From: Mustelus asterias
Lineage: Eukaryota
Length of the DNA stretch: 64,000 nt
Reading direction: 5' to 3'
NCBI RefSeq assembly: GCF_964213995.1
Contig: NC_135830.1
Coordinates: forward strand, 13,082,001 to 13,146,000
How positions within the stretch are numbered: position 1 is the first letter of the stretch; every line of letters begins with the position of its first letter. A program made the position numbers and the translations under genes. Below are positions 1 through 64,000 of the stretch, piece by piece. The notes beneath the pieces were generated by a model that was not told the DNA's origin, made no database searches, and was given only the letters and a program-made list of their open reading frames with translations.

Positions 1-1249
1 ACATATATAAATATAGACATTTGCTGATAGAAGCAATCAGATTTAAGCACTTACTCCCACACACACAAATTCAAGAAAAACCAAAATTGCTGGAGCAAAC
101 CAGAACAGTGCACACTTACGAACAGAGCAATCTTACGGTACTCTCTTGCTCACACACACTTACACACACACACTTACACACACACATGCATATTGGTACA
201 GACAATATAGAGACACACACAAACACACACACACACACACACACACACGGGAGGGGGCGTGTTGACAACCATTCCCTGCCCATTGAGGACGGGGTGAGCA
301 GTAAAATCGCGTGAGAGCCTAGAACTCAGGTCTGCGCCCGATTTCTCGCCTCTGGCGACCTCACCGGCAACGGATATGCGGCGGATTCAGTCTCCTGTCC
401 ATATCTGGCAAGAGGCTGAATAAATTATTGAAATTTATTTTTAAAACAAATTTACATAAAATTAGCAAGCCTGGGGTGGAATTGTGCGGCACACTTGCCT
501 TTGCAGCCTCACCAGGTATAGGTCATGTCCGGTGAGGAAAACAGCTGGTCCACATGTACGCAGACGAGTCATGGTGACCTCGCTGGTAGAACTGAAGGTT
601 ATTGAGGACACCGGACAAGGTCGAGGGCAATGTTAGGCTCCACTTGGGCAGTGCCCACTGGGCAGTACCAGGGGTTGGGGCCTGAGGTGGCGGGGTCTAC
701 TCTGAACGTAGCTGCTGGGTGGTAGGGTGTCCCCTTGCCACTCTGCATGCTTTCTGTGGGATGGGGTGGTCCCCGCTTCCACGCTGCACATGACTGGTGG
801 GAGTAGGGGGCCCTACAGCCACTCTGCATCTGATTGGTGGTGTAGGGAGGGGGGGCATCGCTGCTTCTCTGCATGCATAGTGGATTAGATAGGGTTGCCC
901 TGCTGCCACTCTGCATGCAATTGGTGTGGGGAAGGGGGAGTGGGGTGATTGGTCCGTATGGTGGGGGAGGGGGGGGAGACTGGGCGTTTTAATCGTTCGG
1001 GGGCTTCTCACGAACAGCTGTGAGCACCGGACTCTCTAGGGTCAGCTGCTGTGTTGAAGATAGCTGCAGCAGCAGGGAGCTGTCAGATGTCTCTCTCAGA
1101 CCAGGCAGCTCACTGATGGTTACTATTGCCCATTTTCAAACACATAGGTTTGGTACGTGGTGGTATCCAAGCCAGCGCTGTGAGAGCTGTAAGTGATGGG
1201 GCCACTGCTGAGCGTGTTCTAACAGTCATCGAGTTTTAACAGCCCAAAA

Positions 1250-2070
1250 TGAGGCCCTTCAGCCCATTATGTCTGAACACATCAGCAAACACCTATCCAA
1301 TCGAATCCCATTTTCCAGCGCTCGACCCACAGCCTTGTATGCTCTGGCGTTTGAATTGCTGATCTAAATGGCTCTTGTGGTTGTTCCCGCTTCTACCACC
1401 CTTTCAGGCCGTGAGCTGCCGATCCCAGCACCCTGTGGATGGAAACATTTCTCCTCAAATCCACACAAAAATCTGTCCTTTACCTTAAATCCACGCCCCT
1501 CTGGTTATTGACACCTTTACGAAAGGGAAAAAGTTTATTCCTGTCTATCTGCCACATACTTTTATCCATATCACTCTGGTACCACCCCACTTTAGAGCAT
1601 TCCCCACCACCACCCACTCTGCCTTCTCCCCCTCCAGCTGTCTCTGCTCGAAGGTAAAAAACCCAGCCTAATAGCTGAAACTCTCCAGCCCAGGCAGCAT
1701 CCTGGTGATTCTCCTTCCACCGTCTCCAGTGCAATTACATCCTTCCTGTAGTGTGATGACCAGAGCTGCACAGTACTCTTCCTCTGGTCTAACCAGCATT
1801 TTATACACTTCCATCATAATCTCCACGCTCTTATATTCTATGCTACGGCTGCTAAAGGCAAGTATCTTACATCTCGTCTTAACCACCTCATCGACCTGTC
1901 TCGCTGCCTTCAGAAATCCACATACATGCTCCCCAAATTCATTCTGGTCCTCTTCACTTTCTCACACTCTATTGTTCATTGTGCATTTCCTTGCCCTGAT
2001 AGTCCGCCCAAAATGCATCGCCTCACATTTTTCAAGTTTAAATTCCATTTGCCCTTCCGACCAGCCTATC
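1250..2070 (-). mobile_element. Degenerate CR1 LINE 3' fragment
   Basis: Minus-strand ORF remnants such as SIEYKSVEIMMEVYKMLVRPEEEYC match the CR1 RT C-terminus seen intact elsewhere in the window. The element continues at about 2400-2900 after a SINE insertion. Confidence 0.75.
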
Positions 2071-2078
2071 CATTTCCT

Positions 2079-2400
2079 CGGCACGGTGGCATAGCGGTTA
2101 GCACTGCTGCCCCACAACGCCAGGGACGCGTGTTCGATTTCTGGCTTGGGTCACTGTCTGTGTGGAGTTTGCACATTTTCCCCGTGTCTGCGTGGGTTTC
2201 CTCCTGGTGCTCCAGTTTCCTCCCACATTCCAAAGACGTGTGGGTTAGGTGGGTTGTCCAGGCAAAATAGCCCTTTGCATCAGAGAGATTCGCTGGTGTA
2301 AATGAATAGTGCTAAGGGGATAAGGCCTGGGTGGGATTGTGGTCAGTGCTGACTGGTTGGGCCAAATGGCCTCCTTCTGCACGGTCGCAATCTATGATTC
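2079..2400 (+). mobile_element. tRNA-derived SINE (HE1/V-SINE type)
   Basis: A box (TGGCATAGCGG) and B box (GTTCGATTTC), then the core TGTGTGGAGTTTGCACATT..CCCGTGTCTGCGTGGGTTTCCTCC and a CR1-like tail. Related copies lie at about 4597-4760, 18175-18449, 23511-23820, 25431-25750, 33370-33775, 34500-34690, 37945-38232, 40036-40290, 40992-41275 and 62425-62740. Confidence 0.85.
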
Positions 2401-2924
2401 CTGTCATCTAAGTTTTTCCTCCTCAATATTTGCCACGCCACCAATTTTTGTATGATCTCTGAACTTACTGATCATACCTCACACATTCCTGTCTCGACCA
2501 TCAATGTGCACTACAAACAGCAAGGGACACAGCATCGACCCCTGTGGAACCCCACTGGACACAGGCTTGCTGCTACAAAAGCAACCTTCGATCATCAACG
2601 TATCCTCCTGCCAATCAGCCAAGTTTGAATGTAATTTACCAAATTGCCCTAGATCCCATCAGCTATTACTTTCTTGTTCAGTCTTCCATGCAGAACTTGT
2701 CAAACGTTTTTCTGAATTCCATGTAGAGTACATCGACTGCACTTCCCTCATCTACTCATCCAGACACCTCCTCAATATATTCCAGGAAATTGTAATACAT
2801 GATCTCCCCCTGACAAAGCCATGCTGACTATTGTTCATAAATCCTTACCTCTCGAAGTGGAGATTAATTCTGTCCCTCAGATTGTTTTACAATCATTTCC
2901 CTACCACGGATATGGTGATGATGG

Positions 2925-3990
2925 TGTCCTGGGAGTGATCTTAGATGTCTCCAGGACACCATGCCCGTGTTGCTTGGGGTACTTAATTAGACTGGCTGCT
3001 TTTCTGGGACAGCGGGAAGTGAAGGCAGTATCAAAGAGTGGGAGGTTGGTTTGAGTGATGGACTGGGCTCCATTAATGACTGTTTGAAGTTTCTTACAGT
3101 TTTGGACAGAGCAAAAGCCCTACCAATCTGTGATACAATGAGAAAGAATGTTTTCTTTGGTGCATCTGGAAAAGTTGGTGAGAGTCGTAGTTGACATTCC
3201 AAATGTCTTTAGATTTCTGAGAAAGCAGAGCTGTTGGAGGGATTTTCAACTATAGGCTCATCATGGAGGGAGCAGGACAGGTTGTTGTTGATTTGGACCC
3301 CGAAAAACTTGAAGGTCTCGAACATTTCAACTTCATCCCATTGTTGTAGACAGGGGCACGTACACCACTCTGCTTCCTGAAGTCGATGACTATCTCCGTT
3401 GCTTTGCGGACATTTAGGAAGAAATTATTGTGGTCGCACCAGTTCACCAGATTCTCTATCTCTTCCCTGTTCTCGGTCTCTTCATTGTTTGAAATCCGAC
3501 CCCCTACAATGGTGTCCTCAGCAAACTTGAAAAATCAGTTGGAGGGGAATTTGGCCACAGTCATCGGTGTATAAGGAGTATAGTAAATGGCTGAGGGGAC
3601 AGCCTTGTGGGGCACCACTGTTGAGGATGATTGTGGAGGAGTTGTTGTTGCCTCTCCTTATTTATTGATGTCTGTGGGTTAGGAAGTTCAGGACCCAATT
3701 GCAGTGGCAGCAGCCGAACTCCGGGCCATGGATTTTGAACAGGAGATTCGTAGGAATAATGATGTTGCAGGCTGAGCCGCATTCGATAAACACGAGTCTG
3801 GGTTCCAGGGTTCACTGTAGGGCCAGTGAGATGGCGTCCGTGGACCTGTTGTGGAGGTAGGTGAACTGTAGTGGATCCAGGAAATCTGGGAAGCCAGAAT
3901 TGATTTATGCCATGACTAACGTTTTGATGCATTTCATAACATTGAATGTCAGTGTCATCGATAATCATTAAGGCGGGCTACCTGGCTTTT
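2925..3990 (-). mobile_element. Rex1/Babar-type non-LTR retrotransposon fragment
   Basis: Remnant peptide WCDHNNFFLNVRKATEIVIDFRK. Homologous copies at 41280-42520 (-; FADDITIVGHFSNNDETEYR) and 23870-24455 (+, 3' end). Confidence 0.7.
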
Positions 3991-4893
3991 CCTTGGCATC
4001 GGCCTCTGTTTGTGTTTTTCTTACCTGGTGAATTGATTAGCAACCTTCCTGCTGAGAGAGTGCGCACTGAGCTTCAGTGATCCAGTAGGCCAAAGTGGGA
4101 CAGCAGCACTATGGACGGTAGCTATTCGCTGAACCCTGAAACTCTCTCCCACTGTTGAAAGCAAATCCTGGTACTTATATTCTGTGCCAATCGAGTGTGA
4201 GATTACTGTTTCTCCCTGTGTTGTGCTAACCGTGGCCACAATGCTATGGTCTTCTCTCCAGGGTCCAGTCCTGTGTAAATATAATAGAGTCGGAACTGTT
4301 GAGACATCAGGATGTCCCTCTGCCAACTTTTAGTCTTGTCCAGAGGAAAGGGTGTAACCAGCACTGTTTGGTACGAGCCCTGCTGCAAGGATTGTCAGTC
4401 AGCTGTCTGAGAGACAACAGATAACCACCTACAGTCTGGATTTTCTGTCAGGGTTAACTGCCTCATCCTTCTTACCCTCCAAATCCCCCACAAGGTAGAG
4501 GGGGTATTTACCTCAAGCTGAGTGAGGGTCAATATTGAGGGTTGTCCGGAACACTCTCTCCCAAATGCATACCATTGTGTCGCCACGATGGAGCAACATG
4601 GTGGCACAGTGGTTAGCACTGCTGACTCACAGCGCCAGGGACCTGGGTTCAATTCCAGGCTTGAGTCACTGTCTGTGTGGAGTTTGGACCTTCTCCCCGT
4701 GTCTGTGTGGGTGTCCTCCAGGTGCTGCTCTTTCCTCTCACACGGCAAAAGACGTGCTGGATTTAAAACGAACGACAATCAAGTTATTCTGTGTGTGTGT
4801 ACATTTTTTTAACTTTAAAATATCCTCAGTCTAAATGGTAACTTCTTCCCCTGAATCATGTCTAATTTTATCCTTTGTTTTCCTTCCTGACAG

Positions 4894-5795
4894 CGAACGT
4901 AATCACAATTGTGACACTGACGAGCAGAAATTGTGGTCTGTCCAAATGTGTCAGTCGTTACCTGGTGGCCATGGCAGTGGGGGATCTGCTGGTCATTATC
5001 CTCGACCTGATATTGAGACACATTCCCATTGTTTATCGGGAACAGTTTGATTTCCTGCGTTCGGTCCCCATGTGTAACATCCACGCCGCCCTGCTTTATG
5101 CAGCCATTGACTGTTCTGTCTGGTTCACCGTCACTTTCACCTTTGATCGATTTGTGGCCATTTGCTGCCCCAAGCTGAAAAGTAAATATTGCAGTGAGAA
5201 ATCGGCAGCTGTGGTTCTGGGAACAGTGACGGCACTGAGCTGTTTAAAGAACATTTTCTGGTATTTTACGTTATCAGATGAATACACACTGGTGAACGAT
5301 CCCTTGTTTTGTGTTTTCACAGTGGGTTTTGTGTACTCTCCGGTCTGGGGAGCAATCGAATTTCTCCATCACATTCTAACACCGGGTGTCCCATTCATCC
5401 TGATTCTGCTGCTCAATGTTTTCACTGTCAGACACATTTTAGTGAGCAGCAGAGCCCGCAGGAGACTCCGGGTTCACAGCAGTGGGGAGAATCCCAGAGA
5501 CCAAGAGATGGAGAGTCGCAGGAAATCCATCATTTTACTGTTTGTTATCTCAGCCAATTTCATCCTCTTATGGTCAATATTAATGTTTTATTCTATATGG
5601 AGTCGGATGTCTTATTTGGGCTATTCCTCGTTTGTTGTAGATTATTTTGTTATGGAATTGGGCTTCATGCTGCAGCTCCTGAGTTGCTGCACAAACACTG
5701 CCATTTATGCCGTTACACAGACTCACTTCAGGCAGCAGCTGAAAAATGTGCTGAAATCTCCCCTTACTTCAATTCTTCAATTCGTTACACCCTGA
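4894..5795 (+). CDS. Class A orphan GPCR, GPR139/GPR142-like (main coding exon; first exon not located)
   Basis: The 306-aa ORF 4875-5795 has seven hydrophobic segments, LVAMAVGDLL in TM2, FTFDRFVAIC (DRY-equivalent), Cys in TM3/ECL2 and LSCCTNTAIY in TM7. A polypyrimidine tract and CAG acceptor end at 4893, giving a phase-1 exon starting (A)NVITIV. Stop TGA at 5793-5795. Confidence 0.85.
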
Positions 5796-6019
5796 GAGAA
5801 AACTGCAACCAGAAGACCCCTGTCTCTTCATATTGGACATTCAGGCTTTAAATCAGCAAACAGTCTCACAGAGACAAAAAGAATGCCAGAGAATGAGAGT
5901 GGCAGTGAGCACAACAATGAGATTGAAAGAGAGACAGAGAGTGACAGAGAGAAGGAGGGGAACAAAGACATGAAAAGCGACAACAGATGAATGAACACAT
6001 GACAATCGCCAGGCCGGAG

Positions 6020-6532
6020 TGCTCCGTTCCAGTCAGGAACACCAGCAGTCAAGGGCATTAGCCTCTGATCTTTGGTAAGCGTCTTCCAAGGTGGCATTCA
6101 AGACACACGACAGCACAGAATCACTGAGCAGAAACTGATTGCCAATTTCTGCATGCATGAGGATGACCTCAACCGTGGGTTCATGTCACACTACATGTAA
6201 CCCTCACCAATTGGCCTGGGCTTGCAAAATCCGACTAACAGTCCTGGCTTCCTTCAATTTACGCCTCTTTAACCGAGGATTATCCCTCTCTCCACTCGCA
6301 TTGCCTGTACCAATAAAGACTTGATTACCTAAAAAGTCTTGCATTCCAACCATTATCTTGCTTTTGAGTCTTTGCCTTTTTATGGCGTGTTTGTGAAACC
6401 GACCTCTCCACTCATCTGATGAAGGAACAGTGCTCCAAAAGCTCGTGATTCCAAACAAAGCTGTTGGACTTTTACCTGGTGTTGTGAGACTTCATATTGT
6501 GCCCACGCCTGTCCAACGCCGGCATCTCCAGA
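6020..6532 (+). mobile_element. Penelope-like element 3' end (end of GIY-YIG ORF plus terminal repeat with hammerhead motif)
   Basis: Degenerate QGGIQDTRQHRITEQKLIANF coding remnant, followed by CTGATGA..GCTCC.AAAGCTC and the terminal sequence shared with copies at 24626-24830, 48665-48950, 52150-52265 and 59125-59245. Confidence 0.65.
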
Positions 6533-6920
6533 TCATAGAGGTTTACAGCATGGCAGAACTTGTCCATGCTGTCCTTTTGTGTCGAAAGAAAGGGACAGAT
6601 AGACCAAATGGGAAAGGGAAACAGACAGGGAGGCAGAGAGAACGAGTCAGAGGCAGAGAGAAACAGAGATACAGAGACAGAGCGGCTGTGAATGGAAGAT
6701 AGTGAGACTGAACCAGCACAATGGCCACAGCAAGAGCAAAAGGCTGAATGGATTAGAGACAGGGATAGAATCTGACAAAGAAGTGAATTACCACAGAGAG
6801 GGCGAGACAGGTGGAGACAGAGCGGAAGAAGCAGTCTGAGACTGAGGGTCCGGGGGGAGGGGGCGGGGGGTGGGGGGTGCAGGAGAGAGAGAGGAAGAGG
6901 GGACAGAGGGAGAGGCAGAG

Positions 6921-7259
6921 ACATGAGTGAACCAGATGGGTTTTTCCAAAAATCGGCAATTATTTCATGGTCACGAACAGATTCTGAATTCCAGATATTT
7001 TTTTATTCATTGCCACCATCTGCTGTGACGAGATTCGAACCGGGGTCACCAGTATTTATTTACCAATAAATGATAATATTATTCATGCATTAATTTATGT
7101 ATTAATCCCTGTGTTCCTGGATTAATAGTTCAGTGATGAAAGTATCAGTCAATCGCATCCATACCCTCAGTGTACACACCCTGAGTTCCAATAACCCAGA
7201 CACTCCATATTATTCACATCCGCACGGCCCTAGGATTGGGGAAGAAGACAGAGACAGAC

Positions 7260-7294
<35 letters not shown>

Positions 7295-7730
7295 AAGGCA
7301 GAGAAATGCAGAGAATGACAGCGAAAGAAAGAGATAATTATTTAATTAATTTACCAGGGTGAGAGGGACCTGTTAGAATATGAGCTCCCTGATTGAGGCA
7401 GTTAATCATGCCCAATCCGAGAGTCGTGCAGATGTGAATAATGTGGAGTGTCTGGGTTATTGGAACTCAGGGTGTGTACACTTACGGTGTGGATGCGATT
7501 GACTTTTGGTTTCATCAATAATCTATTAATCCAGAAACTCAGGTTTTTAATAAATAAATTAATGAATCAATAATATTATTATTTATTCATCAATAAATTC
7601 TGGGGACCCGGGTTCGAATCTCACCACAGCAGATGGTGGCAATGAATAAAAAATATCTGGAATTCAAAATCTGCTGGAGACCATGAAATGATTGTCGATT
7701 TTCGGAAAAACCCATTTGGTTCACTCATGT
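6921..7730. repeat. ~320-bp imperfect inverted repeat (arms 6921-7239 and 7411-7730)
   Basis: For example, GTGTACACACCCTGAGTTCCAATAACCCAGACACTCCA (~7170-7208) is the reverse complement of TGGAGTGTCTGGGTTATTGGAACTCAGGGTGTGTACAC (~7444-7481). ACATGAGTGAACCA at 6921 mirrors TGGTTCACTCATGT ending at 7730. Confidence 0.9.
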
Positions 7731-7915
7731 TCCAGTGAAGGAAACCAATCATCCTTGCATCGTCTATCCTAAATGTAACTCCAGAGCCACGGCAATGCGG
7801 TTGACTCTGAATTGCCCTCATAAATGGGTGCCCCAAGCCACTGAGTTCAAGGACAACTCAAGATGGGCAATGAATTCTGGCCAGCCAGCGATACCCATGT
7901 CCCAAGAATGAATAA
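7600..7915 (+). mobile_element. Deu-domain SINE (SacSINE1-like)
   Basis: B box GGTTCGAATC followed by the conserved AAACCCAT.TGGTTCACT.ATGT..GGAA..TGTGACTCCAGA.CCAC.GCAATG core. Other copies at about 35610-35960 (-), 38280-38620 (-), 42890-43210 (+) and 56550-56860 (+). Confidence 0.7.
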
Positions 7916-8669
7916 AGACTACTTTGTACTGGAAAATGTTATACCAATGGTAATCTGTTTCTCACAGCTGGATAAATACACAATCCTTTGGATCAAGGAT
8001 TTACACACAAAGCTGGCAGGCGGGTTCTTGTTTCCAGTTATGAAATGATTCATGTGTGGTTCCACGTACAGCTGAGTGAGGATTCCCAGAGATATTCTAC
8101 TTTGCATACTCAGAAGGGCCTTCACCAATACACTATACAGCAACCTGGCATAACGTCAGCATGCTCAAACTTCTAATGAATGATGGAGAATCATATGGTC
8201 TACCTCAGTTTGCTATTTATCTGGGTGACATGCTTGTAACAGGGAAAGAAAAACAAATAAGGTGCATCTGGAAAACATTGCACAAGTTCTAAGCCGATTT
8301 TCCAAAGTAGAGACACTCCACAGAAGGAAGAAATGCGTATTGCAGATTCCCAAGTGACCTGTCTGGGCTTCAGACGAGGAAAGTCTGTTCTATAATCCTT
8401 GGAGGACAATTTGGGAGAGATCCATGTCCATCCAGGATCTAAGATCATTTCTGGGGTTGGTAGACCACTATGGGAAGTTTCCCCACCTCGTCTCCAACAT
8501 GGCTTCATTACAATAGCTACGAAAAAAGGATTAGCCATGGGAGTGAGCTTCCAGTCAGTTCTTGGCTTTCAATAAAATAAAGCAACGGTTTTACTCGTCG
8601 AACGCTCTGGTACGTTATGATCCCAGGAAAAAAAAACTAATATGATGCATTGCAGTGTGGAATTGGATG

Positions 8670-9319
8670 TGAAGTGGGAAAAAATTATACAGATGAGTAC
8701 ACTTAAAAAATAATAACTGCCTCGCACATAAACAGTCACCTGGGAAAGAGACATTAAACAGGTACTGACGTTTAGTACAGACAGCCACCTGAGATTAAAA
8801 CATAAAGGACAGACAGCTATTCAAAGTTAAATATGCAGGAATCAAATCCTGCAGGAAGCCAGCCAGGGCTTGAGGCACTCTTTCGGATAAGGACAATAGG
8901 GATGGGTAAAGAGATGAGCTACAGGTGGGATCGGGAAAACTGCAGGAAAACCAATGACTGTAAATTACTGTATGAATAGACTGAAACTAAAACCATTGAT
9001 AGCCACTGACGTAGGAAATGTATCCATCCTATGAAACAATGCGATGTTAACATGCTTATGTCTGTATCTGTATCTGTCTGTATTTGTCTATAACGATGTG
9101 TTAACGATCGATCGATCACCTGCTTGATTGCACCGATGTGATAATGGATAGATGTCCGGTCCATCTATTGTGTAAAGGGTATAAAGATGGACCGCTCCTA
9201 TTGTCTCATTGAGAAAAGGTTTGCTGCTTGTTCGTGCCTTTTCTCCACGAAGCTTCGTTAAAATAAAACTGTATTCTTGAAACCTTCAAGACTGACTCAG
9301 CGGTACATTTCCTACAACA
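8670..9319 (+). repeat. 5' LTR (650 bp)
   Basis: Begins TGAAGTGGGAAA and ends TTTCCTACAACA (imperfect terminal inverted repeat). TATAAA at 9180 and AATAAA at 9262. Direct repeat of 17449-18060. Confidence 0.93.
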
Positions 9320-9321
9320 AT

Positions 9322-9339
9322 TGGCATAGTCGTTAGGAT
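9322..9339 (+). promoter_or_regulatory. Primer-binding site, tRNA-Ser
   Basis: TGGCATAGTCGTTAGGAT lies 2 nt after the LTR end. It matches 15 of 18 positions of TGGCGTAGTCGGCAGGAT, the complement of the vertebrate tRNA-Ser 3' end. Confidence 0.85.
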
Positions 9340-9931
9340 CCTATTACTGGTGAGATCGATTGGCCACGATCAGAGCCGGGGTAGAGATCACTGAATCTGT
9401 GAGAGTCGGACAAGGTCAAGAATACAGTTTGCGAGGGGTTAAACTTAAGGAGTATTTGTAGTTATAAGTACTGTTGTATATGGTATAGTGATAAATACTA
9501 ACTGATGATTGTAATAAGTAACTGTTGCTTGTGCTGACCGACAAGAGGACAAGGTAGTGCCTGTCTCAAAACCCTGCCTTAGACCGGCTGTTAAGAGGAG
9601 GAACCTCCCACGCGAAGGCCAGGAGATTGAAGTGGGTAAAGGGAAACCAAGGGCAGTTAGAATTGTGAAGCAGAAGTGGCAGAGGTCGGTTAACATCAAA
9701 CTCTGCAGTGGTGAACAAACGCAAAGTTGCCGTCCGATTGCATGAAAGTTTGAAAAGTTGGGAACTGTACTGTCAATGTTGTGAAAAGCGGGTCGGAAAA
9801 GGAATTTGATCAACTCTGACCGGAACCGGAATCCGGTGGAGAAGCACATTGCCGAGGTGGTAATATTGGAAACCGTGAGTATAACTTGAAACCCTGTAGC
9901 GGTAGTGAAACACGGCGCCAGAGTAGTAATC

Positions 9932-11299
9932 GTGGCCGGGGTTAGTGAAGTCTGTGAAATAGCAGATAATGAAGTTAAAAGGGGACAAGCAGGATCCCTC
10001 ATTGAAGTTTACATGACAGACAGGAAAGAGTTAATAGAGAGAATGAAAAATGATGGCTGGGATACTTCTCAGACATTCGAGCAGCAGTGAAAGTGGATAG
10101 ATAAGGAAAAGAGAGACAAGACAAAGAAAATAGGAGTAATGTTAATACATCAGTTTGCTGGTCTAATTGAGCAAGTAGTCATATCTACTAAGAAGTGGAG
10201 TGAAGATAAAGAAAGGATTAGAGAATTAGAATCCCAAGTGAGGGAACTGGGGAATCAAAACTAGGTTTTAGAAGAAAATCAATGGAGCGGGGAAACTGTT
10301 CCTCTACCTCCTTATGAGTCCACACAGCAGGGACCAACCACTCCATCAGAGGAGTGGGAAGTGCAAGAACACAACTGAGCGCCAGTAACCCGAGGGGGAA
10401 CAAATGCGCGACTAAAAGGCAACTTATCAACCCTTCACCGCAGGTGAGAGATAGCACATAATGGATTCCCTGGGTAAATTACAGCCTAGAAGCGCAAACA
10501 CTAAATTCTGGGAAGAATTCGACACAATCTGGTTGGACATCAATTACACCTGAGAGACATACACCAGCTGGTCAGGGCAGCCTGTCCAGCGGATAAGTGG
10601 AGACAGGTAGCAGGTAGAACCGCCGCTCCTCCAGCACAGGATTGTACTGGGGGACGGTGGACACATGCAGTCGCCCTAACCTCGGCGATAGATGCCGAAC
10701 AGGCACCCGTCACCCAGTTTAAAGGAGAGATTCAGAGGGTATTATGGAATGCTCCCACTAACTGGAGCAGAATTACCACAACAAAACAGTTAAAAGGGGA
10801 AGGAGCTTCTGAATAAGGGGAACGGTTGTTCTATCTATATCAAGAGTGCTCAGGATAAGGGAACCCAGGTCGAGGGGATCGAGCGTTCATCCAGGCTTTT
10901 AAAGATGGACTCTCCAGCGCTCACCAGGTCATCCTAAAAATGGGAGTGATTATGTCCCAAGATTATGGTGAGTTGGTAGAGTGGGCTCGCGGAGTACCGG
11001 GAGACGAGAAATCCCAGGCAAGAACAAGGCTAGAAAGAGTATCAGCCTACAGTAATGGGAATGGAACACAATCTAAACCGACTTGCCACAATTGCGGCCT
11101 GCGGGGACACTTTGCAAGGGATTGCGGGACTCCACGGAAAGGGAACTGATTTGGGAACAGTGGGAAACATTGTAGCCACTGTAATAAAGATGGGCACACA
11201 GAAGCAGTATGTTGGAAAAAACATGGGAAACCCCCGACCCGATTCATGACCATAGCAGAACCGGAGGAACCATAGGACCTCCGGGGTCAGCAAGATTGA
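9932..11299 (+). pseudogene. gag: ERV gag (disrupted)
   Basis: Fragmented ORFs 9905-10090 and 10940-11149. Two zinc knuckles, CHNCGLRGHFARDC (from 11084) and CSHCNKDGHTEAVC, in the same frame. The start is approximate (GTG at 9932). Candidate splice donor GTGAGT at 9875. Confidence 0.8.
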
Positions 11300-14200
11300 C
11301 GGTCTGCAGACCCCATCCACAAGGGTAAGAAGGAGGGAAGAATTTACAGGTCAGCACTAGTAGGCGGCAGACAATGTGAGATGCTAGTGGACACAGGAGC
11401 ATCCATATCTGTCACCAACCTACCCTTACCACTACAAATAAAATGATTTACCTCACCGGGATAGGAGGGAACAAAACACCTGCCTACCTGAGCGTGACCA
11501 CGTCAGTACAGATAAATAATCTGTACATACCAATGAGGTTTCATTTGCGCAAAAACAACGAGGGTACAATAATGGGAAATGATCTGATCAAAGAACATGA
11601 GATTCTGATAGACTGTGGAAAGGGAGAATTAATCTGGCCAAGACAGGATGGTCTAAAAACTAGAATAGGGAAACTTACAAGTCACCTCGAAACTATTAAG
11701 GTGGCCACAGTCACCACCAGAAATTGGGAATTAGAAATAGGAGGGTTCGGAGTCATCTGTGCCTCCGTCCCCAGAGTATGGGGTAAAAGAAAGTTGGATA
11801 CCGGTTTGACTAAAACGGACCCAATAAAGGTACCGGGACCGGAGCATAAGCCACACCGACAATACCCAATCAAACCAGAGGCAGAGAAAACTATAGTGGA
11901 GATAGTTAAAGGGTTAGTGGAAATGGGGATTCTGAGAGAAACCACAAGCACCACTAACTCCCCAACATGGCCAGTGAGCAAGCCTGGTGGAAGCTATAGG
12001 CTCACGATAGATTACACGAGACTCAATAAAGTCAGGTCCAAATTGCACCCCACTGTAGCAAGCCCTTCGACAATCCTGAATGGACTGTCACAGGAGCATA
12101 AAATATTCATAGTATTGGACGTAGCCAACGGATTCTGGTCCTTACCATTGGATCCTGAATCCCAAGACAAATTCGCCTTTACATTGGGAGACTAGCAGTG
12201 CACTTGGACTCATTTACCACAGGGGTTCCACAACAGCTCCGCTATATTCCATCGAGCAATGAGTGACATCCTGAACAGAGAAGAACTGCCAGAGGGTAGT
12301 AGGGTCCTTCAATATGTGGACGATATCCTGGTAGCTTCGGAGTCCAAGTCAGGACATCAAGAAGCTTTATAAATACTACTGAATGAATTAAAAGCCGCAG
12401 GGCTAAAGGTGAGCCCCAAAAAGGCACAAATCGGGAAAACACAGGTCCTAAACCTCGGACGCCTTACAATACAACAAATGCCGCGACCCGTCACCGTAAG
12501 AGGGGTCAGAAAGGTGCTCGGGCTATTCAACTATAGCCAGAGTTTCATCCCAGGGTTCGCAAAATTAGCAGAACCCATACAAAAACTGGTCATAGGGGGA
12601 AAACCAGTTTTACGTCCTGTAGAATGGGGACCCAAGCAGGAAGAGCCTTACACTGAACTAAAAACAGAACTGATATCAGCCCCTGGACTAGGATTACCCG
12701 ATTCAAATAAAGACTTCCATAGCCATTGTGATATATATAAATGATTTGGAAGAAGGTGTAACTGGTGTAATCAGCAAGTTTGCGGATGACACGAAGATGG
12801 CTGGACTTGTGGATAGCGAAGAGCATTGTCGGGTAATACAGCAGGATATAGATCGGCTGGAAAATTGGGCGGAGAGGTGGCAGATGGAGTTTAATCCGGA
12901 TAAATGCGAAGTGATGCATTTTGGAAGAAATAATGTAGGGAGGAGTTATACAATAAATGGCAGAGTTATCAGGAGTATAGAAACACAGAGGGACCGAGGT
13001 GTGCAAGTCCACAAATCCTTGAATGTGGCAACACAGGTGAAGAAGGTGGTGAAGAAGGCATATGGTATGCTTGCCTTTGTAGGACGGGGTATGGAGTATA
13101 AAAGCTGGAGTCTGATGATGCAGCTGCATAGAACGCTAGTTAGGCCACATTTGGAGTACTGCATCCAGTTCTGGTCGCCGCACTACCAGAAGGACGTGGA
13201 GGCGTTAGAGAGAGTGCAGAGAAGGTTTACCAGGATGTTGCCTGGTATGGAGGGTCTTAGCTATGAGGAGAGATTGGGTAAACTGAGGTTGTTCTCCCTG
13301 GAAAGAGGGAGAATGAGGGGAGATCTAATAGAGGTGTACAAGATTATGAAGGGGATAGATAGGGTGAACGGTGAGAAGCTTTTTCCCAGATCAGAATTGA
13401 CGTTCACGAGGGGTCACGGGCTCAAGGTGAGAGGGGCGAAGTATAACTCAGATATTAGAGGGATGTTTTTTACACAGATGGTGGTGGGGGTCTGGAATGC
13501 GCTGCCAAGTAGGGTGGTGGAGGCAGGCACGCTGACATCGTTTAAGACTTACCTGGATAGTCACATAAGCAGCCTGGGAATGGAGGGATACAAACGATTG
13601 GTCTAGTTGGACCAAGGAGCGGCACAGGAGGGCCGAAGGGCCTGTTTCCTGTGCTGTACTGTTCTTTGTTCTTTGTTCATTGTAGTAATGAGGGAAGGTT
13701 CTATTCCGCCGTGGTCACACAGGACCATGGCGACAGAAAGAGACCCATAGGGTATTATTCCACAGCAGAAGGGCCGGTAGTCACCGGACTGCCAAGGTGC
13801 ATAGCCGCCTTGGATTGTTCAGCCTGGGCTGTAAAGGTTAGTGAGCCAGTAATAATGACAGGGAATATAATCCTTCACACCAAATGGTGGAAATGTTGAA
13901 CACGGGAAAACTAAGGTCAGTCTCAAACATGAGAAGGGCTAAGTGGGAAGCTGTCCTCCTACCTCCAAGTAAGTCCATAATAATAATCAGGGATACAGGG
14001 AATAACCCTGCAGAAGGGATTTTAGACGAAGGAGAGCCACACAATTGTGAAGATATAGATAGGGACGAAGAAGAGGGTAAGATAAAGCATATATCCTTAA
14101 TAACAGCTGAGGAGACCCTCTTTGTGGATTGGTCACCTAATGTGTGGAAGGATCACCCCGAACAGGGTGGGCAGCAGTGAATGACAAATTAGACACAGTA

Positions 14201-15770
14201 AGGTCAGGAAGGATTGACGGAGGTCTATCCACGCAAGTGGCAGAACTAGTGACACACACAGGCACGAGAGTTAGCTCAAGGTAAAACGGTGAACATCTAC
14301 AAAGTCATTCGCTATGCATTCGGAGTCATACATGACTACATGACAGCATGGGGAAGAAGAGGGTTCATAACCACAGGAGGGACCCCCTATTAGGCACCAG
14401 CAAAGAATTGAGGCATTATTGAGACCTAGCGAGAAACCTAGATAAAGCGCAGTGATCAAAATTAAAGCGCATCAGAAAGAACCAGGAAGAGATAACTCGG
14501 ATTGGTTAAATTTCAAAGGGAACCAAGCCGCAGACAGGGCGGCACAGTTAGCCTGATGACAGGAGACAATTGGCGAGCTGCCAATAGCAGCAACAGAACA
14601 GACAGGAGACGAAAAAGATATTCAGGACTTACATTAGGATACCCCAAAGAAGGGAAAGGAAAAATGGGAAGCACAGGGAGCAGTCAAAGGGACTGATAAC
14701 ATTTGGAGATGGGAAGATTCAGGTAATAGCACCAGAGTGCATACAAAACACCCTATTGGAACTACACCATGGACTCTCACATGTGGGTAGAGAGGCCATG
14801 ATAACTAGGAACGGAATGGTAGTGGAAAGGAATGGGAAGAGATATAGCCCGACACTGTCAGCGATGTGTGACGTGCGCGCAACACAACCCTGGTAGACCA
14901 ATAAAAATTAAAACGGGACACAAACCGAGACCAAAGGGACCCTGGGAACATCTGCAAATAGATTTCACAGGGCCACTACCATAATCCCATGGCAAAACTT
15001 ATTGTCAGGTTATTATAGACCAGTTCACCAGGTGGGTAGAAGCGTTCCCCACTACAAATTGTACTGCTACCACGGTGGCTAGGATATTGGCAGAAGAGCT
15101 AATCCCTCTGCGGGGTGTACCCCTACAAATCGATTCGGACCAAGGGACGCACGTCACTGGAAAGGTGGTAAAAACAGTATGCCAATTAATGGCGATAAAA
15201 CAAAAAATTCACATCCCTTACCACCCACAGAGTTCTGGAATGGTGGAACGTATGAATAGAACACTGAAAAATGCATTAGCTAAAGCCAGACAAACATCGG
15301 GAAAAATGTGGACAGAGGTATTGTCCACTATACTAATGAGATTAAGAGCTACCACAAACCGGACAACCGGATTAACCCCTTATGAACTAATGACAGGAAG
15401 GGCGATGCAATTACCCGAAAGCATCATAACAGGTGGGACTGATGTAGGTCCACTAAAAGATAAAGTCAGGAGGTATGTTTTGGAACTGAGTACCCAACTA
15501 AAAGAGATGCGCAAATTGGTAAAGAACAATCAGGAAATAAAAGACACAGAGCGAGAGCTTGAAATGCTCCCTGACGTCCTAACAGCGGGAAGTCGCGTCC
15601 CAGTAAAAACATTACCTGACAAACCAGAGTTTGCACCAAAATGAAATGGGCCACATGACGTTATAATTAGTGGAGACACCTGTGCCTGTATAGACATAAG
15701 AGGGAAAGGTGTCTGGAAACACTGGACACAGCTAAAATTAAACAAGGGTACAAATAAGTAATTAAATTGA
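11300..15770 (+). pseudogene. pol: ERV pro-pol (protease, RT, RNase H, integrase; disrupted and split by a CR1 insertion)
   Basis: DTGA at 11390. ORF 11443-12195 contains QYPIK, NSPTWPVSKPGGSYRLTIDY and LDVANGFWSLPL. YVDD at ~12313. ORFs 12409-12744, 13651-13899 and 13884-14180 cover connection/RNase H, and 15075-15644 covers the integrase core. Confidence 0.92.
12730..13677 (+). mobile_element. Young 5'-truncated CR1 LINE inserted in ERV pol
   Basis: Open 292-aa RT C-terminus (IYINDL..KFADDTK..MEFNPDKCEVMHFG), 3' tail (GTTCTTT)n, flanked by the CATTGT duplication at 12724-12729 and 13678-13683. Confidence 0.95.
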
Positions 15771-15868
15771 TGAACGAACAGAACTACTTTCCTCAACTCA
15801 GGCAAAGACTGCAAGCCAGAACGGCTGGCGCACGCGGGTTAATAGATAAAATAACTTGTAAAGATTAT

Positions 15869-17396
15869 ATGAATTATAGTGTTAGGTTTGATATTTGATC
15901 ATTGCGAATATGTATGCAATCGCATATGTAAAAGTACTACTTTGCGTTGTCGCGACTGTAAATTTGACTGACTTGGAGGATAACTTGTTTTACAAAGCTC
16001 ACATACATTTACACGGGAATCGAACTGTATTTACCCGTTAGCACAATCGGTAGAAGCCCTATTTGTAGCCACCCTTGGGTGGACCCCTCATGACTTATAT
16101 ACTGTAGATAGATCAAATACACCCTGGAAGGGACAAATTGGCAAATATAAAAGAGGTATACAGGGGAGATGTGTGGGACTTGTGAACCCCACAGATCCTG
16201 TGCGCAGGGGTTTCCAACAGGTGGGGGGAAAGGCTCGGTCAGATACTGCAAACTATCTGCTTTGTTTTTCGGGGCAGGGAAGAGGATGTCCCTATGCCTT
16301 GGTCCCTAAGAATGATTCCTGCGTACAGACGCAGTGTGTCCTTCAACATTGTCGGGTTAATAAGGGACAGTTTACTTGCACTTGGGATGAACAGAAATGT
16401 CTGAATATAACCGCGGGAAGACAGCTTATTTGTGGACAATGCAATGGAACTCACGTAAGTTCAGCCAAATGGACATACCCATTTGATACTTACCAGGTGG
16501 TGGGATCAAACGGGGAGTCAAGTAAACCGAACAATTGGCAATATGAACAAACTCATAATCATGACACTAAATGTTACCGGGCTAAGAAGCGAGATGTGTT
16601 CCTCTTCAATGGTAGCTACGTGACAGAAACGCCAAACCTGCCAAAACCTTTTTCAGAAGGAACAATAGGACCACTGACAGTTCCATGCCCTCAGAAGGGA
16701 CATATTCGGGGGAGAATAGTAACTCGGGCTATCAGCAAAGAATTCAGCGCTGATTGGGAAGCCACGGGCACGATGGAATCCTCAATGGGATGTGGGTTCC
16801 TTGGAGCCTTATCTCTGGAGGGGGGCAGCAGGAGTGATTAGTGCAAAGAATCGGAATCATATTGTTTGTGGACTAACTGTCCTGGGAAACAGCACTTCAA
16901 AAGCACTGGAGGCTGTTAACCAAGAAATGGCTGAACTGAGATTGTATGCACAACAGACACGATACGCAGTGAACTATCAGTTAGCACAACAAGGGGGAGT
17001 GTGTACAATTATAGGCAATAAACGCATAACCCATGTCTCAGACGAGTCCTATAACATTACACAGGTCATCAATAGCATCAGAGAACAACTTGATAGCTTC
17101 AGACAGGGACCCAAGAAAGGAAGTAACTGGCTGGAATGGCTAGTGGCGGGGCGGGGGGGGGGGGGGGTGGAGGTTCCTGGGAATCTTACATATTACATGG
17201 ATTGGTCATGCTCATTTCAATTCTAATTGTCTGTTGTCTAATTGTTGGATGCCTGAAAGTCTGTTGCAAGGTGATGTTGACGAGAGTTGCGCCAGGAGCC
17301 AGTGGATACATCGAAGAAGAAACCACGATGAAGATCCCCGAAGACATCAGACGAAACGGAGAAGGAAAGCAGAAAAACAAAGAATTATACATGTAA
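15869..17396 (+). pseudogene. env: ERV env (SU + TM; disrupted)
   Basis: Cys-rich SU ORF 16173-16841 with basic cleavage region RGRIVTR/AIS at ~16727. TM in ORF 16792-17226 (heptad, ISD-like QTRYAVNYQLAQQGGVC) and ORF 17136-17396 (membrane anchor ILHGLVMLISILIVCCLIVGCL). Candidate splice acceptor at 15801. The start is approximate. Confidence 0.88.
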
Positions 17397-17448
17397 AATT
17401 ATTGGTCTAGGGATTAGTGAAACTCATAATCCGACCAAACGTGGGGAC

Positions 17449-18060
17449 TCAAGTGGGAAAAATATACAGATGGGGACACATAAAATGGTTGCCTGGCACA
17501 TAAACAGTCACCTGGGAAAGAGACATTAAACAGGCACTGACCTTCAGTACAGACAGCCACCTGAGATTAAAATATAAAGGACAGACAGCTATTCAAAGTT
17601 AAACATACAGGAATCAAATCCTCCAGGAAGCCAGCGATGGCTTGAGGCGCTCTTTCGGATAAGGACAATAGGGATAGATAACGAGATTAGCTGCAGGTGA
17701 GATCGGGAAAACCAATTACTGTAAATTACTATATGAATAGACCGAATCTAAAACCATTGATGGTCACTTACGAAGGAAATGTATCCATTCATAGAACAAT
17801 GCGATGTTAACATACTTATGTCTGTATCTGTTTGTATTTTTCTATAACGATGTGTTAACAATCGATCACCGACTTGATTACAATGATGTGATAATGGCTA
17901 GATGTCCAGTCCATCCATTGTGTAAAGATGGAACGCTCCTATTATCTCATGGAGAGAAGGTTTGCTGCTTGTTAGTGCCTTTTCTCCACGAAACTTCGTT
18001 AAAATAAAACTGCATTCTTGAAACCTTCAAGCCTGACTCAGTGGTAAATTTCCCACAACA
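17449..18060 (+). repeat. 3' LTR (612 bp)
   Basis: Follows the purine-rich tract CAAACGTGGGGAC. Begins TCAAGTGGGAAA and ends TTTCCCACAACA. Roughly 90% identical to the 5' LTR by eye. Confidence 0.93.
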
Positions 18061-18451
18061 CCAGTATTGCTCTCTCTATCTCGCTTTCTCCCCATTTCCG
18101 TTCACCTCTCTCCAGAATATCTCCCTCTTTCCAGCTTCTTTGTGTGGCTGCTTTGAAGCAAAGCACGATAGTGGGCGGCACGGTAGCACAGTGGTTAGCA
18201 CTGCTGCTTCATAGCTCTAGAGACCTGGGTTCGATTCCTGGCTTAGGTCACTGTCTGTGCGGAATTTCCACGTTCTCTCCGTGTCTGCGTAGGTTTCCTC
18301 CAGGTGCTCCGCTTTCCTCCCACATGGTGAACGACGTGCTGGTTAGGTGCATTGACCCGAACATGCGCCAGACTGTGTTGACTAGGGGAATTTCACAGTA
18401 ACTTCATTGCAGTGTTAAGGTAAGCCTTACTTGTGACGAATAAATAAACGT

Positions 18452-21400
18452 TTCCCCTCCAGGAAACTCAGGGTCGTTCTACGTAGTCATCCCGGTCGCT
18501 CGGACATCATCCGGCTAGCCCTTGGCCGCTGGCCGGACCTGGCGCGGCTCGTCCGGTCCGTGAGGGCATGCTCGCATGCCTCCGCGGGCCTGGAGAAAAT
18601 AGAGCAGCGCTGGGTACTGCGGTTCCTCCACAGGCTCGAAAAGGTGGCGGGCGGACTGGTGAGTATTGCGCCAGCGCTCCCCCAAACACCAAGATAAGTG
18701 GTGACGGTGGCACAAAGCTGCTGACATGAAGGTGACCATAGCCAGCCTCAACATCAACGGCAGCAGTGAGCCACACGGCAGGTTCCAGAACTTCTCGGTC
18801 CTCCATGACGGGAAGTATGCGGTGTGTTTCCTGCAGGAAACCCACACCGTTCCGGGAGACGAAGCCTAATGGCTCCTGGAGTGGCGAGGGGGGGGGTCTA
18901 CATGAGCCAACTCACGCTCGCTTCAAGCGGGGTGGCCATCTTGTGGGCCCCGCATTATAAGCCGGAGATCTTAGGGGTCAAGGAGCCGGTGCCAGGCCGG
19001 TTGCTGCACTTGACGGTCCGTGAGGGGGGCGTGGTCATTCACTTGCTGAATGTCTACGCCCCGACCGCCGGACCGCAGCAAACGACTTTCTACGAGAAAG
19101 TGTCCGCTCACATCGACACCATCGCGGGGGGCGAATGCATTATCCTCGGGGGAGATTTCAACTGCATTCTTAAGACACGGGACCGCACCGGCCCCTGGCT
19201 GAGCACTCCGGCGGTGGTGAAGTTGCGGGACCTGATCGGGTCCCACGACTTGGTGGACGTCTGGAGACATCTCCATCCTGGCTCCAGCGCCTTCACTTTC
19301 GTGAGGCCTGGAGTCGGAGCGTCCAGGCTCGACTGCCTTTACATTTCGAAGGCGCACGTGTCCGGCGTGTCCTCGGTCTCCATGCGGCCGGTGTCGAGCA
19401 CGGACCACAGCCTGGTGTGGGCGGACTTTGCGCCGTCTCGCATCCGGCGGGGGTCCGCGTACTGGCACTTTAACAACACGCTGCTGGAGGACGAGCGCTT
19501 CCTGGACTCGTTCCGTCGATTCTGGGCCGGCTGGAGAAGGAAGCGGGGAGGCTTCCCCTCCTTGAGGCTCTGGTGGGATGTGGGCAAGACTCACGTCCGT
19601 ACCTTCTGTCAGGGGTACGCGAGGGGGTCGACAAAGAGGCGGAAATCCAGGCTCGAGGAGTTGGAGAAGGAAGTGCTCGACCTGGAGGCACGTCTCAGTT
19701 GGCCTGACGCGGACCCGGCCCTGCGTTCGGAGTACAGGGAGAAGAAGGACGCGCTGCGGGACCTGCAGCTTGCCAGGTCTCGCGGCGCGTACGTGAGGTC
19801 GCGGCTCCAGTTCCGGGTGGACCTGGACCGCGGCTCCCCCTTCTTCTACTCGCTGGAAAGAGGGCGGGCTAACCGTCAGCAGTTCCTTACGCTGCTGGCC
19901 GACGATGGTTCCCCCGTCTCGGATCCGGAGGGCATCCGGGCCATTGCCCGGGAGTACTACACCTCGCTCTTCTCTCCGGATCCGTCCAGCGAGGATGCCC
20001 GCAGACTTCTGTGGGAGGACCTGCCGCAGGTCAGCCCGGAGGGCGTCGGCAGGCTCGAGGCCCCTACCACCATGGCCGAGCTGACCGGCGCCCTAAATGG
20101 GCTCAGCCGGGGCAAGGCCCCTGGGCTGGACGGGCTGACAGTAGAGTTCTTCAGGGCGTTCTGGGACGTCCTGGGGAGCGACTACGCGGGGGTCCTGGGG
20201 GAGAGCGTCGCTACCGGGGTGATGCCCCTTTCGTGGCGCAGGGCCGTCATTGCCCTGCTGCCCAAGAAGGGGGATCTCCACCTGCTCAAGAACTGGCGTC
20301 CGGTCTCCCTCCCCAGCACGGATTATAAAATCTTTGCCAGGGCTATGGCTTCACGCCTTGGATCCGTGCTGGACCACTTGATCCACCCTGACCAGTCCTA
20401 CACGGTCCCGGGCCGTTGTATACATGACAATCTCCACCTGGTCCGGGACCTAATCCATCACACCCAGAGGGCTGGTCTGTCGGGCGCCTTCTTGTCATTA
20501 GATCAGGAGAAGGCGTTCGACAGGGTGGAGCACGAGTATTTACTCGGGACTCTGCGGGCATTCGGGTTCGGGACACATTTTGTCGCCCGGATCCGATTAC
20601 TGTACTCTGCCGCAGAGTGTCCGATTAAGGTTAACGGGTCCCTGACGGCGCCCCTTCGCTTCGGGAGAGGAGTACGGCAGGGCTGCCCCTTGTCCGGCCA
20701 ACTGTATTCCGTATGCGTGGAGCCATTCCTGCGCCTCTTGCGGAGGAGGTTGTCAGGTTTGGTCCTGCGCGGACCGGACGTAGGGGTGGTCCTGTCAGCT
20801 TACGCCGACGACGTGCTCCTCATGTTCACGGACCCGGCTGACCTGCGGAGGATGCGAGAATGCCAGGCGGTGTACTCCGCCGCGTCCTCCGCCAGGATCA
20901 ACTGGGCCAAGTGCTCCGAACTCCTTGTCGGTCCTTGGGAGACGGACCCCCTTCCGGAGGAGCTCAGGCCTTTCACCTGGAGCAGGACCAACCTCCTCTA
21001 CTTGGGGGCCCATCTCTGCCCAGCCGAGGAATCCTGGCCGGCGAACTGGCGGGAGCTGGAGGCCAAAGTCTCCGCCCGCCTGGGTTGCTGGACAGGACTG
21101 CTCCGAGTGCTGTCCTACGGGGCGCGAGCTCGCGTCATAAACCAGCTGGTCGCCTCCATGCTGTGGTACCGGCTGGTCCCTTTGACCCCTCCCCCTGGCT
21201 TTGTCACCGATATCCAGAGAACCCTCGTGCGGTTCTTCTGGGGCAATCGACTGCACTGGGTCCCTGCTGCGGTCCTGTATCTCCCGCTTGAGGAGGGCGG
21301 ACAAGGTCTGGTGTGCCTCCGCACTCAGATAGCGACCTTCCGCCTCCAGGCCCTGCAGAGGTACCTTTACGTTGAGCCCCCTCCACAGTGGTGTGCCATG

Positions 21401-22748
21401 GCGACGTATTTCTTCCGCCAGTGGCACGGCCTCAATTATGACGTGCAGCTCCTGCATATCGAACTGGGGCGTGCTTCGACCGCCCTGCAGGAGTTGCCCG
21501 TCTTTTACCAGGACCTCCTCACTGTCTGGAACAAGGTCGCCTCGCGACGCAGCTCTCCCCCGTCAGGAGTAGCGGCTCTCGTGCGAGAGCCGCTGCTCAG
21601 GAATCCGCTCCTCCAGCCGTATAACTTCAGGTGGCTGGCGGAGAGGGGGGCTGTGGACGCCGGGGTGACCAGAATCGGGGACGTGCTCGATGGCGGAGGA
21701 GCGGGCTGGATGAGTCCCCGCGTGCTGGCTGAGCGTGCGGGGACGTCCGTCCGGCGCGCGGCCAAAGCCATCCTAGACCTTAGGACGGTCGTGCTCGGCC
21801 CCGAAACTGCACGCAAACTTGAGACGGCGCAGGCGTGCGGTGGGATCCCGCCCGAGCGTTCCCCTGTTCGGGCGGAATTCCACATTGGCCCAAAGCCTCA
21901 GCCCCCTCCCCTGGGTGAGGTGCCCCACAGCTTGAGCCGCCTCGCGGAAATGCCCTCCGTGCCTTTTTCTACCGCGCGGAGGCGTTTCCTGTGCGGGCTG
22001 CTGCTGCACACCCTCCACTACCGCCTCCTCGCCTGTCGCCCGGATACACCTTGGCGGGCCTTGTTGCCGTCGGGCGGCGGAGGTCCCCGCTGGAGGTCCC
22101 TCTACGGAGGGATCTCCCCCAATTACGTCGGGGACCTGGGGTGGAGGGTGATGCATGCAGCAGTTCCGCACAACCGTAGGATTCACTGGTTCACGGGCTC
22201 CGAAGACTGCCCTTTCTGTGGCCTTGTGGAGTCCGTGGACCATGTCTATGTTGAGTGTCTTAGGCTGCACTCCCTTTATGTTTTCCTGAAGAACCTTTTA
22301 TTGATGTTTTGTTTACACTTCAGTCCCACGCTCCTGATCTACGGACACCCGGTGCGGAGAGGGGAGGGTCGGGATGGCGACCTCCTCGTGAACCTGCTCC
22401 TGGGCCTGGCGAAACGCGGCATTTACCGGTCCAGGCAGCGGGCGATCGAGGGGGCCGTCCATCCTGACTGTCTTCCCCTCTACCGCGGCTACGTTCGCGG
22501 CCAGGTGTCCCTGGAGAGGGAGCATGCGGTGTCCACGGGCGAGGTTGACGCTTTCCGCGCCCGCTGGGCACCGCAGGGGTTGGGGTGCATTATTGACCCT
22601 AATAATCACATTTTAATTTGATGTTTTTAAGTTTCCTTTGCATTTTGATTTCTGTTCGGGCTGTTCCCCCTCCTTTTTGGGGAGCTGCCCCTTTTACTTT
22701 GTCCTGATTTAATTTGAGTTTGTTTACTTGGTTTGACCTAAAAAGAGG
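18452..22748 (+). mobile_element. Tx1-clade non-LTR retrotransposon, 5'-truncated in ORF1, young
   Basis: GC/CpG-rich block sharply distinct from its flanks. Contains an APE-RT-CCHC ORF2 and a T-rich 3' UTR ending CTAAAAAGAG. Confidence 0.92.
18726..22621 (+). CDS. Tx1 ORF2: APE endonuclease, reverse transcriptase, C-terminal zinc knuckle (two lesions near the N-terminus)
   Basis: MKVTIASLNING..CFLQETH from ATG 18726. In-frame TAA at 18867 and a frameshift in the G9 run 18888-18896. Then open for more than 1240 codons with LNVYAP, GGDFN, TDH, KAPGLDG, DQEKAFD, GVRQGCPLS, YADD (20801) and CPFC-x7-H-x4-C. Confidence 0.9.
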
Positions 22749-24625
22749 TCTCTCTGAATGCAGATTGATCTTCAGACAGACTCAAACTTCCTCCTGTCTC
22801 CCAACATCTGTGAGTAAAACACTTTCTTTTCTCTCCCTTTCCACTTCTTTTCTCATTCTGGGGGAAATTGGGGACTTGCAGCAACTGAAGGGAAAGGAAG
22901 TGAATCCAGGGAGGCTGCAGACTCTGGAAAGGTTGGCCCAGCTCCTTCGAGCCTGTTCTGCCATTCATTACGATCATGGCTGATTGTCAAATTCAATATT
23001 GAGATCCCGCTTCACTTTCCCCACCCCATTCCCCACGACATCCATGTCTCTTGATCCCTTTAGCCCCAAGAGCTATGTTCAATTTCTTCTTGAAATCACA
23101 CAACGTTTGTCTCTCAACTACTTTTCTGTGGTAGTGAATTCCGCACATTCACCACTCTGGGTGAAGAAATTTCTCCTCACCTCATCCGAAAAGGTTCACC
23201 CCTTATCCTCAAACTATGAGCCCCAGTTCTGGACTGCCCCACCAGTGGGAACATTTCTGAATCTATCCTGTCTAATCCTGTGAATGTTTATAAATTTCTA
23301 TGAGATTCCATCTCATTTTTCTAAACTCCAATGAATATAATCCTAAACAATTTAGTCTCTCCTCATATGACAGACCTGCTATCCCAGGAACCAGCCTGGT
23401 AAACTTTCACTGGACTCCCTCTCGAGTAAGACATCTCCTTCCTCACAAAAGGAGACCAAAACCATAAAAGGATACCAAAACTGCATACAATACTCCAGGC
23501 GTAACTCAGGGGCAGTATGGTGGCACAGTGGTTAGCACTGCTGCCTCACAGTGCCAGGAACTTGGGTTTGATTCCCGGTTTGGGTCACTATCTTTGTGAA
23601 GTTTACACATTCTCCCTGTGTCTGTGTGGGGTTCCTCCATCTGCTCCAGTTTCCTCCCACGGTCCAAATATGATTGGCCCTGCTAAATTGACCTTAGTTT
23701 TGGGAAGGGATTAGCAGGGTAAATATGTGGGGTTATGGGGATAGGGCCTGGGTGGGAATGTGGTTGGTATAGACTCAATGGGCCAAATGGCCTCCTTTAG
23801 TACTGTCGGGATTCTATGAAGTCTATGTCAATTCTCTGTGGAGCTATTCCCCCCCCCCCCCCACCCCCAGCATGCCGACCCTATAGTTAAGAAAGCCCAC
23901 TAATCCTCTACTTTCTCAGAAGGCGAAGGAAATTTGGCATGTCAGTTACAACTCTCACCAACCTTTCCAGATGCACCATAGAAGGCATTCTGTCTGGCTG
24001 TATCATAACCTGGTATGGCTCCTGCTCTGTCCAAGACCGCAAGAAACTACAAAAGATCGTGAATGTAGCCCAATCCGTCACTCAAACCAGCCTCCCATGC
24101 ATTGACTCTGTCTACACTTCCCGCTGCCTCGGCAAAGCAGCCAGCATAATTAAGGACCCCATGCATCCTGGACATACTTTCTTCCACCTTCTTCCGTGGC
24201 GAAAAAAATACAAAAGTCTGAGGTCACGTACCAACAGATTCAAAAACAGTTTCTTCCCTGCTGCCATCAGATTTTTGAATGGACCTATCTTGCATTAAGT
24301 TGATCTTTCTCCACACCCTAGCTATCACTATAACATTACATGCTGCACGCTCTCATTTCCTTCTCTATGAACGGTATGCTTTGTCTGTATAGCGCGCAAG
24401 AAACAATACTTTTCATTGTATACTAATACATGTCCCAATAATAAATCAAATCAAAATATTCAATGACCCTCAGCCTCCAGTGATCCCTGTGGAAGAGAAA
24501 TACAAAGACTAATGACTCTAACGAGTGACTGGAAATATCTAAGGTAGCTCCAGTATATTAGTCTGTCTGAAGCTCAATCTGCACTCAGAGAGAGAGAGGA
24601 ACAGCAGCTTTGCTGGTCTAACAAT

Positions 24626-24830
24626 AATGTGTAGATGCCGGCGTTGGACTGGGGTGGGCACAGTAAGACGTCTCACAACACCAGGTTAAAGTCCAACAGA
24701 TTTATCTGGTAGCACGAGCTTTCGGAGCGTTGCTCCTCGACTCATCTGATGAAGGGGCAATGCTCCGAAAGCTCATGCTATCAAATAAACCTGTTGGACT
24801 TTAACCTGGTGTTGTGTGACTTCTTATTGA
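24626..24830. mobile_element. Inverted pair of Penelope terminal repeats with 10-bp TSD
   Basis: CACAACACCAGGTTAAAGTCCAACAG and its reverse complement CTGTTGGACTTTAACCTGGTGTTGTG face each other. GTCTAACAAT flanks both sides (24616-24625 and 24831-24840). Confidence 0.8.
24743..24777 (+). ncRNA. Minimal type I hammerhead ribozyme motif (Penelope-associated)
   Basis: CAT-CTGATGA-A-GGGGC-AAT-GCTCC-GAAA-GCTC-ATG: both core boxes, stem II, a palindromic short stem III and stem I (CAT/ATG). Confidence 0.65.
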
Positions 24831-26313
24831 GTCTAACAATGAGGAAATCATGCGGCCATGCACACGAGGCTCGAACTCTGATTGGTTGGAGGACCAGCGT
24901 CCATCTGGTCCTCCACGCGTTACCATTGGTCAATCTCCCGCATGTAGACAATAAGGGGGTGGAAGTGGAACCCACATGGGGGGTTGGGCGGGGCTTTGTC
25001 CGCCAGCCGCTGGTGACCAATCCGCAGTGTGCTGCTTCTGTAACCAGTGATATTGCTGCCAATGGGACACTGTGTGCGGGGAACGCCCCTCTGAGTCATT
25101 GTGACGGCACAATGGAGCCCTGCCTGATTCAGCCAATAGCAATCACTCTGCTGGACTACCCTGAGGCAGCAAGTTCAAGATCCTCATCAAACACAACCCC
25201 CTGTATCTTAACCAACTGAAACAATCCTATCCGTTAAACACATTGTTAGTCCAGTCATATAGACATATATCTGTCTGGCAGCCTGCATGGAGATTTTCAG
25301 CTCTCTGTGTCCAGGACAGGAAGTGGTGAGCATTGGAGGTGGTGGCATAGTGGTGTTGTCACAGACCCAGAGTAACGCACTGGGGACCGGGTTCAAATCC
25401 CACCACAGCAGGTGGTGAAATTTGAATTTAGGGTGACACAGTGGTACAGTGGTTAGCACTGCGGCCTCACAGCACCAGGGACCGGGGTTCAATTCCAGCC
25501 TTGGGTCTGTGTGGAGTTTGCACATTCTTCCCGTGTCTGTGGGGGTTTCCTCTGGTTGCTCCAGTTCTTCCCACAGTCCGAAGATGTGCGGGTCAGGTGG
25601 ATTGGCAATGCTAAATTGACTTTAGTGCCAGGGGATTAGCGGGGTAAATACATGGGGATAGGACCTGGGATAGTGGTCGGTGCAGATTCGGTGGGCTGAA
25701 TGGCCTCCTTCTGCACTGTGGAGATTCTATGATTCTAATTGATTCTATGATCTGTCAATCAGCACCTTCAGGAGAATTGGGAGGGTGAATATTAGATACA
25801 GCAGAGTGAGAATGGAGGGAGAGTGTGTGGGATGGAGATTCACAGGTCTTGGGGAATGAGAGAAGAAACAATATTATAGAGAAAGTAGAATTGTCCATTC
25901 TGAATTTCTATCCTGCACTGACAGTGATTATTTTTGTAAATTCCTTTCACAGGATACCAGTAGGTGAGGATTTACAGACAGAAATCTCAAACCAAGCATT
26001 AAGTCAAGATCTCTGAGTCACTCGATTCATTGGGACCTGAATGCTATCGGCCTTTAACTCTCAAAGGAGAAATGTTTCTCTCTTCTGTCTACTTCTAAAG
26101 ACTTTAAACATCAGTGTGACTGGGATGTTACTGAGAGACACACACATCCGAGTGAGAGTGTTCCATTGCACTGGCTGACCGTGGAAAGAACTTTAACCAG
26201 TTACACAGCCTGAAAGTACATCGCAGCATTCACAGCGGGGAGAGACTGTACCCGTGTTCTGTGTGAGATTTAACTGACTGTTTAACCTGGAGAGTCACAA
26301 GGACACCCGCACC

Positions 26314-27082
26314 ATGGAGAAACCGTGGAAATGTGGGGACTGTGAGAAGGGATTCAGGTTCCCATTTCAGCTGGAAATTCATCAACGCAGTCACACTGGG
26401 GAGAGACCGTTCACCTGCTCTGTGTGTGGGAAGGGATTCACTCAGTTATCCAGGCTGCGCGCACACAATCTCACTCACACCCAGGAGAGACCCTTTAAAT
26501 GCCCTGACTGTGGGAGTGGTTTCAAAAGCACTGCAGAACTTGTAACCCACCAGCGCATTCACACTGGGGAGAGACCGTTCAACTGCTCTCACTGCACAAA
26601 GGGATTTAAAAGGTTATACACTCTATATACAGCTGGAAACTCATCAGCGCAGTCACAGTGGGGAGAGACCATTCACCTGCTCTGAGTGTGGAAAGGGATT
26701 CGTTCTGTCATCCCACCTACTTACACATCAGCGAGTTCACACTGGGGAGAGACCTTTTAAATGCTCTGACTGTTGGAAGTGCTTCAAAAGTTCTGGTGAA
26801 CTGATGTCCCATCAACGTGTTCACACTGATGAGAGACCATTCAGGTGCCTTTACTGTGGGACTGGGTTCAGGCATTCACATCACCTCACTGTACACCAGC
26901 GCATCCACACTGGGGAGAGACCATTCACCTGCTCCGAATGTGGGAAGGGATTCATTCAGTCTTCCAGCCTGCTGAGACACCAGCGCACTCACACCGGGGA
27001 GAGACCATTCATCTGCTCCGAGTGTGGGAAGGGATTCACTCAGTCATTCCATCTGCTTAAACACCAAAGAATTCACCAGTAA
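26314..27082 (+). pseudogene. C2H2 zinc-finger gene, 9 fingers, frameshifted in finger 4
   Basis: Tandem C-x2-C-x12-H-x3-H fingers with HTGERPF linkers. A 10-nt insertion (26620-26629, ACTCTATATA) shifts from ORF 26314-26685 into the frame of ORF 26804-27082. Acceptor TTTCACAG at ~25951, and decayed fingers at 26060-26310. Confidence 0.9.
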
Positions 27083-27289
27083 CCACAATAATTGGAATCT
27101 ACTGTCAATACTATCCAGGACTCTAATATGTTAATTGGGTTTGTTTTTGTTGATGTTAATGAACTCCAGTCAGTTATGTGGTTTAATATTCTGAAAGTCA
27201 AATAAATTAGCTATGTGTTCAGTACTGTGAATCTTTTTAACATCATCAGCACAACTGAATTCCTTCTGAGTTGCTCTCCTTTTGTCCCT

Positions 27290-27730
27290 CATCCAGCTTC
27301 ACTTCCCCACAAGTGCTCATTGGGAATAAAACTCACAATCTTCTTTGTCACTAAGTTTGAGACAATCCAATCAGCTGTCTCTACTGCTTCTCTCCTTCCC
27401 CTAACCCACTGGAACAAACCTCCTCTAACGCTGCCCTTTGTCTGAGCTCTGAACTCTCATCTTTCTGCAGTTTCTCTCCTGCCTCCCCTCATGTCCTCTT
27501 AGAGCTCATCTTGCCCATGAGACCCATCTCCTGATCCCTCAATCCTATTCCCACTGAGCTACTGACAGCACAACTTCTCCATATCAGCTGATATTGTCAA
27601 TAGCTCCCTCTCCTCCAAATCCAATATCGTCACCCACTTCTCTATAAAATATCCTTGACACATGCCCTGTAAACTACCATCCCATCTCCCTTTCCTCTCT
27701 AAAGTCCTTGAATGTTTACCTTCGACATAT
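27290..27730 (+). mobile_element. Degenerate L2-type LINE fragment
   Basis: Pyrimidine-rich decayed coding sequence (FFVTKFETIQSA..., PFLSKVLE) typical of the L2 ORF2 pre-RT region. Confidence 0.5.
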
Positions 27731-28806
27731 TGCGAATTGTTTTCCCTTTCTCACAGTGTATGGAAAAGTTTATTTTGCTTGTTCAGAATCTGTGGAATCT
27801 TGTGCCTTTATTCACTTAAGTGTCTTAAATATCCACCTTTATCACTTTTGTACAAACTCACCCAAATCTGAAAGCAGTTTAGTGGGAATTGGGTGAAGAG
27901 AACAGAAGGTGAGTCTCCTGGACACGATGAGCTGCCAAGAGGAGATGGAATGTTGCAATCCCAGCTGATGTTACTATTGGACAGGACGGTCCAAGAATAA
28001 AACCCTGGCTCAAGTGACCATAACTTTTATCATTTTGTTTCAGAAATGTGGATGAACAGAGTCACTGAATGGCCAATTTACTTTTAACAAAAATATTTAT
28101 TAAACTTGAAAAGGTTGACAAAAACACAAGACTCCTTCATTCCACCCTCCTCCTGCTGCAGTGAACACACAGACACAGTGAGCGAGCTCCCTCTTGTGCT
28201 GTGAGGTCTCTATCTGGGAGACCATTGATTTCTCAGACGATGAAAGGATCTTATTGAAGAATTGTGCTGCTGTATTTTTCTTGTTGCTATTATTTTTTAT
28301 TGGAATATACTTTAATGCAGATGAACCAATTCACAGACTCAATAACAATCTCAGAAACAGCAACAAGAAAACTTGCAGGCACACACATTTACAGACACAG
28401 GGAAACTCACAAATACATATGCAGATATATACTATCTCAGACAAACAGCGACAGGCAAACTGTCAGACACACACAAACACGTTCACAGATGCATGCAGAC
28501 AAACAGAGACACACAGACATACACACTATCACACACTCACAAACACAGAGACAGACTGAGACCATGAAGAGTTGGTGTCAATCTCACCCTAATCCACCTG
28601 CTTAAATAATAACACCTGCACTAAAATAGTAACAGAAGCAAATCTGAAGCTTGGTGTGTGGGTTTTATTGTGAAATGAGCTAAATTATAAATATATCCCC
28701 ATAGCTTTGAGTTGGAGTGGAATTAATGATTAATCTGCTGCCTGCGATCGCCTTCAACAAATATTAAATCATAGAGATTATAAATTTTGAACAGCAATAT
28801 CTAATA

Positions 28807-31800
28807 AAAGAACAAAGAATAATACAGCACAGGAACAGGCCCTTCGGCCCTCCAAGCCCACGCCGCTCCCTGGTCTAAACTAGACCATTCTTTTGTATCC
28901 CTCCATTCCCACTCCATTCATGTGGCTGTCTAGATAAGTCTGAAATGTTCCCAGTGTGTCCGCCTCCACCACCTTGCCCGGCATTCCAGGCCCCCATCAC
29001 CCTCTGTGTAAAATACGTCCTTCTGATATCCGTGTTAAACCTCCCCCCCATCACCTTGAACCTATGACCCCTTGTGAATGTCACCACTGACCTGGGAAAA
29101 AGCTTCCCACCGTTCACCCTATCTATGCCTTTCATAATTTTATACACCTCTATTAGGTCACCCCTCATCCTCGGTCTTTCCAGTGAGAACAACCCCAGTT
29201 TACCCAATCTCTCCTCATAACTAAGCCGTTCCATACCAGGCAACATCCTGGTAAACCTCCTCTGCACTCTCTCTAAAGCCTCCACGTCCTTCTGGTAGTG
29301 TGGCGACCAGAACTGGGCGCAGTATTCCAAATGCGGCCGAACCAACGTTCTATACAACTGCAACATCAGACCCCAACTTTTATACTCTATGCCCCGTCCT
29401 ATAAAGGCAAGCATGCCATATGCCTTATTCACCACCTTCTCCACTTGTGACGGCACCTTCAAGGATCTGTGGACTTGCACACCTAGGTCCCTCTGCATAT
29501 CTACACCCTTTATGGTTCTGCCATTTATCTTACAGCTCCCCCCTATGTTAGTTCCTCCAAAATGCATCACTTCGCATTTATCTGGATTGAACTCCATCTG
29601 CCATTTCTTTGCCCAAATTTCCAGCCTAACTATATCCTTCTGTAGCCTCTGACAATGCTCCTCACTATCTGCAAGTCCAACCATTTTCGTGTCATCCGCA
29701 AACTTACTGATCACCCCAGTTACACCTTCTTCCAGATCGTTTATATAAATCACAAACAGCAGAGGTCCCAATACAGAGCCCTGCGGAACACCACTAGTCA
29801 CAGGCATCAAGCCAGAAAAAGACCCTTCCACTACCACCCTCTGTCTTCTGTGACCAAGCCAGTTCTCCACCCATCTAGCCACCTCCCCCTTTATCCCATG
29901 AGATCCAACCTTTTGCACCAACCTACCATGAGGGACTTTGTCAAATGCTTTACTAAAGCCCATACAGACGACATCCACGGCCCTTCCCTCATCAACCATT
30001 CTAGTCACTTCTTCAAAAAACTCCACCAGGTTAGTGATGCATGACCTCCCTCTCACAAAACCATGCTGACTATCATTAATGAGTTTATTCCTTTCTAAAT
30101 GCGCATACATCCTATCTCTAAGAATCCTCTCCAACAACTTCCCCACCACGGACGTCAAGCTCACCGGCCTATAATTTCCCGGGTTATCCTTCCTACCCTT
30201 CTTAAATAATGGGACCACATTAGCTATCCTCCAATCCTCTGGGACCTCACCTGTGTCCACTGACGAGACAAAGATTTGCGTCAGAGGCCCAGCGATTTCA
30301 TCTCTCGTCTCCCTGAGCAGCCTGGGATAGATTCCATCAGGCCCTGGGGATTTGTCAGTCATTATATTCCCTAAAAAACCTAACACTTCCTCCCTTGTAA
30401 TGGAGATTTTCTCTAACGGGTCAACACTCCCCTCCGAGACACTCCCAGTCAACACATCCCTCTCCTTTGTGAATACCGATGCAATGTATTCATTTAGGAT
30501 CTCCCCTACTTCTTTGGGCTCCAAGCATAATTCCCCACTTTTGTCCCTGAGAGGTCCGATTTTTTCCCTGCCAACCCTTTTGTTCCTAACGTATGAATAA
30601 AATGCCTTGGGATTCTCCTTAATCCTGTCTGCCAAGGACGTTTCGTGACCCCTTTTTGCCCTTCTAATTCCTCGTTTGAGTTCTTTCCTACTTTCTTTGT
30701 ACTCCTCCAGAGCTCCCTCCGTTTTTAGCTGCCTGGACCTAACGTACACCACTCTTTTCTTCATGACCAATCGCTCAATTTCCCTGGTTATCCACGGTTC
30801 TCGAATCCTACCCTTCCTATCCTTCTTTTTTACAGGCACATGCCTATCCTGCAGCCCTAACAACTGTTCCTTAAAAAACTCCCACATGCCAGATGTGGAT
30901 TTACCCTCAAACAGCCTCTCCCAATCAACATCTGCCAAATTCTGCCTAATCCCACTAAAGTTAGCCTTCCCCCAATCCAACACCTTACCCTTGGGACACC
31001 ACTCATCCTTTTCCATCTCTATCCTGAAGCTAACAGAATTGTGGTCACTATTTGCCACATGTTCCCCTACCGAAACTTTGAAGACCTGACCAGGCTCATT
31101 CCCCAGTACCAGGTCCAGTATACCCCCCTCTCTCGTCGGGCTATCTACATATTGTTCCAAAGAACCTTCCTGTACGCATTTTACAAATGCCTCCCCATTC
31201 TGACTCCCAGCCCTACGCGATTTCCAGTCTATACCAGGGAAATTGAAGTCTCCCACTACAGCAACCCTATTTTTCCTGCACCTATCCATTATCTCCTGAC
31301 ATATCCGTTCTTCCACTTCCCTTGGGCTGTTGGGGGGCCTGTAGTATACCCCCAACATAGTGACTGCGCCCTTCCTGTTTCTGAGCTCCACCCACAGTGA
31401 CTCATTACACGACCCCTCTGAATTGTCCTCCCTCTGCACCGCTGTAATATGCTCTCTAATACTGCTACTCCCCCACCTCTTTTGGCCCCTCCACTGTCTC
31501 ACCTAAAACACTTGTACCCTGGAATATTCAGCTGCCAGTCCTGCCCCTCTTTCAACCAAGTCTCTGTCACCGCAAAAACATCCAAATTCCTCGTAAGCAT
31601 TAAGGCCCTAAGTTCGTCTGTCTTACATGCGACGCTCCTTGCATTGAAGTAGATGCACTCCAGACCTCCAGGCCCAGTGAGGTCATCCTCCCCCAGAGTG
31701 CTCTTCTTCTTTGCCAGCCTTGTCCTGGCCCCAAGCTCGTCCCCAGCCTCTACACTTGTAGACCTAATTTTTTGATCCCCACCCCCCCTGCCATATTAGT

Positions 31801-31840
31801 TTAAACCCACCCGAACTGCACTAGCAAAACTCCCAGCCAG
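28807..31840 (-). mobile_element. CR1 LINE, near-complete ORF2 (APE + RT), young
   Basis: 875-aa ORF 28875-31502 (GVYYRPP, VGDFN, SDH, KSPGPDG, SGVPQGS, FADD). The N-terminal IYFNARS..TETW part (~31500-31660) is separated by a stop and frameshift. End of ORF1 near 31800. 3' tail (TTCTTTG)n at 28807. Confidence 0.95.
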
Positions 31841-32214
31841 TCTCGCACGCTATCTTCCTGGCTCACCGGTCTAATCGAGCGGCGAGTCAAGCCGGTAAGA
31901 TCGCCCCCTGTATCTTTCTTTCACACTCAGACTGAACTAATCAGCCTTATTCTTGAGGCAGATTTCACAGAATATAATGTCCTCTCGCTGATCAAAATGA
32001 AAGAAGAAATTCTTAGTTTAAACAATTCCTGCTCGCTACACAGGTTCCACAAGCATTGAGGTGAATACAGTGTGGTAACAACAAAATGACAACAATACAT
32101 TCAGTAACAACACAAACTTAATTTAAACTTCATCTTTTTTTTGTTATATTCCTCAACCTAATTGTTTTAATTTGATCAGTTTTTGTTAGGGATGGGTAAC
32201 TTCTGTTCTTTATA

Positions 32215-32640
32215 AAATCTCCATCCCACACACTCTCCCTCCATTCTCACTCCGCTGTATCGAATGTTCACCCTCCCAATTCTCATGAAGGTGCTGATTG
32301 AGGCTGATTGACAGATCCATGCTCACTGCTTCCTGTCCTGGACACAGAGAGCTGAAAATCTCCATGCAGGCTGCCAGACAGATAAATGTCTCCATTACTG
32401 GAGTAAAAATGTGTGGAATGTACAGACTGGATTCACTTCATTCCCTTCAGTTGCTGCAAGTCCCCAATTTTCCCCAGAATGAGAAAATAAATTGAAAGGG
32501 GGAGAAAAGAAAGTATTTTACTCACAGATATTAGAGAGAGCAGGAAGATTTTGTCTGACTGCATCTCCATGTTCATTCACAAAACGCCCGCACTCTGATT
32601 GACTGGAGAACCAGAGTCCTTCCGGTCCTCCAACTCTTTC
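32215..32640 (-). other. Orphan 5' module (first exons) of a zinc-finger gene
   Basis: Reverse-complement homology to 22749-22930 (…ATCT/GTGAGTAAA donor and following intron) and to 25255-25335 plus 25750-25840 (CTGCATGGAGATTTTCAGCTCTCTGTGTCCAGGACAGGAAG…GAGAATTGGGAGG/GTGAA). No finger exon follows. Confidence 0.75.
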
Positions 32641-32900
32641 AATTGGTCAACACTTCAGCATGAGTGTCGTGGGGGGGGGGGGAGGAGGAGGAGGTGAGAT
32701 CTCTTTGCACATGCGCAGCTTCCCCTCTCCTCTGGACATGCGCAGCCCAATGTGGCCCGCCCGCGTGGTGGATAGAGCGGTTTCTCCATCGTGGGCGATT
32801 GTGGGAGCTGCGGCCGCCATTACTCATCCGGAGCCCAGTCGCTAAACTCCTGGGACTGTGATGGAAAGTGGGAGTGGGGGGCGCAGTGACCCCACCCTGA
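32600..32900. promoter_or_regulatory. Putative CpG-rich bidirectional promoter
   Basis: Two NRF1-like ACATGCGCAG sites (~32709, ~32736) and a YY1-like GCCGCCATT (~32813). It lies between a leftward first exon and a rightward donor CAG/GTGAGT at ~33016. Confidence 0.55.
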
Positions 32901-35900
32901 CACAAAGTACATGTGGGGAGTCACTGGATTGGATTGGGATGTCCCTTTTACAAAACAGTTTGTTAACTTCAGGTGGAAAGATTTAGACACTTGGGTGACA
33001 TTGGGGAAGGCAGCAGGTGAGTGTGAAACTGATCCCGAGAGTCAGCACCTTCAGGGGAGGAGAACTGGGGAAAAAGGTGGAGGATAGTGTTACAATCAAT
33101 CGTATCAATAGGCCTGCATGAGTTTCCTCCAGGTGCTCATGTTTCCTCCCACAGTCTGAAAGACATGCTGATTAGGTGCATTGACCCGAACAGGCACCGG
33201 ATGGTGGCAATTAGGGGAATTTCACAGTAACTTCATTGCAGTGTTAATGTAAGCCTTACTTGTGACTTATAAATAAACTTTACTTTAGGAAGGAGGAAGT
33301 CTGTGGGGACAGAGATTTATAGTTTGAGATGAAGAAGGATTTTGTGTGACATGTATTTACCCCATTAATTCCCCCAACCCATACACTAAGAGGCAATTTG
33401 CCATGGCCAATCCACCTAACCTGCACATCTTTGGAGTGTGGGATGAAATTGGAGCACTCTGAGCAAACTCATGCAGACACAGGGAGAACGTGCAAACTCC
33501 ACACAGAGAGCTGTGGCACAGTGGTTAGCACTGCTACCTCAGAGTGCCAGGGATCCGGTTCAATTCCGGTCTTGGGTGACTGTGTGGAGTTTGCACGTTC
33601 TCTCTGTAGCTGCATGGGTTTCCTCTGGGTGCTCAGGTTTCCTCCCACAGTCCGAAAGACATGCTGCTTAGCTGCATTGGCCGTGCTAAATTCTCCTTCA
33701 GTGCACCTGAACAGGCGCCAAGCGTGACGACTAGGGGATTTTCACAGTAACTTCATTGCAGTGTTAATGTAAGCTTCCTTGGAACACCTGAGGCCAGAAT
33801 TGAACTCAGGTCCCTGGCGCTGCTGATCACTGTGCCACTTTGCTGCCTGTGTTTTGAGAAATCGTATTAAAATCTGGAACTCAGATGGGGATATGGATTG
33901 GTGTTAAGTGGGAAAGTCTGGATCAATGCATTACTCCAGAGAGCCAGGAATCAGATTTACAGAATGGATTCCTGTAATAGCAGCAATCCCATTGCTATAC
34001 GTTGGTCAGACTGAGGAAAGTATTTAAACTGGACACCACAGGTGTGTTAAAGGATAACGTACTCATGGAATTTATGAACTATCTGAAAGAATATTGAGAG
34101 CAAAGAAATCAATCTGGAAAATTGTAGTCACTTCACGTTGTTCCAGGAGAAGTGGGATTAGGTTGTGTAGATGTCAGGTTTTACACAGCACACAGTCAGC
34201 CTGTGGTTTCACCCTGGATGAAGAATCTCTGAATTGTACCATTCAAATTACTCAATGGGTTTATCAGGGGCCAGAATGTCTGCTCAGAAAGAGGAAGGTT
34301 GGTGTGAAACCAATGAGAAGTAACACAGACACTCACAGACACCCTCACACACACACTCACAGACACCCTTACACAGACACTCACAGACACCCTCACACAC
34401 ACAGAGACTCTCAGATGCCTCAAAATATCTCCTGTTACTTTATTCTTAGTTTTTTTGAAATAAATCCTGAATGAGGTATAAAATCACACACAAATACTTC
34501 ATAGAAATCATAGAAACCCTACAGTGCAGAAGGAGGCCATTCGGCCCATCGAGTCTGCACCGACCACAATCCCACCCAGGCCCTACCCCCACATATTTTA
34601 CCCGCTAATCCCTCTAACCTATGCATCTCAGGACTCTAAGGGGCAGTTTTTAACCGGCCAATCAACCTAACCCGCATATCTTTGGACACTTGTTGAGCTT
34701 CCCCTGAAAGACATCGATACTGTTCATTTCACTCCCTGTGGTCATGATTTCCATATTCTCACCATTCTTTGGGTGGAGAAATTTATCTTGGATTTCCTAT
34801 TGGGTTTCTTGGCGACTGTCTTGTATTGATGGTCTCCAGTTTTGCTCTTCTGCACAAGAGGAAACATTATTTCAAACTATTTTATAATTTTGAAGCCCTC
34901 TATTAGGTTCCCCCTCAGCCTTAATTTTTCAAGAAAGCGTGAGCGTGTCAATCCTTTCCTGATGGATAACCAAACACACAGTTTAAAAATCATTTATGGG
35001 ATGTGGACATCGCGAGCTTGGCCAGCATTTATTGCTAACCTCTGATTGACCTTGAGAAGGTGATGGTGAGCTGTTTTCTACATTTCTGATATCATCATTA
35101 AAAATCATCTCTGTACCCTTCTCCAGTGCCGAGATATCTTTTTTATAATACGGTGACCAGAATGGCATGCAGTGGTCGGTAAGATTCTTGATCAGGGAGT
35201 CACAGGTTATCCAAAAGTGGTTTGAGCTTATCCATGGTTTTAAATCAGAATATTAAGAAGCAACAATTTAAAAATGATGCATTGTAAACGGGGGGAAAAA
35301 AACAGAAGACCCATGGCAGGTGACTAACTGGGGTCTCAGCACTGATCCTGCATTACCCCAATAATCACTGCCTGCCAGTTGGAAAAAGACCTGTTTAATC
35401 TTACTCTATTTCCTGTCTGCCAACAGGTTTTCGATCTCAATACATTCGCCCCAATCCCATGTGCTTCAATTTTTGTGAAGAAGTTGCTGTGTTGGTGGAC
35501 GAGGGGAATCGGGTTCACATTTTCTATCTCAGGGCATAATCATCAACAACTTGTATTTACACAGAGTGTTGTGGGACTGGAGGAGGTTACTGAGATACTG
35601 AGGAACTTTTTAAAATTCATTTTTACTGGATATAGGCGTCACTGGCTGGGCCAGCATTTCTTGCCCATCTCTAACTGCCCTCCATTTCAGAGGGCATTTG
35701 AGAGTCAACCACATTGCTGTGGGTCTGGAGTCACATGTAGGCCAGACCAAGTAAGGATGGCAGGTTTCCTTCCCGAAAGGACATGACTGAACCAGAGTGG
35801 TTTTGACAACGATCAACAATGGTTAAGGTTTGTCATTAGACTTTTAATTCGAGATTTTAATTGAATACAAATTTCACCATTGCCTGTGGTGGGATTCGAA

Positions 35901-36023
35901 CCTGGGTCCCCAGAGCCTTACCCTGAGTCCAGTGATAATTCCACTGTGCCACTGCCTCCCCTATTGATCCAATTGTTATTGTTTATCTCAGGGCGCAGAA
36001 ACAACAGAATCCAACTTTGCCGG

Positions 36024-37704
36024 TCACACATGAAGTCGTCTATGTTTCAGCAGGCTGTAATACTGAGTAAATCCCTTCCCACACATGGAGCAGTTGAAAG
36101 GTTTTGCCCCAGTGTGAACTCGCTGGTGTCTCTGCAGGCGGGATGGATCAGTGAATCCCTTCCCACACACAGAGCAGGTGAATGGTTCTGTCGCAGTGTG
36201 AACTCGCTGGTGTCTCTGCAGGTTGGATACCTGAGTGTATCCCTTCCCACACACAGAGCAGGTGAACGGCTTCTCCCCGGTGTGAACTCGCTGGTGTGTC
36301 TGCAGGCGGGATGGATCAGTGAATCCCTTCCCACACAGGGAGCAGGTGAACGGTTCTGTCGCAGTGTGAACTCGCTGGTGTCTCTGCAGGCTGGATACCT
36401 GAGTGTATCCCTTCCCACACACAGAGCAGGTGAACGGCTTCTCCCCGGTGTGAACTCGCTGGTGTGTCTGCAGGCGGGATGGATCAGTGAATCCCTTCCC
36501 ACACACAGAGCAGGTGAACGGCCTGTCCCCTGTGTGAATGTATTGGTGTCTCAGCAGGCCAGACGACTGAGTGAATCTCTTGCCACAAATGGAGCAAGAG
36601 AATGGCTTCTCCCCTGTGTGAGTGCGGCGGTGTGTCCGGAGGCTGGATGACTCGGTGAAAGCCTTCCCACACTCGGAGCAGATGAACGCCCTCTCCCCGG
36701 TGTGAACAGGCCGATGTTTCAGCAGGTGTTGTGAAGAAGCAAATGCTTTCCCGCACACAGGGCAAGCGTAAGGCCTCTCCCCTGTGTGAACACGCTCGTG
36801 CATCACAAGCTGGGATGAACAAGGAAACATCTTCCCACACACGGAGCAGAGGAATGGCCTCTCCCCAGTGTGAACTCGCCGGTGCCTCAGAAGATAGTGA
36901 GACCGAGTGAATTCCTTCCCACACACCGAGCAGGTGAACAGCTTCTCCCCAGTGTGAACTTGCTGGTGTGTCAGCTGGTCAGTTGATTGAACTTCTTCCT
37001 TTCTACACATTGAGGAGGTGAATGGTTTCCCTCCAGTGTGAATACTCTTGTGTGTCAAAAGGTGTGAAAATCGAGGGAATCTCTCCCACACAGGGAGCAG
37101 AGGAATGGCCTCTCCCCAGTGTGAACTCGCTTGTGTGTCAGAAGATGAGATGAATGAGCGAATCTCTTCCCACAAACAGAACAGGGGTACGGCTTCTCCC
37201 CGGTGTGAGTGCCCTGGTGTCTCAGCAGACTAATCCTTCTTTTGAAGGTCTTCTCACATTTAAAACATTTAAAATGTCTCTTCTGAGAATGAACCAGTTG
37301 GTGAACGGTGCAGTGGGAGGACTGAGTGAATCTCTTCACACACTGGGAGCAGCTGAATGGCCTGTCCTTGGTGTGAACTTGTTGGTGCTCAGTGAGGTGC
37401 ACTGAGTCACTGAATGACTCTCCACAATGAGTGCAGCTGAACGGTCTCTCGTGTGTGTGAAGGAGCTGGTGCTCTGCAAGGCGGGAGGACTGGCTGAACC
37501 TCTTCCCGCAGTGGGAGCAGCTGAACGGTCTCTTGTCAGTGTGAAGGAGCTGGTGTTGGGCCTGTTCCTCAGGCGTCTCAACGCTGTCCCCAGAGTCAGA
37601 GCTTTGAAGAGGCTTCTCATCAATGTGATCGAGTTGGTGAGCCAGCAGGTTGGACGAACACATGAATTTCTTCCCACACACGGAGCAGGTGAATGAACTC
37701 TCAC
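36024..37704 (-). pseudogene. C2H2 zinc-finger gene, ~20 fingers, one frameshift near 37085
   Basis: ORFs 37055-37681 and 36024-37175 are consecutive finger arrays joined by a 1-nt deletion in CSLCG(K)RF. Acceptor TTTTGCAG at ~37913. Confidence 0.9.
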
Positions 37705-39446
37705 TATTGCGAGCTCGCTGTCATGTCAGCATGTTTACCAGCTGATCAATCCCTTCCCACAGGAGGAGCAGATGAACGGATTCTCACCAGCTTCCTGCTG
37801 AGATGGTCAATTAAATCCCTTCAGATGCACAAATTTTCAGATCCCGATGAACCGATTGACTGTCAGACGTGAGATTCGATCATCCAGACTGCAGATCCTT
37901 CTCTTCAATTTCCTGCAAAATCAGTTTACAAAGAATTACATGGATGGCACAGTGGTTAGTACTCCTGCCTCACAGCACCAGGGACCTGGGTTCGATTGTA
38001 GCCTTGGTTACCTGTCTGTATGGAGTTTGCGCATTCTCCTCGTGTCTGTGTGGGTTTCCTCCGGGTGCTCCAGTTTCCTCCCACTCTCCAAAGATGTTCG
38101 GGTTAGGTCGTTGCCCCTTTCTGTCCCAAGATGTGTAGGTTAGGGAGATTAGCGGGGTAAATATGTGGGGTTACGGGAATAGCCTGGGTGGGGTGGTCTG
38201 AAAGGCCTCCTTCTGCACTGTAGAAATTCTATGAATACATGAGATACACAAAACACAAACAGGCCAGTCTATTTTTTAAATTCATTTTTAACGGGGTGTG
38301 GGCGTCGCCGACTGGGACAGCATTTATTGCCCATCCCCAACTGCCCTCCATTTCACAGGGCATTTGAGAGTCAACCACATTGCTGTGGGTTACATGTAGG
38401 CCAGACCAGTTAAGGCCGGCAGATTTCCATCCTTAAAGGACATCAGTGAACCAGGTGGGTTTTTACGACAATCAACAATGGTTTCATGGTCATCATCAGA
38501 CTTTTAATTGAATTTAAATTTCACCATCTGCTGTGGTGGGATTCGAACCTCGGTCCCCAGAACATTATCCTGGGTCTCTGGATTGCTAGTCCAGTGATAG
38601 TTCCACTGTGCCACTGCTTCCGCCGCCACCCTCCCACCCCTGCCCTGATCTGTACTGGAATTTCTAATCCACACAAATCTCCTCTCATTCTGCTCACCTC
38701 AACTCAGCTTTTCAGCTCAACTTTTTAATCCCTTTTCTCTCATGTTCTCATCTGGTTTCCTTTTTAAAGCATCTAAAGTATTTGTCTCAACCACTTCCAG
38801 TCGCAGTGAGTTCCATATTCTAACAACTGTCCGAAGAAATAAATATCTCCTCCTGTTGATTTATTCGTCTCTGTTGTCTGTTCATGGTTCCCAGTATTAG
38901 AAACACCAACAAGTGGAAACATTCCATTCACATCTACCTACTTATCCCATTCAGAAAGCCTATATCAGAAGAGACAACATTTTTCTCTTGGTTTGAGCTT
39001 GTTGTGTGTAAATCCTCCCTTTCTCACCCCCTGTTTAAGAAAAAGTATCCAAAATCCATCACGATAGAAAATCGCAATATTGTCTCAGGTACAAGTAATT
39101 CAAAAAGCTATTATTTATTATGAGGGGAATTGAGTAAAAGCAGGGAAGTTATGTTTCAGTTGCACAGGGCATTGGTTAGACATATCTGGAGCAGTGTGTA
39201 CATTATTGGTTTCCTTATTTAAGAAAGAATATGAGTGCATATTATTCCTTAACTGCTTTATGAGAAGCAGTTCATAGAAGGTTTAGTAGATTAATACTTG
39301 GAATAGGTGGATTGTCTGATGAGGAGCAGTGAGACAGTCTCTGCTTGAGTTTAGCTTCTGCTCGACTTCAAAAGAGTAAGAGGCAACTTAATTTAAACCT
39401 TCAAGATTCTGAAAACTCTTGACAGGGTGGATATGGAGAGAAGGGT

Positions 39447-39682
39447 TAAAGCAAATTACTGCGGATGCTGGAATCTGAAACCAAAAGAGAAAATGCTGGA
39501 AAATCTCAGGAGGTCTGGCAGCATCTGTGAGGAGAGAAAAGAGCTGAAGCTTCGAGTCCAGATGACCAGATGACCTTTCGTCAAAGCATAAAAAAGGCAT
39601 AGAAAGTGGGAGATATTTACACTGTGAGGGAATGAAAGATGGGTCCAAGCCACAGGAACCAGGGGAAAGGATGCTAATGGCA
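39447..39682 (-). mobile_element. Penelope-like terminal fragment (second family)
   Basis: Terminal sequence AAAGCAAATTACTGCGGATGCTGGAATCTGAAA… on the plus strand, with a decayed hammerhead-like TTGACGAAAGGTCATC…ACTCGAAGC on the minus strand. Confidence 0.5.
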
Positions 39683-42600
39683 ATTTCTCTCCTGGACTGA
39701 CAGGGATGGACTTTGGAAACTCCTTTTACAGGGAGTTAGAAGGGGAGGATTTACACACAGAAAACTCAACCCAAGAGAAATGTTTCTCGCTTAATTTCTA
39801 TTCTTGACTGACAGTGATGATCTTTTTTACAGGAAATTTGACGACAAAATTTAAGGGAAACTCAAACCAGACATCAGATCAAAACCTGACAGAGTCACTC
39901 CATTCATCAGAACCTGATTGTAAGTGTGTCTGTAGAAAAAGATTCAAACATCTGTGTGGCTGGAAACAGGGAACGATAATGTCATGGAAGGATTTGCAAA
40001 AAAAGAATGCAATTTTTTCAATTGAATTGTTTTAAAGTTTATTTAATAGTGTCACATTAGCTGAGCTCACATTAACACTGCAATGAAGTTGCTGTGAAAT
40101 TGCCCCAGTTGCCACACTCCGGCGCTTGTTCGGGTCAATGCACCGAACCAGGAAGCCTTTCTGACTGGGAGGAAACCCATGCAGACCTGGGGAGAATGTG
40201 CAGACTCCACACAGACAGTCACCCAAGCCATGAATTGAATCCAGGTCTCTGGCACTGTGAGGCAGCAGTGCTTACCACTGCAGCCCCATGGTAAGGACAT
40301 GGTTATGGGTGTGTGGGACTTGATGCAGAGGACAGGGGTTTACATACACCAAAGTTTTTCATGGATTAAATGAGGGACGCTGACAGTCAAGTCTAAAGAA
40401 AATAAAGGAATGAATGGAAGTTCTAGAAACATCAGCTGAGACAGGGATTTAGCGAAACTCAAGTTGGTAATGAATAGATGAGGCTGTCCGGTCAAGTCAG
40501 GAGGAATGCATGAAATTTTCAGAAACAATACTAAAACAGGGCCAGGGTGAGCCATGTTAGGGGGATATGTTATCTACAGGAGGGGGCGGAAGGTAACTTA
40601 TTCCACATTGATTTCTCATCTCACATCTGTCTGTGACCAGAAAGATGCCTTTGATTTGATTCGTCCTTTATAAGCAGTGGCATACTACCCAATACTTCAA
40701 GGCTTACTCCTGCTCGTAATTCATATATCCGTATATATGTTCACTAATGTCCTTTAGGAAAGGAAATGGGTACGATGGCTATAGAGGGATATGGGTCAAA
40801 TGCGGGCAATTGGGACTAGCTTAGGGGTTTAAAAAAAGGGGTGGCATGGACAAGTTGGGCCGAAGGGCCTGTTTCCTTGCTGTAAACCTCTGTGACTCTA
40901 AGTGAGAATTAACTTTAGTTTACTCACAGACACTCCAAATGTGGTAACTCAATGTTGCGCCATTTGATTTGATTTATTATTGTCACTCAAAGTTTATTTA
41001 TTAGTCACAAGTAGGCTTACGTTCAGACTGCGATGAAGGTACTGTGAAAATCCCCTCGTCGCCACACTCTGGCACCTGTTCAGAGGGAGAATTTTAGCAT
41101 GGCCAATTAACCTCACCTGCACATCTTGGGAGTGTGGGAGGAAATCAGAGCATCCGGAAGAAACCCACGCAGACACAGGGAGAACATGCAAACTCCACAC
41201 AGACAGTGAGCCAAGCCGGGAATCGAATCTGGGTCCCTAGTGCTGTGAGGCAGCAGTGCAACCACTGTGCCACCATGCATTAGTATGAAGTGAAAAGTAT
41301 TGTTTCTTGCATACCATAGATAGAGGAAGAAAGGAGAGAGTGCAGAATGTTGTGTTACAGTCAGAGCTAGGGTGTAGAGAAAGATAAACTTAATGAAAGG
41401 AGGCCCATTCAAAAGTCTGACAGCAGCAGGGAAGAAGCTGTTCTTGAGTCGATTGGCACGGGACCTCAGAGACTTTTGTATCTTTTTCCCGACGGAAGAA
41501 GTTGGAAGAGAGAATGTCGGTTGTGTGGGGTCATTGATTATACTGGCTGCTTTTCCGAGGTCGCGGTAAGTGTAGACAGAGTCAAGGGGTGGGAGGCTGG
41601 TTTGCGTGATGGACTAGGCTTCGGTCATGACCCATTGTAGTTTCTTGCGTTCTTGGACAGAGCAGGAGCCACGCCAAGCTGTGATACAACCAGAAAGAAT
41701 GCTTTCTATGGTGTATCTATAAAAGTTGGTGAAAATCATAACGGACATGCCAAATTTCCTTAGCCTCCTGAGAAAATAGAAGTGTTGGTGGGCTTTCTTA
41801 ATTGTAGCATTGGCTGGAGGGATCAGGACAGGTTGTTGGTATCTGGTCGCCTAGAAACTCAGCTCTCGACCATTTCCACTTCATCTCTGTTGATGTAGAC
41901 AGGGGCATGTTCTCCTTTACGATTTCTGAAGTCGATGACAATCTCCTTCATTTTGTTGACATTGAGGGAGAGATTATTGTCACCGCACCAGTTCACCAGA
42001 TTCTCTATCTCATTCCTGTACTCTGTCTCATCATTGTTTGAGAAATGACCCACTATGGTGATGTCATCAGCAAACATGAAAATAAGTTGGGGGGGAATTT
42101 GGCCACACAGTCATAGATGTATAAGGAGTATCGTAGGGGGCTGAGGACACAGCCTTGTTGGGCATCAGTGTTGAGGATGATCGTGGAGGAGGTGTTGTTG
42201 CCTATTCTTACTGATTGCAGTCTGTGTGTTAGGAACTCTTGGACCCAGTCATAGAGAGAGGAGCTAAGCCCCACGCCATGGAATTTGGAGATGCGTTTCA
42301 TAGGAATAATGGTGTTGAAGGCTGAACTGTAGTCAATAAATAGGAGTCTGAAATAGGTGCTTTGTTATCCAGCTGGTTCCAGGGTTGAGTGCAGGGCCAG
42401 GGAGATGGTGTCTGCTGTGGACCTGTTGCGGTGGTTGTGAACTGTAGTGGATCCAGGCAGTCTGGGAGGCCAGACTGATTTGTGCCATGACTAACCTTTC
42501 AAAGCACTTCATAATGATGGATGCATTCAGATATAGAAGATGGACAGAGAAAGGAAAGATTTACAGTGCAGAGATCACAGAGAACAATTGTGTTTCACAT

Positions 42601-43907
42601 GATCCAGAATCAAAATGTTGCTTCTGGGAGAGTGAGGTGTGAGTTTGTTTGTGTCTCCCAGATTGCTCCATTTGTTCAGGGGTCAGAGACACACACAGAT
42701 TCAGCTATTTCTCCCATTTTAATAATTTTAGAAATAGCTATGAGGATATCAATACATGTTTTCAAAGAAGTATGCAGTGTGAGGTCCCAGCCCCCTCACT
42801 GATGGAAACCCATTCTTGGAGATGGCACAGGTGTGTGGTTGGAAGGTCATCTCGAGGTGAGACACCGAGTAATGTTCTGGGAACCGAGAACCTACCACGG
42901 CAGGTGGTGGAATTTACATTAAATAAAAGTTTAAATTTGAAAGGCTAATGATGAGCAAAAAACCATTATTGATTATCATTAAAGCCCATTGGGTTCACGA
43001 GTGCTGTTTAGGGAAAAACAAATCTGCCATCTTCACCTGGTCTGGCCCACATGTATCTCCAGATCTGCAACGTGGTTGAATCTTAAATTCCCTCTGATAT
43101 GACACAGCAAGCCACTCAGTTATACCCAACTGGTACAAAGTTACTAAAAAGGTATGGAAATGGGCAGACCAGGCATGGGCCTTGGCACGGGAAACGGCCT
43201 TGTCGACCCTGCAAAGTCAGATTTAGAAAATAAATATTTGAACCTGGTTGTAAACAGCCTGCTTCAGCATCAGAGTGGGATGGTGTCAGTGTCCACGGGG
43301 TGGAGTTTGTAGCACGGACTGAAGACAATCCTTTCATGTTTCTCACTCTTTAAATGGAGGAAACTTCTAATCCAGGACAGGATCTCAGTCCAGTCGGGAT
43401 GCTGTGTGACTTTGAGGTGATGATGTTCACATTCACCTGTGAACCTGGTCTTTCTAAATGGTGGAGGTTGAGGGTTTGGGAGTTTCTATCTGGTTGTAGA
43501 TGTATCCTTTCCTTCACCTCTTCTCCTCCCACATCTCTTAATCCCGTCCATGTGCTGCCTCTTCACCTTGAAGCTCTGGTCTTGTATAGGTTCAGACTGG
43601 CTCAAAGGTTCCCTTCCCTGAAGGACATTAGTGAACCAGTTGGGTTTTTATGACAATCCATCAGTTTTCTTGGTCTCTTTTTCCCAGTGCCGGCCCCACA
43701 AATTCCCAGATTCATTCAGCTCCATTTCACAACCTGCCTTTGTGTTTTTGTGGGTTCTCTCTCACTCCCTTTTTTTCTTTTTTAAATCAATTTCACAGCA
43801 TATTCAAAGGTGAGGATTTGCAGTCAGAAAACTGAAACCAAACATCACATCAGGATCAGACAGAGTCGCCCAATTTATCGTAATATGCGTATCATTGGAT
43901 TTTGAAC

Positions 43908-44848
<941 letters not shown>

Positions 44849-46905
44849 TAGTATTCTGGATTTAAAATTTTTTTAAAATCAACTTTGTTTTAATTTTTGA
44901 ATGACTGCATCTTCATTTGGGAGGCTGGGATTATCCCCGTTTCGAGGGAACTAAGGAATAGACCATAATCCGTAGGAGCAGCATTCGGCCATTCAGCCTT
45001 CATTATAACAATGATCCCATTGTGATTCCTGCTGGTTGGGAAATGTGCGATATTAATGCCAGTCTGTCTTTCTTTAATTATCTTCAATCCCAGTCCTCTG
45101 GTTACTGACCCGCATCAGTGGAACAGTTTCTCCCGATCTGCTCTATCAAACCACCCGTCCCCACCCCCATAATCTTGAACAGATCCATGAAATCTCCATT
45201 TCAGCTTCTTTGTTCTAAAGGGAACACATTTGGGGGAGGCGATGCCTAATGGTATTATCGATAGACTATTAATCCAGAAACCCAGCTAATGTTCTGGGGA
45301 CCCGGATTCGAATCCACATTTTGAAAAAGATGAACAGTGTCTGTGGTTTACAGTGAGAGGAGATGATTGTCTGAACTCAGTCCCACAGCGAAAGCATCTG
45401 AACAGGTGGTGCAGCACATTTCCCAGGACATTGGAGCAGTAATGAATGAGGCCAGGATGACAGAGTCGAAACAACATTATATTCTTTATGCTTGAAACCT
45501 GTCTTAGAATTCTCTTCATTAACTGGACCATCAATGTGAGGGGAATTAGCATCTTCTGTAATTCCAGAACCAAGAGACACTGATTCCCCAGGGATGTTGT
45601 TCTGTAATTTACACTATCCCCCAGCAGGGCTCTTCACCCAGGCTGACAAGAGGCAGCTCAGTGTTCGTGATTTGTCATTGCTGCTGTTCCAGATGTTGTT
45701 CAATGTAGACTCAAGTTTAGAGAAAGGAGTGGAAATGGGTCATCAGAACTCTCACTGTCCCTGACGGGTAATGGTTACTTGAATTTCTCAAACATTGTGG
45801 TTTGTAAAGACACTGTTATTTCATCTCCAGTATTAGTCAGAATGGGCTGTATTCTCCACATGATAGGGCTGGAATTATCTGTGTGGGTGTGTGTCTATGA
45901 ATGAAGATGTCTGTCTGGGTGTGGGTGTGTGTCTATGTTTGCCCATATCTGCGTAAGAGACAGGGAGAGAGAGTGTGTTTGGATCTCTGTGTTTGGATAT
46001 CTTTATGTGCTGCTCCTTCTTAGGTGGTTTGTCTCAAAGGTTCCTCTCCGGGTGATTTGAGTAGAATCATTCAGAGATTCTTCATCCTGGGTGAATCCAC
46101 AGGCTGACCATGTGCTGTGTAAAACCTGACATCCACACCACCAGACTCCACTTTTCCTGGAACAACATCAAGTGTTTGCTGCTTTCCTGATCCTTCCTTT
46201 TCCCTCCCTTTTCAATTCTATCACTTCTCATGATTCTGAATTTCAGAGAGGACAGACTCATCCCACTGAATGTCCTCCAAGGACAACCGCCTCATCTCAG
46301 GAATCAGTCCAGTGAAATTTAGTTGCACAAAGACAGTGAGCAAATAGAACAAAGACCAAAAGAGGGAAATAGATAGAGACACAGACAGAGGCTGTTCGAG
46401 TGAAAGAGACTGAGCGAGAGTTACAGTCATAGTCATACAGTGCAGAAAACACCCTTCGACCCATGGAGTCTGCACCAACAATAGCTACCACTAAGCCCCA
46501 TGCTAATCCCATTTTCCAGCACTTGTCCCATATCCTTATCTGAATGCTATAATATTTCAAGTGCTCATCCAAATACTTTTTAAAGGTTGTTAAGTTTCCA
46601 GCCTCCACTACCTTCCCAGGCAGTTTATTACAGATTCCCACCACCCTCTGATTTTTCTCAACTCTCCTCTGAATCTCTTGCCTGGCCCCCTAAAACTACA
46701 TCCCCTCATGATTGACCTCTCAACCAAGGGTTCTACTCACCCGGTCCATATCCTTCATAATCTTATTCACCACAGTCATGTCCCCCTCAGCCTTCTCTGC
46801 TCTAAACACTCCAAACCAATCCAGTCTCCTTATAGCTCAAATGTTCCAGCCCAGGCAACATCCTGGTGAATCTCCTCTGTACCCCCTCCAGTGCAATCAC
46901 ATCCT

Positions 46906-47627
46906 GTGGGGGGGAGGTTTAACACAGATATCAGAAGGACATATTTCACACAGAGGATCGTGGGGGCCTGGAATGTGTTGCCGGGCAAGGTGGTGGAGGC
47001 GGACACACTGGGAACGTTTACGACTTATCTAGGCAGCTATATGAACGGAGTGGGAATGGAGAGATACAAAAGAGTGGTCTAGTTTGGACCCGGGAGCGGC
47101 GCGGGCTAATTGTTCCTTGTTTCTCGTTTCAAGGCTTCATTCTATGATCATCTTGCTGGTGCCAGTACAGAGCGAGACTGCGGATAGTTGGGAACCTGTC
47201 TCGGGGGCAGGGAATTCATATGGTGTTCGTGGAAGTGGAAATGACTATGGTTGGGAAGCATTTTCCGATCGGGGCCATTGTGATCTCCTGGACTCGTTTC
47301 GATCGCCTCAGGGGGTCGGAGAGGAATTTCCCAGATTTTTTTTCCCCATATTGGCCCTGGGGTTTTTCACTCTGGGTTTTCGCCTCTCCCTGGAGATCAC
47401 ATGGTCTGGAATGGGGGGGGGGGGGGTGGGGGTGAGTTAATAGGTTGTAATGAACAAAGCATCGTATCTGTGAGGGACAGCTCGGTGGATAGGATATTGG
47501 TATGTAGATAGGCTGGAAAATTGGGCGGGGATCCTGGATTCAGGATTCAATCCTGGACCGGGGAGCGGCGCGGGTTTGGAGGGCCGAAGGGCCTGTTCCT
47601 GTGCTGTATTGTTCTTTGTTCTTTGTT
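46906..47627 (+). mobile_element. CR1 3' end with extended 3' UTR, nested in an older antisense CR1 (46430-47910)
   Basis: GGRFNTDIRRTYFTQR..WN RT end, as in the 28807 copy, and a (GTTCTTT)n tail. The host CR1 sequence GCAATCACATCCT…CCTATAGTG.GGTGACCAGAAC is split around it. Confidence 0.85.
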
Positions 47628-48339
47628 CCTATAGTGAGGTGACCAGAACTGCGCACAGTACTCCAGCTGTGGCCTAACCAACATTCTGTACAGCTCCAAC
47701 ATTATCTCTTTGTTCTTATACTGTATGCCACGACTGATAAAAGCAAGTGTCTCATATGCCTCCTTATTCTATTCATCTGCTCTGCTACCTTAAGTGAATA
47801 AATACCCCAAGATCCATCTGCTCCTCTGATTTTACCTCGTGTCCTTCCATTCATTAATTATTTCTTTGTCTTGTTACTTCTTCCAAAGTGCATCACTTCA
47901 CACTTATCAAGGTTAAATAGCATATTTTTTTATTAATTTGTGGGACATGGGTGTTGCTCGCTGGCCATCCCTCATTGCCCTTGAGAAGGTGGTGGTGAGC
48001 TACCTTCTTAAATTGCTGCAGTATATGTGCTGTGGGTTTACCTACAATGCGGTTAGGGAGGGAATTCCAGGATTTTGACCCAGTGACTGTGAAGGAACGG
48101 TGAAATATTTCGAAATCTACCAGTGTTCTGCCCATGTGACCAACCCAACTATATCTTGTTGCAACCTACGACAGAGTGGGGTAGACTCTAAAAGGACCCT
48201 GGGTCTCTGGAATACTCGTCCAGTAACAATCCCACCACGCACATTGGGAGATGTATCAATTGGTTTAATAATTTTATATATTAACCCTCTAGTTCTGACC
48301 GTAATTGGATGACAAAATACAATTTTGTGTTGAAATTAT

Positions 48340-48650
48340 TTCCTTCCTATGGCGGTGCTCTTACCCAGCATTCGCAGCGAGAGAGAATGTGCCGCATTGT
48401 CACAACAGCAGCCGCTTGCGCAGGCGCAGTACCTGATTCCGAGTGGAGCATGCGCTCTGCGGATTCGGACTGGCCCATGCGCAATGTGGATGCTGGAGCT
48501 GCAGGGAGGCGGGGAAGTGGGTGCAGAGGCTTCAGAAACAGACCGGAAGGACACTTATACTCCAGCCAATCAGTGGGTGGGCTTTGTGACATTGGAGGTT
48601 GAGCTTCACACCGACTGAACCTTCTTCCTGTGTCCCACATCTGTGAGTAA
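48340..48650 (+). promoter_or_regulatory. Putative zinc-finger-gene-type promoter and first exon (orphan)
   Basis: CpG-rich. NRF1-like TGCGCAGGCGCA (~48417), GAGCATGCGC and CCCATGCGCA; AGCCAATCAG CCAAT box (~48563). Exon end TTGAGCTTCACACCGACTGAAC…CATCT/GTGAGTAAAAC (donor 48643) is homologous to 22765-22822. Confidence 0.65.
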
Positions 48651-48752
48651 AACAGTTTGTTTGTGTTGCAGATGGAGTTGGACTGGGGTGAACACAGTAA
48701 GAAGTCTCACAACACCAGGTTAAAGTCCAACAGGTTTGTTTGGTAGCAAATA

Positions 48753-48789
48753 CCATAAGCTTTCGGAGCGCTGCTCCTTCGTCAGATGG
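48753..48789 (-). ncRNA. Minimal hammerhead ribozyme motif (Penelope-associated)
   Basis: CCAT-CTGACGA-A-GGAGC-AGC-GCTCC-GAAA-GCTT-ATGG, with perfect stems I and II. Confidence 0.7.
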
Positions 48790-48969
48790 AGTGGAAATGT
48801 GCTCTCAAACAGTGCAAAGAGACACAAAATCAAGTTGCAGAATACTGATTAGAATGCGAATCCCTACAGCCAGCCAGGTCTTAAAGGTACAGACAATGTG
48901 CATGGAGGGAGCATTAAACACAGGTTAAAGAGATGTGTATTGTCTCCAGACAGAGGTTGTTCTGTCTGG

Positions 48970-49512
48970 AGACAATACAAAATATTGGTAAGGCCACAGT
49001 TGGAATACTTTGTGCAGTTCTGGTCTATTATAGGAAGGGTATTATTAATCTTGAAAGAGTGCAGAAAAGATTTACTCGGATGCTACCAGGACTTGATGGT
49101 TTAAATTATAATGAGTGGTTGGATAGATTGGGGCTTTTTATTTCTGGAGCGTAGGAGGCTGAGTGGTGATCTTACAGAGGTCTATAAAATAATGAGGGGC
49201 ACAGATCAGCTAGATAGTAAATATATTTTCCCAAAGGTAGGGGAGTCTGAAACTAGAGGGCATAAGATTAAGGTGAGAGGGGAGAGATATAAAGGGGTCC
49301 AGAGGGGTAATTCTTTCACACAGAGGGTGGTGAGTGTCTGGAACAAGCTGCCAGACAGTCTTTTCAAAAGTGCATAGAGAGTTAAATGGCTATCGAGGGT
49401 AATGGGCCAAACACGGGCAATTAGGACGAGCTTTGTCGTTAAAAAGGGCGGCATTGACTTGTTGGGCCGAAGGGCCTGTTTGCATGCTTATACCTCTGTG
49501 ACTCTATGACTC
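48970..49512 (+). mobile_element. CR1 LINE 3' fragment
   Basis: YKILVRPQLEY, LERVQKRFTRMLPGL and RRLSGDLTEVYKIM remnants, with an (ACTCTATG)n tail. Further CR1 ends at 22940-23500 (-), 39120-39445, 52856-53271, 57420-58150 and 58690-58825. Confidence 0.85.
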
Positions 49513-50542
49513 TATCTCACCTTCCTGATTCTCCCAGATACTGATTCCAGATGAGTCAGCCTCCGATTTAAATGGATGAAGGAGATATCATTATGCTATG
49601 TTGTCAAATGCGATTGGCTGAGCAACTTGTCAGGAATTATTATTGATGTATGTTGACTGAACGTAATTGATTCTGAAACTAATATGAGGTCGGAACGATC
49701 GGTACGAAAATGTATAATTGATCTGTTATTGATGGTACACGTTAGATGCATCGGAAAGATCCTGCCGCTCGGTTCCAGAGCGACTTAACCCTTTTGGTCA
49801 TCTCCAAGCAGCTGATAGTTCTGTTTTTGTTTTAAATAAATGTTCCGTCCTTACACAGAGATATCTGCCACGTGAGTTTTATATTGTCTGTAGTTAAATA
49901 CAGTATTGGTCATCTCAAATTATCCCATAGCACTCGCCTTAATTTGGAAATTTGTAATCTATTATGTGCTTATGTGAAATGCACCTCAGTCTCTTGGTTT
50001 CACCTCATGGTTTGCACCTCTGCTCTGTATGTGTTCTCTATCTAGCTTGTGGCATGTCTGCCTTGTAAGTATTCCATCGGACGAAATATAGAGAGATTCA
50101 CACTGTTGACCCACGCTGCAGCGACACTGATAGTTTTTTTAAGGGGCAGTGTAAAGGAAACTATCTTCTGCCACACACTGTCCTGCATCGGCCTCTGATG
50201 AAACAGAGCCTTTGCTTTTTAGAATTACCTGAAACTCGGTCAGTGGCAGACCAGTTTATGAGTGAAATCACCGAGGTTCTTCTCATTCTTCACTCGCTCT
50301 GTCTCTGGATTTTATCATAAAAAGGCAGAGATGAAGGTGTCTTTATACGGATTGGCCACTGGGTGGCGCAGTGACTCTTTCACTGAACGGCCTTGAGTTC
50401 AAACACATCCCGCACAGGACTGGGGGAACAGACATGTCTGGGAAAGAGGGGAAACCGTATAATATGGAATATGGGGCGGAGTTGATGGGCTTTGGAAAAC
50501 GGAATTAAGCCAAGCCAGAGATGGTTAAATTTTCATTCAATA

Positions 50543-50548
50543 TTTATT
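50543..50548 (-). terminator. Candidate polyadenylation signal for membrane IgM
   Basis: AATAAA on the minus strand ~450 nt after the TM2 stop, at the end of an AT-rich 3' UTR. Confidence 0.6.
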
Positions 50549-51000
50549 TTAAAAATTCAGAGAATATTTTACAGCGACATTATTTTTTAAAGTTAGAAAA
50601 GTGAATTTAACGATCGAGCTTCACATTGAGAACACAACACATGCACAGGGAATCCGTCAATATTTGTACATCTGTTACATACACCAGAAAGAGAAAACAG
50701 GACCTTAATAGAAAGAGGAATTAACAAATATGGATAAGGAATGAGAAAAGTTTCTTATTTATACATGATATTTAAACTATGGGGAAACTGTTAACCACAA
50801 TTACATTATAACAAAAAATGCCTCGTGCTTTTCACTCTGAAAACTGAAATACCGTCTATGATTGTCTCAGTTACAGATTCAGAATGATAAACTGAGAGAA
50901 TTTTACTGATAGAGTCACCAAGAGCAGATATTGTATTTGTGTCATACGGAGATCATAATAATCAGCTGAGGGAAATCTGCAGCTTCCAAAATTCAACCCA

Positions 51001-51009
51001 TCACTTGAT
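51001..51009 (-). CDS. IGHM: IgM heavy chain TM2 exon (I-K-stop)
   Basis: TTCTTTTACAG/ATC AAG TGA, 136 nt downstream of the TM1 donor. Confidence 0.85.
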   Translation of the reverse strand: MK

Positions 51010-51145
51010 CTGTAAAAGAAAGATACAATAATGAAGCAGTTGTTTATGATGCGGGATATTAAAGTTAGAGTTTTTAATGGAACATTGAGAGATTTTTCAA
51101 ATCCATTCTGTCAGTTTGATATGTGAGTGCATTCAATCATCTCAC

Positions 51146-51273
51146 CTTCACCAGAGTGACTGCAGTGCTGTAGAAAATGCTCAGGAAGAACAGGACAATG
51201 AATGTGGAAGCCGTTGTCCAGATGTTACTGTTATCATCCTCATTGTCTTCAATCCAGATGCGGTCGGTGGAGT
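51146..51273 (-). CDS. IGHM: IgM heavy chain TM1 exon
   Basis: CCCTAG acceptor and AAG/GTGAG donor. Translates (D)STDRIWIEDNEDDNSNIWTTASTFIVLFFLSIFYSTAVTLVK, the conserved antigen-receptor TM motif. Confidence 0.95.
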
Positions 51274-51849
51274 CTAGGGGACGGAGACCAGGATATTAAA
51301 TTAGATTACTTTATTTATCCAGCTAATCTTATTGTTATTTTTCTTTTCCCCGTTCTCCTTTTTAAACTGTTCATTTATTCTTGAACCTAATTTTCAATGT
51401 ATACCTACTCTTAAGCTCAGGACACTCAGTAACCGATCTCCGTAACTATTTTCACACCTGATCTTTATTGACATTCCTTGGACAGTCCATGTCAGAAAGC
51501 ACTGAGGATGTTTTCTTGAAAATCAGTTGATTTTTTGACAATTCGGAACTATCCCTTATTGAAGAGTATTATCACTGATATCGAGGAACGTTCACTAATC
51601 AATGATTGTTTTCACAGATGGTTACTGATCTGTAAACTGTGAATGTTGTTGTTTAAGAGTTGGGATGTAATTTCCGATCTGTGCTTCTTTATGGTGGAAA
51701 TGTTTAGTAGATCGTGAGCTTAATTCAGTTTCTCAGCGTGTTTATCTGTTCATTGTACATTGGGATAATAAATCTGTGGATATCTCCATTAAAAAGTCAC
51801 GTTTAAATTTTACTTTCATCATTTGCCTACCGTTTGTATTGAAGATTTT

Positions 51850-53271
51850 GCATTTGTGTGCGTGTGCATGAGCATCTCGTGCTCTGCATTAATCTTTGGC
51901 TCTGAGTTAATATGTGATTATGAGTGTTAATGTGCGCGTACATTTGCCAGTGATTGTTGATTTGTGTAGTTGTGTGTCTGCATCTGTGCACATATTTTAT
52001 TCTTTTGTCATTGTGTGTATATGACTCTATTATTGTGTGAAGTCTATGAATATATATTAATGCCACTATTAATGCGTGCACATGTGTTTATGCCTATTGC
52101 TATGTGTTAATTTCTGTCACTCTAATAATGTTTGTTTCCCTTTCTGTGGAGTTGCCGGCGTTGGACTGGGGTCGGCACAGTAAGTAGTCTCACAACTCCA
52201 GGTTAAAGTCCAACAGGTTTATTTGGTTACACGAGCTTTCGGAGCGTTGCCCCTTCATCAGGTGACTACTTACTGTTTCCCTTTCTGTGTGCGTCTGTTT
52301 CTCCATGTGTCTGTGTGCACGCCTGTTAACATGTCAGTGTATGTATACACGTGTTGACATTCTTTATAACGGTGCGTTGATGTTTATTTGTGTTTCGATG
52401 TGTAGTAATGTGTGCTATGGTGTTCTGTTCTATGAGCATGTTAATGTTTGCGTCTACATGTTTGTGTGTAAATGTTTTGCTGTCTGTTCTTCTGTATGCA
52501 GTCTGGTGATTTGTTTATATGTATTTCCATATATGTTTGTGAATGTGTATAACATTGTGTGCCTTTATATCTATATTCCTATCAGCGTGAACGTGTGCTA
52601 ATATATGTATTTATTTGAGTCTAAGTATGTGCTTGTGTATTTATGTGGGTCTGCATGCGTGTGTATCTGTCTGTATTGTGTCTATGCATGTATGTGTTTG
52701 TGTTTGGGTCTGTACCTACTCACGTATGTGTATGTGTATGTACTTGTGTGTTTCATGTGTACATGTGTGCGTTTGTACATATTTGATTATGTGTGTGTAT
52801 GTTGTTGTTTTAGTGTCTGTTTGTACAAGAGCGCGTGTCTATGTGTTCGTATGTGAGTTTAGAAGGATGAGGGGTGATCTTATAGAGACATATAAGATAA
52901 TGAAGGGGCTGGATAGGGTAGAGGTGGCGAGATTCTTTCCACTTAGAAGGGAAACCAGAACTAGAGGGCACAGCCTCAAAATAAGGGGGGGCCGGTTCAG
53001 AACAGAGTTGAGGGGGAACTTCTTCTCTCAGAGGGTAGTGAATCTCTGGAATTCTCTGCCCATTGAAGTGGTGGAGGCTTCCTCGTTGAATATGCTTAAA
53101 TCACGGGTAGATAGTTTTCTGATCGATAAGGGAATTAGGGGATATGGGGAGCAGGCGGGTAAGTGGAACTGATTCGCTTCAGATCAGCCATGATCTTGTT
53201 GAATGGCGGGGCAGGCTCGAAGGGCCAGATGGCCGACTCCTGCTCCTATTTCTTATGTTCTTATGTTCTTA

Positions 53272-53302
<31 letters not shown>

Positions 53303-53810
53303 GTATGTGTGTGAGAGAGAAAGAGAGAGAGAGAATGGGTGTGTCCCTATGTATATTTGTGTACGGATGTGTTTGTGTCTGGGTGTATTTTTGTGTGGGT
53401 GTATTTGTGTAAGTGTGTATTTTTGTTTGTGCATGTTTTGCCCATCAGTGCATTTGTGTGTGCATTCTTGTTTCTCTGCATGTGTGTTCGTCTGTGCAAG
53501 TATTGAGTGTACCTATGGTGTGTGAAAGTGTATCTGTTGTGTATTTGTGTGTTTCTGTGTCTGTATTTGAATGTGCCTGTCCCTATTTCTGTATATGTAT
53601 GTGTGTGGGGGTATATGCATGCGTTTGTGTGTGTATATTTACATGTGTCTTTCTGTATTTGTGTGCATATGTGTGAGTATGTGTATTTGTGTGTGTAGTT
53701 GTGCATTTGTGTCGATGTGTGTGTGAGTGTGAGTGTGTGTGTGCGCGCTTATGTGTGTATTTATAATTGTGACAGTTTTGTGGAGTATTGTCAGTGTGTG
53801 TATTTTTTAG
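51850..53810. repeat. Degenerate (TG)n/(TGTA)n low-complexity tract in the CH4-TM1 intron
   Basis: Long TG-rich simple sequence interrupted by a Penelope end (52150-52265) and a CR1 end (52856-53271). Confidence 0.85.
52230..52264 (-). ncRNA. Minimal hammerhead ribozyme motif (Penelope-associated), sense to the IgM pre-mRNA
   Basis: CAC-CTGATGA-A-GGGGC-AAC-GCTCC-GAAA-GCTC-GTG. Stem I CAC/GTG covaries with CAT/ATG in the other copies. Confidence 0.65.
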
Positions 53811-54864
53811 CTGTTGCTCCAAGTTTCACCGCAATCATTAACTGAAAATGATCCAAACAATACGAATAATGGAGCATATTTTCAATGTTTTGCTGTATGA
53901 ATGTAGTTTATGTGAGTGGCACGGAGATATCGGGAGAACGAATGAAATCATTCATTGATGCATCTCAGAAACATCAGGGACAGAACAGTAAAAACCGGGG
54001 AGGATTCAACCATTTGTTTCAATTTGCATTATGGGAAATCAATGCCAGGACATGATTAACAGGAACAAGAGTGCAGAAACATTTTAAAATTATGTTGCAT
54101 AAGTATATGTGCATCACATTGATTAGGATAATGATACTTCAAACTCTGCAGCAAATAAGCCAGAAGCTAATTTGTACTGTTGGCAACTGGGTTCTTCTAG
54201 TAGAGAGCTGGTCCCTTCCAAACACGTTACTTGCGAAGAGGGAGGAGAGTGAGCTCATAATTTCCCTCTCTCTACCCGGTGAAGCAATGTGCCTGATGGT
54301 TCTAACCACTGACGAGGTGGAGGTGAGTGGATTAAATAATGACATTCCTCCTCTTTTCATTGAGGAAGTGGTGGTACATGGGTTAGCTACTGCTCCTCCC
54401 CTCTCTTTGTTGGGTGAGTAGGAATCCGGTATGTTCACAATTTCACTCTCCCCTCTCTCTGATGGGGGGGATTGTTGCTCCATGTTTGTGTGTGACCCTC
54501 ACTTCAGTTCCCAGTGGGTGTGGTGCAGCAGCTTAAAGCTGACATCAATGGTAAAGGCATGGACAATGAGAGAAGCAGGAACACCGAGATCTAAATTGTG
54601 TTTGTTTGTCAGAAATGTTGAAATTGTCAGATTTCTCCTCAGTGGGAGGAAAGTCGGTGAAGATATTTTGCAGAATCCTGTAATGAATGTGCTCTACTCT
54701 GTCTCTAACCCAGGGTGTATCTGAGCTGGGTGCACTGGTTCAACAAGGCTTGGGCCCGAGACGTGAAAATACCTGACTCAAACCAAAGATACATAGTGGA
54801 AGTAAAATTGAAAACCAATCAATTAAGCAATTGGGTATTTCATTTATCGTTGGAGGAAAAAGAT

Positions 54865-54879
54865 TTTATTCTTTTTATT
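54865..54879 (-). terminator. Polyadenylation signals for secreted IgM
   Basis: Two AATAAA hexamers (54874-54879 and 54865-54870), 28-37 nt after the secretory stop. Confidence 0.8.
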
Positions 54880-54906
54880 GAAGTTTTTAATGTAACCGAG
54901 TGATTC

Positions 54907-55298
54907 TCATTGACATGAATTAACGGTGTCCATCAGTGCAAGGGAAATGTTCACAAAACTGGGTTTACCGCTGGATTTGTCAACTGTTCTGTTGATGATC
55001 TTCAAGGGGATGGCTTCATGTCCCACCACACAGGAGTAAGAAGCGCCGCTGGACCATTCCTCTGCTGCAATGGATAACAGGCTGTACATGAAGAAGGAGC
55101 TATTCCCGCTCTCCGCGACCACCTCGGTGTTCTTATAGTTCCCAGGATTCACCGGCTTGTCGTTGACGGTCCACTTGACGAAGATCTCTCGAGGGGAGAA
55201 ACGTCTCACTAAGCAGCTGAGGGAGACGAATCTCTGAGCGGAGACTTCTTCTGCCGAGGGCAGGAGGACAGAGACGAACGGTTCCCGCGGATTTGGAT
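54907..55298 (-). CDS. IGHM: IgM heavy chain CH4 exon plus secretory tailpiece
   Basis: TTCTGCAG acceptor. (D)[42 protein letters not shown]…[23 protein letters not shown]. Internal donor G/GTAAAC at 54969/54968. Tail [20 protein letters not shown] has an N-glycan sequon and a penultimate Cys. Confidence 0.96.
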
Positions 55299-55799
55299 CT
55301 GCAGAAAATGTACAATAAATGTCAATAAACTGGAGAATTCTGGAGACAATGAAACTGCTGGCTAGATATCAGAAAAATGTGCTTCATTTCGATTTTAAAT
55401 GTTTCCATTTTTGACTTCCAGTTTGGAGCAGAGGTGAACACAATTATTTTCTCAAATAACTCAGGGGGCTGGACTGGGAAGTTTCAGAAAGTTTACAGCA
55501 CAGAATCAGGCTATTCGGCCCAACTGATCGGCTTTATTTTTGGTTTTCTGGTTTTTATGCTCCACATCAGGCTCCTCCCTCGTTATTCGATCTCAACCCA
55601 ATAACATCGCCTTCAGTTCACTTTTCATTCATCAACACATCAAATTTCCCCGTAAAAATATCTACAACCCCCAGTTTTTAGTTAGTAGAGTTTCCACTCA
55701 GGGGACACCATTAATGCACTGAATACTGAATATTGACCAGTACACTGACACTGGAAATAGACACAGTGACACATTTATTGCTTCAATCTCTGAGCTCAC

Positions 55800-56108
55800 C
55801 TGTTTCCTTGTGGATGGATTTTCTTAAAGGAGTCGGCAGATCCTGATGGCTCACCACGCAGTCAAACACAGCCGCACTCAGCCAGGCTTGTGTCGAGATG
55901 TTTAAGTTGCTGACCACGCTGTCAGGATTCGCTCCTGGCTTTTCGGCAATCTCTGATTTCAAATACTTCCTGTCTCGGATCCAGGACACATTGACTCCAT
56001 AAGGAGCATGAGAAATGATGCAGGTTAAGGTCACGGTCGCCTCCAGTAAGACCTGTTCTATTGGTGGTGGCTGTATCGTCACTGTGGTATCAGGGCACTG
56101 GGGAGGAT
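55800..56108 (-). CDS. IGHM: IgM heavy chain CH3 exon
   Basis: TTCACAG acceptor and G/GTGAG donor. C1-set domain: VTLTCII…VNVSW…[14 protein letters not shown]. Confidence 0.96.
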
Positions 56109-57021
56109 CTGTGAATGAAAAATGAAAATCAACCCTAGTTCCCTCTTCAGAAGCAGGACAGCAGTCTTCAGCCTGAAGGAGACGAAGTTGCCTTCGATAT
56201 ATCAACCTCTATCACCTTTCAACCTCTATGGAGGATGGAAAACCAGCCTGCTCTGTGAAATTATTCTCTTTTTGTTCAAGTATTTTAGCAGCGGTATCAT
56301 TCTCATGAATCAACATTGCAGTATTCCCCAACAAATATACCATTCCTGAACTCAGGAACCAAGTACTGGCAGTTAGTTTATAAGTAGGGTGGATGCACTT
56401 CCCAATATTTTACCCCTATGCTGTGACCTGTGAAACAGTCCGACACCGACTGTCTCTCCAAATCTTTCCAGCTGTCTCAGGAAAAAGCTGACATCAAGAC
56501 CACCTCGCTTACTATATTACTTCAAAATGGAAGGGAACACTATTTCAAGGGGAGGCAGTGGCATGGTGGTGTTGCCAATGGGCTTGTAACCCAGGGCACG
56601 ACTCTGGGGACACAGATTCGAATCTCACCACTGCAGATGGTGAAATTTGAATTTAGTAAAAATCTATGATTAAAAGTCAAATGATCATCATGAAGCCGTT
56701 GTTGTAAAAACCCACCTGGTTCACGAATGCCGTTTAGAAAAGTAAATCTGTTGTCTTTATCTGGCCTGGCATGCATGTGACTCCAGATCCACAGTAACGT
56801 GGTTGACACTTAAGTGGCCTCCGGGATGGGCCACAAATGCACATCTCATGAAGGAATAACAAAAATTGATGTTGTGATGAAGTTCTGAATGGGGCACTGT
56901 CCCAATGCAGCAAACTACATGACAATAACTTAGAAGTTGTTCTATGCTTTGTATTAACTTTAATAGATCCCTAATTTCGATTAACAGCGGAATAATTTTT
57001 TTCTCGGTTTGAGTCTCTTAC

Positions 57022-57333
57022 CCAGAGATCCGCTGATGTTCTGACTCTGAGTGAATCCTTGATGAGTGACCTGGCAGGTGTAGACCGCTTTGCTGAACCA
57101 TTCCTGAGCGGAGACTGTCAACCGACTGCTGGCCGAGAAGTTCCCATTCACTTCACAGGCGGGAGAGGTGACAATTCCTGAATTCATGGGTTGCCCATTC
57201 TTCAGCCACTCCACCGTCATTGACTTTGGCTGGAAATCAATGATTGAACAGACGATGGTTGCAAATTTTCTGCTGGTTATTTCTTCACTGGAACTCACGG
57301 TGAGGATAACGGTTGGGGTGATAACGATTGGGC
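57022..57333 (-). CDS. IGHM: IgM heavy chain CH2 exon
   Basis: GTTGAAG acceptor and G/GTAAG donor. [23 protein letters not shown]…YTCQVTH. Confidence 0.95.
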
Positions 57334-58292
57334 CTTCAACAAACAAATGTTCAGATGTTACTTGAAGATTCAATTGACATCAATTAAAATTAGTTCTTTT
57401 ATTTTAGCACGATAGCTGCCGATTTGAGAATTATATCCATGGTTTGGTTGAATTGGCAGAGAAATTCAACCGTCAAAAGTGCCACACAATGCATTTGGGA
57501 AGGGAAAACAAAGCAAGGAAATAAACTGGAATGTTAAGAGGGATTGAGGAAATGCAAGACCTTAGAGTGCACGTCCACAGGTCCTTGTAGATGGTAGGGC
57601 AGCTGGAAAAGTTGATCAAGAAAGCATATCGGATTAGTTCCTCTATTATGTGAGATATTGAATGCAAAAACAGTGATACAATGATGGAGCTGTATAAAAC
57701 CTAGTTAGGCCACGTTTGGAGTTTGCTGTACAGTTCTGGTCACCACGTTGCAGGAATAACGTAATGACTCTGGCGAGAGATGAGGTTTACAAGAATGTTG
57801 CCAGGGACTGAAAATTCCCGCCATGAGGCGAGATTGGATAGGCAGGGTTTGTTCTCTTTAGGAAAAGAGGAGGCTGAGGCGTGACATAATTGTGGTTCAC
57901 AAAAAAATAAGGGACGTAGGCAAAAATAATTCATTCCCCAAGTGGAGGGCTCAATTACCAGGGAGCATGGTCATTTAAAAGGTATCTGGGTCTGCATCTC
58001 AAGTGCTTTAAGCTGCAATGCTATGGAGCAAGGGCTGGAAAATAGACTTAACTTGTCTGGCTAGTTTATTTGTTCTCCCTTTTGGCCAGCACAGACATGA
58101 TGGGCTAAATGACCTCATTCTGCACAGTATCATTTCTGTTGTTCTTTGATTCTGAGCAACTTTTCAGTCAGGAGGCACTTACCTGGATTTTGCATAATTC
58201 AATTTTTCAGAATGCTACAGATCAGTTATAACTAAGGCCTTATACAGTTCAATCGGTGCGTTCCTGTCTTGCCCAAGTTCCACAACACTTAC

Positions 58293-58592
58293 ATTGCATT
58301 CCAATGCTCTTGACTGAGCCGCTGTGTCGAACCTCACAGTCGATTTTGCTGCACTTTCCCTTTGACTGGGTGATGGTTAACTGGCTGCTCAGGGTATAGG
58401 TTCCCTTCGTGTTTCTCACTGATGGGTAAGTCTTAAATCCAGTGGTGATCAGCTGTCCATTTTTCTTCCAGGTGAGACTGGTGATTTCTGGGGAGTAGTC
58501 CATCGCCAGACAGCCATAGGTGACGGAGCCGCCGGTGTTGTGTTGCTGACAGGAGGAGATCAGGCTGTAGAGAGTGGGCGGAGACGGTGTCG
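58293..58592 (-). CDS. IGHM: IgM heavy chain CH1 exon
   Basis: TTTCCCAG acceptor and T/GTAAG donor. (A)[16 protein letters not shown]…[19 protein letters not shown]…YTLSSQLTI…CEVRH, typical of shark Cmu1. Confidence 0.96.
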
Positions 58593-59569
58593 CTGGGAAA
58601 GAATAGTCGATTAAACAAGTTAGACTCTTATCTGCGTTTATTAATTTGTCAAACATATTTATACAAGTAAGTTTCTATATTAGGTATAGCTCTTGGGGCT
58701 AAAGGGATGAATGGATATGGGTAGTAGACGGGGTCAGGATATTGATGAGCTGTGATCAAAGTGAATGGTAGAGCAGGGTCAAAGGGCCGAATGGCCTACT
58801 CCTGCTTCTATTTTCTATGTTTCTACATCACGATTTGTCTCGAATTATGAACTTAACTTAATATTTCCCGATTAAGACCTACATACACCTTTCAGATTCT
58901 GTTACTCCTATCATTTGAGAATCGCCATCTTTGTAGAAACTCACATCACTGTCTCGACCTCTATCAGGTTGGAAAGACAAAAACATTTTGATGTCATTGT
59001 AATGACATACCATTCATTAGATTAACAGAGAAGTGTAAAGAGTTTCTCCATTACTTCAGGCACGAGCTATTTCTCAAACAACAGCACTTTGTGATGAAGA
59101 ACTTGTCTCTTCATTCATATCAGCCACTCACCTGATGAAAGAGCTCCAAAAGCTCACGATTCCAAATAAGCCTGTTGTACTTTAACCTGGTGTTGTGAGA
59201 CTCCTTACTGTGCCCACCCCAACCTAGCGTCGGCATATCCACATTGTAGTTTTGGCTATTGCCTGTGTTCAAACTAACTGATGTCCCTTCCTCTCTCCAA
59301 CTCACTGCCTCTCACTCCACAAAACGAAGATTGGTGACTTTGCTTCAAAACTACCTTCGGAATGAATACTTACTGAATGACCAGGAAACTCTCAATGTGA
59401 TTACAAATTCAAATAATTGCAACATTGTCTAATTGAAGGGTCAGACATTAATAGCAAGAGTTGGCCATTCGGGCCCTGAAGTCTCCTCCATTATTCACTG
59501 AGATTACAGATGATCTGGTTGTGGTGCTAGGTCTATTTTGCACATCCTCACTCCGCCCGTCGATCACCC

Positions 59570-60190
59570 ACTCTCTGCCCATTTTCCCCGACTCTCTGCG
59601 CTTTCCCCTGGCTCTCTGCTATTCCCTCTAGCTCTTTTCCCCTTTCACCCGGCTCTCCGCACTTCCACCTGGCTCTCTACACTTCCCTCCAGCTCTGTCC
59701 CCTCTCCCCCGGCTCCCTGCCCTTTCCCTCAGCTCCCTACCCTTTCCCCCGGCTCTTTGCCCGGTGTCCCTGCTCCCTATCCACTTTCCCCTTTCCCCTG
59801 GCTCTCTGCCCTTTCCCCCTGACTCTCTGCCTTTCCCCTTGACTCTCTGCCCTTTCCTCTGGGCTCTCTTGTCCTTTTCCTCGGCTCTCTGTCCTTTCCC
59901 CGGCCTCCCTGCCCTTTATCCTGGCTCTCTCCTCTTTCCCTGGTCTCTCTGTCCTTTCTCCTGGTTCTCTGCCCTTTCACCTGGCTCCCTGCCCTTTCTA
60001 TTAGCTCTCTGCCCTTTCTTCTGGCTCTCTGCGCTTTCTCCTGACTCTCTGCCCTTTCCCGGCTCTCAGCCCTGTTGCCCGGCTGTGGGCCCATTCCCCA
60101 GGCTCTCTGCCCTTCCCCCCCGGCTCTCTGCCCTTTACCACGCCTCCTGTTCTCCACGGCTCTTTGCCATTGTCCTTGGCCCTGAGCCCC
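59570..60190. repeat. ~20-bp tandem minisatellite, consensus near CCCTTTCCCCGGCTCTCTG
   Basis: About 30 degenerate units. Almost pure pyrimidine on +, and G/A-rich on the IgH sense strand. Confidence 0.9.
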
Positions 60191-60304
60191 CAGGGATTCC
60201 CCCCAGCTCTCCACATTCGCAGGGCAGCTCCCACATTTGAACACCAAACTAACTGCCGCTTGAGATCTTTCTTCTCTCTCGTTGCAGACCTCCACACACA
60301 GGTT

Positions 60305-61800
60305 TAGCGAGTGTGAGTGAGAGAATGTGAGTGCGTGAGGGTGAGCGATTGAAGGAGTGAGAGTGGATGAGTGATGGTGTGTGAGTGACGGAAGGTGGGT
60401 AAGTGAGGGTGAGTGAGTGAAGTTCTTTCAGTGAGGATGAGTGATTGAGGGTGAGTGAGTGAGTGTGGGTGAGAGAGCGTGACTAAATGAGGGTGTGTGA
60501 GAGAGGGTGGGTGAGTGAAGGTGGCTGAATGTGTGAGTGAAGGTGGGTGAGTGAGTGTCGGTAAGAGAGAATGAATGAGGGTGAGTGAGTGAGGATGCGT
60601 GAAGGTTAGTGAAGGTGGGTGAGTGAGAGCGAGTGAATGAGGGTGAGGAGTGAATGTGACTTAGTAAGTGAGGGTGAGAGAATGAGTGAGTCAGGGTGTG
60701 TTATTGAGGGTGGTGTGTGAGAGTGTGTGAGGGAGAATGAATGCGGATGGGTGGATGAGTGAAGGTGAGTGAGTAAAGGTGTTTGACTGAGGATGAGTGA
60801 TTGAGGATCTGTGAGTTAGGGTGGGTGAACGTGAGTGATGGTGAATATGTGAGGGTGTGTGAGTGAATGTAGGTGCGTGAGTCTCAGTGAGTTTGAATGG
60901 GTCAGGTGGCGTACGTGAGAGGGAGAGGGTAATTGAGCTTGAGTGTGTGGGGGTGCGTCTGGGTGAGTGAGGGTGGGTAAGTGGGGAGAGTGAGTGAGGG
61001 TGAGTGAGAGTGATTGAGACTGGATGAGTGAGGGAGGGTAAGTGCGGTGAGTGAGTGAGAGTGATTGAGACTGGATGAGTGAAGGTGGGTAAGTGGGGTG
61101 AATGAGGGTGAGTGAGAGTGAGTGAGACTGGATAAGTGAGGGTGGATAAGTGGACTGAGTGAGTGAGAGTGAGTGAGACTGGGTGAGTGAGGATGGGTTA
61201 GTGGGATGAGTGAACGAAGGTGACTATGAGCGTTGGTGAGTGACTGAGGCTCTGAGTGAGTGACTGAGGGTTAGTGAGTGAGGTTCAGTGAGTGATAGCG
61301 TGTGAGTGTGGGTGACTGAGTGACAGTGAGTGAATGAGGGTGTGTGAGGGCGAGTGAGTGTGAGTGAGTGAGTGCTGGTGAGTGAATGAGGGTGTGAATG
61401 TGAGTGAATGAGGGTGAGTGAGTGAGGATGGGTGAGAGTGAGAGAGCGAATGTGTGTGAGTGATTTTGAGTGAGTGAGGGTGTGAGGGTGAGTGACTCAG
61501 GGTGAATGAGGATCAGTGAGTTTCTGAGGTTGAGTGCGTGAAATTGAGTGTGTGAAGTTGAGTGTGTGAGGTTGAGTGTGTGAAATTGAGTGTGTGAGGG
61601 TGGATGAGTGAGCAAGGGTGAGTGAGTTGGGATGAGTGAGTTGGGATGAGTGAGTTGGGATTTGTGAGTGGGGATGAATGAGTGAGAGTGTGTCAGCGAG
61701 GGAAGGTGGATAAGTGAGGGTGAGTGAGTCAAGTTCTTTGAGTGAGGATGAGAGATTGAGGGTGAGTGAGTAAGTGTGGATGAGGGTGAGAGAGTCAGTG
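60305..61800. repeat. Degenerate (GAGT)n/(GAGGGT)n simple repeat
   Basis: 1.5 kb of GTGAGTGAGGGTGAGT-like units, nearly C-free on +. Confidence 0.9.
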
Positions 61801-62762
61801 GGCCACCTCCACCTCTTCCTCTCCATCGATCTTTTCCCGATTCTCCACATTGATCAGCTTTCTGTAACAGGGATGTGTAAATCACCGGGCAGCTGCTTTA
61901 ATGTCGGCGTCTTTCTTTAAGAAACACGTACCAGTGAACAAATAGTCAGACTGAGGGAGCTGCAGGGAAGCTTACAGCAAAACTAGGATGGGTCGCACAG
62001 GAATCAAACACCAAGTTTACACCAGTATTGGGGAGCCAGGCGGCCTTGGTCTCAGCTAATTGCCTTCTTATTTTTTGGGTGTTTGTGTCCGGCTTAACAC
62101 ATGGAAATTCCTACTTCTGACCTCATGTTGGATGGAATGTCACTGTTGAAGCAGTAGAAGATTGTTGGTCCCAGAACACTCCCCTGCCGAAATCCTGCAG
62201 TGAAATCTGAACTTAGATGTTTGACCTCCAACCACCAATACCATGTTGCTTTGTGCTAAGTTTGACTTCAAACAGAGAAGAATTTCCCGCCGATTCTTAT
62301 TGACTTGAGTTTACTCGGGCCCCTTGATCCCACCCTCATTCAAATGGTACCGTGGGGGGGGGGGGGGGGGGCGGTCGGGGGAGGGGGCGGTGGGGGAGGG
62401 GAGGGGGTGGTGGGGGGGGGGGTGGTGGCACGGTGGCACAGTGATTAGCGCTGCTGCCTCAGAGTTGGATTCCCGACTTGGGTCACTGTCTGTGTGGAGT
62501 TTGCAAGTTCCCCCCGTGTCTGTTTGGGTTTCCTTCGGGTGCTCCTGTTTCCTCCCACAGTCCAAAGATGTGGGTTCGGTGGATTGGCCGTGCTAAAATT
62601 GCCCCTTAGTGTCAGGGAGACTAGTTAGGGTAAATACATGTGTTTATGGGGATAGGGCTTTGGTGGGATTGCTGTTGGTGCAGACTCGATGGGCTGAATG
62701 GCCTCCTTCTGCACTGTAGCATCCTATGATTCTACTCTATGGTGTCCAGGACAGACACTCTG

Positions 62763-62923
62763 NNNNNNNNNNNNNNNNNNNNNNNNNNNNNNNNNNNNNN
62801 NNNNNNNNNNNNNNNNNNNNNNNNNNNNNNNNNNNNNNNNNNNNNNNNNNNNNNNNNNNNNNNNNNNNNNNNNNNNNNNNNNNNNNNNNNNNNNNNNNNN
62901 NNNNNNNNNNNNNNNNNNNNNNN
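62763..62923. other. Assembly gap (161 N)
   Basis: Run of N. Confidence 1.
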
Positions 62924-63411
62924 TGATAGAATGCGTTTGCACGTGTGTGAGACAGTGGGCTGTGCGTGCAAGAGGAGAGAGTGTGTGAGAGAAAGGGTGT
63001 GTGAGATAATGTGTGTGTGTGAGACAGAATGTGTGTTTGAAGAGTTATTCTTTGTGTGTGACAGTGTGTCTCTTCTTGATAATGTATATGTGTGGAGGGG
63101 CGGGGAGAGTGTGTGTGGGGAGTCTGTGTGAAAGAGTACTTCTGTGTGTGATTGTGTGTATGTTGATGTGAAAGGGAGTGTGTCTATTTGAGATACACGA
63201 TGTCTGTGAAAGAGAGTGTGTGTGCCTGAGAGGGAGGTTATGTGTGTGGGAGAGTGTTGTGTTCATGTGAAAGACAGTGTGTGTGAGAGGGAGTGCCTAT
63301 TGGAAAGCAAAATAATATGTTCATCAGTGTGTGAAACTGTGCATGGGATGGCGTGTGAGTGAGAAAGATATGTGCAATGTGTGTGGGAGATAGAAGCAAC
63401 GTGGGGTGTTT

Positions 63412-63455
<44 letters not shown>

Positions 63456-64000
63456 AGGGGCGGGGAGAGTGTGTGTGAGCGAGAAAAAGTGTGAAACTTA
63501 GACAGAATGGATGCGTGAGTGTGTGTGAGTGAATTGACTGTTGAGAGAACAGGTGTCTGTGATAGGTGGAGTGTTTAAAGAGAGATACATTGTACATACA
63601 TGTGTGTTCGTATGTAAGAGAAGTAGAGACTGTGTGAGAGATTGTGTGCGTGTGAAAAAGAGGGTGTTTGTGAAAGACAGTGTTTGAGAGCAAGATTGTG
63701 CGTGTGTGAGACAATGTGTAAGGGAGTGAGCGTGTGAAAGAGAGAGAAATATGTGCCTGTGTGAGAGAATACATGTGCAAGTGTCCGTATGAGAGAGAGA
63801 GAGCATGGGAATGTGTGTGAGACGAAGTGAGAGTGTACGGAAGAGGGAATGTGAGAGGCATAGTGCATGTGTGTGTGAGAGAGCGAATGTGTGCGCGAGA
63901 CTGTGCTTATGGGAGAGACTGTGTCTGTGTGTAAGAGTGTGTGTTAGAGTGTGTGCATGTTCTATGTTTGTGAGAGTGTTTGTGAGAGAGCCAGTGTGTG
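62924..64000. repeat. (TG)n/(GA)n low-complexity tract
   Basis: Degenerate TG/GA microsatellite, including a pure (TG)n at 63414-63453. Confidence 0.9.

Follow-up and report, generated by a model that had tools for sequence, protein, structure and literature searches.

The window, that is, the whole stretch of 64,000 nucleotides analysed here, belongs to contig NC_135830.1 of Mustelus asterias and contains a provirus at ~8670–18060 with an envelope (env) gene between the integrase and the 3' LTR (Table 1). The LTRs are 90.7% identical over 610 aligned columns (K2P 0.10). A target-site duplication was sought at the flanks at 8670 and 18060 and no match between the LTR ends was found, so the LTRs may have been brought together by recombination, and the insertion may not be datable from their ~10% divergence. 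The primer-binding-site-like stretch resembles what we take to be the 3' end of a tRNA-Ser. Pro-pol is interrupted by stops and frameshifts; the best PDB matches of its reverse transcriptase (RT) are MLV (65 bits) and foamy virus (63.6 bits). The LINE fragment within pol, presumably CR1/L2-like, is flanked by a 6-base duplication and carries a simple-repeat tail. This copy of the provirus is dead, and no full-length Env can be made from its broken env.

Table 1. Features of the provirus and its env gene (positions in the window)
Feature	Position	Strand	Basis or remark
5' LTR	8670..9319	+	repeats D13 and D19; TG...CA ends
Primer-binding-site-like stretch	9322..9339	+	TGG immediately 3' of LTR end
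gag, 3' part, CCHC zinc knuckle	10859..11149	+	Pfam zf-CCHC, E 1e-5
pro-pol: RT with YVDD, RNase H, integrase	11380..15644	+	Pfam RVT_1, RT_RNaseH, rve
LINE RT fragment within pol, at start of RNase H	12729..13682 (ends approximate)	+	Pfam RVT_1 on 12692-13603
env piece 1: signal peptide and SU N-terminus	15910..16029	+	tblastn, P0001 residues 1-40, 90% identical
env piece 2: Cys-rich SU	16032..16727	+	tblastn, P0001 residues 42-307, 79%
Predicted SU/TM boundary, R-I-V-T-R	16713..16727	+	not R-x-x-R
TM N-terminus and internal fusion loop	16728..16869	+	motif positions
HR1 with N-x-T sequon (16888-16896) and ISD-like stretch	16870..17001	+	PF22307, PDB matches
Chain-reversal motif, CX6C type in the family, without third Cys	17002..17028	+	
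HR2 with N-I-T sequon (17053-17061) and membrane-proximal region	17029..17145	+	
env piece 4: membrane anchor and cytoplasmic tail	17178..17396	+	tblastn, P0001 residues 416-497; ORF list
3' LTR	17449..18060	+	pairs with 5' LTR

Just after the provirus, an open endonuclease-RT frame of 1270 amino acids (18809-22621) marks a GC-rich non-LTR retrotransposon, which we assume to be Tx1-like. Further on, arrays of 84-base C2H2 zinc-finger-like repeats (26296-27076, 35947-37421 and 43917-44757) place the provirus in a zinc-finger gene cluster. A tRNA-headed, SINE-like repeat is dispersed in ~8 copies (e.g. 2081-2400, 4596-4760, 18178-18342 and 23515-23821).

The env gene is broken three times, near 16030, at 16820-16829 and at 17145-17178, once more than the two G-run frameshifts counted in a preliminary description of this DNA; env piece 4 starts after a G-run break. 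The peptide quoted there corresponds to 16858-17073 within the frame 16723-17226. Landmarks of the SU include a C-G-Q-C motif at 16431-16442 and a conserved C-terminal Cys at 16686-16688. Within the TM, the site of the family's first fusion-loop Cys falls at 16746-16748 and is not Cys in the window copy; the hydrophobic, Gly-rich segment (~16788-16845) spans a frame break, and the loop-closing Cys lies at 16867-16869. A basic cleavage site had been described ahead of the TM. The predicted boundary, R-I-V-T-R, is not a furin-type R-x-x-R site; among relatives it varies as R-I-V-A-R or R-L-V-A-R, and other relatives keep canonical basic, furin-type sites. We take R-I-V-T-R to resemble either an SKI-1/S1P-type R-x-aliphatic-x site or an R-x4-R convertase site; in the accessible parts of the literature searched, no consensus statement bearing on the SKI-1/S1P reading was found.

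The search of the animal's own genome returned 3771 candidate copies, of which the 150 scored are all 88–100% identical; the env belongs to a high-copy ERV family, likely of cartilaginous fish. Named database relatives, on which this host attribution rests, come from Pristiophorus (sawshark), Heterodontus (horn shark), Scyliorhinus (catshark) and Mobula (manta). One copy (L002, G000:C108) is 100% identical over the TM piece and has the private substitutions of the window copy; it is a duplicate or alternative haplotype of it. Before the conserved SU, some family members (P0010, P0019, P0074 and P0172), many Scyliorhinus torazame members included, possess an extra Cys-containing N-terminal domain of ~150 residues, which looks like an added receptor-binding domain.

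Motif states were counted in the 30 best-scoring own-genome copies, window copy included, selected on the TM stretch. The first Cys of the turn and the loop-closing Cys are present in 30/30 copies and the second Cys of the turn in 27/30; the third Cys of a CX6CC motif occurs in none of the 30 copies and in none of the 21 database relatives, in agreement with the preliminary reading of CX6C rather than CX6CC, and it is also absent from Mab2 and Tapajos GP, the two glycoproteins introduced below. The family's first loop Cys, TM residue 7, is present in 24/30 copies and absent from the window copy. The Cys of 'GCGF' pointed out earlier in the fusion segment is copy-specific, being carried by only 2/30 copies (Tyr in 21), and was rejected on that count as the loop Cys. 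The proposal that the fusion segment is internal and Cys-bounded rather than N-terminal is borne out by the loop Cys pair of family members; in P0001 hydropathy peaks at TM residue 32 and stands at -0.3 at the start of the profile, indicating that there is no N-terminal fusion peptide. Between the loop Cys lie 40–44 residues in family members; filoviruses have 45 and ASLV-like Envs 38. The N-glycan site where HR1 begins occurs in 30/30 copies and is also common in ordinary Envs.

These states bear on how SU and TM are held together. The third Cys makes the SU–TM bond, and ASLV and filoviruses clamp their internal loop by a Cys pair, according to the accessible accounts (Hogan & Johnson 2023; Hotzel 2023; PMC3758190). 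Because this third Cys is lacking, the SU–TM contact is predicted to be non-covalent in the family. The Cys of the TM ectodomain number exactly four, and GP2 has a homologous partner for every one of them. Even numbers of SU Cys are found in P0007 (16), Mab2 (12), Tapajos (18) and, counted from the conserved N-terminal motif onwards, P0010 (12); in these proteins the SU Cys can do without a partner in the TM. In the window's sub-family C-G-x-C contributes an extra Cys and the count is odd (15 or 17), which makes a free thiol or an unusual link possible. This second Cys of the motif (C-G-Q-C in the window) is present in 28/30 copies and absent in P0007, P0010, P0019 and P0074, whose architecture is the same wherever it is covered; tested as a CXXC isomerase motif, C-G-x-C was found in the window's sub-family and in none of these four other family members.

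The preliminary description had aligned the TM with Ebola GP2 without gaps, at about 24 identities in 68 positions and with matching spacings (Cys-7-sequon-38-Cys and a sequon at +17), and these observations are accurate. PDB alignments of the TM piece 16825-17142 are ungapped as printed; a count by eye against the Ebola string given there also gave 24; over 68 ungapped columns the window and five filovirus GP2 (Marburg, Ravn, Dehong, Mengla and Lloviu) share a median of 24 and a maximum of 26 identities; and the spacings hold in the window and in 30/30 own-genome copies. The database Ebola GP2 core (2ebo) is 35% identical to P0001 over 69 columns. In a phmmer search of the PDB with the TM piece, filovirus GP2 came first (best E 3.4e-12, range to 1e-8), followed by CAS reptarenavirus GP2 at E 1.4e-8 and syncytins at E 0.04–0.3, and 44 of the 50 sequences listed outscored syncytin. 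With P0001 as query, most filovirus chains scored 30–60 bits, syncytins 17–27 and solved ASLV TM cores 11.

Since the PDB is rich in filoviruses and poor in non-mammalian Envs, a null was built from the library-wide search. Against 103 ordinary gamma-type Envs, which are matches to a family member and hence biased towards similarity (P0074 was left out of the groups), the window shares a median of 22 and a maximum of 30 identities over the same 68 columns, and 23/103 beat the best filovirus by BLOSUM score. The HR1 sequon occurs in 71/103 of these Envs, the +17 sequon in 58/103 and both in 33/103. Gapless collinearity, identity and the two sequons were rejected as proof of filovirus affinity on this null; the numbers reported are correct and are not the telling evidence. 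What is diagnostic is the internal fusion loop bounded by Cys, together with the missing third Cys. Mengla GP ranked 89th among the 150 listed in the library-wide search.

The loop-closing Cys lies at the filovirus offset in 13/16 family members, 5/5 filoviruses and 0/103 other Envs, a group partly defined by lacking it. The +17 sequon is found in 14/16 family members, 5/5 filoviruses and 0/2 of Mab2 and Tapajos. Scored against Marburg GP2, family members are 5 of the top 6 non-filovirus sequences, and against Lloviu GP2 6 of the top 10. With Marburg GP2 as query, a search yielded only 6 proteins, all Marburg-like, and no Ebola or reptarenavirus sequence. The Pfam comparison suggested earlier was carried out as well: Filo_glycop matched neither the window nor its relatives, and TLV_coat did not match the window piece, though it matches some relatives (P0001 reaches 19.2 bits against a cut-off of 22.5, and several others exceed it). 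PF22307 (Ebola-like HR1–HR2) gave 26.4 bits for the window against a cut-off of 27, and 27.6–30.9 for six relatives. Among family members the Pfam and PDB matches are to GP2 and gamma-type TM, with none to GP41. An endogenous filovirus GP was considered and rejected, as the env sits in a provirus context and has no Filo_glycop match.

Two of the library matches, the GP of Tapajos virus, a snake filovirus (YP_010798909.1), and the Env Mab2 of the lizard Mabuya (ATY46612.1), extend the comparison to the SU. An SU-only profile of 10 family members scored Mab2 SU at 47.7 bits (shuffle maximum 5.6), Tapajos at 1.8 bits and mammalian filovirus GP1 at ~0. Mab2 SU against Tapajos GP1 gave 50.7 bits (shuffle maximum 6.7; the Mab2–Tapajos alignment covers 434 columns at 28% identity), and a joint profile of family and Mab2 SU raised Tapajos to 14.7 bits (shuffle maximum 3.3). 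As the Tapajos score rises only once Mab2 is added, the link from shark SU to Tapajos GP1 is transitive. The window's own SU piece matches Mab2 weakly (E 0.014). N-terminal and C-terminal SU Cys are common to the family, Mab2 and Tapajos. With hhalign, the SU gave probabilities of at most 2% against filovirus GP1 (0.2% for mammalian filoviruses), ASLV-like and gamma-type SU. As judged from these profiles, homology to Mab2 extends over the whole Env, with the SU, and reaches Tapajos GP by way of Mab2.

The two structural models obtained are of low confidence. The full-length P0001 model has pLDDT 55 and pTM 0.24, and the SU-only model of P0008 pLDDT 53 and pTM 0.45. Compared with 48,161 chains, the SU model placed filovirus GP1 in the top five positions (Z 5.4–4.6, rmsd 3.3–4.6, 87–103 residues, the matched GP1 region being mostly ~32–190), followed by syncytin-2 SU (Z 4.2, 77 residues, within ~1 Z unit of GP1) and then lentiviral and HERV-K SU, and a further comparison agreed; filovirus GP1 or retroviral SU make up 15 of the 23 chains with Z of at least 2. 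The Z-scores are low, but the list is coherent. The match agrees with the proximal domain that SU and GP1 have in common according to the accessible text of Hotzel 2023, and is hence one of fold kinship and not of special closeness to GP1. The SU model had no match in the viral library at E<=0.001. The full-length model had none at E<=0.001 in a Foldseek search of the PDB, where the top rows were GP2 post-fusion cores; its top rows in the viral library were Mengla GP and EAV-HP Env, at very high rmsd, and a wide structure search with it returned generic helices only.

Trees were computed without reptarenavirus, Ebola, tarsier or Varanus rows. For the first, on 84 columns, 136 of 157 proteins gave a core; P0074 was mis-anchored there and was left out of later trees, which used hand-picked subsets of 45 rows (window included) and 34 rows, the window being absent from the 169-column tree. 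Free 84-column trees place the family as sister to the mammalian filoviruses (SH-aLRT 85; 87/53) and reproduce the published topology, including Tapajos with Mabuya. Without the two Cys columns, the family and mammalian filoviruses still group (92/80), the loop Envs are no longer one group, and the AU test does not reject a family placed outside them (p-AU 0.29). Constraining the 84-column core to unite the family with Mab2 and Tapajos gave a likelihood 4.75 lnL units above the free tree (p-AU 0.69); uniting all rows lacking the third Cys, or filoviruses with ASLV-like Envs, gave +2.65 and +2.70, respectively (p-AU 0.60 each). The 169-column TM tree unites the family with Mab2 and Tapajos (95/86), with alternatives at p-AU 0.26–0.31, among them sisterhood with mammalian filoviruses at 0.30, which is not rejected, and with one ordinary gamma-type Env (P0050) inside the loop group. 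None of the other possible sister pairings is rejected by AU tests. Taken together with the homology of the SU and the Cys state in common, the trees lean to Mab2/Tapajos as sister of the family. The lineage close to the filovirus/reptarenavirus GP2 branch proposed earlier stands in part: in most trees the family falls among loop Envs and next to filovirus GPs, but pairwise similarity does not single out filoviruses, the nearest whole Envs are Mab2 and Tapajos GP rather than those of Ebola or Marburg, and the solved ASLV TM cores are far more distant (11 bits against 30–60).

A second clade of fusion-loop Envs without the third Cys (P0045, P0060, P0081, P0103, P0109, P0140 and P0143) groups near ASLV-like Envs; one of its members, from the lizard Phrynocephalus, lies beside Gag_p24 and dUTPase.

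The anatomy of the provirus, the size of its family, the motif states and the homology of the whole Env to Mab2, and via Mab2 to Tapajos GP, are observations. From them we consider it probable that the broken env of this decayed, high-copy provirus, of which the described stretch is the TM part, once encoded a class I fusion protein whose internal loop is predicted to be clamped by a disulfide and whose SU–TM contact is predicted to be non-covalent, in one lineage with Mab2 and Tapajos GP and with mammalian filovirus GP2 nearby. In such a protein, the Env precursor would be cut near R-I-V-T-R, and TM Cys7 and Cys47 would close the fusion loop, as in Ebola GP2 and ASLV TM, while the SU would rest on the TM through a GP1-like beta base. 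A trigger, presumably the receptor and perhaps low pH (by analogy only), would lead to insertion of the loop, after which HR1 and HR2 would fold back around the CX6C turn and form a six-helix bundle. The family retains the N-terminal SU Cys that in ASLV and filoviruses bonds to the TM; here it would likely pair within the SU, the conserved C-terminal Cys being one candidate partner.

Taken further, though more tentatively, the shark-family Envs, Mab2 and Tapajos GP may constitute a distinct Env type with an internal fusion loop and no SU–TM disulfide. Tapajos virus might then have taken an entire env, SU and TM, not the ectodomain alone, from this lineage; the GP1-like SU fold would suggest that the ancestors of Ebola and Marburg viruses also acquired a complete env, theirs coming from a close relative, and the family would preserve the filovirus spike with its GP1 core as a genomic fossil.

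The placement of the family is where competing readings differ. That it is the true sister of mammalian filovirus GP2, with independent losses of the third Cys here and in the lizard/Tapajos clade and an ancestral SU similarity, appears unlikely to us. It is the topology of Fig. 6 in the accessible version of PMC11521997 (PP 0.83) and of the free 84-column trees, and it is favoured by the lead of family members among non-filovirus scores for Marburg and Lloviu GP2, by the +17 sequon common to filoviruses and the family but not to Mab2 and Tapajos, and by the match of the SU model to GP1. The longer tree nevertheless prefers Mab2/Tapajos, as does the constrained tree that beats the free one on the short core; the SU has no sequence homology to mammalian filovirus GP1, in either the profile or the hhalign comparison; and two losses of the third Cys are required.

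The TM could also be that of an ordinary relative of anamniote gamma-type Envs, its likeness to GP2 reflecting general fold conservation and convergent loop cysteines. The null speaks for this, with 23 ordinary Envs outscoring the best filovirus against the window and both sequons being common, as do the low rank of Mengla GP and the p-AU value for the family outside the loop group. However, every free tree on aligned rows puts the family with filoviruses and/or Mab2/Tapajos, the loop Cys lies at the exact offset, the SU is homologous to that of Mab2, and the grouping given in the accessible text of PMC11521997 has PP 0.89, so that this reading seems to us very improbable. We give scarcely any credence to a covalent SU–TM link through another Cys, in which the extra C-G-x-C Cys would attack or replace a TM disulfide in a gamma-type-like manner: the odd SU Cys count and the CXXC in the window's sub-family point that way, but all four TM ectodomain Cys have homologous GP2 partners, and the extra Cys is missing in four family members of the same architecture where covered.

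The link between shark ERVs and filovirus GP2 is already published, and the finding as first described adds one more member to it. Nino Barreat & Katzourakis (2024, PMC11521997) reported, in the text accessible, cartilaginous-fish ERV ectodomains sister to Ebola, Marburg, Lloviu and Mengla GP2, with elements from Chiloscyllium, Scyliorhinus, Amblyraja and Leucoraja and with Tapajos grouped with lizard elements; the preprint agrees, and the best viral matches tabulated there are to the glycoproteins of Mengla, Marburg, Ebola, Tapajos and CAS viruses. As far as its main text is accessible, cysteine, disulfide, fusion loop, GP1 and CX6C are not mentioned. The accessible text of the Tapajos description (PMC8498845) contains no occurrence of glycoprotein, retrovir, envelope or furin, and nothing on Tapajos GP cysteines or SU was found in the accessible portions of PMC8498845, PMC11398700, PMC12566026, PMC11089739 and PMC7926653. 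The literature search found no paper describing Mab2 itself. The combination of loop and CXnC, and the SU homology, were not found stated in the literature covered, most subscription papers lying outside the search. What is added here, the whole-Env homology to Mab2 and Tapajos, the shared lack of the third Cys and the SU model, is a modest new angle.

Envs are sorted by subunit linkage into covalent gamma and avian-gamma types and non-covalent beta types, the beta type being held to be mammalian only (for the definitions, see the accessible parts of Hogan & Johnson 2023 and Hotzel 2023). The family has the fusion loop of the avian and filovirus type but has lost the linking Cys, and it has both this state and its SU in common with a real filovirus glycoprotein. 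If upheld, this would give a testable series for the origin of the filovirus spike, from whole-env capture to gain or loss of the GP1–GP2 disulfide, and would shift the published sister relationship.

Compared with known systems, the elements of PMC11521997 are alike in host group, retroviral context and a filovirus GP as best named viral match; the two sets were compared by description and topology, and they differ in that the longer tree here moves the family next to Mab2/Tapajos. The CXnC Envs of Chen et al. (bioRxiv 10.1101/2021.11.23.469661), anamniote Envs with CXnC variants, three novel fusion peptides and six cartilaginous fish, resemble the family in these variants and in including cartilaginous-fish elements; in the accessible text their clades are not tied to filovirus GP or a Cys-bounded loop. 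A 2026 preprint on shark Envs, as far as accessible, describes CX6CC types and does not mention filoviruses. Gamma-type Env (MLV/syncytin) differs in its CX6CC third Cys and N-terminal fusion peptide. Beta-type Env shares CXnC without a third Cys, but its TM is related to gp41/MMTV, whereas the family TM matches GP2 and gamma-type TM. The avian gamma-type Env of ASLV, as described in the accessible text of Henzy & Johnson 2013 (PMC3758190), has an internal fusion peptide that is Cys-flanked ~7–9 residues past the cleavage site, an arrangement not seen outside birds according to these authors, and an HR1 glycan; unlike the family it has CX6CC and covalent subunits, and its solved TM cores reach only 11 bits.

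Mammalian filovirus GP (Ebola, Marburg, Lloviu and Mengla) shares with the family the ungapped HR1–turn–HR2, both sequons, the loop Cys offset and an SU model similar to the GP1 core, but it has CX6CC with a GP1–GP2 disulfide and a 45-residue loop, whereas the family is provirus-encoded and lacks SU sequence homology to it. Mab2 and Tapajos GP differ from the family in having CX7C rather than CX6C, a loop of 38 rather than 40–44 residues, an R-x-x-R site and no +17 sequon, and Mab2 is 22% identical to the family over the full length; both are homologous to the family along SU and TM and, like it, have a Cys-bounded loop, no third Cys and the two terminal SU Cys.
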